From NCBI GenBank assembly GCA_038250865.1, contig JBBSBW010000006.1:26424-90423 (forward strand): 64,000 nt of DNA, in the 5' to 3' direction. Shown one piece after another: positions 1 to 64,000 of this stretch. A program made the position numbers and the translations under genes. The notes below the pieces were generated by a model. The model had not been told where the DNA came from. It saw only the letters and a program-made list of their open reading frames with translations, and made no database searches. How positions within the stretch are numbered: the stretch's first letter is position 1; every line of letters starts with the position of its first letter. This DNA is from Thermoanaerobaculia bacterium (GTDB lineage: Bacteria; Acidobacteriota; Thermoanaerobaculia; Multivoradales; UBA5704).

Positions 1-572
1 GTCAGCGCCTGGCCGTCGCGATCCCGGGCGATCGTCCGCATCCACCCCATGCCGAGCGTCTGGCCCCAGAAGGCGAGCGGGATCACGGTGTAGAGAAAAG
101 AAAACGACGCCAGAAACAACCCGAAGGGTGCGGCGTGGGAGAGCGCCGGATGGATGCCCAGCGCCCGGACGCCGATCAGCGCCACGACCAGCACCGCGGC
201 GTGGACCACCAGGTCCGCGGCCCCGGCAATCCAGCGCTCCCTTCCCGAGGGGAAGACCGAGGAGACCGACGCCGTAAGCGGCTCCTCTTCCTCGTCCTCT
301 TCGGGTGAAAAGCCAGCCGCTCGCGGCGACGGGACCGCCCGGGGGTAGCTCTGCGCCTCGGAGGGAGTTTCGAACGGCAAGAGGTCGCTCGCAGCCGGCC
401 GGGGTGCTCTGCCGGAGGATCCGGTCGAAGCTGCTCCCGCGGCGCGCGGCTTTGGTGGCGGTTGCGGTTGCAGTTCCAGCTCAGGCTCCTCCTCGTCGGG
501 CAGGCCGAGAGGAAGGTCGAAGAGGACAGGCTCGTCCGGCGGAAGTCTAGAGCCTCGACCGGAGCGCGCCAT
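1..572 (-). CDS. RDD family membrane protein (partial; C-terminus lies beyond the window start)
   Basis: Reverse-strand translation from ATG (complement of 570-572) gives MARSGRGSRLPPDEP..., an acidic Pro-rich linker and then hydrophobic segments ending ...GQTLGMGWMRTIARDRDGQAL, typical of the RDD domain. It is not in the ORF track because it is cut by the window edge. Its start overlaps the upstream TPR gene stop (TGATG). Confidence 0.5.
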   Translation of the reverse strand, partial: MARSGRGSRLPPDEPVLFDLPLGLPDEEEPELELQPQPPPKPRAAGAASTGSSGRAPRPAASDLLPFETPSEAQSYPRAVPSPRAAGFSPEEDEEEEPLTASVSSVFPSGRERWIAGAADLVVHAAVLVVALIGVRALGIHPALSHAAPFGLFLASFSFLYTVIPLAFWGQTLGMGWMRTIARDRDGQAL

Positions 573-2617
573 CAGCGGAACCTGAGGTATTTGACGTAAA
601 TTTTGTACAGCAGGTCGATATCGCGGGCCTGGTAGGTCTGGGCGAACTGGAGGTTGCGATCGAGTTCCGCGTCGCCGTGGGTCAGCTCGCCGGCCTCGCG
701 AAATTGTTCGACCGCTTTGACGGGATTCGACCGCTGCAGCTCGCGAATCCCTAAGTTGTAGTAGCTGTCGACCAGCAGTCGATCGGCATCTGGGCCGGGT
801 GAATTCTTGCGCAGCTGCCAGAGCTGCGGCAGGACAATGTCCCACTCGTGGTCCCGAAACAGTTGGAGCTGCGAGGCGATCGGCACCAGCTGGCGCCTGG
901 CGTCCTCGAACAACTCGGCGTCCGTGCCTTCGAGCGCGGCGATGTCCGCTGCCTGTTTGAAGCGCTCGGCGGCCAGCAGATAGGCCCGCGAGGTATACGC
1001 CTCTCGCGCGGCGCCAAGCGCTTGGTCGCGGACGGCAGCCTGCTCGGGGCTGGGACCCGCCGGCTCGGCCGGTACCGTGGGCGCCTCCCAGGTCTTGATC
1101 AACTCGCGCGCCTTGGCGTACAGCGGATCGCTCGGAGGAATCCGTTTCAACTGAGCGACCGCGATGGCCGTGTTGCCCTGTTCCTGGAGCTTCTTCGCCC
1201 GGGCGATCGAGTCGGCGGACGACGATTGGACCGGCCCTTCGCTGTCCGAATTCGGGAACCAGCTGTCCCAGTTCTGAAACAGCAGCCAACCCGCGACCAG
1301 CGCCAGAACCAACACTCCGGCCCCGACCAGCATGAAGGTCCGCTTCGCTTTGGCGGGAGCGGCCGCCGGGGTGGCCGTCGCCGCGACGACTTTCTCTTTT
1401 CGTTCCCTACGCGGCTGGGCCAAGGCGCCTTCGGGCGGCACGAGGATCTCTTCCTTGAGATCGGCGGTGGCCGGGCTGTCGTAGCCGGAAGGGAGCGGCT
1501 CAAGCATCTCGCCGCTTCGAAGCGCGGGGCTTGCCGCCGGAGCCTGTCCGGCGTCCAGCAACTGCAACTGCTCGCGCGCCGCAAGGTGCGTCGGCTGAAG
1601 CTCCAGCACCCGCTCGAATGCCTTGCGCGCCGCGCCGAGATTGCCCGCCTCGGCCGCCGAGAGGCCGTCGTGGAAGATCTCCTCGACCTGGCGTTCGCTT
1701 TCGGCCTTGAGCCGGCGAGCCCGCTCGATCCGCCGCGCGGCTTCGTCGTGGTCGATGTCGATCAGGAAGATCCGCGACCAGGAGTCGATCGCCGCCTGCG
1801 GGTCGCCCCGCTCGAATGCGGCATCGCCCTCGGCGAGTAGCTGGGCGATGCGGCGGTCGCTCTCGGAGGCATAGGTCTGCACCGTGGGTGCCGCCGGCTT
1901 CGCTTCGAGCGACGGCATGGCGACAGGAGGGGCGGCGGATTCCAGGTTGAAGAACGACGCTTCGTTGGCGTTCGCCCCTCCCCCCGAGGGCCGGGCCTGC
2001 ATCGAGCGGACGATCTCGCCGATTGCCGGATGGTCGGGGTCGAGCGAGCGAGCCTTGTCCAGGCTACGCTCCGCCTCGGCGGTCTGACCCACGGCGAGAG
2101 CCGCGCGGGCGGCGACCAGAAATTTCTCGACGTAGGGGGCCGATTCGAGCTTTTCCTGCGCGCTCATGGCGAGCTGGCCCAAGCTGGGGTCCTTGGCGAG
2201 CGCGGCGCTCTCTTGATGGGCGCGGGCGACTAGCTCGGCGTACCGGCGCTCGGCGAACAGCTGCTCCAGCTCGTCGCGCAGCCCCCCTTGGCCGTCGACG
2301 AGATCGGCGAGACCGCTCACCGCCTCGAATTCATCCAGATGAGGCAGGAAACCGAGGTCGTCTTCGGCGGCGGAGCCCGTGCCCCCCGGCATCAGGTCCG
2401 CGAGCGCCTCGTGCGAGAGGGCGCCGGAGCTGGCGTTGATTCGCTCCTGAAGGCGCCGCGCCGGTTCGAAATGCGAATCCATGCGCAGGACGAAATCGCA
2501 ACCGAGCAGGGCTTCCTGCCGGTTGCCGGCGATCGCCAGGTCGAGAGTCTGCTCAAACGTCGCGACGATTCGTTGCTGCACGTCGCTGCCGAGCGCTGGG
2601 TTGCCGGGATAGTTCAT
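572..2617 (-). CDS. Tetratricopeptide-repeat protein with a single central TM helix
   Basis: 681-aa ORF with repeated TPR-like helical motifs (AxxLG/AxxxY patterns) on both sides of the hydrophobic segment FMLVGAGVLVLALVAGWLLF. Antisense ORFs in this interval are treated as shadows. Confidence 0.6.
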   Translation of the reverse strand: MNYPGNPALGSDVQQRIVATFEQTLDLAIAGNRQEALLGCDFVLRMDSHFEPARRLQERINASSGALSHEALADLMPGGTGSAAEDDLGFLPHLDEFEAVSGLADLVDGQGGLRDELEQLFAERRYAELVARAHQESAALAKDPSLGQLAMSAQEKLESAPYVEKFLVAARAALAVGQTAEAERSLDKARSLDPDHPAIGEIVRSMQARPSGGGANANEASFFNLESAAPPVAMPSLEAKPAAPTVQTYASESDRRIAQLLAEGDAAFERGDPQAAIDSWSRIFLIDIDHDEAARRIERARRLKAESERQVEEIFHDGLSAAEAGNLGAARKAFERVLELQPTHLAAREQLQLLDAGQAPAASPALRSGEMLEPLPSGYDSPATADLKEEILVPPEGALAQPRRERKEKVVAATATPAAAPAKAKRTFMLVGAGVLVLALVAGWLLFQNWDSWFPNSDSEGPVQSSSADSIARAKKLQEQGNTAIAVAQLKRIPPSDPLYAKARELIKTWEAPTVPAEPAGPSPEQAAVRDQALGAAREAYTSRAYLLAAERFKQAADIAALEGTDAELFEDARRQLVPIASQLQLFRDHEWDIVLPQLWQLRKNSPGPDADRLLVDSYYNLGIRELQRSNPVKAVEQFREAGELTHGDAELDRNLQFAQTYQARDIDLLYKIYVKYLRFR

Positions 2618-2776
2618 CTCGTTGGCGGAGGCACCTTGTTGAGCCGCAGAATCGGAAGCCTGCGGCTATCGTACCAAAGCGGGAGGGGCGGGCCAAGGAG
2701 GGCGCCGAGCGGGCGGAACACCGTTGGGGAGGCAAACGAGTCTCGCGACCCGCCGGTGGCACTCTCGCGGGGGAAA

Positions 2777-2827
2777 TTGACAGCGAGTAAGGCGTCGAGG
2801 TAAATTTACCCCGGTGAGTAAATTTAC
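2777..2827 (+). promoter_or_regulatory. Putative sigma70-type promoter with two copies of the 10-bp perfect palindrome GTAAATTTAC
   Basis: TTGACA (2777-2782), 18-bp spacer, TAAATT (2801-2806). GTAAATTTAC at 2800-2809 and 2818-2827 is an AT-rich island in a GC-rich background, about 20-45 bp upstream of the ATPase gene start. Confidence 0.35.
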
Positions 2828-2845
2828 GACAAGGGCTAACGCGTC

Positions 2846-4075
2846 ATGAAAACGGCAACGCCAGCTACTCTCCCCTCCAACCCCTTCCGGCCGGGAGCCG
2901 GTCACATGCCACCCTACCTGGCGGGAAGAGAGTCGGAGCAGCATGAGTTCTCTCGACTCTTGGAGCAGTCGACGATCCTGACGAACCTGCTCTTGACCGG
3001 CTTGCGGGGCGTCGGTAAGACGGTGCTCCTTGAGACCTTCAAACCCATTGCCATCAAGGCAGGCTGGCTTTGGGTCGGAACCGACCTTTCCGAATCCACC
3101 ACCGTCAGCGAGGGCAGCTTGGCCACGCGGTTGCTGGCCGATCTCGCGGTGGTCACGTCGTCTTTGCCTGCCGACCTACCGGAGCTGAGGTCGATCGGCT
3201 TCGGCGGCGTTCCGTCCCACCTCGACTTCGGCGTCCTTTCCCAGATTTTTTCGGGAACTCCTGGCTTGGTTGCCGACAAACTGAAAGCCGTGCTCGAAGT
3301 CGTCTGGCGGCACGTTCAAAAGCAGGGTCGCAAGGGAGTGATCTTTGCCTATGACGAGGCACAGAATCTCTCCGACCACGCCACGAAGGAGCAGTTCCCT
3401 CTCTCCGTCATGCTTGACGTCTTTCAGTCGATTCAGCGTAAGGACGTGCCGTTCATGCTCGCCCTTACGGGCCTGCCGACACTCTTCCCCAAGCTCGTCG
3501 AAGCGCGCACCTATTCAGAACGCATGTTTCGCATCATTTTTCTCGATCGCCTGAGCCGCGCCGCGAGCCGCGAAGCGATCGAAAAGCCGCTCCAGGGTCG
3601 CTCTCTTCAGATCGGCGATTCGTCCGGCGAGACGATCGTCGAGGTTTCTGGAGGGTATCCCTACTTTCTTCAGTTTATCTGTCGAGAGTTTTTCGACGTC
3701 GTACTCCAACAGCTCAACGAAGGCCGCGAGGCGACCGTGCCCGTCGAGAGCATCCTGGGGAAGCTGGACTCCGATTTTTTCGCCGGGCGTTGGGCAAAGG
3801 CCACGGATCGACAGCGCGACCTGCTCGGCGTCGCCGCGACGCTCGAACATGCCGACTCTGAATTTACCGTTCAGGAGCTGGTGGAAGCGACCAAGGCGCG
3901 CTTGGACAAACCGTTCAGCAGTAGCCATGTCAATCAGATGCTCGCCTCGTTGTGCGAAGCAGGTCTGGTCTACAAGAATCGGCACGGGAAGTACTCTTTC
4001 GCGGTTCCTTTGCTCGGGCGTTTCATCGTCAGGCAGCAGCGCGCTCAGACATGGCGCGATCGGGAGCTGGTGTAA
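2846..4075 (+). CDS. AAA+ ATPase with winged-helix C-terminal region (archaeal-ATPase / ORC-Cdc6-like family)
   Basis: N-terminal NPFRPGAG...YLAGRESE motif, Walker A LTGLRGVGKT, Walker B-like VIFAYDEAQ, and a C-terminal helical region of about 150 aa. It is a stand-alone gene between the TPR and ABC genes. Confidence 0.65.
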   Translation: MKTATPATLPSNPFRPGAGHMPPYLAGRESEQHEFSRLLEQSTILTNLLLTGLRGVGKTVLLETFKPIAIKAGWLWVGTDLSESTTVSEGSLATRLLADLAVVTSSLPADLPELRSIGFGGVPSHLDFGVLSQIFSGTPGLVADKLKAVLEVVWRHVQKQGRKGVIFAYDEAQNLSDHATKEQFPLSVMLDVFQSIQRKDVPFMLALTGLPTLFPKLVEARTYSERMFRIIFLDRLSRAASREAIEKPLQGRSLQIGDSSGETIVEVSGGYPYFLQFICREFFDVVLQQLNEGREATVPVESILGKLDSDFFAGRWAKATDRQRDLLGVAATLEHADSEFTVQELVEATKARLDKPFSSSHVNQMLASLCEAGLVYKNRHGKYSFAVPLLGRFIVRQQRAQTWRDRELV

Positions 4076-4105
4076 CCCGATTCGGGCGGCGACGACCGAC
4101 CGCGA

Positions 4106-6055
4106 TCAAATCGCGACCTCTTGGGCGATCGACGGCAGCCCCGGCCGCCCCCAGGGGGCCTTCTCCTGGGCCTGGTACTGAAGGCGGTAAAGGCGGTGGT
4201 AGATGCCGCGGGCGGCGAGCAGCTCCTGATGGGTGCCCTGCTCGCGTAGCTCCCCTTTATGCAAGACCAGGATCTTGTCCGCCCGCTGGATCGTCGACAA
4301 GCGGTGGGCGATCACCAGGCTGGTCCGGCCGACCAACAGCCGTTCGAGCGCCGCCTGGATCAATTGTTCCGTCTCGGTGTCGATCGACGAAGTCGCCTCG
4401 TCGAGGATCAGGACCCGCGGGTCGAACGCGAGCGCCCGGGCGAAGGCCACCAGCTGCTTCTGACCGACCGAAAGACCGGCGCCGCGCTCCTGCACCAGCG
4501 TGTCGAAGCCTTCGGGAAGGCGCTCGATGAATTCGAGGGCGTGAACCTCACGGGCGGCCCAACGCAGCTGCGCCTCGTCGATCGACGGCTCGCCAAGGCG
4601 GATATTGCCGCCGATCGAGCCGGAAAACAGGAAGACGTCCTGCAGCACCAGGGCGATGCTCCGGCGCAGCTCGGAGAGATCCCAATCGCGAACGTCGATG
4701 CCGTCGACTTTGACCGCGCCTTGCTGGACGTCGTAGAAGCGGAGCAACAGGTTGGCAAGCGTGCTCTTTCCCGCCCCGGTGTGACCGACCACCGCGACCG
4801 TCTGGCCGGGCTCGACCCGGAACGACACGTCGCGCAGCACCGGCTCTCCCGGTTTATACGCGAACGTGACCTGCGCCAGCTCGATCGCACCGCGCGCCAC
4901 CGAGCCCTTCCGGTTCGGTCCAGGCGCCTCGCTCGCGTCGCCCGGTCGGTAGGCCGTCTCCGGACTGGTGATCGCGACATCCGTGTCGATCAGCTCGAAG
5001 ATCCGCTCCGAGGCGGCCATCGCCCCTTGGAGGATGTTGTACTTCTCGGCCAGGTCGGAGAGCGGCTGGTAGAACCGCTGGGCGTACTGGAAGAACGCCA
5101 CCAGCGCGCCGACCGAGGCAAAGCCGGCGGTCACCCGGCCGCCGCCGTACCAGAGCAGCAGGCCGAGACCGAGCGTGCTGACCAGCTCGACGCCGGGAAA
5201 GAACACCGCGTAGTAATAGATCGAACGGACGTTCGCCTCGCGGTGCTCGTCGTTGATGGTCGAGAACTCGTCATAGGCCTTGGCCTCGCGGCCGAAGAGC
5301 TGGACCACCGACATTCCGGTGATGTGCTCCTGAAGGAACGAGTTGATCTTTGCGATCTTCACCCGAACCTCGCGGAAGCTGCGCTGCACTTTGGAGCGAA
5401 ACCAGAACGTCAGGACGAACAGGAGCGGCACGATGGCGAACGCGATCAGCGCCAATCGCCAATCGAGCCAGAACAGGACGCAGACGATGCCGGCGAGAAC
5501 CATGACGTCCCCGAACGCGGCGACCAGGCCGGAGGCGAACAGCTCGTTGAGCGCATCGACGTCGGTGGTCACTCGGGTGACCAGGCGGCCGACCGGATTG
5601 GCGTCGAAATAGGAGATCGGCAGGCGCTGAAGCTGGCGGAAGATCTGTCCCCGCAGGTCGCGCATGATGTACTGCCCCATCACCTGCATCACCCGGCCCT
5701 GCCAATAAGTGCAAACGAAGGCGAGCACGATCGAGATCAGGAAGATCGCAGCGGTGGCGGCGATCCCTTGGAGCCGCGCCGCACCAGGCTCGATCCCATA
5801 AAAGTGGAGCATGTCGCCCGCGGCCACCGCGGCGGGCGAGATCCCGCCGGCCGCGCCGGGAGGCCGGATGAACAGGTCGATCGCGATCGAGGTGGCGAGC
5901 GGGCCGATCAGCTGGAGCAGAGAGCCGCCGAGGATCAGCGCCAACGCGGCGGCCGTCATGCCCCGATACGGCCGGACATAGCCAAGCAGCCGGCGCATCA
6001 GCCGGGAGTCGTACGACTTTTCGATCGCCTCTTCGGCGTGCGGATCGGCGGCCAT
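4106..6055 (-). CDS. ABC transporter permease/ATP-binding fusion (MsbA-like exporter)
   Basis: N-terminal 6-TM domain (SYDSRLMRRLLGYVRPYR...), Walker A GHTGAGKST, ABC signature LSVGQKQLVAFARAL, Walker B LILDEATSSID. Confidence 0.9.
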   Translation of the reverse strand: MAADPHAEEAIEKSYDSRLMRRLLGYVRPYRGMTAAALALILGGSLLQLIGPLATSIAIDLFIRPPGAAGGISPAAVAAGDMLHFYGIEPGAARLQGIAATAAIFLISIVLAFVCTYWQGRVMQVMGQYIMRDLRGQIFRQLQRLPISYFDANPVGRLVTRVTTDVDALNELFASGLVAAFGDVMVLAGIVCVLFWLDWRLALIAFAIVPLLFVLTFWFRSKVQRSFREVRVKIAKINSFLQEHITGMSVVQLFGREAKAYDEFSTINDEHREANVRSIYYYAVFFPGVELVSTLGLGLLLWYGGGRVTAGFASVGALVAFFQYAQRFYQPLSDLAEKYNILQGAMAASERIFELIDTDVAITSPETAYRPGDASEAPGPNRKGSVARGAIELAQVTFAYKPGEPVLRDVSFRVEPGQTVAVVGHTGAGKSTLANLLLRFYDVQQGAVKVDGIDVRDWDLSELRRSIALVLQDVFLFSGSIGGNIRLGEPSIDEAQLRWAAREVHALEFIERLPEGFDTLVQERGAGLSVGQKQLVAFARALAFDPRVLILDEATSSIDTETEQLIQAALERLLVGRTSLVIAHRLSTIQRADKILVLHKGELREQGTHQELLAARGIYHRLYRLQYQAQEKAPWGRPGLPSIAQEVAI

Positions 6056-6415
6056 CGACGGGGAAAGATACTAGAGGAAAGGCCCTGGCGAATCGGGCGC
6101 CAGAGAAAATCGGCTGAGCCACGGAGGGTTTTGACTTTTCGCGTACTCTTTAAGTTTCCTACCCGCCAAGCTGGGCGAGCCCCGCCCCAACGCACGTTGG
6201 ATCACCGACTGGGCTCGGTGTAGGGGTGCGCACGGCTTCATCGAGCAGGTGTGGAATCTGCGCGGCTGGAGCGGCAGTGCCGACTTGCCTCAATCCGTGA
6301 ACCTTTCGAACTCTTTCGATGAAGAACGTGGCGGCGGTTTTGCACAGGAGGGCTGGTGGGCAGGTTCAAACCTACCAGCCCACGCAACACTCACCCGTGA
6401 AAAAAGGAGCACTCG

Positions 6416-6892
6416 ATGAACACACTCTCGACCAGCCTCACGCTCGCCGCCGCGCTCGCCTTCGCCACCACCGGATTCGCGCAGGCGCCCGCTCCGCCCA
6501 TGCACCACCCCCAGGGAACCGCGATGAAAGACTCAAAAGAGGGCGGCATGATGGCGGAGTGTCAAGCTATGAAGGCCAAGCACCACGAGATGATGGAAAA
6601 GCAGATGGCCATGGACGCCACCCTGGACAAGCTCGTCGCGGCGATGAACACCGCCGCGGGCGACAAGAAGGCCGACGCGATGGAGAAGCCGATGGCTGCG
6701 GTCCTCAACGAAATGGTCGCCCAACGCAAAGCTATGCACTCCATGATGATGGAGATGGAACCCGAAATGATGGCTCACATGATGCGCCACATGGAGATGC
6801 AAGGTGAAAACGGTGGGATGAAAGGAATGTCCGACTGCCCGATGATGAAGATGGACGCTCCGGCAGAACCGTCGAAGCCCGGCATGCATTGA
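6416..6892 (+). CDS. Secreted Met/His-rich protein (putative periplasmic Cu/metal-binding protein)
   Basis: RBS AAAAGGAG upstream, signal peptide MNTLSTSLTLAAALAFATTGFAQA, and a mature part with roughly 25% Met plus multiple His (MxxM, MMxxM, HHEMMEKQM motifs). Confidence 0.6.
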   Translation: MNTLSTSLTLAAALAFATTGFAQAPAPPMHHPQGTAMKDSKEGGMMAECQAMKAKHHEMMEKQMAMDATLDKLVAAMNTAAGDKKADAMEKPMAAVLNEMVAQRKAMHSMMMEMEPEMMAHMMRHMEMQGENGGMKGMSDCPMMKMDAPAEPSKPGMH

Positions 6893-6945
6893 GGGTTTGC
6901 CGGGCGGACGGCTAACCGCGGCTGGCGCCGCTAGGGAGTCCGCAA

Positions 6946-7064
6946 TGATGCACGATGGAGGCTGGTTCGGAATGGGTGGGATGGGTTACTCCTTGTGGAT
7001 TCCCATCCTGGTTGCGGTGGTTGTGATCCTTGCCTGGAGGTTCGGCAGGGCGCGCCCGCGCTGA
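6946..7064 (+). CDS. Small membrane protein (39 aa), not in the ORF track
   Basis: GGGAG RBS 6 nt upstream of ATG. Encodes MMHDGGWFGMGGMGYSLWIPILVAVVVILAWRFGRARPR, a Gly/Met/Trp-rich N-terminus followed by one TM helix and a basic tail. It sits immediately downstream of the Met-rich protein. Confidence 0.4.
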
Positions 7065-7401
7065 GCCGTCGCGGACTCTTGATGCACACCCGGCCCCTGC
7101 GCGGAGTCGTCGTGGTGTTTCGGTTCGTGCGGCATTTCGTTCTCCTATCCGACAGGTTTGCGAGGATCACCGGCCATTCTTGCCGAGAATTAGGAGGAGC
7201 ACGTGCGGGATGCGTGCTTCGGCCTTCGTGGGCAGGACCAGGCATCGATTCGACGAGATCATCCGCAGTCTCGATCGTCCCGCCATAGGTAGGGCTGGTC
7301 GCGACGAACCGGGGGCCGAAGGGCCGACGGGGCATCATGCGAGAATAGATTATCAGATCGAGAGCCGGGGCGCCCACGGCCCGCCCGGGGACTTATACCC
7401 T

Positions 7402-7429
7402 TTGGTCGATCTTCTGAATGGTGTAGAAT
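7402..7429 (+). promoter_or_regulatory. Candidate sigma70 promoter for pilT
   Basis: TTGGTC-16 bp-TAGAAT about 50 bp upstream of the pilT start; RBS GAAGGAG at 7463-7469. Confidence 0.3.
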
Positions 7430-7478
7430 CTGGCAGCCTTAGTCCCTTAAGTCATTGCCTCGAAGGAGTTGCGCGCAT

Positions 7479-8603
7479 ATGCCGCCGGGTTTGACCCAAC
7501 TGCTCAAGTCCATGGTCGAGCAGGGAGGCTCCGACCTCCATGTGACGACGAACTCGCCGCCCCAGATCCGGGTGGACGGCGTGCTGCGGCCGCTCAACCT
7601 GCCGCCGATGACACCGACCGAGACCAAGCAGCTCGCCTACTCGATCCTCACCGACACCCAGAAGCACCGGCTGGAAGAGAACCTGGAGATCGACTTCTCT
7701 TTCGGAATCAAGGGCTTGGCCCGTTTCCGCGCGAACGTGTTCCACCAGCGCGGCGCGATCGCCGCCGCGTTTCGCCAGATCCCGTTCGAGATCAAGACCT
7801 TTCGCGATCTCGGCCTGCCGCCGGTGGTCGAGCAGCTGTGCGAAAAGCCGCGCGGCCTTCTGCTGGTCACCGGCCCGACCGGATCGGGCAAGACGACGAC
7901 GCTCGCCTCGATGCTCGACAAGGTCAACCGTGAGCGTCACGAGCACATCGTCACCATCGAGGACCCGGTCGAGTACCTGCACAGCCACAAAAAGTGCATC
8001 GTCAACCAGCGTGAGCTGCACGCCGACACCCATAGCTTTTCCAATGCCCTGCGCTCCGCCCTGCGCCAGGATCCCGACGTCGTGCTGATCGGCGAGATGC
8101 GCGACCTCGAAACGGTCGAGGCGGCGCTGCGCATCGCCGAGACCGGCCATTTGACGTTCGCCACCCTGCACACGAACTCTGCGGCGCAGACGATCAACCG
8201 GATCATCGACATGTTCCCGGCCCACCAGCAGGGCCAGATTCGGGTGCAGCTGTCGTTCGTTCTCGAAGGCATCTTGTGCCAGTCGCTGCTGCCGAAAGCT
8301 ACGGGCAAGGGGCGGGCGATGGCGATGGAGGTGCTGGTGCCCACCGCCGCCATCAGAAACCTGATCCGTGAAGACAAGATTCATCAGATCTACGGCATGA
8401 TGCAGGCGGGCCAGGCCAAGCACGGCATGCAGACGTTCAACCAGTCCTTGGCGGCTCTCTACTTCAAGCGGCTGATCAGCCTGCAGACCGCTCTCGCCCG
8501 TTCGTCCCATGCCGACGAGCTTCAAGAGATCATCAATCGCGGCCCGGCGGCGGTTGCCCTACCCACCACGCCGACCAGGGGCGAGGCGCAGCGCACTTCG
8601 TAG
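7479..8603 (+). CDS. pilT: Type IV pilus retraction ATPase PilT
   Basis: MPPGLTQLLKSMVEQGGSDLH N-terminus, Walker A GPTGSGKTT, and PilT/PilU-family Asp/His boxes. The start is chosen at the ATG following the GAAGGAG RBS. Confidence 0.9.
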   Translation: MPPGLTQLLKSMVEQGGSDLHVTTNSPPQIRVDGVLRPLNLPPMTPTETKQLAYSILTDTQKHRLEENLEIDFSFGIKGLARFRANVFHQRGAIAAAFRQIPFEIKTFRDLGLPPVVEQLCEKPRGLLLVTGPTGSGKTTTLASMLDKVNRERHEHIVTIEDPVEYLHSHKKCIVNQRELHADTHSFSNALRSALRQDPDVVLIGEMRDLETVEAALRIAETGHLTFATLHTNSAAQTINRIIDMFPAHQQGQIRVQLSFVLEGILCQSLLPKATGKGRAMAMEVLVPTAAIRNLIREDKIHQIYGMMQAGQAKHGMQTFNQSLAALYFKRLISLQTALARSSHADELQEIINRGPAAVALPTTPTRGEAQRTS

Positions 8604-8626
8604 CGCGGAGCCCGAGGAGTCAGTCG

Positions 8627-9832
<1,206 letters not shown>

Positions 9833-9923
9833 GCCAAAGGCCGACCGAAACGCGCCCGGACGGCTGCCAGCCGCCCGGGCGCTTCGGAGACCGCCGCCGT
9901 CTCTTCGAACCCGCCAGCCACCG

Positions 9924-11708
9924 ATGCCCGCTCTCGCCCGTCAACTCCGCTGGTACATCGCGATCCGCCTGGTGGCGGTCGGCAGCGTACTGCTGCTCTT
10001 TTTCCTGCTGCAACTGGTTGACACGCGGCAGCCGGCCGAGCTTTCCGAGCTGAGCACGCCGGCAGCGACGGCGGCGGTCGTCCATCCGCCGGTCGAACCG
10101 AGCCCCAACGTCCAGCCGCCGACACCGGCCGCCGACATCGGGTTTCCTTACGGCTTCCTGTATGTCATCGCGGCTCTCACCTTCGCCGCGACGCTCATCT
10201 ACCTGGCGCTCCTGCGTCTATTGCCCGGCTACTACCAGCTTCAGGCCTACATCCAATTTTTCGGCGACCTGCTGTTGATCACCGCGCTGGTCTATCAGTT
10301 CGGGGGTATTTCGAGCCCGTTCTCGATGCTCTACCTGATCGTCATCGCGGTCGCCGCGACGCTGCTGCGGCGGCGCGCCGGCCTCGCGGTCGCCACCGCC
10401 GCCTACGTGCTCTACGCGAGCTTGCTCCTGTCGCTCCATTCCCACTCGGTGCCGCTGCCGGCTTTCGCCGGAGACGAGGCGTCGACCTGGCGCCTGGCTT
10501 ACAACCTCGCGGTTCACCTGTTCGGCTTCTATGCCGTCGCGCTCCTCACCTCGTATCTCGCGCACAACATCGCCCGCGCCGAGCTGGAGCTGGAAGCGAA
10601 GAAGGAAGACCTGGCGGACCTCCAGGTGGTCCATCGCGACGTGATCGAGTCGATCAGCAGCGGCTTGGTCACCGCCGATCTGGACGGAGTGATCAAAAGC
10701 GTCAATCGGGCGGGCACCGAAATCCTCAGGAAAGGCGAAAGCGACCTGGTCGGCGCGCCGATCTGGAGTTCGGGATTGTTCTCCGCCGCCCGCTGGACCG
10801 AGCTGGCCGATGCGAGCGGCCAGAGCGGCAGAGTTCGTTCAGAGGTCGAGCTGACCTACGGCGGCACCGCGGGCTACGTCGGTTTTTCGATCTCGCACCT
10901 GGCCGATGCGGACGGCGTGCAGCGCGGCTATATCCTAATCTTCCAGGACCTCACCCGTTGGCGGCGCCTCCAGGAGGAGATGCAGGTCAAAGACCGGATG
11001 GCCGCGGTGGGCGAGCTGGCCGCCGGTTTGGCGCACGAGATCGGCAATCCGCTCGCGGCGATCTCGGGCTCGGTGCAGATGCTGTCGGCGAACCTGCCGA
11101 CCGAGTCCTCGCAGCGCCGCCTGCTCGACATCCTGCTCAAGGAGAGCCAGCGCCTCGATCGGACGATCAAGGGCTTCCTGCGCTTCGCCCGGCCGCGCGA
11201 GCTGTCGACCTCGGCGTTCGACATCGGGCATCTTCTGTCCGAGAATTTCGAGCTGCTCAGAAACAGCGGCGAGGTCTCCGAGCGCCATGCCTTAAGCCTC
11301 GACCTCGACCCGGCGAGCGTCACGCTGATGGCCGACGCCGACCAAGTGAGCCAGATCTTCTGGAACTTGGCGAGGAACGCTTTGCGCGCCATGCCCGAAG
11401 GGGGCGACCTACGCATCTCGGGCCGGTCGGGTCCCGAGGCCTATCGGCTGCGCTTCGCCGATACCGGCCGGGGCATGTCGCCCGAGCAGCGCGCGAATCT
11501 GTTCCATCCGTTCCGATCGTTTTTCGACGGCGGCACCGGGATCGGCATGGCGATCGTCTATCGGATCGTCCAGGAGCACGGCGGTCAGGTTTCGGTCGAA
11601 AGCCGCCTGGGCGAGGGGGCGACGATTACGGTCGAGCTGCCCCTTTCGCCCCCCATGCCGCCGCGACCGGCCACCGCGGAACTCGCCATCGTGGAGGCAG
11701 AACCATGA
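9924..11708 (+). CDS. pilS: Sensor histidine kinase (PilS-like) with membrane N-terminal domain, PAS, HisKA and HATPase domains
   Basis: Multiple TM helices, H-box LAHEIGNPLAAISGS, N/G1/G2 boxes (DTGRGM, GTGIGMAIV). Its stop overlaps the pilR start (ATGA). Confidence 0.8.
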   Translation: MPALARQLRWYIAIRLVAVGSVLLLFFLLQLVDTRQPAELSELSTPAATAAVVHPPVEPSPNVQPPTPAADIGFPYGFLYVIAALTFAATLIYLALLRLLPGYYQLQAYIQFFGDLLLITALVYQFGGISSPFSMLYLIVIAVAATLLRRRAGLAVATAAYVLYASLLLSLHSHSVPLPAFAGDEASTWRLAYNLAVHLFGFYAVALLTSYLAHNIARAELELEAKKEDLADLQVVHRDVIESISSGLVTADLDGVIKSVNRAGTEILRKGESDLVGAPIWSSGLFSAARWTELADASGQSGRVRSEVELTYGGTAGYVGFSISHLADADGVQRGYILIFQDLTRWRRLQEEMQVKDRMAAVGELAAGLAHEIGNPLAAISGSVQMLSANLPTESSQRRLLDILLKESQRLDRTIKGFLRFARPRELSTSAFDIGHLLSENFELLRNSGEVSERHALSLDLDPASVTLMADADQVSQIFWNLARNALRAMPEGGDLRISGRSGPEAYRLRFADTGRGMSPEQRANLFHPFRSFFDGGTGIGMAIVYRIVQEHGGQVSVESRLGEGATITVELPLSPPMPPRPATAELAIVEAEP

Positions 11709-13105
11709 GTTCGACCAGCGCACGTCTGTTGGTGGTGGACGACGAGCCGAGCATGCTCGACATGCTCACCCTGTTGTTCGCCGACGAGGGCTACGCGGTC
11801 GAGACCGCCCGCTCGACCGAAGAGGCCCGGCGGGTGCTCGCGCAAGGCGGGCTCGACCTGGTCCTCTGCGACATCATGATGCCGGACGGCAACGGCCTCG
11901 ATCTTTTGCGCGAGATCAAGACCTCGAACCCGGACGCCCCGGTCATCATGATGACCGCCTATACCTCCACCAAGTCGGCGATCGACGCGATGAAGCTCGG
12001 CGCCTACGACTACATCTCGAAACCGTTCGACGTCGACGAACTGAAGATCATCGTCCAGAAGGCGCTGGAGCGCGCCGAGCTGGTGGACGAAAACGTCTAC
12101 CTTCGAAAAGCGCTCGAACAGAAATACACCTTCAACAACATCATCGGGCGCAGTGCGCGCATGCAGGCGATTTTCTCGCTGATCGAGCGGATCGCGCGCA
12201 CCGCGTCGACCGTGCTGATCCAAGGGGAGAGCGGCACGGGCAAAGAGCTGATCGCCCGGGCGATCCAATACGCCAGCCCGCGCGCGGCGAATCGAATTCT
12301 GGCAATCAACTGCGGCGCGCTGCCGGAAAGCCTGCTCGAAAGCGAACTGTTCGGCCACGAGCGCGGGGCGTTTACCGGCGCGGTGCGCGAGAAGAAAGGC
12401 CTGTTCCAAGAGGCCAACAGGGGCACTCTCTTCCTCGACGAAATCGGCGAGATGTCGCTCACCATGCAGGTCAAGCTTCTACGCGCGCTCCAGGAACGGA
12501 AGATCCGCAAGGTCGGCGGCAACGCCGAGGAATCGGTCGACGTGCGGGTGATCGCGGCGACCAACCAGAACCTTGAGGAGCGGATCGCCAAAGGGGATTT
12601 CCGGGAGGACTTGTTCTATCGGATCAACGTCATCCCGATCCAACTTCCGCCGCTACGCCAGCGCCGGGAAGACATTCCCCTGCTGGTCGACTTCTTCCTC
12701 CACAAGTATTGCGAGGAGATGAACCTTTCGCCGCGCCAGATTTCGATCGACGCGATGCGCATGCTCGAAGGGTACGACTGGCCGGGCAACGTGCGGGAGC
12801 TGGAAAACATGATCGAGCGCACGCTCGCGCTCGCTCACTCCGAGATCATCACGACCAAGGACATGCCGGTGCAGCTTCTCACGCACCGCAAGAGCCTCGC
12901 CGAGATCGTCACCCTCCCCGAAGAGGGCCTCGACCTCGAGGCCTACCTCGAAGACATCCGCGCCCAGCTGATGGTCCAGGCGCTCGAACGGACCAGCGGC
13001 GTCCAAACCCAGGCCGCCGAGCTGCTCGGCATGAGCTTCCGCTCGTTCCGCTACTACGCGAAGAAAGCCGGCTTGAAAGGCGGCGCCGACGCGGACGACG
13101 AGTAG
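11705..13105 (+). CDS. pilR: Sigma-54-dependent response regulator (PilR/NtrC family)
   Basis: Receiver domain (LLVVDDEPSMLDML...CDIMMPDGNG), sigma54 AAA+ domain (GESGTGKELIARAI, GAFTGA, ESELFGHE), C-terminal Fis-type HTH. The track ORF at 10958 is an upstream read-through; the real start is the ATG at 11705. Confidence 0.9.
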   Translation: MSSTSARLLVVDDEPSMLDMLTLLFADEGYAVETARSTEEARRVLAQGGLDLVLCDIMMPDGNGLDLLREIKTSNPDAPVIMMTAYTSTKSAIDAMKLGAYDYISKPFDVDELKIIVQKALERAELVDENVYLRKALEQKYTFNNIIGRSARMQAIFSLIERIARTASTVLIQGESGTGKELIARAIQYASPRAANRILAINCGALPESLLESELFGHERGAFTGAVREKKGLFQEANRGTLFLDEIGEMSLTMQVKLLRALQERKIRKVGGNAEESVDVRVIAATNQNLEERIAKGDFREDLFYRINVIPIQLPPLRQRREDIPLLVDFFLHKYCEEMNLSPRQISIDAMRMLEGYDWPGNVRELENMIERTLALAHSEIITTKDMPVQLLTHRKSLAEIVTLPEEGLDLEAYLEDIRAQLMVQALERTSGVQTQAAELLGMSFRSFRYYAKKAGLKGGADADDE

Positions 13106-13111
13106 GGGCAG

Positions 13112-13143
13112 GGCATGCTGTCCGGCCTAGAGGACAGCATGCC
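13112..13143. terminator. Bidirectional stem-loop terminator between convergent pilR and the M16 peptidase
   Basis: Perfect 12-bp inverted repeat GGCATGCTGTCC...GGACAGCATGCC with an 8-nt loop. Confidence 0.45.
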
Positions 13144-13155
13144 TCGCCCTCGCCC

Positions 13156-14733
13156 CTATTTCTCGAACATCTGGTCCACAGGCACGATTTCGATCGCGGC
13201 GGGTTTGATCTTGGTGCGCTGGATCAGCTCGTCTTCGGCGAGCAGATCGGCCGAGACTTCCGTGCCGTATTTCTTGGGCACCGGCAGGTCGCGTTCGAGC
13301 GCCGCCTTGAGATCCGCCGCGTTGTTCGTCACCAGGACGATGCGTAGGTTGGCGGTTTGGAGGTATTTGCGGATCGCCCGGTTGACGTCGTCGACGGTGA
13401 TCTTCGCCAGCCGCTGCTCGATCTCGTCGATGAACGGCGACATGCCGTAGTAGCGGCTGTCGAGCGCGAAGCCCAACCGGTCGGAGAGCGTCTGGGTCCA
13501 GAGCTTCGTGTAGTTGGTGAGGAACGAGCGGGTGAGCTCGAAATCGGCCGGCGTCATGCCGTCCCGGATCAACTTGTCCAACTCATAGAGAGCGCCACGC
13601 AGAGCGAACTGCGCATCCCCGGCCTTGACCGGACGCACCCAGAGCGAAAAATACTGCTGGCGCCGGGGCGAACCCGGCGTCGGGGTGTTGGTAAACGGCG
13701 GAAACGGGTAGTACTCGACGTAGGCGTAATCGCCGTAGTTCAACCCCCGCTTTTCGCGCAGTTCCTCGTACAGCACGCCGTGGGAGGTGCGGTGCTCGCC
13801 CAAGAAGCTGGTGGCGACCAGCAGCGGGTAGTAGTCCGCGTCGGCTCGGGTGAGGGGGAGGGGAAAGCCGAAGTGGATGCCGACCGACTCGGTCGCCTTC
13901 TCGACCAGGGTGATGCGCCGGCCCGAAGGGAGTTGCGGAGCCGGCAGATCGCGGGCGACGGCAACCCCAAGCGGCAGCTTGGCGAGGCCGGTCTTCAACT
14001 GGGAAATCCAACCTTCGGGATACCCCCCGCCCACCCCAAGCAGGAGACGGCTGCGGGTGAAGCTCTCTCCGTAGAAACGCTTCACGTCGTCGAGCGTGAT
14101 GTTCTTCAAGCCCTGCACCGTACCCGCCTGAGCATGGGCGTACGGGTGGCCCGAAAAGATCGCGCCCTGCAGCGCTTCCAGGCCGAGCAGCTCGTCGTTG
14201 GCGGAGCGGAGCGAAGTCGTGAGGCTCGCCGATAGCTGATCCTTGTTGCGCTCGAAATCCGCCGCAGCAAATCCCGGTCGGGTCACCGCCTCGACCAGCA
14301 GGGCGGTGTACTCCGCGAGCTTGTCGCGATGCACCTGGCCGGTGATCGTCGTCACCTCGCGGTCGGTCGAGACGTCGACCGAGGCCGCCATCGGATAGAG
14401 CGCCTCGACCAAGTCGGCGTAACTCCGATCCGCCGTTCCCGCCTGGCCGATCATCAGCCCGGTGAGCGCCGCGAGCCCTTCTTTACCGGGTGGATCGTCC
14501 ATCGAGCCGACCCGGAACAGCAGGCGAACAGCGACCAGCGGCGAATTCGGGCTCGGCACGGCGATCGTCTCGATCTTCGGATCGACCGGCACGGCCTGCA
14601 CCGCCTTGGGAACCGGTTTGGCAACCGGCGGCTTCTTCTTCGAGGCGGCCTCAGCGGCCGAGCCGGCAAGCGCGAGGACGGCGAGGACGGCGAGGACGGC
14701 GAGGACACCCCAGGTGAGCTTGGTGGTCGTCAT
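13156..14733 (-). CDS. M16 family peptidase, non-catalytic (lacks HxxEH) partner subunit
   Basis: The start is reassigned to MTTTKLTWG with a GGAGG RBS. Signal peptide, M16 fold motifs (GxxHxxEH absent, LxxxxxR/Y present). Start lies 1 nt after the stop of the upstream catalytic M16. Confidence 0.75.
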   Translation of the reverse strand: MTTTKLTWGVLAVLAVLAVLALAGSAAEAASKKKPPVAKPVPKAVQAVPVDPKIETIAVPSPNSPLVAVRLLFRVGSMDDPPGKEGLAALTGLMIGQAGTADRSYADLVEALYPMAASVDVSTDREVTTITGQVHRDKLAEYTALLVEAVTRPGFAAADFERNKDQLSASLTTSLRSANDELLGLEALQGAIFSGHPYAHAQAGTVQGLKNITLDDVKRFYGESFTRSRLLLGVGGGYPEGWISQLKTGLAKLPLGVAVARDLPAPQLPSGRRITLVEKATESVGIHFGFPLPLTRADADYYPLLVATSFLGEHRTSHGVLYEELREKRGLNYGDYAYVEYYPFPPFTNTPTPGSPRRQQYFSLWVRPVKAGDAQFALRGALYELDKLIRDGMTPADFELTRSFLTNYTKLWTQTLSDRLGFALDSRYYGMSPFIDEIEQRLAKITVDDVNRAIRKYLQTANLRIVLVTNNAADLKAALERDLPVPKKYGTEVSADLLAEDELIQRTKIKPAAIEIVPVDQMFEK

Positions 14734-14735
14734 GT

Positions 14736-16145
<1,410 letters not shown>

Positions 16146-16223
16146 GATCGCGATCTCCTTTTCTGCAAACGCTCGGCGCTCGGGACTACCACCCGGAGCG
16201 CCACGTATCCTAATCTACGGGGA

Positions 16224-17618
16224 ATGAAGAGGTCTGTTCCCGTCGCCGCCCCTCTGGTTCTCCTCTTGCTGCTCACGGCGCTCTGCGCTCTCGTCGCCCT
16301 GCGGTCGAACCCTCGGCAGGCGACTTCCGCCGTCCCCCAGACTGCCCCCACCGCCCCGCCAACCGCCGGCGCCGCCTCTCGCGCGGAGAGTCTCGCCGCC
16401 CGGCGCACTCCGGTCGTCGCGGTGGTCGAAAAGGTCGCTCCGGCGGTGGTCAACATCTCGGCCGAGTCGATCGTCCGTGAGGTCGATCCGTTCTTCGGCC
16501 AGTTTTTCGGCTCGCGCAGCCGGCGCTCGCAATCGCTTGGCTCCGGATTCGTGATCGACTCGACCGGCATCGTGGTGACCAACGCCCACGTGGTCGAAGG
16601 GGCGTCGAAGATCGTCGTCACCCTGCTCGACGGCCGGGAGCTGGACGCCGACGTGCTCGGTTTCGACCACGACGCGGACCTCGCGGTACTCAACATCCGC
16701 AACGTCAAAGGGCTCCCCGCGGTGCCACTCGGCACCAGCGGCGATCTGATGATCGGCGAGAGCGTGGTCGCGATCGGCAACCCGTTCGGGCTCTCGAACT
16801 CGGTGACCGCGGGTGTTCTTTCGGCGCGCGGCCGGTCGGTTCCGTCGGAAACCGGCGAGCGAAATTTCACCGATTTCCTCCAGACCGACGCCTCGATCAA
16901 CCCGGGCAATTCCGGCGGTCCCCTGGTCAACATCCTGGGCGAGGTGATCGGTATCAACACCGCGATCGTTTCAGGGGCCAACAGCGTCGGTTTCGCGATT
17001 CCCGCCGACCGGGCGCGCCGGATCATCGACGATCTCCTCCGCTTCGGCGAGCTGCGGCCGCTCTGGACCGGACTGCGGCTGCTCACGGTGGATGCCGAGC
17101 TGGCCCGGCGCTACGACCTGGAAGCCTCCCGCGGCGCCCTGGTCTACAAGGTCTATCCCGGATCGCCCGCGGCCCAGGCCGGCCTCGCCGAAGGTGACCT
17201 GGTGACGGCGGCCGGAGGGCGACCGGTGGCAGCCCGCGAAGACGTGACCACCGAGCTCTATACGCTCCCCGCCGGGAGCGGCCTGGCCCTCGACCTGCGC
17301 CGCGCGGGCAAACCGATCAAGGCGACGCTCGCGCCGGCCGCTCCGCCGCGCGGCCTCGGCCTGCGCATCCTCGAAGATCAGATCGGCTTGTCGGTCGAGA
17401 CCGATCGCGGTTCGATCCTGGTTCAAAAGGTGGCCGGCAACAGCGCCGCGGAGCGCGCCGGCCTGCGCGCCGGGGACGGCATCCTCGGCGCCAACGGCCG
17501 GGAGCTCAAGGATCTCGACAACCTGGGCGAAGAGGTGCTCCGCGGCTTCGACCGGGGCGGGCTGCCGCTGGTGGTCCAGCGCGGCCGGTATTCGTACAAC
17601 CTGGAGTTCCCGTTCTAG
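16224..17618 (+). CDS. HtrA/DegP-family serine protease with two PDZ domains
   Basis: The start is reassigned to MKRSVPVAAPLVLL (signal/anchor). Trypsin-like motifs TNAHV, D...L, GNSGGPL; two PDZ-like regions in the C-terminal part. Confidence 0.85.
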   Translation: MKRSVPVAAPLVLLLLLTALCALVALRSNPRQATSAVPQTAPTAPPTAGAASRAESLAARRTPVVAVVEKVAPAVVNISAESIVREVDPFFGQFFGSRSRRSQSLGSGFVIDSTGIVVTNAHVVEGASKIVVTLLDGRELDADVLGFDHDADLAVLNIRNVKGLPAVPLGTSGDLMIGESVVAIGNPFGLSNSVTAGVLSARGRSVPSETGERNFTDFLQTDASINPGNSGGPLVNILGEVIGINTAIVSGANSVGFAIPADRARRIIDDLLRFGELRPLWTGLRLLTVDAELARRYDLEASRGALVYKVYPGSPAAQAGLAEGDLVTAAGGRPVAAREDVTTELYTLPAGSGLALDLRRAGKPIKATLAPAAPPRGLGLRILEDQIGLSVETDRGSILVQKVAGNSAAERAGLRAGDGILGANGRELKDLDNLGEEVLRGFDRGGLPLVVQRGRYSYNLEFPF

Positions 17619-17637
17619 CGCAGCGGCGGAGGGCTCG

Positions 17638-18690
17638 ATGATCAAGGGTCTAGGCCGCTGGACGCTGGGCGCGGGAGTGCTCCTGCTCGCCGCCGGCATT
17701 GGCTTCGGCCTGCTACGGGAAAGCCGGCTGCAAACCCAGTTTCAGGGAGGGGTCGGCCGGCTCCAGGCCGACGCGCAAGACCTCTGGTCGAAGCCGCTGT
17801 TCGACCTCGGGAGCTTACCCGTCTCGCCCGCCTTCTTGCTCAAGGCGGCGATCTTCCTGATCCTTCTGAACCTGTTCGCCCGCGCCAGCCGGAAGTTTCT
17901 CCAGAAGCGCATCCTCTCGCGCACTTCGATCGACGAGGGGCAGAAATACGCGATCTCCCGCGGCGTCGGTTACGCGGTGTTCCTGGGCGGGCTGTTCGTT
18001 GGTCTCCAAGCCGCGGGGATCGATCTTTCGAGCTTCGCGATCGTCGGCGGCGCGATCGGGTTCGGCATCGGTTTTGGTCTCCAGTCGTTGGCCAAGGATT
18101 TCGTCTCGGGCCTGATCCTGCTGATCGAGCGCGGAGTGAAGGTGGGAGACCGGATCGAAGTCTCGAACCTGCTCGGCGACGTCAAGCAGATCGGCGCGCG
18201 CACCACCCGAGTGCAAACCAACGACAACGTGGTGATTCTGGTGCCGAATTCGGAGCTGACCGCCCGGGTGACGAACTGGACCGCCCACGGCCGGCTCGCC
18301 CGCTTTTCGCTCGACATCGGGGTGGCCTATACGAGCGATCCCGAAGGGGTGCGGGACGCGCTGATCGAAGTGGCCCAGGCCAATGAAGGCGTGCTCAAGG
18401 AGCCGGCGCCGGACGTGATCTTCATCGGCTTCGGCGACAGCGCGCTCAATTTTCAGCTCAGAGTCTGGACTTCGCGCCACCTGCGCACCCCGCAGACGCT
18501 CAAAAGCGAGCTTTATTTCGCGATCTTCCGCCGCTTCCGCGAAGACGGGATCGAGATCCCCTTCCCGCAACACGAGGTGCGGGTGATCCAGCCGAACGGC
18601 GTCGCCTCGGTCCTCTCTCTCGCCTCGGGCGCCGCTCCTCCCCCGGCGGCGCAACCGCCTCTCTCGCCGCAACCCTCCGAGACCCCATGA
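17638..18690 (+). CDS. Mechanosensitive ion channel (MscS family)
   Basis: Three TM helices, then the conserved MscS beta-domain (GDRIEVSNLLGDVKQIGARTTRVQTNDNVVILVPNSEL). Confidence 0.85.
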   Translation: MIKGLGRWTLGAGVLLLAAGIGFGLLRESRLQTQFQGGVGRLQADAQDLWSKPLFDLGSLPVSPAFLLKAAIFLILLNLFARASRKFLQKRILSRTSIDEGQKYAISRGVGYAVFLGGLFVGLQAAGIDLSSFAIVGGAIGFGIGFGLQSLAKDFVSGLILLIERGVKVGDRIEVSNLLGDVKQIGARTTRVQTNDNVVILVPNSELTARVTNWTAHGRLARFSLDIGVAYTSDPEGVRDALIEVAQANEGVLKEPAPDVIFIGFGDSALNFQLRVWTSRHLRTPQTLKSELYFAIFRRFREDGIEIPFPQHEVRVIQPNGVASVLSLASGAAPPPAAQPPLSPQPSETP

Positions 18691-19298
18691 CCCACCGCAT
18701 CGCCCTGTTGGTCTCCGGCGCGTCCGGCATGCTGCTGCCGCGCCACGTGCTCGGCAGGCTCGCCGAACATCCAGGAATCGAGCGGATACACCTCGCGGTC
18801 TCCGCCGGAGCGAGCCAGGTGCTGCGCCACGAGCTGGGGCCGGAAAAAACGGGCGCGGCCGACCTGCTGGAGGCGGCCCATCTTCCCGAGGAGCTGCGGG
18901 CTAAAATCCGCATCCACCGCGACAACGAGCTCGACGCGCCGATCGCCTCCGGCTCCTATCGCCTGACCGGCGCGGTCGTCCTACCGTGCAGCGCGGGAAC
19001 CCTCGGCGCTCTAGCAACCGGTTCGGCCCGCACGCTGGTCCACCGCGCGGGAGCCGTGGCGCTTAAAGAACGCTGGCCGCTAATCCTCGGCTTCCGCGAA
19101 ACCCCCTACAGCCTGGTCCACCTCGAAAACATGCGCCGCCTGCTGATCGCGGGAGCGACGATCCTGCCGCCGGTCCCGGCGTTCTACATCGGAGGGGAGG
19201 ACCTGCCGCGCTTCCTCGACCATTACGCGCTGCGCATTCTCGACAAGCTCGGGATCGACGCCGAGGGCGCAGGGCTGCGCTGGGGAAGCGAGCCGTGA
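18687..19298 (+). CDS. ubiX: Flavin prenyltransferase UbiX
   Basis: Flavoprotein fold RIALLVSGASG...VLPCSAGTLGALA...ILPPVPAFY; ATGA overlap with the upstream gene. Confidence 0.8.
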   Translation: MTHRIALLVSGASGMLLPRHVLGRLAEHPGIERIHLAVSAGASQVLRHELGPEKTGAADLLEAAHLPEELRAKIRIHRDNELDAPIASGSYRLTGAVVLPCSAGTLGALATGSARTLVHRAGAVALKERWPLILGFRETPYSLVHLENMRRLLIAGATILPPVPAFYIGGEDLPRFLDHYALRILDKLGIDAEGAGLRWGSEP

Positions 19299-19434
19299 GG
19301 TAACCCGAGGTACACCCTTCGGCGCACGACCGGCACCCTGGATTGACCGGCGCGCCACCCTGCCGTCCCAGCCCCCTTCTACGCTGAATCGCGGTGCGCA
19401 TTCGGGCGCGCCGGTTCCCGTAGGAAGGATAACC

Positions 19435-21048
19435 ATGACATCGAAAACCCTTGTGACGAGGGCGGCTCTCGCGGTGGTTCTCGCCACAGTGGCGAGCGGC
19501 GCTTCCGCTCGCGACCTCAACAACGACGGCGTCGGTTCGGCCAATCAACGTTTCCCCGGTGTAACCCAGGCCACGCGGACGGCGCGTGGCTTTACGCTCG
19601 CCTTCCGGGCGCGGGGCATCGCGAAGGTCGAGAATCCCTCGGGCTTGATCACCCATTTCGGCTATCTGAGCGACGGTGCGACGCAGCCGGTCGAAGCGAC
19701 GAAGACGGAGCCCGACGAGAACACGTACCTCGTCCTCGACCACAACCCTGGCGGCCCGACCGCGGGGTTTGAATACGGCCGCCACTTCCTTTTCCAGGGG
19801 CACGAGAATGGCGGCGACCTTTCGTATGTCACGCGGATCAACTTGGACGTGGCCGATGCCGCGCACCGGATCACGCTGCTCACGCCGACCGGCGCCGACG
19901 GCAAAACCCACTTCAACCGGATCGACGGCTCGGTCTGGAATCCGTTCACCGGCACTCTCCTCTTCGCGCAGGAGAACGGCAACACCGGGGGCGTATTCGA
20001 GATCCCCGTCGAGTTCGGCACCTCGGAACCGCGGACGCTCTACGGCAGCCTCGGCCGCGGCGGCTATGAGGGAATCCACCCCGATGACCAGGGGCGAATC
20101 TACCTGGCCGAGGATGTTGGTGGCAGCAAGGTGCGCGTCGACCCGAACGACCCAACGAGCGTCTCAGCGGCTCGTGTTCCCAACTCTTACATCTATCGCT
20201 TCGTACCGGTCTCGCCAAGCGACCTCTCGGCCGGCAAGCTCCAGGCGCTCCAGGTGCTGATCGACGGCGTACCCGTCACCTACGTGCCGATCGACGCCAC
20301 GCACCCCAACGGCGACGCCTTCTCGACCAACCAGAAGAAAATCTACACGCCCGGACTTTCGTCCCCGGTCCGATGGGTGACGGTCCACGACACGGCGGTC
20401 GACGGCACCGCCGATTTCGACGCCAATGCGCTCGCGCGGGCGGCCGGCGCCACGCCGTTCAAGCGGCCGGAGAATGTAGCTTTCGTGCCGAACACGGGTT
20501 TCCACTCGTTCGTCTTCGCGCCGACCGGCGACACGGACGTGAATTCGGGCAACCGGGCGGCGCTCGCCGCGCGCGGCGCCTGGGGTGCGATCCTGCGCGT
20601 CGACCTCGACGGCGGCGGCGACACGGGGACGATCGAGACGCTCTACCTCGGCGATCCCGAGCACGCGGCGTTCGACAACCTGACGTTTGCGAGCGAAAAG
20701 ATCCTGCTGGTGGGCGAGGACCGAGGGGACGGCCTGCACAAGCAGCTCAACCGCCTCGACTCGGTCTGGGCGATCGACATCTCCGAGAGCGCCGCCGCGC
20801 CGGTTCGACTGCTGGCCCTTGGGCGCGATCCCTCGTCCACTCACGACGCGGCGCTGCTCGACGCGGCGACTCCCGGCTACCAGAACGATGGCGACAACGA
20901 GCCGACCGGTATTCTCGTTTCCGACGGCGACCCAAGCGTCGACGGCTTGCTGGGCCACCGGCCGCCGGTCAACGCCCGGTGGTTCTTCACTCAGCAGCAC
21001 GGCCGCAATTTCATCTACGAATTCCTAGGCGACCTGAACGTCCAGTAG
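19435..21048 (+). CDS. Secreted beta-propeller-like protein of unknown function (possibly PhoX/DUF839-like phosphatase)
   Basis: AGGAAGGA RBS and Sec signal peptide. Repeated hydrophobic-Asp/Gly-rich blade-like segments. The family assignment is from memory and needs a profile search. Confidence 0.5.
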   Translation: MTSKTLVTRAALAVVLATVASGASARDLNNDGVGSANQRFPGVTQATRTARGFTLAFRARGIAKVENPSGLITHFGYLSDGATQPVEATKTEPDENTYLVLDHNPGGPTAGFEYGRHFLFQGHENGGDLSYVTRINLDVADAAHRITLLTPTGADGKTHFNRIDGSVWNPFTGTLLFAQENGNTGGVFEIPVEFGTSEPRTLYGSLGRGGYEGIHPDDQGRIYLAEDVGGSKVRVDPNDPTSVSAARVPNSYIYRFVPVSPSDLSAGKLQALQVLIDGVPVTYVPIDATHPNGDAFSTNQKKIYTPGLSSPVRWVTVHDTAVDGTADFDANALARAAGATPFKRPENVAFVPNTGFHSFVFAPTGDTDVNSGNRAALAARGAWGAILRVDLDGGGDTGTIETLYLGDPEHAAFDNLTFASEKILLVGEDRGDGLHKQLNRLDSVWAIDISESAAAPVRLLALGRDPSSTHDAALLDAATPGYQNDGDNEPTGILVSDGDPSVDGLLGHRPPVNARWFFTQQHGRNFIYEFLGDLNVQ

Positions 21049-21191
21049 GCCCAAGGCTTCAACCCCCGAGGCCGGCGGCCTAGACACGGCTGCCGGACTC
21101 GAGGGGGTGCAAAGACCCTCCGCGATTCGCTTTCTCGATAAGCTCGACCCCGGCGCCGAAGACGAGACACCGCGCCCAGGGGAGCGAACCC

Positions 21192-22172
21192 ATGAAGATC
21201 GTCCTGCCGGGAGGCTCCGGCCAAGTGGGAACCCTGGTCGCGCGGGCGTTCTCCGCCAAGGGGCACGAAGTGGTGGTCTTCGGCCGAAACCCTGGAGCGC
21301 GCGGGAAATCGCCCGCCGCGCCCTGGCGCACGATCGCCTGGGACGGCCGCACGCTCGGCCCCTGGACCAAGGAGATCGATGGCGCGGATGTCGTGCTGAA
21401 TCTCGCGGGACGGAGCGTCGACTGCCGCTACACCGCGGAGAACCGCCGACGGATCGTGCTCTCGCGCGTCGATTCGACGAGGGCGGTCGGCGAAGCGATC
21501 GCCCTGGCGGAGCGGCCGCCCCGCGTCTGGCTGCAGATGAGCACGGCGACGATCTACGCCCACCGCTACGACGCACAGAACGACGAGGCGACCGGCATCC
21601 TCGGCGGCAACGAGCCCGGAGTCCCGGACACCTGGCGCTTCAGTATCGAGGTCGCCAAAGCCTGGGAAGCGACCCTCGCCGAGGCCAAAACGCCGCAAAC
21701 CCGCAAGGTCGCCCTCCGCTCCGCCATGGTGATGAGCCCCGATCGAGGAGGCATCTTCGATGTGCTTCTCGGCCTCGTCCGCCGCGGTCTCGGCGGAGCC
21801 TCAGGGGACGGCCGCCAGTACGTCTCCTGGATCCACGGCGACGATCTCCTCGCTGCGCTCCGCTTCCTCCTCGATCACGAGGAAATCGACGGAGCCGTCA
21901 ATCTCTCCTCGCCGAACCCGCTCCCCAATGCCGATTTCATGCGCGCCCTCCGCCAGGTCTGGGGAACCCGCATCGGCCTTCCCGCCAACCGCTGGATGTT
22001 GGAAATCGGAGCGCTCTTCCTGCGCACGGAAACCGAGCTGATTTTGAAGAGCCGGAGGGTGGTGCCAGGGAGACTGCTGGAGGCGGGGTTTGCGTTTCAG
22101 TTTCCGGAGTGGGCGACGGCGGCGGGAGACCTGTGCCAACACTGGCGCGAAGGCGGCGACGCGCGGCCCTGA
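21192..22172 (+). CDS. TIGR01777/YfcH-family NAD-dependent epimerase/dehydratase-like protein (SDR39U1) with DUF1731 C-terminus
   Basis: Rossmann motif MKIVLPGGSGQVGTLV, atypical SDR family length of about 300 aa. Confidence 0.75.
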   Translation: MKIVLPGGSGQVGTLVARAFSAKGHEVVVFGRNPGARGKSPAAPWRTIAWDGRTLGPWTKEIDGADVVLNLAGRSVDCRYTAENRRRIVLSRVDSTRAVGEAIALAERPPRVWLQMSTATIYAHRYDAQNDEATGILGGNEPGVPDTWRFSIEVAKAWEATLAEAKTPQTRKVALRSAMVMSPDRGGIFDVLLGLVRRGLGGASGDGRQYVSWIHGDDLLAALRFLLDHEEIDGAVNLSSPNPLPNADFMRALRQVWGTRIGLPANRWMLEIGALFLRTETELILKSRRVVPGRLLEAGFAFQFPEWATAAGDLCQHWREGGDARP

Positions 22173-22479
22173 ATCGATCCAACCCTGTCAGGCTAAGTCA
22201 TCCATCGGCGCGGGAACTTCTGGGTACGGATCGAGATCCTCGCCGAGGGAACCCATGGCGGCGAGAAAAGGTGCGGAAACCCCAGCGGAACGGTCCGGCA
22301 GAGATGCACGATGCGCCGCCGCAGGGCAACCGCCTGCTCGTCGGGGCCGGTCGCCCGCCGGTAGATCTCTCGCCACGCTTAGACCTCGCCCCGGTCGAGA
22401 ATCTGAGCCAGCACCTCGTCGCTAAGGAGGTTGGCGCCGTTCCGATTCCAGAGAGCTTGGGAGCGAGACAGATCGAAGC

Positions 22480-22893
22480 TCATGGCGCTGCCTCTTCGGA
22501 AGCAAGGAACGGTCCGGCCAGCGCCTTGGCTTTGATCCGCGCCATCTCGGCGAGCGTGGGGATCCGCAAACCCGCGACCTCCTCGGTTTCCAGCGGGCGG
22601 ACGCGGCGCAACTGGCGGATTCCGGTGAGAATGCCGTCGAGCCTTCCCAGAATGAGCACGGGACGGCGCACCCGCGCGGTTCGCCACCCGGCGACCTCCT
22701 CGAGGTCGCTGAGCACCTGGTCGAACCGGTCGCTCAGGTCGGCCACCACGTGATCGCCATCAACACTCACGCGGTGCCCGGGTTGAAGTGCCGCCGCCGT
22801 TCCTCCCACCAAGACGGCGTCCGGCACGATCGCCTGAAGATGGCGCTCGGCCGCAAGCAAGCGCTCCCAATCCGGGATCTCTTCATTTCTCAC
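22480..22893 (-). pseudogene. Truncated AbiEii-like nucleotidyltransferase fragment (possible TA-toxin remnant)
   Basis: The 137-aa ORF carries the N-terminal motif LVGGTAAAL...HRVSVDGDHVV, resembling the AbiEii GGTAL...R-S-DID core. Full-length AbiEii is about 250-300 aa. A 34-aa ORF (22379-22483) overlaps its stop by ATGA in another frame. No AbiEi partner is present. Confidence 0.3.
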
Positions 22894-23040
22894 GGTCTAA
22901 GAGTACCTCTGCGGCCCCCGAAAGACGACCCGGGGGTGCTTCCGGTCCAGCCTCTCCGTCGCGTAATCTACACGGCAGCCTGTTCATGGTGTCCTTCGCT
23001 TTCGTGGTCGGCACTGACCAAGCCGGCTCGTGCGAGGGTC

Positions 23041-23077
23041 CGAGGAAAAGAGGGTGGGGCCCGCGAAGCCCCACCCT
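23041..23077 (-). terminator. Rho-independent terminator for the 120-aa hypothetical gene
   Basis: Perfect 10-bp stem AGGGTGGGGC/GCCCCACCCT with a 7-nt loop, followed on the minus strand by CTTTTCC. Confidence 0.45.
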
Positions 23078-23187
23078 CGAACTTTCTACAGCTACCTCTT
23101 TTGATCTCGACTTGGATCGATGGGTGTGTCCTGCCTGCAGGCCGCGGGAGCTCCCTTTGGACGGTGCGCACGGCACACCCTGCGAGA

Positions 23188-23550
23188 TCAGTTTTCCGCC
23201 GTGGGCTTCGCCTCCTTCTTCTTACGGCCGCGCTTGGCCCGGTGCTCGGAGCGGATGTTGAAGCTTTCGAGAACCGGGTTGGCCCAACCGTATTGAGCGC
23301 GGGCGACCGCCGCGAGCTTCCGGAAGCCTTCGCTGGCCTCCTTGTTCTGCCGTCGGCGAAGGACCAACGCATCCGTCAGCTGGCCGCGGAGCATCTGACA
23401 GGTTTCCTGGGTGGTGCGGAGCGCGTCGACCCGGCGGCGGATTTCGGCGAGGTGAGCCTCGCCGCCCGGGATGCCGGGAATCGCCTCCTGGATGTTCTGG
23501 ATCGTCACGTCGCACTGGTTGATCTTGGCCCCGAACGTCGTGTCTTTCAT
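23188..23550 (-). CDS. Hypothetical protein (120 aa) with a strongly basic C-terminal tail
   Basis: AAGGAGG RBS 5 nt before ATG (MKDTTFGAKINQ...). Predicted helical, ending RAKRGRKKKEAKPTAEN. No family recognised. Confidence 0.5.
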   Translation of the reverse strand: MKDTTFGAKINQCDVTIQNIQEAIPGIPGGEAHLAEIRRRVDALRTTQETCQMLRGQLTDALVLRRRQNKEASEGFRKLAAVARAQYGWANPVLESFNIRSEHRAKRGRKKKEAKPTAEN

Positions 23551-23724
23551 ACTGCCTCCTTGTGAGAAAACGAACCGCGAAATGCGGCCCGGTGGTGCCG
23601 ATTGGACCCCGACAAACATCACGCTACAGACCCTAACGGACACACCCCTGAGAAAACGATAGGTCGGCGAAGATTCTTTTTCGCCCGTGGCGAAGAGGCT
23701 CAGAGAAGGGACGTGAAGCTTCGC

Positions 23725-24040
23725 GGAATTCGATTTTCCGGGAGAGAAATTCGATTTCGCGGACGAGAAAATCGATTTTCCGGACCGGGTGAACGATTTC
23801 GCCGGTGAGAAAATCGATTTTCCAGCCGGGAAAACTGATTTCGCGAGCCAGAAGAACGCTTTTGCGGGTGGGAAATTCGATTTCGCGGGTGAGAAAATCG
23901 ATTTCGCGAGCCGGATGAACGATTTCGCCGACCAGGAATTCGAATTTCTCGGCGGGAAAAACGAATTCGCCGACGAGAAAATTGAATTTCCGGGCCGGAT
24001 GAACGATTTCGCGGGTCGAAAAATCGATTTCGCCGACCGA
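23725..24040. repeat. Non-coding tandem array of 15 units of about 21 bp, each carrying the palindrome AAATCGATTT
   Basis: Units such as GAGAAAATCGATTTCGCGGAC repeat head-to-tail with 20-22 bp spacing. The reading frame is not conserved across units and no minus-strand ORF covers it. The plus-strand ORF 23789-24427 is a repeat artefact running antisense into marR. Confidence 0.85.
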
Positions 24041-24070
24041 ATGGACGGGGCGTCCGAAGCTCGGCGGCGG

Positions 24071-24484
24071 CTACGAGTCCCGCCCCAGTTCGGCCAAAAG
24101 CTCGGCCAGCTCCGGTCCGATGCGCCGCAACTCGGCGCGGTGCGCGGCGGCGAGGCTTGCCAGTGCGCTTCGCCCTTCGGTGGTGAGACGAACGCGGACT
24201 TGGCGGCGATCGTTGTCGGAGCGCACGCGTTCGACCAAATCCTTGGCGGCCAAGCGATCGACCAGACCTACGGCGCTGTGAGGGCGCACCGCGAGTTCGA
24301 TCGCGATCTCGCCGATCGTCATCGGCTCGTCCTGTACCCCCCTGAGCGCGAGGAGAGCCTGATGCTGCTGCGGCGTCAGGCCCGCGAGGCGCGCGGCCTC
24401 TTCGCTGAACCGGAGAAAACGCCGTAGAGAGGCGCGGAATCGCGCCAACATGCGGAACTGTCCGTCGCTCACCGGTTCGGGCAC
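24071..24484 (-). CDS. MarR family transcriptional regulator
   Basis: Winged-HTH MarR signature (LTPQQHQALLAL...MTIGEIAIELAVRPHSAVGLVDRLAAKDLVERVRSDNDRRQVRVRLTTEG). Confidence 0.85.
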   Translation of the reverse strand: MPEPVSDGQFRMLARFRASLRRFLRFSEEAARLAGLTPQQHQALLALRGVQDEPMTIGEIAIELAVRPHSAVGLVDRLAAKDLVERVRSDNDRRQVRVRLTTEGRSALASLAAAHRAELRRIGPELAELLAELGRDS

Positions 24485-24577
24485 GGCGACATTCTACTTC
24501 TCGCTTCTATCGTTCTACGATATATATTCCCTGCGCCGCGATTTTTCGTCCGCACCCTTTGGAGGTCACTTGAAGCG

Positions 24578-26407
24578 ATGACCGTTGACGATTCCGCCCG
24601 CCCAGGGCTTCACGCATCGCGCGACAGGCTGGCCGACTTCAGCACCGACCGCCGGGTTCTCGTGCTGGCCGGCCTGGCGGCGCTGATCGGGTTGCTCGCG
24701 GCCTTCGTCGCCTCCGCGTTGGTCTGGTTGATCGCCGTCATCACCAACCTCGCCTACTACCAGCGCTTTTCGTCGCACTTCACGTCGCCGGCAGGCAACA
24801 CTCTTGGCTATTGGGCCGTGCTCGTTCCCGTTGTCGGCGGCCTGGTGATCGGCTTCATGGCGCGCTACGGCTCGGAGAAGATTCGAGGCCATGGAATCCC
24901 CGAGGCCTTGGAAGCCATCCTCATCGGGCGCAGCCGGGTCGAGCCGAAGGTCGCGCTGCTCAAGCCGGTCTCGTCCGCGATCTCCATCGGCACCGGCGGG
25001 CCGTTCGGCGCCGAAGGCCCGATCATCATGACCGGGGGCGCCGTGGGCTCCCTGGTGGCACAGCTCTTTCACCTGTCGTCCGCGGAACGCAAGACCTTGC
25101 TGGTCGCAGGTGCCGCCGCGGGTATGGCCGCCATTTTCGCGACGCCGATGGCGGCGGTGTTGCTCGCGGTGGAGTTGCTGCTTTTCGAGTGGAAGCCGCG
25201 GAGCTTCATTCCGGTCGCCGTGGCCTCCGTCATCGCGGCGCTCGTCCGGGTGCCGCTCCTGGGCGCGGGACCGATCTTTCCCGTTCCCGCGCACGCCGCG
25301 CTGGGCGCCGAGGCGATCGGCTTCGCGGTTCTCGTCGGCCTCGCGGCGGGACTGGCATCGGGTCTGCTGACCGCGCTCGTCTATGCTTTCGAGGATCTTT
25401 TCGCCAAGCTCCCGCTGCACTGGATGTGGTGGCCGATCCTCGGGGGGCTCGCGGTCGGCATCGGCGGCTTGCTCGACCCGCGCGTATTGGGCGTGGGGTA
25501 CGACACCATCCAGGACCTCCTCGGCGGCCATCTCGTAGGCGGCTCGGCGGCGATGCTGCTGTTGCTCAAGGCGGTGGTCTGGTCCGTGGCTCTGGGCTCG
25601 GGCACGTCGGGAGGCGTGCTCGCGCCTCTGCTCATCATGGGCGGCGGCTTGGGCGCTCTCGAATCGTCGCTCCTGCCGGTGGGCGACGCCGGCCTTTGGG
25701 CCATGGTCAGCATGTCCGCGATGATGGGCGGAACGATGCGCTCGCCATTGACGGCGATTCTTTTCGCCGCCGAGCTGACCCACGACTGGAACGTCTTGCC
25801 GGCCCTGTTGGTGGGTTCGGTGGCCGCGCACGGCGTGACCGTCCTGCTGCTCCGTCGCTCGATTCTGACCGAGAAAATCGCCCGCCGCGGCCTTCACCTG
25901 GTGCGCGAATACAGCGTGGACCCTTTCGAAGTGCATCGCATCGGCGAGGTCATGGACAGGAACCTGGTCACGATTCCAGAATCGATGACCGTCGGAGAGC
26001 TGGCGGCGCAGATCGCCGCCGGCAATTCCGCGCTCGGGGACCGTCAGGGCATCCCGATCCTTGATGGGGAGGGGGCGTTGTCCGGAATCATCACGCGCAG
26101 CGATCTCATGCGGGCATTGGAGGACGACCAAGGAAGGGGCGCGAGCGTATTGGACGCCGGGACCCGAAACCTCATCGTCGCCTTTCCGGACGAACTCCTG
26201 CGAGACGCGGTCGGGCGGATGCTCGGAAACGACATCGGCCGGCTGCCAATCGTCGCTCGCGACGCCCCTCGGCGGCTGGTGGGTTATCTGGGCCGGGCCG
26301 GAATCATGCGGGCCCGCGTGCGCTTGCACGAGGAGGAAAACCTGCGCGAGCGCGGTCAGCGCGCGAGCGTCAGCTCCTTGACCGACACCCGTTTGGGCTC
26401 GGGGTAA
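24578..26407 (+). CDS. ClC-family chloride/anion channel or H+/anion exchanger with C-terminal CBS pair
   Basis: ClC selectivity-filter motifs GHGIPE and GTGGPFGAEGP, about 10-12 TM helices, two CBS domains at the C-terminus. Confidence 0.9.
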   Translation: MTVDDSARPGLHASRDRLADFSTDRRVLVLAGLAALIGLLAAFVASALVWLIAVITNLAYYQRFSSHFTSPAGNTLGYWAVLVPVVGGLVIGFMARYGSEKIRGHGIPEALEAILIGRSRVEPKVALLKPVSSAISIGTGGPFGAEGPIIMTGGAVGSLVAQLFHLSSAERKTLLVAGAAAGMAAIFATPMAAVLLAVELLLFEWKPRSFIPVAVASVIAALVRVPLLGAGPIFPVPAHAALGAEAIGFAVLVGLAAGLASGLLTALVYAFEDLFAKLPLHWMWWPILGGLAVGIGGLLDPRVLGVGYDTIQDLLGGHLVGGSAAMLLLLKAVVWSVALGSGTSGGVLAPLLIMGGGLGALESSLLPVGDAGLWAMVSMSAMMGGTMRSPLTAILFAAELTHDWNVLPALLVGSVAAHGVTVLLLRRSILTEKIARRGLHLVREYSVDPFEVHRIGEVMDRNLVTIPESMTVGELAAQIAAGNSALGDRQGIPILDGEGALSGIITRSDLMRALEDDQGRGASVLDAGTRNLIVAFPDELLRDAVGRMLGNDIGRLPIVARDAPRRLVGYLGRAGIMRARVRLHEEENLRERGQRASVSSLTDTRLGSG

Positions 26408-28806
26408 GGGACGGTTTCGCCGCGGATCGCGCTCCAGAGGATGCGGTTGAACAGGTCGTCGTCCGAGGCGTCCGGGATGTCCAGGTTGAGCCGGGCCGAG
26501 GCTTGCGCGGCGGGGCCGGCGGCGGGGTTCAGCTCGTCGAGCGGCACCGGGGGAACGAGGGGGTGGTAGGGGGTGAGGTCCGCCTCGGTGCCGAAGATCT
26601 CGCGCAGCGGCCGGCCGTAGTGGTCGAACTGCGAGAGGTTTCCGAGGTGGAGGATCTCCTCGATCGTCGCCAGTACGTCGGTCGTATTGACGAAACGGTG
26701 GCTGACCCCTCCCTTGTTGTAGGCCGAGATCGCGAGCATCACGCTGCGGTGGGAGTCGACGTGATCGGGTCCCGCCTGCGCGTCGTCTTCGAGCGCGAAG
26801 ATCACCGTGTTCTTCCAGAACGGGCTCGCCGAGAGCGCTTCGACGATCCGGCCGAGCGCGAGGTCGTTGTCCGCCATGTGGGCGCGCGGCGTCATCTGCC
26901 CCGGCCGGGCGCCCGAGGTGTGGTCGCTCGGCAGGTGGAGAATCTGGAGCGCCGGCATCTTGCCCGCCACGACGAAGCCGTTGAAGTCGCGCAGCCAGAC
27001 CGCCAGCCGTTTCTGATCGGGGATCGTCATGTCGAACGCCGGATAGTCGGGGCTGGTGTAGGGGCGCAAGGCCGCCTTGGTCGAGCGGTAGGTGACGGGG
27101 TTTGAATCCTTCACCGGCTCGGCGTACTCGCCGTAGACGCGCAGGCTCAGGTGTTTCGCGATCGCCAGGTTCCACAGGTAACCGCTCGCGGAATCCTCTT
27201 CGTCGCCGTCCTCTTCGCGGCCGGGGCGGCGGTCGGAATAGACCGAGGAAACCGTCTTTTCGGTGAAATCGGTGACGTAGGCGGCGGTCGACCAGGGGTG
27301 CCCCTGGGAGCTGACCTCGGCGTTGACGAAGAATCGGTCGAACAGGCCGAAGCGCTCGGCGAGCGCATGGTGGTTGGGCGAGACCTCGCGCGGGAAGAAC
27401 AGGAGCGAGGTATCGCCGTCGCCTTGGGGCAGATCGCCGAAGATCTGGTCGTAGGTGCGGTTTTCCTTGACGATGTAGATCACGTGCTCGAAGGGGGGAT
27501 AGGCGGCGGCCGAACGGGTGCGATCCCAGCCGTTCGCGCGGGTTACCCTTGCCGTGAGCGCGGGCAGGTCGCTTAGCGCCGCTTCGGGGATCACCGAGAG
27601 CGCGCCGTTCAACTGGCCGAGGGTGTAGTCGTGGGATCCCTTGATGAGTTTGTCCGGAGGCTGCTGCATACCGCGGTTCGGCCCGGTACCGCGCCCTTTG
27701 GCGTCGATCACTAGCAGGTCGCCGCGGTCGGCGAGCACCGCCGTCGGGTACCAGCCGACCGGAATCCGCCCGGCGAGCTTGTCCGTGTTGCCCTTGGCCT
27801 TCTTCGTCGCCGAGAGACCGGCGACCCCCGACGTGCGGGAAGACAGATCGAAAACGGCGACGGCGTTCGCGTCGGCCTCGGCGACGAACAGCCGTCGGCC
27901 GTCTTTTGAAAACGCGAGCGCATTGGGCGTCGAGCCCTCGTGCGGACCGGCCGGCGGCGGATCGAGGAGCGTCGCGATCACCTTTCGGCGCGCCGTATCG
28001 ACCACGGCCACCCGGTCGGTGCTCGCCGAGGCGACGAACAGGCGCGTGCCGCTCGGATTCAAGAGGAGGGCCGAGGGGTGGCGGCCGACGGCGACCGAAC
28101 CCGCGCTCCGAAGCTTGCCGTCTTTGCCCGGACGGAAGATCGCGACGCCGTCTCCCCCCCAGGCCGAAACGTAGACGGCACCGCTCGGCGCCACCGCGAC
28201 GGCGTAGGGGTAGAGCCCCGTGGCCGGCCGTTCGAGCACCTTGCCGGTCGCGGCATCGAGGACGGCGAGAGTATCCGAGAGGTTTTCGGCGACGTAGAGC
28301 CGGGCGCCGTCGGGTGAGATCGCGAGACCCGCGGCGTAGCGGGTGGCATCTTTCCCTTCGGCCTTCTCCGCCAGGACGAACGGCGGCAGCGCTTTCGCAC
28401 TTTGGCCGTCCCAGGCGTAGCGATAGACGACGTCCGCGTCGCCACCGGAGGTGTAGAGCGTCTTGCCATCCTTAGAAAACGCGAGACCGAGAAACGCCGC
28501 CGCCTGGGGAAGCGTCTGCAAGACAGCGCCGGAGCGGCGATCGACCACCTGGATGCCCTGCTCGCGCCAGCCGCTCGACAACACGATCAACCGCTCGCCG
28601 CCCGGGGCGAGGAGGGCGTTGATCGGCAGGTTGCCCAGATCGTACAGCTCGCCCGCCGGATCGAGCTGCGCCCCGGTGGGCAGGCGCGCGATGTCGGGTG
28701 GGTCGGGTGGGGTAATGGGCGGCGTCCCGTCAGCGACCGCCGGGGCAAACACTGCACCGAGGAAAAAGGCGAAAGCGAGCGGGCGGAGGTTGTCTCGGAT
28801 CGGCAT
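26356..28806 (-). CDS. Secreted fusion protein: N-terminal YncE/YVTN-type beta-propeller plus C-terminal phosphoesterase (PlcN/AcpA family)
   Basis: Signal peptide, repeated blade motifs (LYVxxxxxDxVAVxD, six or more), then the phosphoesterase-family motif YIVKENRTYDQIFGDL...HPWSTAAYVTDFTEK. The 3' end overlaps the convergent ClC gene by about 50 bp. Confidence 0.75.
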   Translation of the reverse strand: MPIRDNLRPLAFAFFLGAVFAPAVADGTPPITPPDPPDIARLPTGAQLDPAGELYDLGNLPINALLAPGGERLIVLSSGWREQGIQVVDRRSGAVLQTLPQAAAFLGLAFSKDGKTLYTSGGDADVVYRYAWDGQSAKALPPFVLAEKAEGKDATRYAAGLAISPDGARLYVAENLSDTLAVLDAATGKVLERPATGLYPYAVAVAPSGAVYVSAWGGDGVAIFRPGKDGKLRSAGSVAVGRHPSALLLNPSGTRLFVASASTDRVAVVDTARRKVIATLLDPPPAGPHEGSTPNALAFSKDGRRLFVAEADANAVAVFDLSSRTSGVAGLSATKKAKGNTDKLAGRIPVGWYPTAVLADRGDLLVIDAKGRGTGPNRGMQQPPDKLIKGSHDYTLGQLNGALSVIPEAALSDLPALTARVTRANGWDRTRSAAAYPPFEHVIYIVKENRTYDQIFGDLPQGDGDTSLLFFPREVSPNHHALAERFGLFDRFFVNAEVSSQGHPWSTAAYVTDFTEKTVSSVYSDRRPGREEDGDEEDSASGYLWNLAIAKHLSLRVYGEYAEPVKDSNPVTYRSTKAALRPYTSPDYPAFDMTIPDQKRLAVWLRDFNGFVVAGKMPALQILHLPSDHTSGARPGQMTPRAHMADNDLALGRIVEALSASPFWKNTVIFALEDDAQAGPDHVDSHRSVMLAISAYNKGGVSHRFVNTTDVLATIEEILHLGNLSQFDHYGRPLREIFGTEADLTPYHPLVPPVPLDELNPAAGPAAQASARLNLDIPDASDDDLFNRILWSAIRGETVPYPEPKRVSVKELTLAR

Positions 28807-28860
28807 CTCCCGAGATTGCCCAAGAACTCGCCGAGATGCAAGGGGTGATCCCGGGTCGGG

Positions 28861-29928
28861 TCACTCCCGCCGATCCGTGCGGCCCCACCGCCACCAGGAG
28901 TGGACCATGCCCAACGCCGTTGCGGACCATGCCAGCAACGCCACCGGCAAGGTGGCGCGAGCGAGACCGGCGAGCGGTGCCATGGGAAGCGCCGCGGCGA
29001 GCTGCCAGGTGGCGGCGGCGTACATACCCAGCGGGAAGACCATCGCCCAATATTGTGGGTCGTAGGTAAGTGCGTACCGGCGCCAGAGGTGCCGCCAGGC
29101 GCCGAGAAGCAATAAAAGCGGAATCCACCAAGTGCCCGTCGCCCAGAAGAAAAGGGTGAAACCCCGCAGAAACGGCGCGAGATCGGAGACCAGCGGCGAG
29201 CGGTGGGCAACGAGCAACAACGTCGCGCCGGCAAGGGTTGAGATCGCCACCGCTCCCATGTTGATCCAGTAGGGCGGCGTGAGGGCGGCGGTCTCCAACT
29301 CGAGAAACGTGAAGCGATAGAAGATCAGCGTGATGATCGACAGATAGAGCATGCAACCGATCAAAAAGAAGACCAACGCGCCAAAGAGCGTCGCCGCCGC
29401 CGGCCATCCGAACGGATCCACCAGGCCGGCGCCCAAAATCGCGACGGATTGCGTGGACACCGTGGCCAGGAGCCAGGCACCGTTGATGCCCTGGCCGAGC
29501 GTCGGTTTCTTTTGCCGCACGATGACGGCGAGAAAGAACGAGTACATCACCAGCGCCCACAGACCGATCCCAACCGCGAAGAAGAACTCGGCGGCGCCTC
29601 GCCAGGAAGCGACGCGCAGACACTGGCTGCCGAGGACGTTCGTCGCCGCCACCAGGGTGAAGTACCCCGAGCCTCGGGCGTGATCGCCTAGATCTTCGAG
29701 CATCCGCCGGGGAAACGCGATCAACCGAGCGAGCGTCAGCGCCAGGAGGACCGCGTAGAAGACGAGGTTTAACCCGAGCAGCGGCCGGGCGATTCCTGGA
29801 AAGCCGAGGAGTTGGCAGGCGATTGAGACGATGCCCGTCGCCATCACCAGGGCGAAGTAACCCGGGAAGAGATTGGCGAGCGCTTGGCCGGCGCGACCGT
29901 GCGGCGGCTGATTCCTGTGCCAACTCAC
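28861..29928 (-). CDS. TehA/Mae1/SLAC1-family (TDT) anion transporter
   Basis: 10-TM protein with N-terminal LANLFPGYFALVMATGIVSIA, characteristic of the tellurite-resistance/C4-dicarboxylate transporter family. Confidence 0.8.
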   Translation of the reverse strand: MSWHRNQPPHGRAGQALANLFPGYFALVMATGIVSIACQLLGFPGIARPLLGLNLVFYAVLLALTLARLIAFPRRMLEDLGDHARGSGYFTLVAATNVLGSQCLRVASWRGAAEFFFAVGIGLWALVMYSFFLAVIVRQKKPTLGQGINGAWLLATVSTQSVAILGAGLVDPFGWPAAATLFGALVFFLIGCMLYLSIITLIFYRFTFLELETAALTPPYWINMGAVAISTLAGATLLLVAHRSPLVSDLAPFLRGFTLFFWATGTWWIPLLLLLGAWRHLWRRYALTYDPQYWAMVFPLGMYAAATWQLAAALPMAPLAGLARATLPVALLAWSATALGMVHSWWRWGRTDRRE

Positions 29929-29949
29929 CGGTTCGACCCCGTGCCGCTC

Positions 29950-30177
29950 TCAGCGGTCGAGCTGGTAGACATAGCGAAGCAGGCCGAGGATGAGCAGTAA
30001 GCAGGCCGCGCTGGCGGCCGCCGCGGGGAGCGCCGCGGTGTGATCGCCGCCGAGATAGGCGTTCATCGTCGCGGTGAAAAGCCAGAGCTGCAGCACCACG
30101 ATCAACACCACGATCGCGATGATGCCTGAAAGGATCGGGGTCTTCTGCGCCCGCGTGAAGCGCCGTCGGCCGTTCAC
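29950..30177 (-). CDS. Small two-TM membrane protein (75 aa)
   Basis: GTG start overlapping the Rieske stop (GTGA); two hydrophobic helices; no family recognised. Confidence 0.5.
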   Translation of the reverse strand: MNGRRRFTRAQKTPILSGIIAIVVLIVVLQLWLFTATMNAYLGGDHTAALPAAAASAACLLLILGLLRYVYQLDR

Positions 30178-30719
30178 GAGGTTCGCTCCGTGACCCCGAC
30201 GGCAAAGATCCGGTCACCGCGCACCTTGAGCTCGACTTTCGGCAGCGGCCGGCGCGGCGGGCCGGAGATCGTCCGCCCCGTTGCGAGGTCGAAGTTTCCG
30301 TTGTGGCAGGGGCAGTGGAATCGACCTTGCGCCACTTGCGGGATGACCGGGCAGGAGAGGTGTGTGCATCGTTGATCGAACGCCACCACCTCCTGCTCGC
30401 TCAAGCGCACCAAAAGCTTCGGCTGGCCCGGACCTGGATAGTCGAACTGCAGCGTCCCCCCGACCGGCAGATCCGAGAGACGGGCCACCAAGAGTTCGCG
30501 CGAATCGGCGCTCCCTCCGAACCAGCTCTTGGCGAGAATCCAGGCCTGGCCGGCGACGAAGGCGAAGCTGGTGAGGGCGAGGAACTTGGTAAATTCGCGA
30601 CGCGCGACGTAGTGGTCCTCCGGAACATCAATAGGAAAGTCCCGCCGCCACTTCGGCTGTTCTTCCATCGGCCGGCCGTCCGGGGCGATCGTGAGCTCGT
30701 CGGGGTCGCTGCGGCTCAT
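30174..30719 (-). CDS. Rieske [2Fe-2S] protein with N-terminal membrane anchor
   Basis: The start is reassigned to MSRSDPDEL (ATGA overlap with the ferredoxin stop). TM segment [17 protein letters not shown]; Rieske boxes CTHLSCPV and CPCHNGNF. Confidence 0.85.
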
Positions 30720-31360
30720 GCGGAGCCCTCCTCGAAGTAATTCGCGAGCAAGGGATCGAGCGGCGGGGCGGTCGAGCCGCCCGGCTCTAACGGTGCCGTA
30801 ATCTGCAGCAGGTTCTCCGCGAACGACTTCGGCACGACCATTTTCACCTTGGTGGTCACCCGCTGGGCGCCGAAGCGGAACGTGTCGACCGGTTGCGAAT
30901 TGGGGCGCAGGCTCTCGAACTCTTCGCGGGTGCCGAAGTAGAGCGCTTGGCTCGGGCAGACCGAGGCGCACATCGGCTTCAAGCCTTGCGAAGTGCGGTC
31001 GTAGCACATGTCGCACTTCATCATCAGGTTGGCTTGGTCATGCATCTTCGGAACCCCGAACGGGCAGGCCAGCACGCAGTTGTTGCAGGCGATGCAGCGC
31101 GCTTTGCGGGCCGTCTGTACGACCCCGTCCTCGGTGCGCTTGATCGCGTCGGCCGGACAGACTTCGGCGCAGGTCGGCTGGTCGCAGTGCATGCAGATCA
31201 CCGGAACCGTCTGCGTTGAGCGCGAGCGGTCGATGAAGTCGAGCTGGATCATCGACAGCCCTTTGTGGGTGTCGCACTCCGAGCAGGCCTGGACGCAGGC
31301 GTTGCAGCCGATGCAGCGCGCCGGGTCGATGTAGAAGTTGTAGTCGGCGGGTACCGGCAT
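30716..31360 (-). CDS. Four-cluster [4Fe-4S] ferredoxin-type electron-transfer subunit (DmsB/FdhB/NrfC-like)
   Basis: Four CxxCxxCxxxCP-type motifs ([41 protein letters not shown]...CASVCP). Confidence 0.85.
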
Positions 31361-31400
31361 CAGGGCGAGACTCCTCGGACGGGGAAAGAGCGAGAGCGGT

Positions 31401-33635
31401 TCACGCGACAGCCTCGCGTATTTCTTCGGCGGTCGCCACGCGGAGTCGTACCGCGCAGGCCTTGAACTCCGGGATTTTCGAGATCGGATCCTGGGCGGAG
31501 ATCGTGAGACGGTTGACGCTCCGCTTGCCCGGCCAATGGTAGGGCACGAAAATCGTATCGGGCCGAATGGTCGCGACGACCCGCGCCTTGAGCGTCAGGC
31601 GGCCGCGCCGCGTCTCGGCCGTCGCCCACGCGCCATCGCCGATCGAGAGCTTCTCGGCGAGTCGAGGATGGACCTCAATGAACGGCTCGGGATCCATGTC
31701 GAGCAGCGGGCCGATCCGTCGCGTCTGGGTGCCTGACAAGAACTGGCCGACCAGGCGGCCGGTGGTGAGGATGATCGGAAACTCTGCGTCGATCTCCTCG
31801 GCGGGCGGCGCATAGGTTGCGACGTTGAATCGTGCCTTTCCGTCGGGAAAGTAGTACGGGCCCTTGCCCTGTGCGACGACGTTCCACGACTCCGGCTCAA
31901 AAAGGCGGGGCGTGCCGGCATGGTCCGCGCTCGGACAGGGCCAGAAGACCCCCTGCTGGCGGTCGATTTTTTCCCAGGTGATCCCCGAGTAATCGGCGAT
32001 ACCCCCTTTGGAGGCGACGCGGAGTTCCTCGAAGATGGCGCGCGGCCCGTCAAACGTGAACCCGTGCTCTCGATCGATCGCGCGGGCAAGATCCTGAATG
32101 ATCCGCCAGTCTTCGCGCGCCTCGCCCGGGCAGGCGATCGCCTTGTTGATCTTGATCACCCGTCCTTCGGTGGTCGTCACCGTACCCTCATCCTCCTCGT
32201 GAAGAGAGCCGGGAAGGACGATGTCGGCATATCGCGCCGTTTCGCTCAGGAAAAAGTCGATCGCCACGAAGAAGTCGAGCTTACCCAGCATCTCCCTGAC
32301 GAAGTCGCTGTCCGGCAGGGAGACGACGGGGTTGAAGCAGAGCGAGAGGAGCCCCTTGATCTCGCCGCGCTCGATGCGGCGAAAGATCTCGTAGGCATCG
32401 ACGCCGGGCTGTGGCATGTCTTCGACCGGCATACCCCAGACGCCGGCGATGTAGGAGCGGGCCTCCGGGTCGGCAAGCTTGCGTCCGCCCGGGAGTTGAT
32501 CGCACTTTTGACCGTGCTCGCGTCCTCCCTGCCCGTTGCCCTGGCCGGTGATCGTGGCGTAGCCGCAGAACTCCCTGCCGATCCGTCCCGAGGCCAGCAC
32601 CATGTTGATCGCGCCGAGCACGTTCTGCACACCGTGGCTCGAGTGCTCGATGCCGCGGGCATGCATCAGAAAACTGGTTTTCGCCGTTCCCCACCACTCC
32701 GCGGCCTGACGGATCGCCGACTCGGTGATGCCGGTGACCGAGGCGGTCCTTTCCGGCGTCCACTCGGCGACGTGACGGGCCAGCTCGTCGAAGCCGACGG
32801 TCTGATGCGCCACGAACTCGCGGTCGACCCAGCCGTTTTCGATCATCAGGTGCAAGATGCCATTGAAGAGAGCGACATCTCGGCCCGGCTTGATCGGGAG
32901 GAACAGGTCGCAGGTGCGAGCGATCGGCGTGAGGCGCGGATCGACAACGATCACTTTCGCACCGCGCTCGCGGGCCTGCCAGATGTAGTCCGTGGTGATC
33001 GGCGCGCATTCGGCGACGTTGGCCCCCGAGATCCAGATCAGCTCGGCGCCGAGGATGTCCGACCAGGGGTTCGCGGCACGGTCGACGCCGAACGCCTTGC
33101 TGTTCCCTGCGCCCGCCGACACCATGCAGAGACGCCCGTTGTAGTCGATGTTCGACGTGCCGAGCGCCATATGGGCGAACTTACCGACGAGATAGGCCTT
33201 CTCCGTGGTCAGGGAGGCGCCCGAGAGGACCGCCATGGCGTCGCGGCCGTAACGCTCCTGAATGCGCCGGATTTCGCCGGCCGTCCGTTCGATCGCCTGC
33301 CCGTACTCGATCGATCGGAAGCCGCCCGGCGATCTTTCGTCGCGTTCGTACGCGGTGAGCAGGCGATCGGGATGGGCGCCTTGCAGGTAGCGCTTGATCC
33401 CTTTCGGACAGAGCATGCCGCGATTGAACGGGAAGTCGTAACGCGGCTCGAAGCCGACGACCTCCTCATCCTTGACTTTGAGTCGGATGCCGCATTGCTG
33501 GCCGCAGAAGCAGCAGTGCGTATCGACGATCCTGTCGGGCACGACGCCGGTATCGAGGCGTGTGCCGCTCGAATAGGCCGCGTGCGGGCCGAACGGATCG
33601 TCGACCGGCGGATCTAAAGCGGTCAGCCTAGCCAT
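31401..33635 (-). CDS. Molybdopterin (Mo-bisPGD) oxidoreductase catalytic subunit, assimilatory-nitrate-reductase-like (NasA/NarB family), cytoplasmic
   Basis: The start is reassigned to MARLTALD. N-terminal 4Fe-4S motif CCFCGQQC...GMLCPKG, MopB core and C-terminal molybdopterin-binding barrel, no Tat signal. Confidence 0.8.
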
Positions 33636-34800
33636 GGAAGTTCTCCGCATCATCCGTGCCGAGCGGTCCTTCGCCGAGGCCGGGATTGACGTAGCTCGGT
33701 GCCGCCCCGGGCGCCACCAGCACACCACCGCGCACGCCGCTCCAGGCGAAACCCTGTGCGGTGGCCAGCAACGCCCGTCGGCATGGGGGGCAGACCCATT
33801 GATAGTGGCCGACAGATCCCGCGAGGGAGTAATCGAAGCCGAGACGTCGCTCGACCTCGATCAGGTCCTCGACATGCATCTTCGACGTAAAGCCGTGGCC
33901 ACAGCGGCGGCAGATCGCTGCTTCCTCGTCGCGGCCGACCTCTTTGTAGAAGCGCACCGCGAGTTGCGCCGGACGCTGGAAGATATGGAAGAACTTGCCG
34001 AACGGCAGCCAGAGAAAGGTGAAGATCACCGTCACCGCGTGGAGGATGGCCAGGAAGTCGTAGGCGTATCCGTGCATCCACGTATAGCTCGCGGTGAGCA
34101 TGAGGCCGGTCAGGCTGACCGCGAAAAGTAGGAACAGAGGGAGAAAATCCTCGATAAAACTCTGTAGCGCCGCCGCGCCCTCTTCACGCATCCGGCGGCG
34201 CATGGCGAGCATCACACCGGCGATCACCAGGAAGGATGCCCAGACCAGACCGTGAAAGATCAGAAAGCCGAAGAGTGACCCGCTGGGAAAGGTGAACACC
34301 GGCAAGCCGAGGGCGAAGACGCGGTAGGTTTCTGGGCTTCCCGGCACCGACTCGAACATGAACCAGCCGAAGACGAGGGGAAAGGTAATCGCGACGGCGA
34401 GCAGGCAGCCCCAGAGAATCAACAGGTGCGTGAGTCCGCGGAGCCGGCCGCGCGCCCAGATGAAGCGGTTGAGCGCGATGTCGGAAACGGCATGCAGGAG
34501 ACCGTGACCGAAGTTGCGCAGGCGCCGCTCGCCGGAGCCGCGGCGGAAGACGACCTGCCACCCTCGCCGCCAGTAAAGCGCGGTGGGGGGCCGCTCCAAC
34601 CACATCGCGTAGCGGTAGGTGATCCCGAAGGTCGCAAAGAGGATCGAGAAGGTATAGGCCACCAGCGCGGCGTCGAAATGCGCCAGATTCCTGGAGCCGC
34701 CGATGATGGCGGCTCCCACCAAGCCCGTGACCAAAAGCCCCCAGGCCCCGGCTCGGCGAGCCTCAGGGGCGATGCCCAATCGTCGGATCTGTTGGCTCAC
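33628..34800 (-). CDS. Polytopic membrane protein (NarI/cytochrome-b-like, His-rich TM helices) fused to a C-terminal rubredoxin-like CxxCG...WxCPxC domain
   Basis: GTG start after an AAGGAGGAGG RBS. About 8 TM helices with conserved His ([32 protein letters not shown]). C-terminus CRRCGHGF...(28 aa)...WVCPPC. Stop lies 4 nt from the MopB start. Confidence 0.6.
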
Positions 34801-34877
34801 TCGGTCCCCTCCTCCTTTCTCTCCGAAGACTCGAAGGGTTGCCGTCAGGGTGTGCGTGCAGGGCGCAAGCCGCGCGC

Positions 34878-35552
34878 TCAGGCAGCCGCAAGCCGGGGGA
34901 AGAGAACATTGTTCTCGAGATGAATGTGGTGATGCAGATCCGTTTCGAGCGCCTCCAATCCGTGCCAGAGCGCGCTCCAGGTGTTGCAGGCGCCGTCCGG
35001 AAGCCGGAAGTCGTCCGTCAGACCGCGAATCTCCACCAGCCGGTTTCCCACCTCGGTATGGTCGTCGCGGAATGCGGCGACGGCCGGGCCGGCTTCGGCG
35101 CCGCGTTCGAGGATCGGCGGGAAGAGTTCGGCCTCCTCGCGGTCCATGTGTTGCGCGAGGTCGGCTTGGAGCGCCAGGTACGCCGTCTGGAGCGCGGGCA
35201 GACGCACCGGCTCGCGCTCGCCATGGACCCGGGCGACCTTGCGAACCATCGCTTCGAGGCGCGGAAGCTCCTCGCGAAGAGGGGCGTGGTAGGCGCTCAG
35301 GATGTGCCGCACCAGATCGTCGGGGGAGGCCTCGTTCCAGTTCTCGGCGGGGGCAGAGGTGGCGGCGAGGGATTCGTGGATTTCGGCCACCAAAGCCTCT
35401 GGGGTGAAACCACGTCGCTCGCAAATCTCGGCCAGCGAGCGTCCCCCGCCGCAGCAGAAGTCAATGCCGTGCCGAGCGAAAACGCGGGTGGCGAGGGGAT
35501 GGCGGGCGGCGATTTCGCCGACCCGCGATTGGGGAGTGATGTCGAGGTCCAT
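34878..35552 (-). CDS. Repair-of-iron-centres di-iron protein (RIC/YtfE/ScdA family)
   Basis: ScdA_N motif GIDFCCGGG and C-terminal hemerythrin-like His/Glu ligands (HHxxE, HIHLEN). Confidence 0.8.
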
Positions 35553-35581
35553 AGGGATCAAGTTCCTTTCTCTCAGGTCCA

Positions 35582-36277
35582 TCAGGTCGATCGAATGGAT
35601 CGGCCGTTGGCCGCATGGTGCGCCCGGTCGCCCTGCGGTGAACTCGCGACGGCGTAGGTGCAAGAGGCATCGCCGTCCGGCATGAACTGAATGCGATCGA
35701 GCGGTCTTCCCAGCAGCTCTTCGGCGAGCTTCATCTCGGCGCGGCAGGGAAGATGGGTGACGGCGACCAACTCGCGCAGCGGGCAGTGGCAGAGACGAAG
35801 GCGGATCGGCTCCCCGCCCTTAAGTTCCGCTTCGGCGAGGTAGCCTTCCGTCGACAGCGAGCGCGCGATCTCGTTCAGACGCTCGCCCACCTCAAGTCCT
35901 TCCATGCGTTGCGCGAGGCGCTCTCTTTTGAGGTGGGTGCGCGCCGCGAAGAACTCCTCAAGAAGCTCCGGGTGCTCGCTTTGGAGAAGGTAGCGGGCAA
36001 GCTCGGCGAGCATTTCGCCCTCGCGGCGCGGAAAGAGCGCCTCACCCTGGGCGCTCAGCCGATAGACCACTTGCGGGCGACCGGGGCCCTGCCGACGCAC
36101 ACCGGCTCGTTCGATCAAGTGTTGAGCGGTGAGCGATTCGAGGTGGCTTCTCACCGTCTCGCGAGCCACCTCCATCCCGGTCTCGACCTCGGCCAGAGTG
36201 ACCTCGCCGCGCCGCTTCAAAAGCTCGAGCAGCGTCCGCTGGCTCGCGCCAAGCCCGGGTCCGTAGAGGTCGTCCAT
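35582..36277 (-). CDS. Winged-HTH transcriptional regulator with C-terminal Cys-rich (CHC...C...C) putative sensory domain
   Basis: wHTH (LLELLKRRGEVTLAEVETGMEVARETVRSHLESLT...GRPQVVYRLS), C-terminal LRLCHCPL...LPC...SCTY. It is the first gene of the Mo-enzyme operon. The start is ambiguous (36277 or 36343). Confidence 0.55.
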   Translation of the reverse strand: MDDLYGPGLGASQRTLLELLKRRGEVTLAEVETGMEVARETVRSHLESLTAQHLIERAGVRRQGPGRPQVVYRLSAQGEALFPRREGEMLAELARYLLQSEHPELLEEFFAARTHLKRERLAQRMEGLEVGERLNEIARSLSTEGYLAEAELKGGEPIRLRLCHCPLRELVAVTHLPCRAEMKLAEELLGRPLDRIQFMPDGDASCTYAVASSPQGDRAHHAANGRSIRST

Positions 36278-36444
36278 GGGGGCACCGTACTCTTCCGCCT
36301 CTCGGCTTGTCAAGGTTGTTGTGAGAAAAACCATGAAATCCATCGATCCAGGAGAGTCACGAAGCACAGTCGGCGAATTTCTAGGGGTCGGGTATGCTCC
36401 CCGGCCCGACGCCGGCATCGAGGCGCCCAGGAGCACGAGGTCCC

Positions 36445-38244
36445 ATGTTTCCCCACGAACGCATCCGCAACTTTTCGATCGTCGCCCACATCGACCACGG
36501 CAAGTCGACGCTCGCCGACCGGATTCTTGAGAAGACCGGTTCGGTCTCCTCGCGCGACATGGTGGCGCAGCTGCTCGACGACATGGATCTGGAGCGCGAG
36601 CGCGGGATCACCATCAAGGCTCGCGCGGTCCGGCTGTATTTCAAGGCCGCGGACGGCGAGACCTACCAGTTCAACCTGATCGACACCCCCGGCCACGTCG
36701 ATTTCGCCTATGAAGTCTCGCGCAGCCTTGCGGCCTGTGAGGGCGCGATTCTGGTGGTCGACGCCGTCCAGGGGGTCGAGGCGCAGACGCTCGCGAACGC
36801 CTATCTCGCGGTCGATGCGGAGCTGGCGATCGTCCCCGTGATCAACAAGATCGACCTGCCCGCCGCGGATCCGGAGCGGATCAAGGAGCAGATCGAAAAC
36901 GTCATCGGGATCGACGCCCACGACGCGGTGCTCGCCTCGGCCAAGGCGGGGATCGGCATCGAAGACGTGCTCGAACGGGTGGTTCGCGACATTCCGGCGC
37001 CCACGGGCAACCCCGACGGGCCGCTCAAAGCGCTGCTGTTCGACTCCTGGTACGACCCGTATCGCGGCGTCGCCTGCATGATCCGAGTGATCGACGGCAC
37101 GCTCAAGAAGGGCGAAAAGATCCAGCTGATGGCGAGCAAGCGGGTCTACGCGGTCGACGAGATGGGAATCTTCAGCCCGAAGGCGGCCGGCGTCACCTCG
37201 CTTTCGGTGGGCGAGGTCGGCTTCTTCTACGCCGGAATCAAAGATTTGATCCAGGCACAGATCGGCGACACCGTGACGCACTCCGAGCGCCCGACGGCCG
37301 AGGCTTTTCCCGGCTTTCAAGAGGTCAAGCCGGTGGTCTTCGCCGGCCTCTATCCGGTTTCGGCGGACGACTACGAGGGGTTGCGCGACGCGGTGGACAA
37401 GCTGCGTTTGAACGACGCCTCGTTCAGCTTCGAGCCGGAAAGCTCCGGCGCGCTCGGCTTCGGGTTCCGCTGCGGCTTTCTCGGTCTGCTGCACATGGAG
37501 ATCATCCAATCGCGCCTGGAGCGGGAGTTCGACCTCGACCTGATCACCAGCGCCCCGGGCGTGCGCTACCGCGCAAAAACCACCGATGGCAAAGAGTTCG
37601 AGGTAGACAGCCCGGCGAAGCTCCCCGATCCGAGCAAGCTCGACTACTTAGAAGAGCCCTACATCACGTCGACGATCGTCTCCCGCTCCGAGTACGTCGG
37701 GGCGATCCTCCAACTCGCCGAAGACCGCCGCGGCGAGCAGAAGAGCCTCCAGTACCTGTCCACCGACCGGGTGTTGATCCAATACGACTTCCCGCTCGCC
37801 GAGGTGATCCTCGATTTCTACGACCGCTTGAAGTCCTGCTCGCGCGGCTATGCGAGCTTCGACTACCAGTTGATCGGCTACCGGCGCAGCGACCTGGTGA
37901 AGCTCGACGTCCTGGTGAACGGCGAAGCCATCGACGCGCTCTCGCTGATCATCCACCGCGAGAAGGCCTATTCCCGCGGCCGAATGCTGATCGAGAAGAT
38001 GAAGGAGCTGATCCCCCGCCAAATGTTCGAGGTCGTCCTCCAGGCTGCCATCGGCTCCCGGGTCATCTCGCGGGAAACCGTGCGGGCGATCTCCAAAAAC
38101 GTCATCGCGAAATGCTACGGCGGCGACATCTCCCGCAAACGCAAGCTGATCGAGAAGCAGAAGGAAGGCAAGAAGCGCATGAAGCGGGTGGGGCGCGTGG
38201 ACATCCCGCAGGAGGCGTTTCTGGCGGTTTTGCGGATGGATTGA
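36445..38244 (+). CDS. lepA: Elongation factor 4 (LepA)
   Basis: [21 protein letters not shown]1 motif, [12 protein letters not shown], and the LepA-specific C-terminal domain. Confidence 0.95.
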
Positions 38245-38359
38245 TTGAGGGGCTCAGGTGGTCGAGTTGTCGCCTGGAGGTGACGGTTTCCGCCGTTTTG
38301 CGCTGGTTCACCTTGAAATCTGAACGGTGGTGTTATCGATTTTCAAGGTGTTTGCCTGG

Positions 38360-39427
<1,068 letters not shown>

Positions 39428-39585
39428 CGGCAGGGATTCTGCGCGCAAACCTGGCCCGAGGTCGAGCGGCGGGTTCCTACCCCGGCGGGTCTGCCGGTCT
39501 ACCCCAAAGGAGGGGGTGTCGGGAACGTCCGGGTTCTAGGCTTGAGCCGAGAGACCGATCTTTCGGATTTCCAGAGGACCCGCCC

Positions 39586-40026
39586 ATGACCCGCTCTCCG
39601 GTGGCCTTGATCGCTTCGCTCCTTTCGATCGTTGCGGTGCCCGTTCTGCTCGCAGCCGCGACTGTGCTCCCCGATGAAACGCAGGAACCGGCCTCGGTGC
39701 GCGTCGCGCGGGGAAAGGTGGCCTTCCGCATCTACTGCCGGAGCTGCCACGGTGCGGAAGCACGGGGGGATGGTCCGCTCGCTCAGGAGCTGAGGAGTAA
39801 GCCCGCCGACTTGACGCGCCTGCGGGCGAAGGACGGCACGTTCCCGCGTGAAGAGGTCGCCGGAAAAATCGACGGCCGCTTCAAGGTAGCCGCCCACGGT
39901 CCCACCGACATGCCGGTATGGGGTTATTCGTTCCTGGTCTCGGGCAGCGACGCGGCGCAAGACGAGGACGTGCGCAAGAAGATCGAGGACCTGGTCGCCT
40001 ATCTGGAGACGCTCCAGTCGAAGTAG
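39586..40026 (+). CDS. Class I c-type cytochrome (mono-haem, periplasmic)
   Basis: Signal peptide, CRSCHG haem-binding motif, distal Met candidate (TDMPVWG). Confidence 0.75.
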   Translation: MTRSPVALIASLLSIVAVPVLLAAATVLPDETQEPASVRVARGKVAFRIYCRSCHGAEARGDGPLAQELRSKPADLTRLRAKDGTFPREEVAGKIDGRFKVAAHGPTDMPVWGYSFLVSGSDAAQDEDVRKKIEDLVAYLETLQSK

Positions 40027-40079
40027 CCAGGAGTCCCGGTTAGGAGAACTCCCGCCCGGCCGGCTAAAATCGGCCGGTT

Positions 40080-41069
40080 ATGGCTCTGCCTGTCTATCTC
40101 GACAACATTCGGGTCGACCCTCCTCTGTGGCTCGCGCCGATGGCCGGGGTCACCGACCGCGATTTTCGACTGATCGTCCGGCGGATCGGCGGCGTGGGCG
40201 TTGTGTCGATGGAATTCGTCTCGTCCAAAGCGATCGTCAACGGCAATCCGCGGACGCGCGAGCTGATGTTTTTCAGCGAAGAGGAGCGTCCGCTCGCGAT
40301 CCAGATCTACGGCTCGGACGCCGCCACCATGCGCGAGGCGGCGCTGGTGGTCGAAGAGTTGGGAGCCGACGTCTGTGACATCAACATGGGCTGCCCGGCC
40401 AACAAGGTGCTCAAAGGGTGCGCCGGCGCGGCGCTGATGGGCGATCTGGCGCTGGCGGAAGACATCGTCTCTTCGGTGAAACGGGCGATCTCGATCCCGC
40501 TGACCGTCAAGTTCCGGCTAGGCCTCGACGATGCGCGGCGCAACTATCTCGACCTCGGCCGGATGTGCGAGGCCAACGGCGTCGCCGCGGTAGCGATGCA
40601 TGCCCGAACCGCGCGGCAGATGTTTTCCGGCGAGGCCGACTGGACTCACCTCGCGAAACTCAAAGAGACCTTGTCGATCCCGGTGATCGGCAACGGCGAC
40701 GTGAACGAACCGGAAGACGCCCTGCGGATGATGGCGGAGACCGGCTGCGACGGCGTGATGGTCGGGCGCGGCGCCACGCGCAATCCGTGGCTGTTTCGCC
40801 AGATCGCCGCAAAAATGACCGGCAGCCGGTTCCACGAGCCGTCGCTGGCGGAACGACGCGACCTGATCCTCGGACACTTCCGCATGGTGGCGGAGCGCGA
40901 GGGGGGCACCTGGGCGCTCCACAAGCTGCGCAAGTTCACCGGCTGGTACACCCACGGCCTGCCGAACGGGCGCAAGCTTCGCCAGGAAATCAACCAGCTG
41001 CCCGACGTACCCAGCTTCTTGGCCGCGGTCGAAGATTTCTTTGCCGAGATGTTCGAAATGGCGGCCTAA
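40080..41069 (+). CDS. dus: tRNA-dihydrouridine synthase (DusB-like)
   Basis: LAPMAGVTD, TIM-barrel FMN site motifs, catalytic Cys in INMGCPANKV. Confidence 0.9.
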   Translation: MALPVYLDNIRVDPPLWLAPMAGVTDRDFRLIVRRIGGVGVVSMEFVSSKAIVNGNPRTRELMFFSEEERPLAIQIYGSDAATMREAALVVEELGADVCDINMGCPANKVLKGCAGAALMGDLALAEDIVSSVKRAISIPLTVKFRLGLDDARRNYLDLGRMCEANGVAAVAMHARTARQMFSGEADWTHLAKLKETLSIPVIGNGDVNEPEDALRMMAETGCDGVMVGRGATRNPWLFRQIAAKMTGSRFHEPSLAERRDLILGHFRMVAEREGGTWALHKLRKFTGWYTHGLPNGRKLRQEINQLPDVPSFLAAVEDFFAEMFEMAA

Positions 41070-41070
41070 G

Positions 41071-41532
41071 TTGGCGGCGGACGACAACACGGTCGAGGTC
41101 GATCGGTCGGTCGAGCAGTCGTTCGCGCTCGTCGAACGGGCGGCCGAGGAGTGGGGCGCGGAGGTTCAGCTCGAAGCGGGAGTGGCGCGCGTCGTCTTGC
41201 CGGTTCGCGCGGGGCTCCGGCAGGGCCTGGTCGAAGCGGAGATCTCGGCGGAACCGCTCGAAACCGGCTCTCGCTTGACCCTCCGCGAGATCCGTTCGCA
41301 GTGGCGGGTCCAGACCTCGGCGGTGGTCGTGCTGCTGGTTTCGGCGGCCGGCGGCACCGTCGCCTTCCTCTGGCCGTTCTTTCCGGGCCTGATCCCGATG
41401 GCCCCCTTCGGGGCGGTTCTCGCGCTTTCGGGGTGGTTCCTGGTGATCTCGCGCCTGCGCACCTCCCGCCCGGCCGATTTCCTGCGCACCGTCGAGCTGC
41501 TCGCCGAAAAGGCTCCCCCGGCGTCGGAATGA
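41071..41532 (+). CDS. Hypothetical membrane protein
   Basis: ORF following dus; putative TTG start; two C-terminal TM helices. Start and function uncertain. Confidence 0.3.
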   Translation: MAADDNTVEVDRSVEQSFALVERAAEEWGAEVQLEAGVARVVLPVRAGLRQGLVEAEISAEPLETGSRLTLREIRSQWRVQTSAVVVLLVSAAGGTVAFLWPFFPGLIPMAPFGAVLALSGWFLVISRLRTSRPADFLRTVELLAEKAPPASE

Positions 41533-41654
41533 GCCGCAGAGGGGGTCGGGGAATCCGCGGGGCACGAGGTCTGTTATGGTGCGCGTCCGTCGTTGCCGTC
41601 TCGAACGCACGCGACAGGTTCTTTGCCAACGGAAGAAGCAGCAACTGTGAAACT

Positions 41655-41998
41655 GGGGGCGTACCGGTTTCGACGGGGAACAAAGCGGTGCGGGGGTTGC
41701 GTGTCGAGGTCGACTCGTAAAATCGATTTTTTAACTGCGAACGACAACTTCGCTCTCGCGGCCTAAACGGCTGTGACGTCAATAGGGGGGCTCTGACCCG
41801 CTGCACCCCTAAAGACGCCGACAATGCGGGTCAATGGGTCCGGAGGCCTCGCGACGGACCCAGATACTAGCGAGGATAACTGCCGCGCGCGGCGCCTTCA
41901 CTCGAAGCGCGGCGGTGAAAAAGAAGTGAGGGCTACGCACGTAGATGCCACCGCGACGCGTTTTCCGGACGTGGGTTCGACTCCCACCGCCTCCACCA
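41655..41998 (+). ncRNA. ssrA: tmRNA (SsrA), tag peptide ANDNFALAA
   Basis: 5' GGGGGCGUACCGGUUUCGACGGGG tRNA-like acceptor/D analogue, resume-codon ORF gcg aac gac aac ttc gct ctc gcg gcc taa (41737-41766), 3' T-arm GGGUUCGACUCCCACC and ...CUCCACCA. Confidence 0.9.
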
Positions 41999-42043
41999 TT
42001 CCTTCTTCTTCCGAAGGCTCCTGCCTAGAAGTCGAGTTTTGGC

Positions 42044-42232
42044 TCATTCATCGTCCGCCGACAAAGGCGCTTCAAGATCGACTTCGACGCCACCTACCAG
42101 CGAACGGACGCGCGCCAAGAGGTCCTCTCCCACGGCCTGCAGCCGTTCGGGGTGACTGTCGATATCGCGCGCCAAAAAGTCAAGAAACATGCCCGGCAGC
42201 GGGTCTTCTTTTTCCGAATCTTCGGCGCTCAT
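42044..42232 (-). CDS. Small acidic hypothetical protein (62 aa), translationally coupled to mtnA
   Basis: ATGA overlap with the mtnA stop. Sequence MSAEDSEKEDPLPGMFLDFLARDIDSHPERL...GVEVDLEAPLSADDE; no family recognised (weak antitoxin-like feel). Confidence 0.35.
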   Translation of the reverse strand: MSAEDSEKEDPLPGMFLDFLARDIDSHPERLQAVGEDLLARVRSLVGGVEVDLEAPLSADDE

Positions 42233-43290
42233 TCGATACCCCCGAACGCTCGCGCGATGCTCGCCTTGTACGGCGCTTCGAGAACCCCGGCGTCGGTGAC
42301 GATCGCTCGGATCAGCTCGGCGGGCGTCACGTCGAAGGCGAAGTTGATCGCGTCGGTGCCATCGGGGGCGATTTGGGTGCCGAAGACTTCGGTGACTTCA
42401 ATCGCCTTGCGCTGTTCGATCGGGATGCCCGAGCCGCCGGCCAACGTTCGGTCGATCGTCGAGAGGGGGGCTGCGACGTAGAAGGGCACGCCGTGGCGGG
42501 CGGCGAGTACCGCGAGCGGGTAGGTGCCGATCTTGTTCGCCGCATCGCCATTCGCTGCGATCCGGTCGGCGCCGACGATGACCCGCTCCACCAGGCCGAG
42601 CGATAGGAGCGTCGCGGCGCTCGAATCGGTCGCCAGGGTGTGGGGGATGCCCAGCCTTTTGAGTTCCCAGGTGGTGAGCCGCGCGCCCTGGAGCAGCGGT
42701 CGGGTCTCGTCGACCCAGACTTTCGAGACTTTTCCCTGCCGCCAGGCGGACTGGATCACGCCGAGCGCCGTGCCGTAACCGGCGGTCGCGAGCGAGCCGG
42801 TATTGCAATGGGTGAGCACCCGATCGCCGGAAGCGAAGAGGGTCGCGCCGAATTCGCCCATCCGAAGATTGGCGTCGATGTCGTCGCGGTGCATTTCCTC
42901 GGCCCAGGCCAGCGGATCCGCCGCCCGCTCGGCGGAGGGCCGGCCGGAACTCGCCGCGAAACGCGCGCGACCCCGGTCGAGCGCCCAACGCAGGTTGACC
43001 GCCGTCGGACGTGTCGCCCCGAGCAGCTCAAACGTGGACTCGAACCGCTGTTCGGATTCCCGCTCGTCGCGGGCCGGAGCCACCCCTAAGACCAAGCCGT
43101 AGGCTGCTGCCACGCCGATCGCGGGCGCGCCGCGAATCGCCAGGCGGTAGATCGCATCCGCCAACTGTTCCGGGCTTTCGCAACGAAGCCAGGTCTCCTC
43201 GCGGGGCAAGAGGGTTTGCTCGAGCAGCTCGAGCGCGCCGTCGTGCCACCTCAAGGGTGAGAAGATGTCTTCCCGATTCACGCCGCGCAT
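42229..43290 (-). CDS. mtnA: S-methyl-5-thioribose-1-phosphate isomerase (MtnA; eIF-2B alpha/beta/delta-like)
   Basis: The start is reassigned to MRGVNREDIFSPLRW. Conserved motifs RPTAVNL, GANR, C/D catalytic pair, and the Rossmann-like C-terminal half. Confidence 0.85.
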   Translation of the reverse strand: MRGVNREDIFSPLRWHDGALELLEQTLLPREETWLRCESPEQLADAIYRLAIRGAPAIGVAAAYGLVLGVAPARDERESEQRFESTFELLGATRPTAVNLRWALDRGRARFAASSGRPSAERAADPLAWAEEMHRDDIDANLRMGEFGATLFASGDRVLTHCNTGSLATAGYGTALGVIQSAWRQGKVSKVWVDETRPLLQGARLTTWELKRLGIPHTLATDSSAATLLSLGLVERVIVGADRIAANGDAANKIGTYPLAVLAARHGVPFYVAAPLSTIDRTLAGGSGIPIEQRKAIEVTEVFGTQIAPDGTDAINFAFDVTPAELIRAIVTDAGVLEAPYKASIARAFGGIE

Positions 43291-43455
43291 CTTAACCCCG
43301 GTGCGGAGGGCTTCGGTCCCTCTCTTCCGAGGTTCGATCGCCGAACTCTTTACTCGGAGCGAAAAGCGGCTGTTACAATGCGCCGCGATCCTTGGGGTGA
43401 GCGGCGACAAGAATTCGATCGAGCGGAGATCTGCTCCGCGAAAAAGGGGAAGCGC

Positions 43456-44622
43456 TTGAAAGGTGATCCTTCGAAGCTCGCGTTTGCAACCCGCGCGATT
43501 CACGCCGGGCAGTCTCCCGACCCGACGACCGGTGCGGTCACGGTGCCGATCTATCAGACTTCGACCTACTCCCAGGCGAGCCTCGGCGAGAACACCGGCT
43601 TCGAATACGCCCGCAGCCAGAACCCAACCCGCTTCGCGCTTGAAGACCTCGTGGCCTCCCTCGAAGGGGGCGTCAAGGGCCACGCCTTCGCTTCGGGCAT
43701 GGCGGCGATCTCCTGTTTGATGACGATCCTCAAGGCAGGCGACCACGTGGTGGTCTCCCAAAACGTCTACGGCGGGACGTTTCGCTACTTCACCCGAGTC
43801 CTCGAAAAATTCGGGCTGTCGTTCAGCTGGATCGACACGACGAGCCTCGAAGCGGTCGAGGCGGCGATGACGCCTTCGACCCGCATGGTGTACCTGGAGA
43901 CGCCGTCGAATCCGTTGATGGAAGTCACCGACATCGCGGCGGTCGCCGAGATCGCCCATGCTCACGGCGCGAAGGTGGCGGTCGACAACACGTTTCTGTC
44001 GCCTTACTTTCAACAGCCGCTCGCACTGGGTGCCGATTTCGTCGTCCATTCGACGACCAAGTTCTTGAACGGCCACAGCGATTCGATCAGCGGCGCGCTG
44101 GTCTCGAAGGCGGTGGAGGACGGCGAGTGGTTCACCCTGTCGCAGAAGTCCGCGGGCGGTATCCTCGCGCCCTTCGAGTGCTTCCTCGTGATGCGCGGAA
44201 TCAAGACGCTCGCGGTCCGGATGGAACGTCACGAGGCCAATACCCGGGCGATCGTCGATTTCCTGACCCGTCACCGCGCGGTTCGCGGAGTCCTCTTTCC
44301 GGGATTGCCGACCCATCCGGGTCATGAAATCCAGAAGCGCCAGGCGAGCGGTTTCGGCTCGATGATTTCGATCGAACTCGGTAGCTATGCGAATGCCAAG
44401 GCGATGCTCGATTCGATGCGCCTCTGGGCGCTCGCCGAAAGCTTGGGCGGGGTTGAGAGCCTGATCAGCCATCCGGCCTCCATGACCCATGCCTCGATCC
44501 CTCTGGAACGGCGCGACGCGCTCGGCATCACCGAGGGCCTGGTCCGCCTTTCGGTCGGAATCGAGGCGGTGGAAGATTTGCTCGCCGACCTGGAGCAGGG
44601 GCTCAACGCGGTCCCGGCCTAG
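43456..44622 (+). CDS. PLP-dependent trans-sulfuration enzyme (methionine gamma-lyase / cystathionine gamma-synthase family)
   Basis: Putative TTG start after an AAAGGGGAAG RBS. FATRAIHAGQ, the PLP-lysine region STTKFLNGHSD, and a C-terminal domain typical of the Cys/Met metabolism PLP family. Confidence 0.85.
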   Translation: MKGDPSKLAFATRAIHAGQSPDPTTGAVTVPIYQTSTYSQASLGENTGFEYARSQNPTRFALEDLVASLEGGVKGHAFASGMAAISCLMTILKAGDHVVVSQNVYGGTFRYFTRVLEKFGLSFSWIDTTSLEAVEAAMTPSTRMVYLETPSNPLMEVTDIAAVAEIAHAHGAKVAVDNTFLSPYFQQPLALGADFVVHSTTKFLNGHSDSISGALVSKAVEDGEWFTLSQKSAGGILAPFECFLVMRGIKTLAVRMERHEANTRAIVDFLTRHRAVRGVLFPGLPTHPGHEIQKRQASGFGSMISIELGSYANAKAMLDSMRLWALAESLGGVESLISHPASMTHASIPLERRDALGITEGLVRLSVGIEAVEDLLADLEQGLNAVPA

Positions 44623-44690
44623 AGCTGGAAGCGCGGGAGCCTGGCGGCCCCCGCGATCCATCATTGGATTCAGGCGTCGGGTTCGGGCGG

Positions 44691-45317
44691 CTATTTCCAC
44701 CGGCCGGTCGCGGCTTTGTAGGTGAGAACGCGCACCCTGCCGCTTCGACTGAGCACCCGAATCGCGGCAAGGCCCTTGTAGCCGTCGGTCAGGTAGAGCG
44801 AGCCGGGGGTGGCGCCTCCCAGGGGATCGAACGAGGCGAGATCGGAGCCGTTGAAGCGAACCGGATCGTCGAGCCGGCCGAGGCGATGGCTGGGATCTCC
44901 CGGATCGGTCGGCCGAATCCCGGGCGGAAAACCGAAGCGTAGGCCGAAACCGAGGCCGCCCAGGCGCCTCGGGCCGTCGATTTTCGGGTCGACGCCGGTG
45001 CGGATGTCGGCGCTGCGAACACCGTTTCCGTTGCCGTCGCGGTAGAGGGCGAAGGTCACCCCGCCTTTGGGATCGACGGCGAAGCGGACGGCGACATTGG
45101 CCGAGTGCCGAACCGCGAACGATTGTGCCAAGCGAAGGGCACCGACCAGCTCAGAGGCGGCCTGACGAAGGCGAAGGGCGCTCACTGCCCGGTGGAGCGG
45201 CGAAATCAACAGCGTTCCTAAAAGGACCAGGAGCGCGAAGACCACGAGAAGCTCGATCAGGGTAAAGCCTGTGGCAGATCGGGCAAGGCGTCTAAGAGGG
45301 AAGGCAGAGAGCTTCAT
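44691..45317 (-). CDS. Prepilin-type N-terminal cleavage/methylation domain protein (pseudopilin/minor pilin-like)
   Basis: AGGAG RBS; class III signal ...SATG|FTLIELLVVFALLVLLGTLLI. Confidence 0.75.
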   Translation of the reverse strand: MKLSAFPLRRLARSATGFTLIELLVVFALLVLLGTLLISPLHRAVSALRLRQAASELVGALRLAQSFAVRHSANVAVRFAVDPKGGVTFALYRDGNGNGVRSADIRTGVDPKIDGPRRLGGLGFGLRFGFPPGIRPTDPGDPSHRLGRLDDPVRFNGSDLASFDPLGGATPGSLYLTDGYKGLAAIRVLSRSGRVRVLTYKAATGRWK

Positions 45318-45378
45318 TGCGGCTCCTGGGGAAAGCCCGGGCCGGAGCGTTCGCCGCTCCGGCTCGGAAACCCCGACC

Positions 45379-45738
45379 TCAGCGGCTCGCGCCTTTTTCA
45401 GCGCGGGCACCTTTCACTTTTTCTTTGAGGGTGGTTTCGCCGCTGATCGCGAGGTAGGGCCGAAGAAGCGCGAAAGTCTTTTCGCCGACCCCTTTGACGA
45501 GCATCAGGTCCTCGACCTTCTTGAAGGCCCCGTTGGCCTTGCGGTGCTCGACGATTCGCTGGGCGACGGAGGGGCCGACCCGGGGAAGCAAGGCGAGCTG
45601 GGAGCCGTCGGCGGTGTTGATGTTGACCACCTTCGAGGCCGCGGGGGCGGCTGCGATCGCGGCCGGGGGAGAGAAAACGGCGAGGACGAGGGCGAGAAGG
45701 ACGAGAACGGCGGGGACGCGGTTGCGATTGAGTTTCAT
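45379..45738 (-). CDS. comEA: ComEA-family helix-hairpin-helix DNA-binding (competence) protein
   Basis: Signal/anchor followed by a tandem HhH motif (VNINTADGSQLALLPRVGPSVAQRIVEHR...KVEDLMLVKGVGEKT). Confidence 0.85.
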   Translation of the reverse strand: MKLNRNRVPAVLVLLALVLAVFSPPAAIAAAPAASKVVNINTADGSQLALLPRVGPSVAQRIVEHRKANGAFKKVEDLMLVKGVGEKTFALLRPYLAISGETTLKEKVKGARAEKGASR

Positions 45739-45773
45739 GGGCTGCTCCTTGGTTCATTTGGTTTTGATGTGGG

Positions 45774-45793
45774 TGGATGGATGGATGGATGGA
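45774..45793. repeat. (TGGA)5 tetranucleotide microsatellite in the comEA upstream region
   Basis: tggatggatggatggatgga, followed by TGGG, 36-55 bp upstream of the comEA start codon. Confidence 0.8.
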
Positions 45794-46195
45794 TGGGAAA
45801 ACGGGTGTTAGGGGGTGGGTTCGCTCGAGGGGGCGGTGGAAGCGCCCCTCTCGGCCCTTCGCTGGCGGTTTTTTGTCTCCCTTAAGCGGCTCGCTCCACC
45901 TCCCCTCCGGTTCAAGTTCGGGAGGGACGTAGATCAAAGCGGCTGCCAGCCCCTTTGGATGGACGCAAACACAGGCAAACAAACGGCTTGATGGTGTTTA
46001 CCCGGCGCGCCGGGAGGGCGTTGGCGTCCAGGGAGCTTGTCGGGCACGGGCAGGGATATGGCGCTCCCCGCCCGCGAAAAGGGGGGTGCAAAAGAACTTG
46101 ACGAGCGCACAATCTTTTGCGGGGGTCGGGCAGGAAGGAGCAGGAAGACCGGATCGGTAGCCGGAAAAGGGGTCTTTCGAGTAGATTAGGCCGCC

Positions 46196-46942
46196 ATGTC
46201 GAAGAGCCCGAAACTTGAGGAAGTGCTGCGCAGCCCGGCGGACAAAAATCCCCCGAAGTCCTTGTTCCGCGAATATGCCGAGGCGTTCGTGATCGCCGCG
46301 ATCTTTCTACGCTTCGCGAACACCTTCGTCGTCCAGACCTTCTACATTCCAAGCGGTTCGATGGAGAACACGCTGTTGGTCGGGGACCATCTGTTCGTCA
46401 ACCGGTTCATCTTCGGGCCGGATACGCCGGGCCTCGGCAAGCTCCTGCCCGGGCGGTTGATCCACCGCGGCGACATCGTCGTCTTCCGGTCGCCGCAGGA
46501 CCCGAAGCTCGACCTGGTCAAGCGCTGCATCGGCCTACCGGGCGACACGATCGACGTTCGGGACAAGCAGCTATACATCAACGACAAGAAGGTCGAGGAT
46601 GCGGGCTACGCGATCCACACGGACCCGAATCTCTACCAGGACCAGCCCTACTTCGACAGCGAAGGACGGATCCGCGACAACTTCGGACCCTTCACCGTGC
46701 CGGCGGGAAACTACTTCTGCATGGGCGACAATCGCGATCGCTCCTTCGACTCCCGATTCTGGGGCACGCTGCCCGCCCACATGGTCAAAGGGCGCGCGTC
46801 GACGATCTACTGGTCCTATGGCGGCGAGACCTCCGACGGTCATTGGCCCGGTTGGGGAGCCAAGCTGCGACAGATCGCGGATACCGCCATCGGATTTTTC
46901 GGTCGCACGCGCTGGAGCCGCACTTTCCTCACCCCCCGCTAG
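46196..46942 (+). CDS. lepB: Signal peptidase I (LepB) paralog 1
   Basis: S26 boxes: GSMENTL (Ser), ...KRCIGLPGD (Lys), GDNRDRSFDSRFWG. Confidence 0.9.
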   Translation: MSKSPKLEEVLRSPADKNPPKSLFREYAEAFVIAAIFLRFANTFVVQTFYIPSGSMENTLLVGDHLFVNRFIFGPDTPGLGKLLPGRLIHRGDIVVFRSPQDPKLDLVKRCIGLPGDTIDVRDKQLYINDKKVEDAGYAIHTDPNLYQDQPYFDSEGRIRDNFGPFTVPAGNYFCMGDNRDRSFDSRFWGTLPAHMVKGRASTIYWSYGGETSDGHWPGWGAKLRQIADTAIGFFGRTRWSRTFLTPR

Positions 46943-46954
46943 CGAGTTTCGGCG

Positions 46955-47647
46955 ATGGCCGCGAGAAGCACGGGGCGGGAGTATCTGGAGGCTTTGCTGG
47001 TCGCGTTCATCTTCGCGACTTTCGCCCGTACCTTCCTTTTTCAGGCCTTTGAGATTCCGACCGGCTCGATGGAGAAGAATCTCCTGGTCGGCGATCACAT
47101 CCTGGTCAACAAATTCATTTTCGGACCGGCGCACTTCGACTTCGAGAAGCACCTTTTGCCGCTCCGCCCGATCGAGCGAGGGGACGTGGTGGTCTTCCGC
47201 TACCCGAGAGATCCCTCTCAAGACTTCATCAAGCGATGTGTCGGGGTCGGCGGCGACTTGGTGGAGATCGTCCACCGCGAACTGGTGCTCAACGAGAAGC
47301 CGGTCCTCGACCACTCCTACACCTATCATTTCGGGGACGATCCGCGGTCCGATCCGGTCGGGCTGTACGAGGTGCGGCCGCGAGATAACTTCGGTCCCTT
47401 TAGGGTTCCGCCCGGCAACAGCTTTTGCTTGGGCGACAACCGGGATAACTCGCAAGACTCACGATACTGGGGACCGGTGCCCGACGAGCTGGTGAAAGGA
47501 CGGGCCTTGCTGATCTATTGGTCGGTGGCAGTCGACGACCCGGATCTCGGTGTGGCGCCGCGCGGTTGGCTCGACAGAAACCTGCGGTCGCTCGGACGCC
47601 TGGTTCGGGCAACCCGCTGGAACCGTTCCTTCGGATCGGTCCGTTGA
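46955..47647 (+). CDS. lepB: Signal peptidase I (LepB) paralog 2
   Basis: S26 boxes: GSMEKNL, KRCVGVGGD, GDNRDNSQDSRYWG. Tandem duplicate of the previous gene. Confidence 0.9.
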   Translation: MAARSTGREYLEALLVAFIFATFARTFLFQAFEIPTGSMEKNLLVGDHILVNKFIFGPAHFDFEKHLLPLRPIERGDVVVFRYPRDPSQDFIKRCVGVGGDLVEIVHRELVLNEKPVLDHSYTYHFGDDPRSDPVGLYEVRPRDNFGPFRVPPGNSFCLGDNRDNSQDSRYWGPVPDELVKGRALLIYWSVAVDDPDLGVAPRGWLDRNLRSLGRLVRATRWNRSFGSVR

Positions 47648-47757
47648 TCGATTCTGCGGTGCTGGCGAAAGGACGAGGGGCTGCTAGACTATGCTTCTTA
47701 CCAACAGAACGTGACCGGCGAGGCCGGGGATCGAACTTGGGGCTTTAGGAGGCTCGG

Positions 47758-48126
47758 ATGCGTCTACGAAGAGGCCAGCGAGGCGAAGGAAATCTAGGCT
47801 GCATCCTCTGGGCCGTGCTGTTGGCGGTTGTGGCGCTCATGGCCTGGAAAACGATTCCCGTGAAGCTCAACAGCTCGGAGATGTACGACTTCATGGAAGA
47901 GCAGGCGAAGTTTGCCGCCCAGACTCCAGACGAAGAGCTGAAGAAGCAAATTCTCATCAAAGCCCAACAGCTGGGAATCGCCTTGGACAAGGATCAAGTC
48001 ACGGTCGAGCGCATCGGTGATCGGATCCGGATGAAAGCCGACTACCAGATCCCGATCGAGTTCCCGTTTAAAACCTACGTGTGGAAATTCCACCACGAGG
48101 TCGATCGTCCCATCTTCATCTTCTAA
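47758..48126 (+). CDS. Hypothetical membrane-anchored protein (122 aa)
   Basis: N-terminal TM (LGCILWAVLLAVVALMAW) plus a soluble domain; no family recognised. Confidence 0.45.
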   Translation: MRLRRGQRGEGNLGCILWAVLLAVVALMAWKTIPVKLNSSEMYDFMEEQAKFAAQTPDEELKKQILIKAQQLGIALDKDQVTVERIGDRIRMKADYQIPIEFPFKTYVWKFHHEVDRPIFIF

Positions 48127-48127
48127 G

Positions 48128-49843
48128 TTGGGTGGACGACGGCGCGCGGCCCTGGTGCGCGCGCTCGGCACCTCTCTGCTGCCGGGGCTCCTGCTCGGCG
48201 GCCACGTCGCAGGGTTGTTGTTTTTCCTCAACCCGCGCGTCGCCTTCACTCCGTTCGGGGTCGGCCGGGCGATGCTTCTCTATGGCGCGCTGCTCGGCGC
48301 CTTGGGCTCCGCGCTTCAGTCGCCCTGGCTGTGGCGGCGACCGGAACGCTCGGCCCGCTGGTTGCCCTGGACGCTCACCCTGGCGCTTTTCCTCGGAGCG
48401 ATCCTAGATGCCGCTCATGCCTCGTTTTACGCTTACTTTTTGCCTCCGGGCATCAACGTCCGGCTGCTGAAGACGGCTCTTTGGCTCGCGCTCGGCGGGC
48501 TGATCGCGTTTTATACCGCCCTGCTCCATACGCTGGACAGGAGGGCGTACGGCTGGCGCAGCCGTTGCGCCTTGGGGCTGCTCGCTTTACTCTCGATCGT
48601 CGCGGCGGTCGAGCGCCGAGAGGCCTTCCGGCCGCCTCCCGAGGCGAACGCCCGTCCTCCAGCGATCGAGCGTTCGGAGCGGCACCATCTTTGGGTCGTC
48701 GGGATCGACAGCGCGACCCTCGACGCAATCTTACCGCTCGCCGGCCAGGGCCGGCTTCCGGCGTTCTCGGCGCTGCTTCGCGAAGGAGCCTATGGACGGC
48801 TCGAAACGCTCGGTCCCAACCGGCGGCCGGCGCTTTGGGCGACCCTCGCGACGGGAAAGTATCCCTGGAAGAGCGGCATCACCGGTGAAATCGATCACTC
48901 CGGCGGCTTCGCGGTCCCGGGATCCGAGCTGAACCTGCTGCCACGCGGAATCGGCTTTCGGCTTTGGGGCCTGCTCGGACCGGATCCCACCCCCGGCGAG
49001 GCACGGCGTAGAGCCCTGGGATTGTGGGAGATCTTTTCCCGCTTGGGACTCTCCTCCGCGTCGCTTTCGTGGCCTTCGACCTGGCCGCCGACGGGCAGCG
49101 GCGGTGCGGTGGTTTCGGAGCGTTTTTTTCGTTCGCCGAGAGGACTCTCCGAAGCGGTTCCGGCGGCTTTGGGCCGGCTCGCGAAGAGCCTTGAGGTGCG
49201 GCCCACGGATCTCGACCCGGAGACCCTCAAGATTCTTGGCCCGCGCCCCTCTGCAGGTTCCAGGGAGGCCCTGGCGGGAGATCTCTGGCGAGAGGAAGTC
49301 GCTCTGGCTCTCCCGCGGGAAAACTCAGGGGCTGCGCCGCCGAGTTTTTCCTTCGTCGTGCTCCCCGGCCTTGCGACGATCTCGGCGGAAAGCTTCGGCG
49401 GTTTTTATGCTGCTCAATTCGGCGGTGCCGCGAGCGCAGGAGCGCAGGGGGCGGGCCGTCGCCTCGCCGAGTATTACGAGCATCTCGATCGGTTCCTCGG
49501 CCGGTTGCTCGCGGATCGAGCCGGGACTTTGGTGGCGATCGTCTCGGCCCAGGGCGCCGCGCCGATCGGCTGGTGGGAGCGGGTAGAAGGGGGCGGCTCG
49601 CTCGGAGGGACCTTTGAAGGGGCGCCGGACGGGGTCTTCATTCTGGCGGGGCCGGGCATTCGCGCCGGGGCGCTGATCGCCGATCCCCGCCTGGTCGACG
49701 TGGCGCCGACGCTGCTTTACGCGCTCGGGCTCCCGGTGGCCCGCGATCTCGACGGGCGCGTGCTCACCGGAGCGTTTGAAGCTTCGTTTCTCGCCCGGCG
49801 GCCCCTGTCGTTTTTCCCCTCGTACGAGGCGCTTTCGCCCTAA
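48128..49843 (+). CDS. Membrane-anchored alkaline-phosphatase-superfamily protein (nucleotide pyrophosphatase/phosphodiesterase-like)
   Basis: Four N-terminal TM helices, then an AP-superfamily core (HLWVVGIDSATLD metal-binding start, ...GKYPWKSGITG, ...GGHG-like distal motifs). Confidence 0.6.
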   Translation: MGGRRRAALVRALGTSLLPGLLLGGHVAGLLFFLNPRVAFTPFGVGRAMLLYGALLGALGSALQSPWLWRRPERSARWLPWTLTLALFLGAILDAAHASFYAYFLPPGINVRLLKTALWLALGGLIAFYTALLHTLDRRAYGWRSRCALGLLALLSIVAAVERREAFRPPPEANARPPAIERSERHHLWVVGIDSATLDAILPLAGQGRLPAFSALLREGAYGRLETLGPNRRPALWATLATGKYPWKSGITGEIDHSGGFAVPGSELNLLPRGIGFRLWGLLGPDPTPGEARRRALGLWEIFSRLGLSSASLSWPSTWPPTGSGGAVVSERFFRSPRGLSEAVPAALGRLAKSLEVRPTDLDPETLKILGPRPSAGSREALAGDLWREEVALALPRENSGAAPPSFSFVVLPGLATISAESFGGFYAAQFGGAASAGAQGAGRRLAEYYEHLDRFLGRLLADRAGTLVAIVSAQGAAPIGWWERVEGGGSLGGTFEGAPDGVFILAGPGIRAGALIADPRLVDVAPTLLYALGLPVARDLDGRVLTGAFEASFLARRPLSFFPSYEALSP

Positions 49844-49887
49844 GCGCCGCCCGGCGCCCGGTGATTAGCACCCCCTAAGGATTCGGC

Positions 49888-50310
49888 TTATTCCGGCTTG
49901 GCCGGGCCGCCGGACTTGGCCGTTTCTCTGCGCTGGGCAGAAAGAGGAGTCCCCGACGCAGGTGCCGGCGGAGCCATGGCGCACCGGCCTTCGAACAGGG
50001 CGCCATCTTCGACGATCAGGGCGGGGGTTTCAAGGTCGGCAAACACTTTGCCGGTGGGGGTGATCTGAACCCGGCGTACCGCCCGGATCGTGCCCCGCAC
50101 CACGCCGGAAACGAAAACCTGGCCGACCTCGATCTCCCCTTCGACCTCCCCGCCTTCTCCGACTACCAGGTCTCCGCCCGAGCGGACGATTCCGGTGAGC
50201 TTGCCGTCGACTCGGAAGGTCGTTTCAAACCGGAGCTCGCCGTTGATGTGGCTTCCGGTATCGAGAAAACCGTTCAGGTCGCTCTGTTTCCCGTCGTTCT
50301 TGAAGATCAT
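49888..50310 (-). CDS. Bactofilin (CcmA-like polymer-forming cytoskeletal protein)
   Basis: Beta-helical repeat pattern (INGELRFETTFRVDGKLTGIVRSGGDLVVGEGGEVEGEIEVGQVFVSGVVRGTIRA) with Pro/Ala-rich tails. Confidence 0.8.
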   Translation of the reverse strand: MIFKNDGKQSDLNGFLDTGSHINGELRFETTFRVDGKLTGIVRSGGDLVVGEGGEVEGEIEVGQVFVSGVVRGTIRAVRRVQITPTGKVFADLETPALIVEDGALFEGRCAMAPPAPASGTPLSAQRRETAKSGGPAKPE

Positions 50311-51224
50311 GACTCCTCCGCGCGACCCATGAGGAGATCGTAGAGCCGAATCAGCTCCTCCTCAGAATGAAAGTGCACCTGCAGTTGGCCTCCCTTGCCC
50401 CGCCTGCGGATTTCGATGCGCGTTTGCAGCTTCCGGGTGAGGCTCTCCAGGGCGGCGGCCGTGTTGCCGTCGACCGGCGGTTTCACCCGCGACGTCGACG
50501 GCTGTCGCTCCTTCTCGGGTTCCGCGGTAATGCGTTCAAGATCGCGCGCCGAGAGATTCTCGGAGACGGCGCGTTCGGCCAGGGCGATCTGCGCCTCCTC
50601 CGATGCCAGGCCAAGTAGCGGCCTCGCCTGTCCGGCCGTGAGCGCTCCGCTCCGCATGAGATCGCGGACGTCTTCAGGTAACTTCAAGAGCCGTAAGGAG
50701 TTAGAGACCGAAGAGCGACTTTTTCCGACGCGCGCCGCGATCTCCTCATGCTGCAAGCCGAAACCCTGAAGGGCCAGCAGCGCTTCCGCCTCTTCGATCG
50801 GATTCAGGTCCGAGCGTTGGAGGTTTTCGACCAATGCCAGCTCCAGCAGGTGACGATCGCCGCTCACCTCCCGAATGACGACAGGAACTTCGGTGAGACC
50901 GGCGCGCCGGGCGGCCCGCCAGCGCCGTTCGCCGGCCACGATCAAAAACGTTCCTTCGCCCGTAGCTGCGACCACCAGAGGCTGGATGATCCCCTGGGTC
51001 CGAATCGAATCGGCAAGCTCTTCGAGCTTGTCGTCGTCGAAGCGAACGCGGGGCTGGAGACGATTGGGCTGGAGCAGATCGATCGGTAGCACCGTTGGAA
51101 GCGCCGGGACTCTGGCCGCGGCTTCGCTTGCTTCAGTCGGCGCCGGATCTCCGGCCTTTTCGGTTTTCTCCTGAATCAAGGCCCCCAACCCGCGGCCGAG
51201 GCCGCCTTTTTTGCGCACGCTCAC
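50307..51224 (-). CDS. parB: Chromosome partitioning protein ParB/Spo0J
   Basis: GLGRGLGALI box, ParB box II (GERRWRAA), HTH. Overlaps the bactofilin start (ATGA). Confidence 0.9.
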   Translation of the reverse strand: MSVRKKGGLGRGLGALIQEKTEKAGDPAPTEASEAAARVPALPTVLPIDLLQPNRLQPRVRFDDDKLEELADSIRTQGIIQPLVVAATGEGTFLIVAGERRWRAARRAGLTEVPVVIREVSGDRHLLELALVENLQRSDLNPIEEAEALLALQGFGLQHEEIAARVGKSRSSVSNSLRLLKLPEDVRDLMRSGALTAGQARPLLGLASEEAQIALAERAVSENLSARDLERITAEPEKERQPSTSRVKPPVDGNTAAALESLTRKLQTRIEIRRRGKGGQLQVHFHSEEELIRLYDLLMGRAEES

Positions 51225-51992
51225 TCAGATTCTCCGGAGAAATTCGCGGGCGAGGGCGAGGTAGGCGTCCGCGCCGCGCGACTTGATGTCGTATTGAAAG
51301 ATCGGCATGCCGTGGCTCGGCGCCTCGGCGAGTCGTACGTTGCGCGGCACCACGCTCTCGAACACCTTCCCTGCAAAGTGGCGACGAACCTCGTCCGCCA
51401 CGTCGCGCGAAAGGTTCATCCGATCGTCGAACATGGTGAGGACGATGCCCGCGATGTCGAGCCGCGGATTCAGGCCCTCGCGGATCCGCTCGACGGTCGC
51501 GACCAGTTCGCTGATGCCTTCCAGGGCGAAGTATTCGCATTGGAGAGGAACGAGCAGTCCGTCGGCCGCGGAGAGCGCCATGACGGTGAGATGGCCGAGC
51601 GACGGCGGGCAGTCGATCAGGATGAGGTCGTAGCGGTCGGAGACACCGGTGAGAATCTCCAGCAGGCGGTGCTCCCAGCCCGGCTCGCCCACCAGCTCCA
51701 CCTCGAGGCCGACGAGATCCCGCTGGGAAGGCGCCAGGTCGAGGTTGGGAAAACCCGAGGGGCGTATCACTTCGGAGAGCGGAGCCTCGCCGATCAGGGC
51801 GTGGTAAAGGTGAGGCGCAGCAGCGTCAGAGCCGACACCGCGCGAGGCGTTTCCTTGAGGGTCGCTGTCGACCAGAAGAACGCGCTTTTCGAGCGCGCCC
51901 AATGCCGCGCCGAGGTTGATCGCGGTGGTCGTCTTGCCTACGCCCCCTTTTTGATTTGCGATCGCGAGAATCCGCGCCTTGTTCGAGGCCAT
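51225..51992 (-). CDS. parA: Chromosome partitioning ATPase ParA/Soj
   Basis: Deviant Walker A KGGVGKTT and ParA-family motifs. Confidence 0.9.
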   Translation of the reverse strand: MASNKARILAIANQKGGVGKTTTAINLGAALGALEKRVLLVDSDPQGNASRGVGSDAAAPHLYHALIGEAPLSEVIRPSGFPNLDLAPSQRDLVGLEVELVGEPGWEHRLLEILTGVSDRYDLILIDCPPSLGHLTVMALSAADGLLVPLQCEYFALEGISELVATVERIREGLNPRLDIAGIVLTMFDDRMNLSRDVADEVRRHFAGKVFESVVPRNVRLAEAPSHGMPIFQYDIKSRGADAYLALAREFLRRI

Positions 51993-52038
51993 GTTTGGCG
52001 ACTTCTCCTGAGGGCCCCGAGCAGGGCTCGATTGACTT

Positions 52039-52686
52039 CTATCCGAACGATGTCGCGCGAACCAGCTCCACGATCCGTCGCCTTTCGCTGCCCGCTAGAG
52101 GAACTTGCCTTGCGATGACCAACCCCGCGGGGGGAGAAGGCGTTTCGGCGCCTACCCACATCAGAATTCTTCCTTTCGGGTCCAGTCGCCGGCCGAGGTC
52201 TGCGAGGAGGTCGGGAGAAAGCCTCAGTGCCCGAACGGTGATCAGAGCCGGCGATTCCGGAAAGGACACTGGCAAGGGAGCCGCGACTTTAACATCGAGA
52301 CATCGGAGCGGCAACGCCGCGCGACGCGCAGCCGCAAGAAGAAAGCTTGCCTTCTTCTCCCGCGCTTCGATGAGGACCGTTTGGAGGTTGCGCCGCGCCG
52401 CCGCGATCGGAAACCCGGGAAAGCCCGCGCCGGATCCCAGATCGACTGCCGTGCCGACATCCAGAGGAATCAACGGGAGCGCCGCCAGGGATTCGCCGTA
52501 GTGGCGGGCGAAAATCTCCGAGGACGTGCCGGGTCCGATTAGGGAGAGCGCACGGTTCCAGCGGCGAAGCTCCTCGTAGTGTGCGTGGAGCACGAGAACC
52601 GCCAGCTCCGGCAGCGGTTCCGGAGAAAGCGAAGAGAGCCGATCGGAGAATTCCGGAAGGGAGACTTGAGGAAGGTTGAACGCCAC
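52039..52686 (-). CDS. rsmG: 16S rRNA (guanine527-N7)-methyltransferase RsmG (GidB)
   Basis: SAM-binding DLGSGAGFPGFPIA and GidB family length. Confidence 0.85.
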   Translation of the reverse strand: MAFNLPQVSLPEFSDRLSSLSPEPLPELAVLVLHAHYEELRRWNRALSLIGPGTSSEIFARHYGESLAALPLIPLDVGTAVDLGSGAGFPGFPIAAARRNLQTVLIEAREKKASFLLAAARRAALPLRCLDVKVAAPLPVSFPESPALITVRALRLSPDLLADLGRRLDPKGRILMWVGAETPSPPAGLVIARQVPLAGSERRRIVELVRATSFG

Positions 52687-52729
52687 GCCTGATCGTAGGA
52701 CGAGGCCCGCCAGGAGGCAAGGACGGTAG

Positions 52730-52824
52730 GTTTCACGTGAAACATGAACGCCCGGCAGGTCGTCGAAATGCGCGCGACCCGTTTAAAAGGGCAAGAACCA
52801 CACGTTTCACGTGAAACATGAGCG
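52730..52824. repeat. Two direct copies of a 20-bp element GTTTCACGTGAAACATGARCG containing the 12-bp perfect palindrome TTTCACGTGAAA
   Basis: Copies at about 52730-52750 and 52804-52824, 74 bp apart, in the jag-rsmG intergenic region of the ori-proximal cluster. Confidence 0.8.
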
Positions 52825-52867
52825 TTGGGGGCCGCCGCGCAGACGGCCCCTACAATTCCCAAGCGGC

Positions 52868-53824
52868 CTAGAGGGGCCGGACTACTACGCGCTTGAAATA
52901 GCCGTCGCCTTCGCTCTCGGTCATCACCGTGGCGTCATCCGCGAGCGCCATGTGTACGGCGCGACGATCCGCGGGGTTCATCCGCTCGAGAATCTTCGGC
53001 GCTCCCCCCTGAAGCACCTCCGCAGCCACGCGCTGGGCCAGACTGCGCAGTTGCTCCTCGCGAATTTCGTGGAAGTTGTCGCAGTCCACCCGGCACGCGA
53101 CCGTCTCACCCGTGCGGTTGCGGATCAGCCGCGGCAACAGATGCTCAAGCGAATGGAGCAGCTCGCCAGAGTCCTTGAAGCAGATGTCCGCATCCGGCCC
53201 GGCGAGGTCGACGAGCAGCTCCCCGTCCCCTTGAAAGATCTTGGCCTCCAGTCGCGCGCCCGCGATCGCAAGAAGACGCGCAGCCTCCTCTTGCGCCGTC
53301 GTCGCGGCCAAGCCTTCCGCCGCCGGAAAGCGCTCCGAAATCTGGCGCGGCACCTCCAGCAGCGGCACCAGCTCGGTCGCCACCGATTCGATCTTCGGTC
53401 GCCGCGCATCCTCTTCGCGGCGGCGCCCGTCGCGCCCCCCCCGCTCGCCACCCCGGCCACCGCGATCATCCCGGCCGCCGCGGCCGTCGCGACCACCCCG
53501 ATCCTCGCGACCTCGCGGCCCGGGAGGTCGCACCTCGCTCCGCCCGCCCGCCGGGCGCTCTTCCCGCGGCCGGCCGCCAACCGGTGCGGGTCGGCTCGGC
53601 GCTGCGGCGAGGCCGGGCACCGGCTGTTGCGGCACTCCAGCCTCCCTTTCCGGGCGAGTCGTGTCGACCTCGATCAAGAATTTTCGCCCGCTTCGGGTCA
53701 TGCCAGTCTTCTCGACCTTCTGATACGCAACCCGATCCGGATCGATTCTAAAGTGGCTCGCGGCCTGCAGGACCGCCCGTTCAAGGCTGTCGGCCGAAAA
53801 GAACTTCCGCTTGTCTTCGCTCAT
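52868..53824 (-). CDS. jag: Jag/KhpB RNA-binding protein (Jag_N, KH and R3H domains) with an expanded Arg/Gly-rich linker
   Basis: The start is reassigned to MSEDKRKFF (ATGA overlap with the yidC stop). C-terminal KH/R3H region (...NPADRRAVHMALADDATVMTESEGDGYFKRVVVRP). Roughly 60-aa RG/RD-rich low-complexity insert. Confidence 0.8.
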   Translation of the reverse strand: MSEDKRKFFSADSLERAVLQAASHFRIDPDRVAYQKVEKTGMTRSGRKFLIEVDTTRPEREAGVPQQPVPGLAAAPSRPAPVGGRPREERPAGGRSEVRPPGPRGREDRGGRDGRGGRDDRGGRGGERGGRDGRRREEDARRPKIESVATELVPLLEVPRQISERFPAAEGLAATTAQEEAARLLAIAGARLEAKIFQGDGELLVDLAGPDADICFKDSGELLHSLEHLLPRLIRNRTGETVACRVDCDNFHEIREEQLRSLAQRVAAEVLQGGAPKILERMNPADRRAVHMALADDATVMTESEGDGYFKRVVVRPL

Positions 53825-55545
53825 TTCGCTTTTGCCGGGAGAGTGCTGCCGGCCGGCGTGGTCGGCAGAATCCATCGGTTGTAAACCGCCTGCTGGGCAA
53901 TCGTCAAGACGTTGTTGGTCAGCCAGTAGAGGACCAGGCCGCTCGGAAAGCCGAGAAACAGGAACGTCATCACCACCGGCATCAACTGAAACAGCCGGCG
54001 TTGCATGGGGTCGCCGACGCTCGGGGTCATCCGCACCTGCAGGAATTGGGTCGCCCCCATCACCAACGGCAGGATGTAGAACGAATCCTTGGCCGACAGG
54101 TCGTGAATCCAGAAAATCCAGGGGGCGTTGCGCAGCTCGACCGCCGAATACAGCACGCTGTAGAAGGCGAAGAACACGGGCATCTGAAGGATCATCGGCA
54201 GGCAGCCGCCGGTCGGCTGAACCCCCTCCGCCTTATAGATCGCCATCATCTCTTCGTTCATCTTGCGCTGCATCTCGAGGTTCGGCCGGCCGTTCTTGTC
54301 GCGCAGCTTCGGCCGGTACCGCTCGCGCAGGGCCTGCAGCTTCGGATTCAGCTGCTGCATCTTGCGCATCGATTTCGTCGAGCTATGGGTGAGCGGCAAA
54401 AGCACGATCTTGATCAACGTCGTCAGCAGGATGATCGCCCAGCCATAGTTGGGCACCACGTGGTCGTAAATCCAATGGAGTGCCGAGAGCAGCGGCTGCG
54501 CGAGAAACGAGAACATTCCCAAACGGAGCGCTTTGCCGAGATCGTGAGGAAGAGACGCCAACTGCTTCCGCTCCTTGGAACCCCAATAGGAGCCGAGCTT
54601 CATGTGGTCGCCCGAGGGATAAAGGAAAATCCAGAAGTCCCTCTTGAGCTTCTTCTGATCGCCGGTCAATTCCGCCGGCACCGGCGTCGCCGCCAGGCCG
54701 TCCGGCCCGGGGGTCAGCAGAACGGGCTGGAAGACCGCCTTTTGAAAGCCTTCAAAGGGGACGACCGCGGCGAGGAAGTAGGTGTCGTCGAGGGCGACCC
54801 AGCCGAGCCCTGAAGCGGAGACCTCTTTGACGTCTTTCACCTTCTGGGGGTCCAACACCTCCACCGATCCCCCGGAGAGATACAGGCCCTCGCGTCGTTC
54901 GAAGCGGCTGCCCAGCTCGTCGCCCGTAAGGTTCCGCATTCCCGGTCCTACGGCCACCGCCCACCCTTGCAGCCCTTCGACTTCGACATCGAAGTCGAAC
55001 AGGCCGTCGGGTCGAAAGCTGAACGCTTTCCGCGCCCACACCTTGCCGTCGCCGTATTCGAACGTCACACCCTTGCCGTCCGGCGATCGCTCGCTATGAA
55101 ACAGTGCATTCCCAAGCGGGATCGCCTGCCCGGAGGCATCGACGATCGCAAAAGGATAGGGGCCGCTCTTGCGGCTACGCACCAGCTCCAGGGGCTTGCC
55201 CGTCGGATCGACCTGCTTCTTGAGAGCGTAGGAACGAATCTCCCCGCCGCGATTGCTGAGCTCGACCCGGGCGTCCTTCGTCTCGATCACCACGGACTCG
55301 GCAGCCGCGGCCTGAACCGCTACGTGAACCGGCGCCGGTGCCACAACCGCGGCGGCACCCGGCTCGGGCGCCCCGGCCGCTTGAGGAACAGGCGCGCCGG
55401 TAGCCGGTCGAGCAGGCTCGGTGATGGCCGGGATGGCCGACGTCGGGCGGGCGGGAACCGGCGTTTCGGCCGGAAAGAAGTAATGCCAAAGGACTAGAAA
55501 GCCGAACGACAACGCGGCGGCAACGATCAGGCGGCGGGTATCCAA
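53821..55545 (-). CDS. yidC: Membrane protein insertase YidC
   Basis: N-terminal TM, large periplasmic domain, five C-terminal TM helices with conserved YidC motifs (LYWLTNNVLTIAQQ). Confidence 0.9.
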   Translation of the reverse strand: MDTRRLIVAAALSFGFLVLWHYFFPAETPVPARPTSAIPAITEPARPATGAPVPQAAGAPEPGAAAVVAPAPVHVAVQAAAAESVVIETKDARVELSNRGGEIRSYALKKQVDPTGKPLELVRSRKSGPYPFAIVDASGQAIPLGNALFHSERSPDGKGVTFEYGDGKVWARKAFSFRPDGLFDFDVEVEGLQGWAVAVGPGMRNLTGDELGSRFERREGLYLSGGSVEVLDPQKVKDVKEVSASGLGWVALDDTYFLAAVVPFEGFQKAVFQPVLLTPGPDGLAATPVPAELTGDQKKLKRDFWIFLYPSGDHMKLGSYWGSKERKQLASLPHDLGKALRLGMFSFLAQPLLSALHWIYDHVVPNYGWAIILLTTLIKIVLLPLTHSSTKSMRKMQQLNPKLQALRERYRPKLRDKNGRPNLEMQRKMNEEMMAIYKAEGVQPTGGCLPMILQMPVFFAFYSVLYSAVELRNAPWIFWIHDLSAKDSFYILPLVMGATQFLQVRMTPSVGDPMQRRLFQLMPVVMTFLFLGFPSGLVLYWLTNNVLTIAQQAVYNRWILPTTPAGSTLPAKAK

Positions 55546-55566
55546 GGAGAGCCTCTTGCGCTTTAG

Positions 55567-55773
55567 TTAGGGCAGATCGATGCCGCCCGGATGAAACGGT
55601 TGACACCGCATCAGTCGCCCGCCCGCGAGCCAGGCGCCGCGCGCCAGCCCATGCTCCAGAATGGCGAGCTGGGCGTACTCCGAGCAGGTCGGCGTAAAAC
55701 GGCACGAACGCGGCAGAAACGGCGAGATCCGTCGCTTGTAGAACCTCAGCGCGGCGACCGCCAGACGCTTCAC
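55567..55773 (-). CDS. yidD: Membrane protein insertion efficiency factor YidD
   Basis: [33 protein letters not shown] signature. Confidence 0.9.
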
Positions 55774-56192
55774 CGGGACCCTCCGCGCGGCATCGCGCCG
55801 CGCCAGAGACGGATCAAATCCTCGACGAAATTCCGAGGATCTGCCTTGGCGGCTTCCGGTTTCAGATGTACCACGAGATCCAAGGGGGGAAGTCCGCCGC
55901 GTTCCGTCCAGCGGCGATACGTCTCTCGAATCCGCCTCTTGAGGCGATGTCGGACCACCGAGTTACCCACCTTGCGGCTGGCGGTTACCCCCAGCCGTGG
56001 CCGACCTTCGGTGTTCGGGGCGAAGTATAAAATCGATAAAGAGCCGGTCCGTCGACGTCCAGTTCGGTAGCAGCGCAGGAAATCAGCTCTCCGCCTCAAA
56101 CGATCCTCGCTCCGAAATCCCTCGCTTCGAGAGGCCCCGTGAGCAGAATTGGGAGGGGAAAAGGACCGAGGCGGATCCTGTGCTTCCGACAT
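55770..56192 (-). CDS. rnpA: Ribonuclease P protein component RnpA
   Basis: The start is reassigned to MSEAQDPP (TGATG overlap with the rpmH stop). RNR-motif region [12 protein letters not shown]; GTGA overlap with the yidD start. Confidence 0.8.
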
Positions 56193-56326
56193 CAGACGGC
56201 TAGGCGGTGACGACCCTTCCGGCGACGACGTCCGATGACCGCACGGCCGTTCCGGGTACGCATCCGAACCAGAAATCCGTGAGTCCGCTTGCGCCGCCGG
56301 TTGTTGGGCTGAAACGTCCGCTTCAC
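56192..56326 (-). CDS. rpmH: 50S ribosomal protein L34
   Basis: GTG start. Encodes [44 protein letters not shown], not in the ORF track (<60 aa). Confidence 0.85.
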
Positions 56327-56505
56327 GTTGCACCTTTTTCCTTGACAGTTTTTTTGACTTCGGCCGCCCGTCGTCGACGGACACTATCGGCACCCCTGCA
56401 GGCGCCGAGCCGGGCAGGGGCGTAAAACTAGACGAGAAAACAATCTCCGTCAAGAGCGGCTCGACCCAACCACGGTTGAACCCGTTCTTGTCGAGAGCGA
56501 AGGAA

Positions 56506-56595
56506 TGGCGGAGAGGGTGGGATTCGAACCCACGGACCGATTTCCCGGTCAACGGTTTTCGAGACCGTCCCATTCGACCGCTCTGGCACCTCTCC
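56506..56595 (-). tRNA. tRNA-Ser (anticodon CGA)
   Basis: Cloverleaf: acceptor GGAGAGG, anticodon loop CUCGAAA, long variable arm, T-arm GGTTCGAATCC, encoded CCA. Confidence 0.85.
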
Positions 56596-56607
56596 AGTTA
56601 CTACTTT

Positions 56608-56698
56608 TGGCGGTGAGGGTGGGATTCGAACCCACGGTAGAGTTGCCCCTACACACGCTTTCCAAGCGTGCTCCTTAAGCCACTCGGACACCTCACCC
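56608..56698 (-). tRNA. tRNA-Ser (anticodon GGA)
   Basis: Acceptor GGGTGAGG, anticodon loop UUGGAAA, long variable arm, T-arm GGTTCGAATCC, encoded CCA. Confidence 0.85.
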
Positions 56699-56715
56699 AC
56701 GGCTTTTAAAGAACC

Positions 56716-57150
56716 TTACTTGCTCCGCAGCCGGGCGAAGAATTGACGGAGAACGTCCCCGCATTCCTCTTCCAGCACGCCGTCCACCACTTCGAGGCGA
56801 TGGTTCAAGCGAACATCCGCAACCAGATTGCCTAGACTACCGCAGTAACCGGCTTTCGGGTCCGAAGCACCAAAAACCAGACGCTCGACGCGGCTCGCGA
56901 CCAGAGCCCCCGCGCACATCGCGCAGGGTTCGAGGGTGACGTAAAGGGTGCATCCCGTCAGCCGCCACCCCCCGACCTGCTTGCCCGCCTCGCGAATCGC
57001 CAGGATCTCAGCGTGGCCCAAAGGGTCGCCGTCGATCTCCCGTCGATTGTAGCCACGCCCCACCACCTCGCCGCCGCGGACGATCACCGCGCCGATCGGC
57101 ACTTCGCCGAGCGCTTCGGCCCGGCGGGCCTCCTCAAGCGCCAGCTCCAT
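56716..57150 (-). CDS. tadA: tRNA-specific adenosine deaminase TadA
   Basis: HAEILAIREAG...TLEPCAMCAGA zinc-binding CDA motifs. The start is placed at MELALEEARRA; the long upstream read-through in the ORF track is treated as non-coding. Confidence 0.8.
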   Translation of the reverse strand: MELALEEARRAEALGEVPIGAVIVRGGEVVGRGYNRREIDGDPLGHAEILAIREAGKQVGGWRLTGCTLYVTLEPCAMCAGALVASRVERLVFGASDPKAGYCGSLGNLVADVRLNHRLEVVDGVLEEECGDVLRQFFARLRSK

Positions 57151-57318
57151 CCAAGCCTTGTCCACTTCGGAGAACAAAAGAGCCTCCACAACCGGCTGAC
57201 GAGCGGGGGATGATAGATGAAGTCCCGCGCCAGGTAAACCTTGCGCGTGGACGGTCCGGTTCCAGACGAGAGCAGAAGCGGTCTCGCCGAGAACGGCGGT
57301 GAGCCGACCCGGGCCAGC

Positions 57319-57531
57319 GGTGGTCCCGATCAGAACAGTAGTGGTTCCGACCCGAACACTGGTGATCTGGACCAAAACCGGGGTGGTCTCGACCAAACCA
57401 GAGGCGATCCCGACTGGAACAGGGGTGAGCTGGACCTAAACAGTGGTGGTCCCGACCGGAACAGGGGTGAGCTGGACCAGGCCCGTGGTGGTCCCGGCCA
57501 GATCAGCGGCGGGCTGGACCCGACCGCTTTG
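57319..57531. repeat. About 10 tandem units of a 21-bp repeat (consensus GGTGGTCCCGACCGGAACAGG), each with a short interrupted palindrome GGTC-nn-GACC
   Basis: Direct reading of head-to-tail units. Unit length is exactly 21, so the frame is preserved through the XRE gene's C-terminus and through the antisense ORF 57241-57726. Confidence 0.8.
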
Positions 57532-58136
57532 CCACTTGGAGGCCCAACTCGGCGAGAGCGAGTGCTTCGTCCGGATCGCTCAGCGCCAACTCTCTCGCTT
57601 TCTTCGGCCAGCCGTTCGACCAACGCAGGGCTCCAAAACGGTGGGGAGTACTCGGCCAGCATCAGGCGCTGGTCTCTGGGGAGGTCGGAGAGTCGGCGCC
57701 ATAGCTCTTCGGCGTCGGTCCGTTGATCCTCGGCCGAGCGGGCGCGGGGCTGTAAGGCCATGGCGACCCGGAGGAGCGCACCTTCAACGATCTTCCGGAC
57801 GCGGTCGCCGGTCACCGAGGAACAGGCGGAGTCCAACGGGCTGATTCCGTTGGCCGCCGGCCGCCGGATCGATTCGGCCGCTTCGACCACCGCCTTTACG
57901 GTCGTCCCTAACGCGGCGGCCATTCGGTCGAGGGTGCCGGGTCGAGGGATCTTGTCGCCCGTTTCGTAGGCCGAGATCTGCGTCCGGTGCATCTTCACGG
58001 CTCGGCCAAACTCCTCCTGCGTCATTCCCTGGGACGCCCGGAGCATCAACACCAACGTCGCCTCGGTGACGGCCTCGCCCTGGAGCGTTAAAACCGTCGA
58101 ATCGGGCTGTATCTTGCCTTTCGGGTAGCGTGACAT
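57330..58136 (-). CDS. XRE-family HTH transcriptional regulator with a C-terminal tail of 7-residue tandem repeats
   Basis: Cro/C1-type HTH (MTQEEFGRAVKMHRTQISAYETGDKIPRPGTLDRMAAALG). The last 65 aa or so, SSPLFRS GPPLFRS SSPLFQS GSPLVWS RPPRFWS RSPVFGS, are encoded by 21-bp DNA tandem repeats. Confidence 0.55.
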   Translation of the reverse strand: MSRYPKGKIQPDSTVLTLQGEAVTEATLVLMLRASQGMTQEEFGRAVKMHRTQISAYETGDKIPRPGTLDRMAAALGTTVKAVVEAAESIRRPAANGISPLDSACSSVTGDRVRKIVEGALLRVAMALQPRARSAEDQRTDAEELWRRLSDLPRDQRLMLAEYSPPFWSPALVERLAEESERVGAERSGRSTRSRRVGPPSGKAVGSSPPLIWPGPPRAWSSSPLFRSGPPLFRSSSPLFQSGSPLVWSRPPRFWSRSPVFGSEPLLF

Positions 58137-58226
58137 AGCCTTTCACCCGTTTAAACGGGAATTCCTTTCCGCGACACTCCGGTCGCCGGATCTTCCGGTG
58201 CGCCGAAATCCCCAAGGAGGATTACC

Positions 58227-58550
58227 GTGAAACCGCCTCTCCGCCGTCTCGCCGTCTCTATAGCACTCGCCTTCGCGCTCCAGCTGACCCTTCCCCCGGC
58301 GGCGGTCAGCGCACCGAAAGATGTGGGCCTTCGGTTTGGTGATTGGCTCGGATTCCTGTCTCGCCTCTGGGCTCCGGAAGGGTGCAGCATCGATCCGGGT
58401 GGGCGATGCACTGTTGAGCCCAAGCAGGTCGTGCAGAACAATGGTTGCAGCTTCGATCCCCATGGCGGTTGCCGCGAAAGCGACGCGACCACCCCGGCCC
58501 CCCGGGACAATGGCTGCATCTTCGACCCAGGCGGCCTCTGCGCGAACTGA
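58227..58550 (+). CDS. Small secreted protein with three Cys-pair repeats NGC(S/I)(I/F)DP(G/H)GxC
   Basis: Strong RBS AAGGAGG 6 nt before the GTG start; signal peptide MKPPLRRLAVSIALAFALQLTLPPAAVSA. Three repeats (GCSIDPGGRC, GCSFDPHGGC, GCIFDPGGLC). Divergent from the XRE regulator with a 90-bp intergenic gap. Confidence 0.55.
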   Translation: MKPPLRRLAVSIALAFALQLTLPPAAVSAPKDVGLRFGDWLGFLSRLWAPEGCSIDPGGRCTVEPKQVVQNNGCSFDPHGGCRESDATTPAPRDNGCIFDPGGLCAN

Positions 58551-59270
58551 CAATCGAAAGCCCACGATAGAGATCCACGCAGCTGGTGCCCGTATGCCAC
58601 CGGCTGCGTCAGCCATTCGACCCACCCACGGAGGCAGCCATTAAGTTCCCGCGCGGGGCGCCCACGGCAATCAAGGCGCGTTGCGCCTCGCGGGCCAGCT
58701 CGACGGTCGCCTTTTCCCGCTCGGCGGCCTCCAGGAACAGGCGAACCGCCGCCAACTCCTCGCGCTCGATTCTCACCGCTCGGAAGACCGCGGCGGTCTG
58801 GCGTGCCGGGCTCTTGGTCTCTCGAAGCCGCCCGGCCGATAGGTAAACCATGGCCAGATCAAGCGCTGCGAGTGCCGCGTCGTACGCAATCTTTCGCGCG
58901 GCGAAGTCCCGCCAGACCTGATCGAGTGCTGCGGCGGCCCGCTCGCCTTGCCCGGTTACCGCCGTAGCCTTACCTTCCGCCGAGCACGTCCCGTATCAAC
59001 TTGTACGCGGCGTTCGTCGAGTGCGAAAACGTCTGCTTCGGCGTCGGTGCCATGTTTGGCCTCGTGGGTGATTTCATAGAGCAGGGCGTTACGAACCCTC
59101 CGAACGTGACAACAAGCGATGACGGCGAGTGCCCTTCCGGGCGCTTTTTTCGGGTACCCACCCCTCGCGGTGATTTAAAAAGACAACCGGTAGCTTGGCG
59201 CGACCTTCGGAGGTTTGCAAGAGCTGGCGGCGCGAGGGGCTCTAGCCTTTCACCATGGAGGGCCCGGCAC

Positions 59271-59691
59271 AGTGAACGAGAAAATCGAAAAGCACCTGGT
59301 GCGGATCGAAAAAGCCCGTCGGCGATCCGGGCCCTTGCGCGAGACGGTGATCTTGAGTCTCCGCGGAATTCCGCACATCCGCCGGATCATCGAATTCTTC
59401 CTCGAAGGGCTGAGGCGCGAAGCGCCGCCGCCCGATCCGCGGCAGCTCGGCGAATCGACCTACCGGGCGGAGGTGCGCGCGGCAGCGGCCGAGTTGCATC
59501 ACGTCCCAGATTTCTTGGCCGAATCGGCGCGCCGGTTGCTCGCCCGGGAAGGAGTTGAAGGGGCCGCGATCGATCCCGCCGACCGGCGGCTGTGCAAGTG
59601 GGTGGAGGAGCAGCGCCGCGAAGTACTGCGACTGGCCGTACGGTTCGAGCGGCGGGTGGGCCCGGCGCCGGAGGGCGGGGAAGAAGGCTGA
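59271..59691 (+). CDS. Hypothetical protein (about 140 aa)
   Basis: GTG start after GGAGGG. Helical, Arg/Glu-rich; no family recognised. Sits upstream of ffs and dnaX. Confidence 0.35.
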
Positions 59692-59841
59692 CCGGCGGCG
59701 ACCTACTCCGGGAAGCAGAAACAAAGTTCCCGAAAAAGTATCGGTTTCTCGCGCACCTATCGGTTAAAGTCTCCCACGCCGACACCACGCCTTTACAGCG
59801 TCCCGGCCGAGAACATAGGATCAACTCTCCCGGCAGGGACC

Positions 59842-59954
59842 GACGAAGGGTTCGGGTCCTGTGCATCGATCCTCACCGAACCTCGTCAGGCCCGGAAGGG
59901 AGCAGCGATAAGGTTGGGCGACCGAGTGCCGCAGATCAACCGGAACCCTTCGTC
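59842..59954 (+). ncRNA. ffs: Signal recognition particle RNA (small 4.5S type, ffs)
   Basis: Domain IV core GUCAGGCCCGGAAGGGAGCAGC. A terminal helix is formed by GACGAAGGGTTCGG (59842-59855) pairing with CGGAACCCTTCGTC (59941-59954). Canonical position immediately upstream of dnaX. Confidence 0.7.
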
Positions 59955-59992
59955 AATTTCTGCCTAGACCCGAGCCTCCAGACACTTAAGCC

Positions 59993-61642
59993 ATGGCCTA
60001 TCAGGTCCTCGCGCGCAAATGGCGACCCCAGGATTTTTCGAGTCTCGTCGGCCAGGAAGCCATCGTCACGGCGTTGCGCAATGCTCTGCGGGAGAAGCGC
60101 ATCGCCCAGGCCTACCTGTTCTCCGGAATTCGCGGCGTCGGTAAGACCACCGCCGCCCGGGTTCTCGCCAAGGCTCTCAACTGCGAGACGAACTTCGGCG
60201 GCGACCCGTGTAACGACTGCACGCCCTGCCGCGAGATCACCCGCGGGGGCGATCTCGACGTCATCGAAGTCGATGCCGCAACCTACTCCAAGGTGGAACA
60301 GGTCCGAGAACTGACCGAGAGCCTGCGCTACGGCCCGGCGCGCGACCGCTACAAGGTCGTGGTGCTGGACGAGATCCATCGTCTCTCGCGCCAAGCTTTC
60401 GATGCCCTGCTCAAGATCGTCGAGGAGCCGCCGCCGCATCTGGTCTTCATCTTTGCCACCACCGAAGCGGATGCGGTTCCGGTCACCATCCTTTCGCGCT
60501 GCCAAGAGTTTCGCTTTCGCCGCGTCCCGTCGCTCGAAGTCGCCGCCCTGCTGCGCAAGATCTGTACCGAGGAGGAGATCGTCGCCAGCGAAGCGGCGCT
60601 TCGTCTCGTCGCCCGGGCCGGCGAGGGGAGCGTCCGCGACGCCGTGGCGCTTCTCGACCAGCTGGCCACCTTCGGTAACCGGTCGATCTCCGACGACGAC
60701 GCAGTGCGCCTGCTCGGCGGTTTGGACACCGCCCTGTTCCATCGCCTGCTCCAAGCGATGTTGGCCGGGGACCGGCTCGCCATCCGCGAGGCCGCGCGGC
60801 GGATCGAGGACGAAGGGTGGGACGCGCGAAACGTCTTCAGCCAATTCCTTGCCTTCGGCCGAGACGCGCTTCACCTCGCCCTCGGCGGCTCTCCTTCCTC
60901 GATCGACCTGCCAGAGGAGGAGGCGCAGGCCCTGGCGAAACTCGCCGAGGCGGCCGGATACGAGAATCTGCTTCGCCTGCTTTCCCAGCTGCTCGCGAGC
61001 GAGCCGGTCGTTCGGCGTAGCGAGACCGGTGTTCTCGCCGTCGAGATCGCGTGGCTGCGGGCCGCGGAGCTGCCGAAACTTTTACGGGTCGAGGAGCTTC
61101 TCGCGGGCGGTGCATTGCCGACCGCCCCCCGAACGGCCCCCCCCGCCGGACCCTCGGCGTCGCGGGCCCCGACCCCAGCGCCGGGCCCGCCGATGGGCCC
61201 GCCGGGCGCGGCCTCGGTCGCCGGTCCTCCAGCACAGAAGCTCTCGGCTCCGGCTGCAATCCTGGAGAGCACCGCCCAGGGAACCCCGCTCGAGCGATTC
61301 CTCGACGAGGTTCGCAAGCGCAAGCCGCCGCTCGCGTCGCACCTCGACCGCGGCACTCTCGGAATCGAAGGCGACGTGCTGACGATCACCTACGATCCCG
61401 GCGATCTCCAACTCCGCGACGGCTTGAATCGCGGTAGCAATCCTCAGATACTGCAAGAGGCCATCGTCGCCATTTGGGGCGCCGAGGTCGTCTGGCGGGC
61501 GGTCCAAGGAGCGCCCGCTGTCGCGAGCCGACCGCCGAGCCAGACGCCAAAAGCCGATCCGCCGGCCCAGGTCGACAACCCCACCGTTCAAACTCTCCTC
61601 GAGCTCTTCGGCGGCCAGATCGAAGCGAACGAGGGAAGCTAG
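59993..61642 (+). CDS. dnaX: DNA polymerase III subunit gamma/tau
   Basis: AAA+ clamp-loader motifs (GIRGVGKTT, DEIH, SRC) and zinc module CNDCTPCREI. Confidence 0.9.
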   Translation: MAYQVLARKWRPQDFSSLVGQEAIVTALRNALREKRIAQAYLFSGIRGVGKTTAARVLAKALNCETNFGGDPCNDCTPCREITRGGDLDVIEVDAATYSKVEQVRELTESLRYGPARDRYKVVVLDEIHRLSRQAFDALLKIVEEPPPHLVFIFATTEADAVPVTILSRCQEFRFRRVPSLEVAALLRKICTEEEIVASEAALRLVARAGEGSVRDAVALLDQLATFGNRSISDDDAVRLLGGLDTALFHRLLQAMLAGDRLAIREAARRIEDEGWDARNVFSQFLAFGRDALHLALGGSPSSIDLPEEEAQALAKLAEAAGYENLLRLLSQLLASEPVVRRSETGVLAVEIAWLRAAELPKLLRVEELLAGGALPTAPRTAPPAGPSASRAPTPAPGPPMGPPGAASVAGPPAQKLSAPAAILESTAQGTPLERFLDEVRKRKPPLASHLDRGTLGIEGDVLTITYDPGDLQLRDGLNRGSNPQILQEAIVAIWGAEVVWRAVQGAPAVASRPPSQTPKADPPAQVDNPTVQTLLELFGGQIEANEGS

Positions 61643-61663
61643 ACACCAGGGAGGAGCTTCACG

Positions 61664-61960
61664 ATGAGCAGCATGCGTAATCTGATGAAACAAGCCCAGG
61701 AGATGCAGGAGCGCCTACAGCGCGAGCTCGGCGAAACGACGGTCGAGTCGAGCGTCGGGGGCGGGATGGTGACCGTGGTGATGAACGGCCACAAGCATCT
61801 CGTCTCGGCCAAGATCGACCCGGAAGTGCTCGATCCGGAAGATCCCTCCGTGCTCGAAGACCTGATCGTCGCCGCGGTCAACGAAGCCGGCCGCAAGATC
61901 GAAGAGACGATGCAGGCCAAGGTCGGGTCGATGGCTTCGAGCCTTCCCGGCTTGTTCTAG
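61664..61960 (+). CDS. ybaB: Nucleoid-associated protein YbaB/EbfC
   Basis: MSSMRNLMKQAQEMQERLQ...GGGMVTVVMNGHKHLVSAKIDP family signature. Confidence 0.9.
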   Translation: MSSMRNLMKQAQEMQERLQRELGETTVESSVGGGMVTVVMNGHKHLVSAKIDPEVLDPEDPSVLEDLIVAAVNEAGRKIEETMQAKVGSMASSLPGLF

Positions 61961-61981
61961 GCGCTCTATTTTCGGAGCCCG

Positions 61982-62566
61982 ATGTCCGATCCCCTCGCCC
62001 GCCTCGTCGGCGAGCTCTCTCGCCTTCCTTCGATCGGTCCGAAGACGGCGACCCGCTTGGCCCATCACCTCCTCAAGGTGTCAAAGCCGGAGGCGGAGGC
62101 GCTCGCCCGGGCGATCATTGAGGTCAAAGAGCGGCTCTTCCACTGTTCGTTGTGCAACGCGATTACGGCGGTCGAACCCTGCTCAATTTGCACCGACTCC
62201 GATCGCGACCGGGCGCGAATCTGCGTCGTCGAAGAGCCGTTCAACATCGCCCCGATGGAGCGAACCGGCGAATTTCGCGGTCTCTACCACGTGCTGCTCG
62301 GAGCGCTCTCGCCGCATCGCGGGATCGGTCCCGACCGGCTGTCGATCGCCGGCCTCCTCGACCGCCTCACCGGCATCGAAGAGGTGATCGTCGCGACCAA
62401 CCCAAACGTCGAAGGCGAGGCGACCGCGCTCTATCTCGCCCGTCTGCTCAAAGGGCGCGGCGTCCTGGTGACCCGCCTCGCCTTCGGCATGCCGATCGGC
62501 GGCGACATCGAATACACCGACCAGGTGACGCTGGCCCGCTCTCTCGCCGGCCGCCGAGCCCTATAA
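61982..62566 (+). CDS. recR: Recombination protein RecR
   Basis: HhH (LPSIGPKTATRLAHHL), C4 zinc finger CSLCNAITAVEPCSIC, Toprim domain. Confidence 0.9.
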   Translation: MSDPLARLVGELSRLPSIGPKTATRLAHHLLKVSKPEAEALARAIIEVKERLFHCSLCNAITAVEPCSICTDSDRDRARICVVEEPFNIAPMERTGEFRGLYHVLLGALSPHRGIGPDRLSIAGLLDRLTGIEEVIVATNPNVEGEATALYLARLLKGRGVLVTRLAFGMPIGGDIEYTDQVTLARSLAGRRAL

Positions 62567-62570
62567 GGCG

Positions 62571-63902
62571 ATGCCACCGGCCCAGGCCTCGCCGAGGCTC
62601 TCGCGGGGAGACCTGCCGCCGCGAATCGTCGAGCCGCCCCCCGGCCCCCGCTCACGCGAGCTTTCCGCTGGTCTCGATCGCTATCTCGCCCCCGGGATTT
62701 CGACCGTGGTCGGCAGCCAACCGTCTCTCGTCTGGGAAGAGGCGCTCGGAGCGAACGTTCTCGACGTCGACGGCAACCTCTTCGTCGACCTCACCGCCGG
62801 TTTCGGCGTCGCCTCGATCGGCCACCGCCGGCCCGAGGTCGTCGCTGCGGTCGCCGCCCAGGCGGCCCGTCTGGTCCATACCCTGGGCGATGTGGCGGCC
62901 CATCCCGCGCGCCTCGACCTCGCGCGCCGGCTCGCCGAGCAGGCGCCGGTCGGAAACGCCGGGGACGACCTCCAGGTGTTCTTTGCCGTCTCAGGCGCGG
63001 AGGCGGTCGAGATCGCGCTTAAAACCGCGCTCGCCGCGACTCAAAAGCCGGGCGTCGTCGCTTTCGATCCCGGCTACCACGGCCTCTCTCTAGGAGCGCT
63101 CGCCGTGACCTCGCGGCCGGCGTTCCGAGAGCCTTTCTCCCCTCATCTCCACGGCCATGTCGAGCGCTTCGCGTTCGGCGGGCCGCTCGGCGACCTGGCC
63201 TCCCGGCTCGAACAGCGCGACGTCGGCGCCGTGATCTTCGAGCCGATCGTCGGGCGTGAGGGCGTTTTGCTGCCGCCCCCCGGCTGGCTCGCGGCGCTCG
63301 CGGAACTCACCCGCCACGCCGGGGCGCTGCTGATCGCCGACGAAATCTTCACCGGTTTCGGCCGCACCGGCCATCGGTTCGCCGTCGAGGCCGAAGGAGT
63401 CCGACCCGACCTCCTCTGCTGCGGTAAGGCGCTCGGCGGCGGCCTGCCGATCGCCGCGGTGATCGGTCGGCGAGACCTCTTCGCCGTCTGGCACACCGGG
63501 GGTGAAGCCCTGCACACGGCGACTTTCGTCGCCCATCCTCTCGCTTGCGCCGCGGCCCTGGCGGCGCTTGAAGTCCTGGATTCCGAGCGCCTGCCGCAAC
63601 GGGCACTAGAGTTCGGGACCGCTCTTCTTCCCCGGCTCTCCTCCTGGCCGAAGCGCTTTTCCGCCGTCGTCGAGGTGCGGGGCCGCGGACTGCTCTGGGG
63701 GATCGAGCTGCGAACGCCGTATACCGCGAAGCGCTTGGTCGCCGGGGCGCTCGCACGCGGTGTCCTGCTTCTCGCCGGCGGACCGGAGGGCAACGTCGCG
63801 CAAATCGCCCCCCCGTTGACAATCGCTTCGGAACAACTTTCCGTGGCGTTCGATCTCCTCGAATCCGTCTTGGCGTCGGTCTCCGAGGAGCCAGAGCCTT
63901 GA
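62571..63902 (+). CDS. Class III (omega-) aminotransferase family PLP enzyme
   Basis: AT-III fold motifs including SGAEAVE and DEIFTGFGRTG; the PLP-lysine region CGKALGGG. Confidence 0.8.
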   Translation: MPPAQASPRLSRGDLPPRIVEPPPGPRSRELSAGLDRYLAPGISTVVGSQPSLVWEEALGANVLDVDGNLFVDLTAGFGVASIGHRRPEVVAAVAAQAARLVHTLGDVAAHPARLDLARRLAEQAPVGNAGDDLQVFFAVSGAEAVEIALKTALAATQKPGVVAFDPGYHGLSLGALAVTSRPAFREPFSPHLHGHVERFAFGGPLGDLASRLEQRDVGAVIFEPIVGREGVLLPPPGWLAALAELTRHAGALLIADEIFTGFGRTGHRFAVEAEGVRPDLLCCGKALGGGLPIAAVIGRRDLFAVWHTGGEALHTATFVAHPLACAAALAALEVLDSERLPQRALEFGTALLPRLSSWPKRFSAVVEVRGRGLLWGIELRTPYTAKRLVAGALARGVLLLAGGPEGNVAQIAPPLTIASEQLSVAFDLLESVLASVSEEPEP

Positions 63903-64000
63903 GCACCACTCCTCGGTTCAAGATCGCCTTCATCGGCACCCATGGGGTCGGCAAGACGACTCTCTGCTATGGGCTTGCCGCCCTGCTCAAAGCCCGCGAC
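63899..64000 (+). CDS. P-loop NTPase (partial, 5' end only)
   Basis: TTG start overlapping the aminotransferase stop (TTGA). Walker A GTHGVGKTT within the first 25 codons; truncated by the window end. Confidence 0.4.
   Translation, partial: MSTTPRFKIAFIGTHGVGKTTLCYGLAALLKARD

Follow-up and report, generated by a model that had tools for sequence, protein, structure and literature searches.

Within the 64,000-nucleotide stretch of DNA analysed here (the window), a 268-aa ORF (57330-58136, minus strand) begins as an XRE regulator and stays open through a tandem array of 21-bp units. A first-pass annotation gave the same translation and took the C terminus for a tail of perfect heptad repeats whose length is tuned by slipped-strand copy-number change; as an alternative, it suggested that the protein stops earlier and that the array is non-coding, as at 23725-24040. 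Does the array encode a functional part of the regulator, or does the gene end before it? It is the alternative that the evidence supports: the segment 57277-57528 is, with high probability, a non-coding, partly decayed, interspersed 21-bp minisatellite of a MIRU-like kind, combined with a lineage-specific frameshift in the XRE gene.

The reading frame of the XRE gene

The N-terminal part of the ORF qualifies as an XRE (Cro/C1) HTH regulator, as first annotated: residues 32 to 79 (57900-58043, minus strand) match Pfam HTH_3 with E = 2e-12 (47.4 bits, cutoff 23) and HTH_31 with E = 1.7e-11. Next comes a conserved middle domain of the XRE subfamily, delimited by BLASTP and phmmer (residues 80-181; 57594-57899, minus strand), which ends ...LVERLAEESE. 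The tail had been placed directly after the HTH domain, but it is separated from that domain by about 100 conserved residues (80-181) and by 21 codons that are out of frame. In the subfamily members P0002, P0015, and P0025, the middle domain ends ...LVER.A.ESE and is followed in the same frame by a helix, D..EAL.LAELAL.VA(E/K)R. The window ORF departs from this signature: the middle domain is present, but one extra T has put the helix into a different frame. BLASTP homology to P0002 stops at residue 181 of the window ORF, and a tblastn search with P0002 picked it up again at 57586-57524, in another frame (15/21 identical, E = 4e-5). This segment (57524-57586, minus strand; ALSDPDEALALAELGLQVAKR) is the remnant of a conserved C-terminal helix that is also found in L003, P0015, and P0025. 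Many relatives align up to about residue 181-203, and those identified by phmmer retain the helix, often with a TPR-like extension added. Exact-protein look-ups with P0001 and with TadA gave no match.

For the orthologue comparison of the XRE locus we used one close orthologue, L003, which has 85% aa identity and shares the synteny XRE-array-tadA-tRNA-Ser-rnpA-rpmH. Pairwise DNA alignments with L003 locate the extra T of the window as one of two adjacent T at 57588-57589 (minus strand). When it was deleted in silico, we obtained a 210-aa protein with an L003-like C terminus that ends at a TGA (57503-57505, minus strand) inside the first repeat unit. The context of this TGA, CGCTGATCTGGCCGGGACCACCAC, is identical in the window and L003, and the L003 XRE frame reads ...LGLQVAKRAGSAHR and ends at the TGA just before its own 9.5-unit array. 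The ancestral XRE frame terminated at this codon, and in the window genome the extra T puts the gene out of frame, with loss of the terminal helix and bypass of the TGA. Since the unit length is divisible by three and the new frame has no stop before 57330, a ribosome would then read on through 66 codons of repeat. As judged from these alignments, the tail arises from a lineage-specific +1 frameshift that destroyed the conserved C-terminal helix.

The codon-position statistics fall into two parts. Residues 1-181 differ from L003 by 13/3/31 substitutions at codon positions 1/2/3, a pattern that indicates purifying selection until recently, and their GC content at these positions is 66/51/81. 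The 21 codons after the shift, read in the frame of the ORF, give 71/86/38, an out-of-frame signature.

This history of selection is also what a sequencing error would predict, that is, a real XRE protein of 210 aa with its stop at 57503-57505 and no tail ORF. It is suspicious, moreover, that each of both MAG orthologues has exactly one private 1-nt indel. Against an error, the 268-aa ORF occurs both in NCBI (P0001) and in SRR19962010 as assembled independently by Logan (P0162/L022). The latter has DNA 100% identical to the window over 56665-59904 (3240 bp), extra T included, which excludes an assembler artefact as the source of the ORF; if the two assemblies go back to the same reads, a systematic read error could persist in both. 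The L003 indel is likewise reproduced in a Logan assembly, P0163. We therefore regard a sequencing error as unlikely.

A dispersed family of 21-bp repeats

The array at 57277-57528 comprises about 12 degenerate units, as seen by TRF, register lay-outs, and lag-21 autocorrelation. Its sense (minus) strand reads CACC-N-CTGTT-YNGGTC-SRGNN, and the family sense consensus is CACCACTGTTCTGGCCCAGAT. TRF reported period 21 at 57361-57479 (66% matches, 0 indels) and period 42 at 57315-57520 (72% matches). The lag-21 self-match was 0.67 compared with a window background of 0.307 +/- 0.054, and the only other comparable peak within the window is the array at 23.7 kb. The exact 21-bp register that had been described is therefore real. 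The units, however, are not perfect: the 21-mer quoted for them occurs exactly once and twice more within 3 mismatches, and GGTC-nn-GACC, said to be carried by every unit, has an exact match in just two of them (57385 and 57448) and is nearly absent from the orthologous L003 array. What each unit holds is a palindrome, TCTGG-N-CCAGA (5-bp arms, 1-nt centre), and an asymmetric spacer.

The array occupies the spacer that separates the XRE gene from the gene following it on that strand, tadA (tRNA adenosine deaminase; 56716-57150, minus strand), which was identified by L003 synteny and by Pfam (MafB19-deam, E = 4e-43; dCMP_cyt_deam_1, E = 1e-31). It lies about 40 bp upstream of a predicted sigma-70-like tadA promoter, TTTACC-17-TATCAT (57210-57238, minus strand). 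This site is the only one that the promoter scan returned in 57050-58300 (0.1 expected), and it is conserved in L003.

The second array (23725-24040, minus strand), resolved by TRF and lay-out, has 15 units that read GAAAATCGATTTCGCGGACGA on the plus strand. It sits after the stop codon (24071-24073, minus strand) of a gene assigned to MarR by Pfam, and it belongs to a different dispersed 21-bp family, with members P0009-P0012/L019-L021. The two arrays share a design, as had been noticed: a 21-bp period and a short palindrome, here GAAATCGATTTC, with an asymmetric spacer. Both also come after HTH regulator genes. Copy number shifts in whole units, in keeping with the first description: the L003 array is 42 bp longer than its window orthologue, and L019, the orthologue of the 23.7-kb array, is one unit (21 bp) shorter than the window. 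For the family of this second array (family 1), the window/L019 and L021 loci are consistent with an orientation locked to the upstream gene and with stop overlap.

A pattern scan detected the unit family of the XRE-side array on 7 further contigs of one metagenome, which we assume to share one genome, and a translated-repeat search added 3 more contigs, other samples among their sources. These members, L009-L018, represent 10 further loci with differing flanking genes. The arrays have 7-16 units and lie, in other contigs, beside unrelated housekeeping genes; the neighbours are Peptidase_C26, GT4, CarboxypepD_reg, LOG, YhbY, glucan phosphorylase, and DnaE, and most arrays do not adjoin a regulator gene. 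All six frames hit stops in some array of the family. At all 6 loci with a known upstream gene, the CACCACTGTT strand is the sense strand of that gene. In five of these six, the upstream gene has its stop codon either inside the array (L003/window in the ancestral frame, L010, and L012) or no more than 30 nt away from it (L013 and L014). On the sense strand of every array C exceeds G, with a GC skew of -0.11 to -0.32. At three independent loci, the last few codons of the upstream gene already derive from the repeat.

Neither 21-bp family was found in IMG/VR contigs, and a phage origin of the repeats was rejected on this ground. A conserved terminal module flanking all arrays was likewise rejected, as a 3' flank of roughly 75 nt is common to L009 and L010 only. 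A presence/absence polymorphism between the window site at 59691 and L014 was downgraded, since L014 has two paralogues and the match is only 78%. A full-text literature search for a described Acidobacteria 21-bp repeat returned nothing relevant, and to our knowledge a dispersed, oriented 21-bp repeat family has not been described until now in Acidobacteriota.

Taken together, these results suggest how the arrays may have evolved. Slippage during replication or unequal recombination would lengthen or shorten them by 21 or 42 bp at a time, with units homogenised in some lineages (82-91% matches) and decaying in the window (66-72%). The family would have reached many intergenic sites, everywhere with the same orientation as the gene upstream, whose stop codon it often overlaps. 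Most likely, the arrays are selfish or neutral DNA carried in the 3' untranslated or intergenic parts of transcripts.

Roles considered for the array

A broader reading is possible but doubtful. The arrays may represent an Acidobacteriota class of at least two unrelated 21-bp families with shared period and palindrome design, in which the XRE-array family (family 2) is orientation-locked and stop-overlapping and the period reflects a functional or mechanistic constraint, not neutral slippage. If this were true, the constraint could come from a dimeric protein that binds in phase, for which the neighbouring HTH regulators are possible candidates, or from a role in the 3' UTR or in termination. 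Protein C termini would then be remodelled by the arrays as a side effect, as at the XRE locus.

One such role would be at the RNA level, with the array acting in the 3' untranslated region of the upstream gene as a C-rich Rho loading platform or a transcript-stability element. The orientation lock (6/6 loci), the position of the stop codons (5/6), and the excess of C over G on the sense strand all favour it, and so does the sense-strand centroid fold, which is essentially empty. The orientation bias could be explained by the direction of replication instead, and at L011 the next start codon lies 22 nt past the array, which argues against obligatory termination there. An Rfam scan of the window array gave no match at the gathering threshold or at E <= 1, and related arrays gave only spurious miRNA-precursor matches far below threshold. 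The predicted folds are of the generic fold-back type that a quasi-palindromic repeat gives (z = -1.9 in the case of the window array), and the palindrome revealed no compensatory changes (C-G at pair 12-18, 4 observed compared with 3.4 expected). A structured RNA was rejected on these grounds, and we consider an RNA-level role of the kind outlined improbable.

Still less probable is a cis-acting DNA element, that is, phased sites for a dimeric protein (the adjacent HTH regulator or a nucleoid protein) that would influence the tadA promoter or the local structure of the chromosome. A period of 21 bp corresponds to two turns of the helix, the palindrome and spacer recur in both families, and both window arrays follow regulator genes. 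At 23.7 kb, a solitary unit-like motif in the MarR promoter region (24539-24553) scored higher than any of 500 shuffles, and it is also conserved in L019. On the XRE side, however, the array does not significantly resemble either the XRE promoter region or a perfect 14-bp palindrome, CCCGTTTAAACGGG (58146-58159), that lies between the XRE gene and its divergent neighbour, is conserved in L003, and is a putative XRE operator. The array as a row of XRE operators was accordingly rejected. Against any cis-acting role also stand the position of most family members away from regulators, the lack of compensatory changes in the palindrome, and its degradation in the window's own units.

A functional PLF-heptad tail tuned by copy-number change, the reading favoured by the first-pass annotation, is very unlikely. 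Its frame is open and reproducible, the unit length is divisible by three, and orthologues differ by whole units. Nevertheless, there is no tail without a private insertion of 1 nt, which costs the protein a helix conserved in its family, L003 stops before its array, and the repeat is non-coding at other loci. When we searched 1.84 billion representatives with phmmer, 465 relatives matched and none aligned to the tail. The GC content of the tail at codon positions 1/2/3 (55/70/67) is unlike the coding pattern of residues 1-181. Nor do the substitutions show a third-position excess, either between the window and L003 arrays (19/9/17 by phase) or between the 23.7-kb array and its orthologue (12/14/12). 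With the repeat outside the conserved frame in L003 and no coding signature, the array is not an in-frame coding VNTR. Across the array family, the tail frame and its antisense partner have the fewest stops; weak coding constraint would predict this, and a stop-free consensus explains it equally well.

An N-terminal extension of TadA (TTVxVQI heptads) and a real gene in the plus-strand ORF 57241-57726 (GGPDxNR heptads) have a negligible probability. In L003 no stop interrupts the TTVPVQI frame between the array and tadA, and in L022 the tadA gene as called by gene callers reaches into the array; the extension was rejected because that frame has a stop (TAG) within the window array and a conserved promoter separates the array from tadA. 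The plus-strand ORF, already called a mirror artefact, has no Pfam match, and its sequence past the array and its stop are not conserved in L003; it was rejected as a shadow.

We return to the non-coding minisatellite with its frameshift. The PLF heptad tail is best seen as a by-product of a young frameshift, a sign of a decaying gene or a tolerated junk C terminus rather than an evolved domain, and going by the open frame it may be translated in this strain, tolerated or even used. A stop-free intergenic repeat with a unit length of 3n beside a stop codon means that a single indel creates a long new C terminus. Public annotations call ORFs across both arrays: the tail appears in P0001 and P0162, tadA is extended into the array in L022, and P0008 and P0009 are antisense to the MarR gene, which goes uncalled in L019. 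Such artefacts make their way into protein databases as "hypothetical repeat proteins". The arrays also break short-read assemblies, and they could serve as strain-typing markers.

Relation to known repeat systems

Iteron and centromere-like arrays (plasmid iterons, sopC, parC) also consist of direct repeats of about 20 bp with two-helical-turn phasing and some internal dyads. The array studied here differs in being chromosomal, multi-locus, and without adjacent rep or par genes. With the coding VNTRs of contingency genes it shares a unit divisible by three, a position within an annotated ORF, and whole-unit copy-number change, but the ancestral ORF does not include the repeat, which enters the reading frame only through a frameshift and is non-coding elsewhere.

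Cyanobacterial STRRs are short tandem arrays dispersed through non-coding DNA, and they form several sequence families in one genome. The 21-bp families resemble them in all of these respects, whereas STRR units are heptanucleotides and the 21-bp unit has no internal 7-bp sub-repeat. The REP/BIME elements of enterobacteria and pseudomonads are likewise short palindromic repeats at gene 3' ends or in operons, dispersed and sometimes clustered in tandem. However, REPs are imperfect palindromes of about 35-40 nt that form stable hairpins, while the palindrome of a 21-bp unit is too short to fold, and REP clusters alternate in orientation, while the units here are direct. REPs are mobilised by RAYT transposases.

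The arrays resemble MIRU-VNTR loci in being head-to-tail tandem repeats at many intergenic loci with a copy number that varies between relatives or strains. Work by Supply et al. in 1997 and 2000 reportedly described MIRUs as co-oriented with the flanking genes of operons and overlapping their stop and start codons; the family of the window array, too, is intergenic, co-oriented with upstream genes, and abuts stop codons. No sequence similarity was observed or is expected, and the phylum here is Acidobacteriota. Moreover, each unit here holds a short palindrome, and two sequence-unrelated families share the 21-bp period. MIRUs are tandem repeats of 46-101 bp at 41 loci in M. tuberculosis H37Rv (PMC3914561), and with a unit of 21 bp the array described here is an analogue of the MIRUs, not a member.

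The XRE reading frame and its extra base

The minus-strand ORF at 57330-58136 (268 aa) is open across the 21-bp tandem array that lies between the XRE gene and tadA (57277-57528, here array 2), and its translation through the array matches that of the first-pass annotation. Its N-terminal part was described there as a bona fide Cro/C1 HTH domain, which was borne out (Pfam HTH_3, E = 2e-12, residues 32-79), while the placement of the repeat tail directly after this domain was overstated, with about 120 residues in between. The only non-self relative from a word-indexed search, P0002 (48% identity), gave a BLASTP alignment that stops exactly at residue 181 (...LVERLAEESE). Using tblastn, we found that the homology picks up two residues on in another frame (ALSDPDEALALAELGLQVAKR versus ARRDADEALAFAELALQVAER, window 57586-57524; 15/21 identical, E = 4e-5).

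A scan of species-representative genomes yielded a syntenic orthologue, L003 (JBDTZG010000039, an Acidobacteriota MAG), which is 85% identical and has the same order XRE-array-tadA-tRNA-Ser-rnpA-rpmH. The XRE frame in L003 ends ...LAEESKRVAQSDPDEAHALAELGLQVAKRAGSAHR*, at a TGA immediately 5' of its own 21-bp array, and this TGA plus its context, CGCTGATCTGGCCGGGACCACCAC, is the same sequence in both loci. DNA alignment revealed one extra T in the window at 57588/57589; when it was deleted in silico, a 210-aa protein with the C terminus ...LGLQVAKRSGPARR* was obtained, with its stop at 57505-57503. The GC content at codon positions 1/2/3 agrees with a frameshift: it is coding-like for residues 1-181 (66/51/81%), shows a classic out-of-frame pattern in the 21 codons past the shift (71/86/38%), and is not coding-like in the repeat tail (55/70/67%). 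With phmmer, run exhaustively on 1.84 billion representatives, we obtained 465 hits, and the tail lies outside every alignment; the longer relatives retain the C-terminal helix, often with a TPR-like extension after it. The headline proposal of a functional heptad tail is unsupported, whereas the alternative offered with it, an earlier end of the protein and a non-coding array, is supported. The tail arose by accident, through a single base inserted beside a stop-free repeat of length 3n.

Window 56665-59904, extra T and array included, has a 100% identical counterpart in an independent Logan assembly (run SRR19962010, L022), so that the fused ORF cannot be blamed on the assembler. In L003, the XRE gene carries a private deletion of 1 nt within the HTH region (L003 ~5400, window-equivalent 57928), which recurs in the Logan assembly P0163. 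A systematic read error would be compatible with the identical Logan assembly; that one or both indels are read errors is unlikely. Between the window and L003, residues 1-181 differ by 13/3/31 substitutions at codon positions 1/2/3, which indicates that purifying selection acted on the XRE gene during most of the time since the two diverged, and both orthologues carry independent frameshifts despite this pattern. The simplest reading is that the XRE copy was recently and independently inactivated or C-terminally damaged in both lineages.

Genes and gene calls around the array

A sigma-70-like promoter (TTTACC-17-TATCAT, 57238-57210), conserved in L003, lies between array 2 and tadA; no other such site occurs in 57050-58300, against a chance expectation of 0.1. 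This promoter and a TAG in that frame rule out the array as an N-terminal extension of TadA. The public tadA call in L022 is extended N-terminally into array 2. The plus-strand ORF at 57241-57726, already called a mirror artefact, is a shadow ORF whose conservation ends with the array. Public calls of 212 aa (P0008) and 259 aa (P0009) likewise cross the other 21-bp array (array 1), antisense to MarR; array-distorted calls lie at window 23789-24427 (+), L019 4001-4780 and L022 2530-3189, and in L019, the orthologous locus of that array, the antisense ORF is called and the MarR gene is not.

On the other side of the XRE gene, a 14-bp perfect palindrome, CCCGTTTAAACGGG (58146-58159), conserved in L003, is a putative XRE operator. 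It precedes a divergent gene for a small secreted Cys-rich protein (58227-58550, +) in which a ~21-aa repeat, GC.(I/F)DP.G.C (63-bp DNA period), occurs three or four times and which has no Pfam match. Copies occur at L003 4707-5099, L013 4905-5297, L001 3060-3377 and L007 about 5597-5717, and the XRE/small-repeat-protein pair is a recurrent multi-copy cassette in related genomes. The housekeeping loci at 41655-41998, 59850-59948, 56506-56697 and 55770-56326 comprise tmRNA (tag ANDNFALAA), small SRP RNA, two tRNA-Ser and rnpA-rpmH, and indicate that the region belongs to the chromosome of an Acidobacteriota.

Two dispersed families of 21-bp arrays

Array 2 is a genuine tandem DNA repeat. Tandem Repeats Finder called an exact 21-bp register without indels (57361-57479, 66% matches) and also period 42 (57315-57520, 72% matches); laid out in register, ~12 units are recognizable from ~57277 to 57528, and lag-21 self-identity reaches 0.67 at its peak, the window background being 0.307 +/- 0.054. 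These results confirm the exact 21-bp unit claimed earlier, but its regularity was overstated: the quoted 21-mer has one exact copy and two more at ≤3 mismatches, and GGTC-nn-GACC, reported for each unit, is exact in only two. Relative to the L003 array, it is shorter by two units (42 bp) and much more decayed.

We scanned JGI metagenome contigs with a degenerate pattern of one and a half units. Seven different contigs matched, all from one metagenome (Ga0134122), each with an array of 8-16 units from this family (82-91% matches; sense-strand consensus CACCACTGTTCTGGCCCAGAT), and a translated-repeat search added three further arrays, two of them in other samples. The adjoining genes are ordinary and unrelated to each other: a Peptidase_C26 amidotransferase with a dehydrogenase-like gene downstream (L010), a CarboxypepD_reg protein and a GT4 glycosyltransferase (L011), a LOG-family gene and YhbY (L012), an XRE paralogue and a convergent glucan phosphorylase (L013), and DnaE downstream (L015). 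At all six loci with a known upstream gene, the CACCACTGTT strand is the sense strand of that gene. The upstream stop lies inside the first units at three loci (L003/window in the ancestral frame, L010, L012), where a TGA stands in place of the unit's TGT codon in the HHCSGPD frame, and it is ≤30 nt from the array in L013 and L014. Three unrelated genes (L010 730-1521, L012 2591-3214, L003 5180-5821) have repeat-derived last 2-13 codons, and the L013 XRE paralogue, also in the HHCSGPD frame, stops 9 nt short of the array.

Stops occur in every one of the six reading frames, each in at least one array, no third-position excess was seen among substitutions between orthologous arrays, and all arrays have a C-rich sense strand (GC skew -0.11 to -0.32). 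Edges are more degenerate than centres and variant units, CACCACTGAGCTGG, terminate many arrays, as expected if slippage or unequal exchange homogenizes them. In the units of L009-L015, sense-strand C-to-T changes are frequent at positions 15-17 and mirror G-to-A changes few at 13-14 (about 26 versus 8 at paired positions, the units not being independent), an asymmetry only suggestive of transcription- or replication-linked deamination. L009 (893-970) and L010 (385-460) have in common, in sense orientation, a ~75-nt downstream module with a GC-rich hairpin, GCCGAGCTGGAGCTCGGC, while their upstream flanks differ and the other arrays are without it. A 276-bp tandem repeat in L015 (495-2893, 8.7 copies, 82% matches) is probably a coding repeat domain.

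The only other comparable lag-21 peak in the window (0.64) is array 1 (23725-24040; 15 units, + strand GAAAATCGATTTCGCGGACGA), 3' of the MarR stop codon. A translated-repeat search placed it in its own dispersed 21-bp family, whose members include L019 3939-4228 (GCA_038248205.1, the orthologous locus, one unit fewer) and at least three loci that are flanked differently (L020 2258-2528, L021 1144-1332 and P0012). They have a common end motif, translated ...RMNDFA.RKIEFADxIAGS.VR. Substitutions in array 1 are even by codon phase (12/14/12) and cluster at unit positions 16-21 and 1-6, with the core CGATTTCGC nearly invariant. Both families combine a short palindrome and an asymmetric spacer within exactly 21 bp, in line with the echo of design noted earlier.

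A solitary unit-like motif, CGATTTTTCGTCCGC, lies at 24539-24553, between the divergent MarR and ClC genes in their promoter region, and is inverted relative to array 1. In alignment it scores higher than any of 500 shuffles, and the region around it is 98% identical in L019, above its surroundings; it is a lead to possible regulator binding. A nearby inverted repeat, TATCGT-N3-ACGATA, is a candidate MarR operator. L020 also carries, at 12-1253 and ~1 kb from its array, a reverse transcriptase gene of the group II intron type (RVT_1 + GIIM).

Possible roles and comparison with known repeat classes

No Rfam family matched the array. The predicted folds are of the generic fold-back kind for a quasi-palindromic repeat, with an almost empty sense-strand centroid and a fold z of only -1.9 for array 2; we found no compensatory changes in the consensus 11-bp palindrome TCTGG-N-CCAGA and no significant similarity of array 2 to the XRE promoter region, CCCGTTTAAACGGG included. 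We therefore commit to reading array 2 as an interspersed minisatellite that is non-coding, in all likelihood selfish or neutral, and located in intergenic or 3'-untranslated parts of transcripts. This reading would be compatible with two roles. An RNA-level role linked to the upstream transcript, for which the C-rich, unstructured and orientation-locked array would speak, is improbable, and a phased protein-binding array, to which the 21 bp (two helical turns) would be suited, is more doubtful still.

REP/BIME elements differ from these arrays in being RAYT-associated hairpin formers whose orientation alternates; the STRR of cyanobacteria have 7-bp units, and plasmid iterons are a distinct class. 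The closest analogue is the mycobacterial MIRU class, whose members are co-oriented with their flanking genes and overlap stop and start codons. MIRUs are tandem repeats at 41 scattered intergenic loci with copy-number polymorphism (PMC3914561). The 21-bp repeats behave alike in their scattered intergenic arrays, copy-number variation, co-orientation and stop-codon overlap, but their unit is 21 bp instead of 46-101 bp and their sequence differs. Since unit length and sequence are outside the family definition, the repeats are a MIRU counterpart in another phylum and not MIRUs themselves. Of greater interest are the repeat family itself and the 21-bp architecture common to two families.

Follow-up and report, generated by a model that had tools for sequence, protein, structure and literature searches.

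What does a bacterium of the Acidobacteriota use a short exported protein for, when this protein is built from three nearly identical cysteine-bounded loops and its gene lies next to that of an HTH regulator? The question is raised by a locus in the 64,000-nucleotide stretch of Thermoanaerobaculia DNA analysed here, hereafter called the window. The first-pass annotation, made from the sequence alone, had presented the peptide as a disulfide-rich secreted molecule paired with a divergently transcribed XRE gene, and had offered a bacteriocin, a signalling or a metal-binding function.

The peptide gene and its product

The peptide gene is confirmed to be real. Its ORF (58227..58550 on the plus strand, stop codon included), recognized from the ORF list and from homologues, encodes the 107-aa precursor of a secreted Cys-loop repeat peptide. 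The GTG start codon at 58227 is preceded by the Shine-Dalgarno (SD) sequence AAGGAGG (58214..58220, plus strand) and a 6-nt spacer, ATTACC, just as the first-pass annotation had read this strong ribosome-binding site, and a strong SD of the AAAGGAG type accompanies nearly all homologues. The ORF is intact, the family to which it belongs is conserved, and the separately assembled Logan contig L122 encodes an identical protein in the same gene order.

The precursor begins with a predicted Sec-type signal peptide (aa 1-29; 58227..58313, plus strand), MKPPLRRLAVSIALAFALQLTLPPAAVSA, in which three basic residues precede a hydrophobic core of 15 residues and a V-S-A motif after which SPase I would cut, leaving a product that starts with PK. 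The assignment was made by eye and from the n/h/c layout common to more than 100 homologues: an A-x-A-type cleavage site, a basic n-region and a hydrophobic core are found in all of them as well as in the window peptide, in agreement with the export postulated at first. The AF2 model of the precursor places its N-terminal helix at aa 4-21. The mature part counts 78 aa and six Cys, as reported earlier. It contains a Trp-rich amphipathic helix, FGDWLGFLSRL (aa 37-47; 58335..58367, plus strand), which AF2 also models as a helix and which lies directly before loop 1; W48, immediately after it, is invariant in the family alignment. The loops, all on the plus strand, are EGCSIDPGGRC (loop 1, aa 51-61; 58377..58409), modelled by AF2 as a mini beta-hairpin, NGCSFDPHGGC (loop 2, aa 72-82; 58440..58472), identified by pattern match and AF2, and NGCIFDPGGLC (loop 3, aa 95-105; 58509..58541), identified by pattern match. 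Three loops had indeed been announced, all with an NGC start, but the first one reads EGC. The linkers between the loops are rich in Pro, Thr and Ala, and two residues remain after loop 3, as in most of the family. Searched with a degenerate DNA pattern that encodes G-C-x-(I/F)-D-P-x-G-x-C, the 64-kb window gave three matches, all of them within the peptide ORF, as compared with none in 100 shuffles. The AF2 model as a whole resembles beads on a string, with three mini-hairpins and no globular fold (pTM 0.26).

A family of Cys-loop peptides restricted to Acidobacteriota

The search for homologues carrying the GCxxDPxGxC repeat, recommended in the first-pass annotation, returned several hundred sequence clusters: at least 356 related clusters in a 50%-identity library (E<=1e-3) and 515 in a 90%-identity library. 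Genome matches were located by a hand-made degenerate DNA pattern, and the true ones are all MAGs of Acidobacteriota, either Thermoanaerobaculia or Holophagales; no cultured organism was identified among the peptide homologues. Several copies occur per genome, with at least seven peptide genes in MFD04935.bin.1.7. All members are annotated as 'hypothetical'. The peptide matched no family in Pfam, NCBIfam, PHROG or PADLOC, a profile search of the PDB gave chance matches only (E about 0.9) and Foldseek with the peptide model returned nothing at E<=0.001, so that the initial statement that no family could be recognized still holds. On the strength of these sequence comparisons, the homologues form a large unnamed Acidobacteriota family of secreted Cys-loop peptides.

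Members share a common layout in which the signal peptide is followed by the Trp-rich amphipathic helix and by 2-5 loops, for a median precursor length of 112 aa (5th-95th percentiles, 84-136 aa). The consensus of 455 loop units is nearly invariant (G 98%, C 100%, D 95%, P 98%, G 99%, C 100%) and holds three variable positions. Ahead of loop 1, the family logo reads L-x-x-L-W-x-(K/E/D)-x-G-C, and the C-terminal tail after the last loop consists of two residues in 142 of 242 members. Cleavage sites are not evident in the precursors, the one exception being a charged residue that is conserved two positions ahead of each G-C. At the variable positions, loops of the same protein are more similar to each other (0.45) than loops of different proteins (0.23). 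Selection homogenizing the loops within a protein was considered and dropped, since the spacers of one protein show the same excess (0.47); recent internal duplication therefore accounts for the pattern, and selection is not proven.

The conserved partner is a convergent HTH-TPR gene

The divergent XRE gene had been noted as the partner of the peptide. The comparison of loci corrects this picture: an upstream HTH gene in divergent orientation accompanies the peptide gene in 52 of 87 loci and is less conserved than a convergent, downstream HTH-TPR gene, found at 700 bp or less from the peptide gene in 93 of 97 loci, with a median gap of 30 bp. The HTH-TPR gene is full-length in 75 of these 93 loci. 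All-against-all ORF clustering across about 107-117 loci singled out the peptide and HTH-TPR families as the only conserved ones; no maturase, transporter/exporter or immunity gene is conserved around these loci. The HTH-TPR regulator, of ~490 aa, carries an N-terminal XRE HTH and a Pfam TPR_12 match above the cut-off. Its AF2 model is an all-helical repeat solenoid (pLDDT 87) whose top PDB folds in Foldseek are pheromone-bound Rap structures (4gyo, 8rst; E about 6e-5, TM 0.59-0.63), a match only marginally better than those to generic TPR proteins (LGN, TTC7), which trail closely. A profile search of PDB sequences with the HTH-TPR family returned generic HTH and TPR proteins and no RRNPP receptor.

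This partner had been missed because only a 3' fragment of its gene survives in the window. The remnant, revealed by tblastn (58633..58977, minus strand), is equivalent to aa 374-489 of a homologue of 495 aa (BLASTP, 55% identity over 116 aa, E=6e-31) and covers HMM positions 393-501 only. The callable ORF amounts to 80 aa (58609..58851), because there is no in-frame start codon upstream of 58851. Between the convergent genes, an inverted repeat with 12-nt arms that are 92% complementary (58577..58609), devoid of a T-run, is probably a bidirectional transcript-end hairpin. Further along, an accessory ORF of 158 aa (59215..59691, plus strand; called as 139 aa in L122) has no match in Pfam and shows weak similarity to small proteins encoded on the far side of the HTH-TPR gene in related cassettes (E=2.8e-4 against an HMM built from proteins of L001/L004/L011/L031/L077/L090). 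By its gene content, the cassette of this window is degenerate.

The divergent regulator and its promoter region

The divergent XRE gene itself is where it had been placed, at 57330..58136 on the minus strand, separated from the peptide gene by exactly 90 bp (58137-58226). Its 268-aa product, hereafter XRE268, matches Pfam HTH_3 (E=2e-12, 47.4 bits for a cut-off of 23) and HTH_31 (44.7 bits for a cut-off of 27). Residues 31-191 align to positions 15-182 of the HTH-TPR profile (hhalign, probability 98.8%), and XRE268 also aligned with the short forms of ~270 aa; it consists of the HTH and the N-terminal helical domain of the HTH-TPR family, without the TPRs. The C-terminal 77 aa, from about aa 192, are encoded by a tandem array (57315..57520), which TRF detects with a period of 21 bp and a super-period of 42 bp and which runs over the 3' end of the gene, and related arrays adjoin orthologous short HTH genes. 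A reading of the 21-bp array as an iterated operator palindrome was ruled out, its units being unlike the palindrome of the same locus.

The latter, a perfect 14-bp palindrome, CCCGTTTAAACGGG (58146..58159), lies in the divergent intergenic region and is a candidate operator for the HTH regulator. The orthologous peptide genes of L001/L055 and L062 have its core, CCGTTTAAACGG, conserved in their upstream regions, and in other cassettes palindromes of a different sequence occupy the corresponding position ahead of the peptide gene. Directly before the SD, ViennaRNA predicts a stem-loop in the 5' leader (58180..58205, plus strand), and single-sequence folds yield one at the matching position in 39 paralogous leaders; no consensus structure emerged when the conserved 5' leaders were aligned with MAFFT and folded with RNAalifold. 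Six related loci searched against Rfam had no match at the leaders, with Acido-Lenti-1 elsewhere and otherwise chance miRNA matches only. An origin of the locus in anti-phage defence or in a prophage was also examined and rejected: PADLOC and PHROGs matches are at the level of the HTH domain only and the GC content is not atypical.

A putative peptide signal of the RRNPP type

Among the three functions initially offered, signalling fits the comparative evidence best, and neither the bacteriocin nor the metal-binding proposal gained specific support. We tentatively propose, with a probability of about 0.4, that the gene encodes the precursor of a multi-copy peptide signal, which TPR regulators would sense in the manner of RRNPP systems, in a diderm phylum. 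The precursor would be exported by the Sec pathway and deprived of its signal peptide to give the 78-aa product, in which the Trp-rich amphipathic helix would be followed by three nine-residue Cys-to-Cys beta-hairpins, C-x-[IF]-D-P-x-G-x-C, presumably closed by disulfides outside the cytoplasm. The cognate cytoplasmic regulator would recognize the precursor, whole or cut into loop units, through its TPR domain, and the HTH-TPR protein would then act at the cassette-specific palindromic operator ahead of the peptide gene. In this window, the TPR-less XRE268 alone would remain to bind the conserved palindrome; the TPR receptor gene being reduced, the peptide would therefore be an orphan signal or would depend on a receptor whose gene lies at another place in the genome.

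An operational five-point signature of RRNPP systems includes a small secreted propeptide, a TPR receptor of 250-500 aa and their direct vicinity (PMC10075063). At the family level, the cassette displays the Sec signal, a TPR receptor within this size range and the direct neighbourhood of the two genes; in the window, XRE268 is without TPR and the TPR gene is a remnant. The default propeptide range of RRNPP_detector is 10-100 aa, slightly below the 107 aa of the window peptide and the family median of 112 aa, and the occurrence differs as well, all true matches being in Acidobacteriota and not in Bacillota. The RRNPP(A) systems of Bacillota, phages and plasmids (Rap-Phr, NprR-NprX, PlcR-PapR, PrgX, Rgg-SHP, AimR-AimP) likewise rest on a two-gene cassette of propeptide and TPR receptor. 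An N-terminal XRE-type HTH is found on the receptors PlcR, NprR and AimR, and further resemblances are the many diversified cassettes per genome and the last conserved peptide unit located at the extreme C-terminus of the precursor. The differences are considerable: the host phylum is diderm, the receptors share no detectable sequence homology, the precursors are longer and the gene order is mainly convergent, an arrangement that only some Rgg/SHP pairs are known to adopt. The Acidobacteriota peptides also carry 2-5 near-invariant Cys-bounded hairpins in place of short, linear and highly variable pheromones. This near-invariance of the loop motif across paralogues points to a structural or processing constraint and not to specificity. 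Tandem pheromone repeats within one propeptide are known in the Rap, AimR, PlcR and NprR systems, where the propeptides (Phr of phi3T and phi105, AimP, PapR, NprX) similarly hold several units separated by linkers (PMC9765709, PMC11343458). Those units are linear 5-7-mers freed by extracellular proteases, unlike the Cys-closed hairpins of 9-12 residues described here. As for XRE268, it shares with short repressors of the XRE/Cro-C1 type a canonical HTH_3/HTH_31 domain facing a divergent region with a palindrome, and differs from a stand-alone Cro-like repressor in being a truncated HTH-TPR derivative with an array-encoded tail.

In an extended version of this proposal, which we regard as rather doubtful, Thermoanaerobaculia and Holophagales would possess a previously unrecognized form of peptide communication based on Sec-exported precursors, each with 2-5 disulfide-stapled hairpin 'words' and with a cytoplasmic XRE-TPR receptor of its own. 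The three variable positions of each hairpin would encode specificity, and the system would be analogous to RRNPP in function, having evolved independently in a Gram-negative-type phylum. A genome could then operate up to seven or more orthogonal channels, besides cassettes that have decayed to a 'signal-only' state, of which the one in this window would be an example.

Several observations run counter to signalling. Disulfide loops would become reduced upon re-entry into the cytoplasm, no importer is linked to the cassette, and an outer membrane is present. A plain regulator and its target would be just as likely to lie side by side and to duplicate together. This window lacks the presumed receptor.

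Competing explanations

The two genes may instead form a simple regulator-target cassette. The Cys-loop protein would then be exported as an effector, for example a peptide that is antimicrobial or aimed at competitors, an adhesin or a component of a matrix, and the HTH-TPR protein would do no more than control effector transcription in response to some other ligand or partner at its TPR domain. We rate this explanation, the main rival, as somewhat unlikely. It accords with the invariant disulfide-hairpin motif, closer to a structural or effector module than to a variable pheromone, with a mature product of 70-100 aa whose amphipathic Trp-rich helix could contact membranes, with palindromic operators ahead of the peptide gene that suit simple transcriptional control, and with the fact that such gene pairs commonly adjoin and co-duplicate. 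It gives no ready answer, however, to the question of what each of the 4-7 dedicated sensors in a genome would detect apart from its own peptide; the convergent order is atypical where a divergent one would be usual, and the best folds of the TPR regulator are peptide-pheromone receptors. A self-toxic bacteriocin would be unusual without a conserved immunity, export or processing gene in about 107 loci, and the traits of class II bacteriocins (immunity gene, ABC exporter, double-glycine leader) are absent, a Sec signal peptide being found instead. A loop of seven residues between two Cys with a Pro-containing tight turn, displayed repeatedly on a small secreted protein, is also familiar from the reactive loop of Bowman-Birk inhibitors and SFTI-1; the sequence C-T-K-S-I-P-P-I-C nevertheless differs from C-x-I-D-P-x-G-x-C, and the PDB offered no sequence or fold match.

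Could the gene be the leftover of a decaying cassette, its function lost in this genome? The partner HTH-TPR gene reduced to a 3' fragment, lacking a start codon for most of the homologous stretch, and the replacement of the XRE C-terminus by array-encoded sequence would suggest so; such a loss of function is unlikely considering that the peptide ORF is unbroken and retains every invariant residue, together with a consensus SD, a signal peptide and the conserved operator palindrome, and that the HTH domain of the XRE protein is intact. It is quite improbable that the family consists of extracytoplasmic metal- or redox-active proteins whose Cys pairs, together with Asp, would bind metal or buffer thiols and disulfides in the periplasm. 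Six to ten Cys and conserved Asp residues in a short exported protein speak for this idea, and the first-pass annotation had suggested metal binding. The C-x7-C spacing with its D-P-x-G turn is a hairpin staple and not a known metal-binding motif; no metal transporter, chaperone, MerR, ArsR or CsoR is linked, the regulators being XRE-TPR proteins, and many diversified paralogues per genome are unexpected in metal homeostasis. Even less credible are multi-core RiPP precursors, whose loops would be cores cross-linked or modified by enzymes encoded elsewhere. Repeated conserved cores with variable spacers do evoke multi-core precursors, and Cys and Asp three residues apart recall the Cys-to-Asp thioethers of ranthipeptides; SCIFF/ranthipeptides and sactipeptides are likewise short, Cys-rich, repetitive and conserved as families. 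Against this stand the classical Sec signal peptide in place of a RiPP leader, the finding that none of about 107 loci has a conserved radical-SAM maturase, cyclase, protease or ABC exporter in its vicinity, and the absence of NCBIfam or Pfam matches to RiPP precursor families.

Significance for the Acidobacteriota

Cytoplasmic peptide signalling through TPR receptors is regarded as a speciality of Bacillota together with their phages and plasmids (PMC10075063, PMC11343458), and searches of the literature for peptide signalling, TPR or RRNPP in Acidobacteria or Thermoanaerobaculia brought up no relevant work. If the RRNPP-like proposal is true, an architecturally equivalent and structurally different cassette would extend this mode of signalling to a diderm phylum and would give a handle on the social behaviour of abundant, poorly understood and uncultured Acidobacteriota of soils and sediments. 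The hairpin unit would also constitute a compact peptide scaffold, stapled by a disulfide and naturally variable at three positions, and hundreds of natural peptide/regulator pairs are on hand for work on specificity. Should the signalling proposal prove wrong, these proteins would still represent a large unnamed class of secreted Cys-loop peptides with a dedicated regulator, which merits definition as a family.

Peptide family and its distribution

The peptide gene lies at 58227..58550 on the forward strand and encodes 107 aa from a GTG start, preceded by the Shine-Dalgarno sequence AAGGAGG (58214-58220) with a 6-nt spacer. Its N-terminus (MKPPLRRLAVSIALAFALQLTLPPAAVSA followed by PK), read from the sequence, is organized into n-, h- and c-regions like a Sec signal peptide, and the mature product of 78 residues carries six cysteines distributed over three loops, EGCSIDPGGRC (aa 51-61), NGCSFDPHGGC (aa 72-82) and NGCIFDPGGLC (aa 95-105). 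The strong Shine-Dalgarno sequence, GTG start, signal peptide and six cysteines described for 58137-58550 in the first-pass annotation are borne out; the three loops are present as well, except that the first begins with EGC and not NGC. The degenerate DNA pattern G-C-x-(I/F)-D-P-x-G-x-C is matched three times in the 64-kb window, always within this ORF, and has no match across 100 dinucleotide-preserving shuffles. The gene also exists beyond the window: the separately assembled contig L122 carries an identical peptide in identical gene order.

The peptide has no match in Pfam, NCBIfam, PHROGs, PADLOC or PDB sequence profiles, in agreement with the initial statement that no family could be recognized. 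Searches for homologues of the peptide returned 356 proteins at E<=1e-3, of which 26 reach E<=1e-10 (exhaustive phmmer, 1.84 billion cluster representatives), nearly all of 100-135 aa, and 515 proteins at E<=1e-5 (profile search, 90%-identity collection), whose source-named members are all labelled 'hypothetical protein'. All members share a layout in which the signal peptide is followed by a Trp-rich amphipathic segment (L-x-x-L-W-x-(K/E/D)-x-G-C) and two to five loops, mostly three. The consensus of 455 loop units is (N/E)-G-C-x-(I/L)-D-P-x-G-(R/G)-C, with successive conservation of G 98%, C 100%, D 95%, P 98%, G 99% and C 100%. Later repeats carry a charged residue two positions ahead of G-C in 89% of cases, inter-loop linkers (median 11 residues) are rich in Ala, Pro, Thr and Ser, and the chain extends beyond the last Cys by two residues in 142/242 members and by four in 59/242.

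The AlphaFold2 model of the peptide (42-sequence alignment; pLDDT 68.7, pTM 0.26) consists of the signal helix, a second helix spanning aa 37-47 and, strung on flexible linkers, three very small beta-hairpins; it lacks a globular fold and found no match in a PDB fold search. Since D-P-x-G is a classic tight-turn sequence, each loop unit reads as a predicted disulfide-stapled hairpin exposing three variable positions.

One genome per GTDB species was scanned with the DNA pattern W-x3-G-C-x-[ILVMF]-D-P-x-G-x-C, which matched at least 117 stretches. Among the matches listed, about 105 are true family genes, every one of them from Acidobacteriota MAGs (Thermoanaerobaculia, Thermoanaerobaculaceae or Holophagales), and roughly ten in other phyla were rejected as chance matches missing the family layout. 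No cultured host was identified among the homologues. Individual MAGs hold several copies, at least seven in MFD04935.bin.1.7 and, among the matches listed, six in MFD09368.bin.2.205 and five each in SMAG_U9264 and SMAG_U9298; paralogous peptides within one MAG differ at the variable loop positions.

A convergent HTH-TPR regulator

In the homologous loci examined first, a gene for a protein of about 490 aa bearing XRE HTH and TPR matches stood downstream of the peptide gene, tail to tail with it. Three such HTH-TPR proteins served to build an HMM, which was run against every ORF in the retrieved loci. Among the 97 peptide genes followed by 1.6 kb or more of sequence, 93 are accompanied by a convergent HTH-TPR gene no more than 700 bp away; the gap has a median of 30 bp (interquartile range, 5-52 bp), and HMM coverage indicates a full-length regulator in 75/93. 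The divergent XRE gene noticed initially is real (57330..58136, reverse strand, 268 aa; HTH_3 E=2e-12; intergenic region of exactly 90 bp), but such a gene lies upstream in only 52/87 loci, against 93/97 for the convergent partner; 29 of these 52 are full-length HTH-TPR genes and 23 a recurrent short form of about 270 aa. Tandem peptide-regulator-peptide-regulator arrays occur (L044, L045, L051, L058, L065, L110 and L114).

All-against-all clustering of 6,182 ORFs from the retrieved loci left the peptide (109 loci) and HTH-TPR (107 loci) families as the sole widespread neighbours; the third cluster resembling a real gene covers 11 loci only, and no recurring maturase, protease, transporter or immunity gene was found. 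Beyond the regulator gene, some cassettes carry a small accessory protein (60-165 aa, motif (A/T)PFRE(A/S)VL.HFT, no Pfam match), as in L001 8454-8645, L004 6508-6852, L011 2981-3430, L031 6301-6714, L077 4886-5287 and L090 2889-3389; an ORF at 59215-59691 (forward strand) of the window matches its HMM weakly (E=2.8e-4). Adjoining the L004 cassette, and seen there only, a 63-aa ORF (5858-6049) has an H-x3-C-x2-C motif (RHLLTDCPHCRESL) like the zinc-finger N-terminus of anti-sigma factors.

The HTH-TPR family numbers 315 clusters at E<=1e-10, annotated solely as 'helix-turn-helix transcriptional regulator'. Its members have an N-terminal HTH_3/HTH_31 domain and TPR_12 above the Pfam cut-off, and sequence profiles recovered generic HTH and TPR structures only. 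The AlphaFold2 model (42 sequences) is confident and all-helical (pLDDT 87.2, pTM 0.71). Its best PDB matches by Foldseek are two Rap proteins in complex with pheromones, RapJ (4gyo, E=6.2e-5, target TM 0.59) and Rap of phage phi3T (8rst, 8rsv, 8rtc; TM about 0.62), closely followed by TTC7B and peptide-binding TPR proteins such as LGN. Domain content and fold matches therefore suggest a peptide-binding TPR receptor that is joined to a DNA-binding domain, RRNPP homology not being established.

Decay of the window cassette

The HTH-TPR HMM has just two matches in the window. One is the divergent XRE gene (HMM positions 8-195), whose aa 31-191 align with profile positions 15-182 at 98.8% probability in hhalign; past about aa 192 this ORF enters a 21/42-bp tandem array (57315-57520), which encodes a 7-aa-periodic tail unrelated to the family. 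The other is a stop-to-stop segment at 58612-58995 on the reverse strand, covering HMM positions 393-501 only. It contains a pseudogene-like 3' fragment (58633-58977, reverse strand) with 55% identity over 116 aa to residues 374-489 of P0154, a homologue of 495 aa. Because no in-frame start codon exists upstream of 58851, the callable remnant is only 80 aa, and a public assembly calls a 'gene' of that length here. Positions 195-393 have no match in any frame of the window. Judged from these remains, the window cassette is degenerate. In the simplest history, a deletion would have taken away some 1.1 kb from the 5' portion of the regulator gene, perhaps along with a small neighbouring TPR-like gene seen in L001, leaving untouched the peptide gene, the short HTH gene and the putative operator between them.

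Arrays of 21-bp period are very common in the Thermoanaerobaculia/Holophagales sequences analysed (93/208 TRF rows with period 21, 42 or 63). Strict ones have 5-23 copies, often with super-periods of 42 or 63 bp, and occur at 57315-57520 and 23730-24047 of the window and at L001 5097-5401, L062 6136-6488, L080 1423-1739, L093 1248-1549, L029 5867-6351, L060 7118-7420 and L054 75-321, among others. Units vary by locus, short palindromes such as GACCCACGGGTC being frequent. Eight or nine of 33 touch the 3' end of an HTH gene, six of these genes being truncated short forms like that of the window; others are unrelated to cassettes, such as the one at 23730-24047, which is flanked by a 151-aa ORF and a MarR-like gene.

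Regulatory DNA and genomic setting

The 90-bp divergent region contains a perfect 14-bp palindrome, CCCGTTTAAACGGG (58146-58159). With two mismatches allowed, it has two matches in the window against 0.17 expected, namely the palindrome itself and a copy at 52778 that differs at one position, and its core is kept upstream of orthologous peptide genes (L001/L055 and L062). Other cassettes have different palindromes of 16-22 bp, located 85-130 nt ahead of the start codon (for instance GGGTCATC...GATGACCC, CTCACACACGTGTGAG and TTCACCCGAATATTCGGGTGAA). These are candidate cassette-specific operators, as one expects for dimeric HTH proteins.

Many paralogues share a leader of about 80 nt, in which a GCACCATAC(T) element precedes a long stem-loop (outer stem GGAGAGGCGCC.../...GGAGCGCCUCUCC, apex GCGGCC-loop-GGCCGC, loop often CAUGGAGG) and the Shine-Dalgarno sequence AAAGGAG. 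It is found some 80 nt ahead of the peptide start codon in L007, L010, L014, L016, L022, L038, L060, L100 and about 30 more loci; the window has a stem-loop at the equivalent position (58180-58205). Folding the leaders one by one gives the same stem-loop, with changes between sequences that look compensatory; RNAalifold, run on a MAFFT alignment, produced no consensus structure, and the leaders had no Rfam match in the six related loci searched. The stem-loop may act as a regulatory RNA element or, alternatively, as a second palindrome bound by protein. Rfam Acido-Lenti-1 RNA (RF01687) exceeds its gathering threshold at L038 3592-3638 and L100 7007-7050, a few kb from peptide cassettes and away from their leaders.

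The other genes of the window, including yidC, rnpA, rpmH, two adjacent tRNA-Ser genes (CGA and GGA; 56506-56595 and 56608-56697, reverse strand), tadA and the series ffs-dnaX-ybaB-recR, fit a chromosomal setting. The cassette, whose GC content is not atypical, is flanked by the tRNA-Ser/tadA block and by the small SRP RNA gene ffs (59850-59948, forward strand), directly upstream of dnaX. A further housekeeping RNA of the window is tmRNA (41655-41998, forward strand). The tadA ORF (tRNA adenosine deaminase; 56716-57396, reverse strand; 226 aa, 219 aa in the public gene call) has a long N-terminal extension, probably not translated, that reaches into the 21-bp array region; the conserved deaminase part starts near MELALEEARRA.

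Possible function

We favour, at a probability of about 0.4, a peptide/receptor circuit in which the exported Cys-loop peptide, whole or processed, would bind the TPR domain as its ligand and the regulator would act at the cassette palindrome. This reading draws on an exported peptide of repeated Cys loops, on its gene being almost always tightly linked to that of a cytoplasmic HTH-TPR protein, on palindromes specific to each cassette, on the presence of several diversified cassettes in one genome and on the absence of accessory machinery. At family level, the cassette agrees with the five-point signature of RRNPP_detector (PMC10075063) in its secreted propeptide, its 250-500-aa TPR receptor and their direct neighbourhood, although the propeptide (107 aa in the window, family median 112 aa) is slightly longer than the 10-100 aa of that signature. 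Tandemly repeated pheromones within one propeptide are documented (PMC9765709, PMC11343458). Against it count a loop motif that hardly varies, disulfides that would be expected to be reduced in the cytoplasm, an outer membrane with no linked importer, a fold match that discriminates weakly between Rap and other TPR proteins, and the adjacency that regulator-target pairs show as well. A secreted effector under HTH-TPR control is the main rival and only somewhat less probable. We give little credence to a metal or redox role of the peptide, to a RiPP, or to the window gene being a dead leftover.

RRNPP quorum sensing, the peptide-pheromone/TPR-receptor systems of Bacillota, appears closest to the peptide/receptor circuit in its way of working. 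The cassette should not be filed under RRNPP, however, because homology is unproven, the taxon (Acidobacteriota) is wrong and the peptide chemistry is different. Targeted literature searches on Acidobacteriota and peptide signalling yielded nothing relevant, the only related work returned concerning RRNPP in Bacillota, their phages and plasmids; the peptide family and cassette appear undescribed so far. The copy in the window is decayed and the mechanism is inferred from genomes; the pattern at family level is striking and testable.
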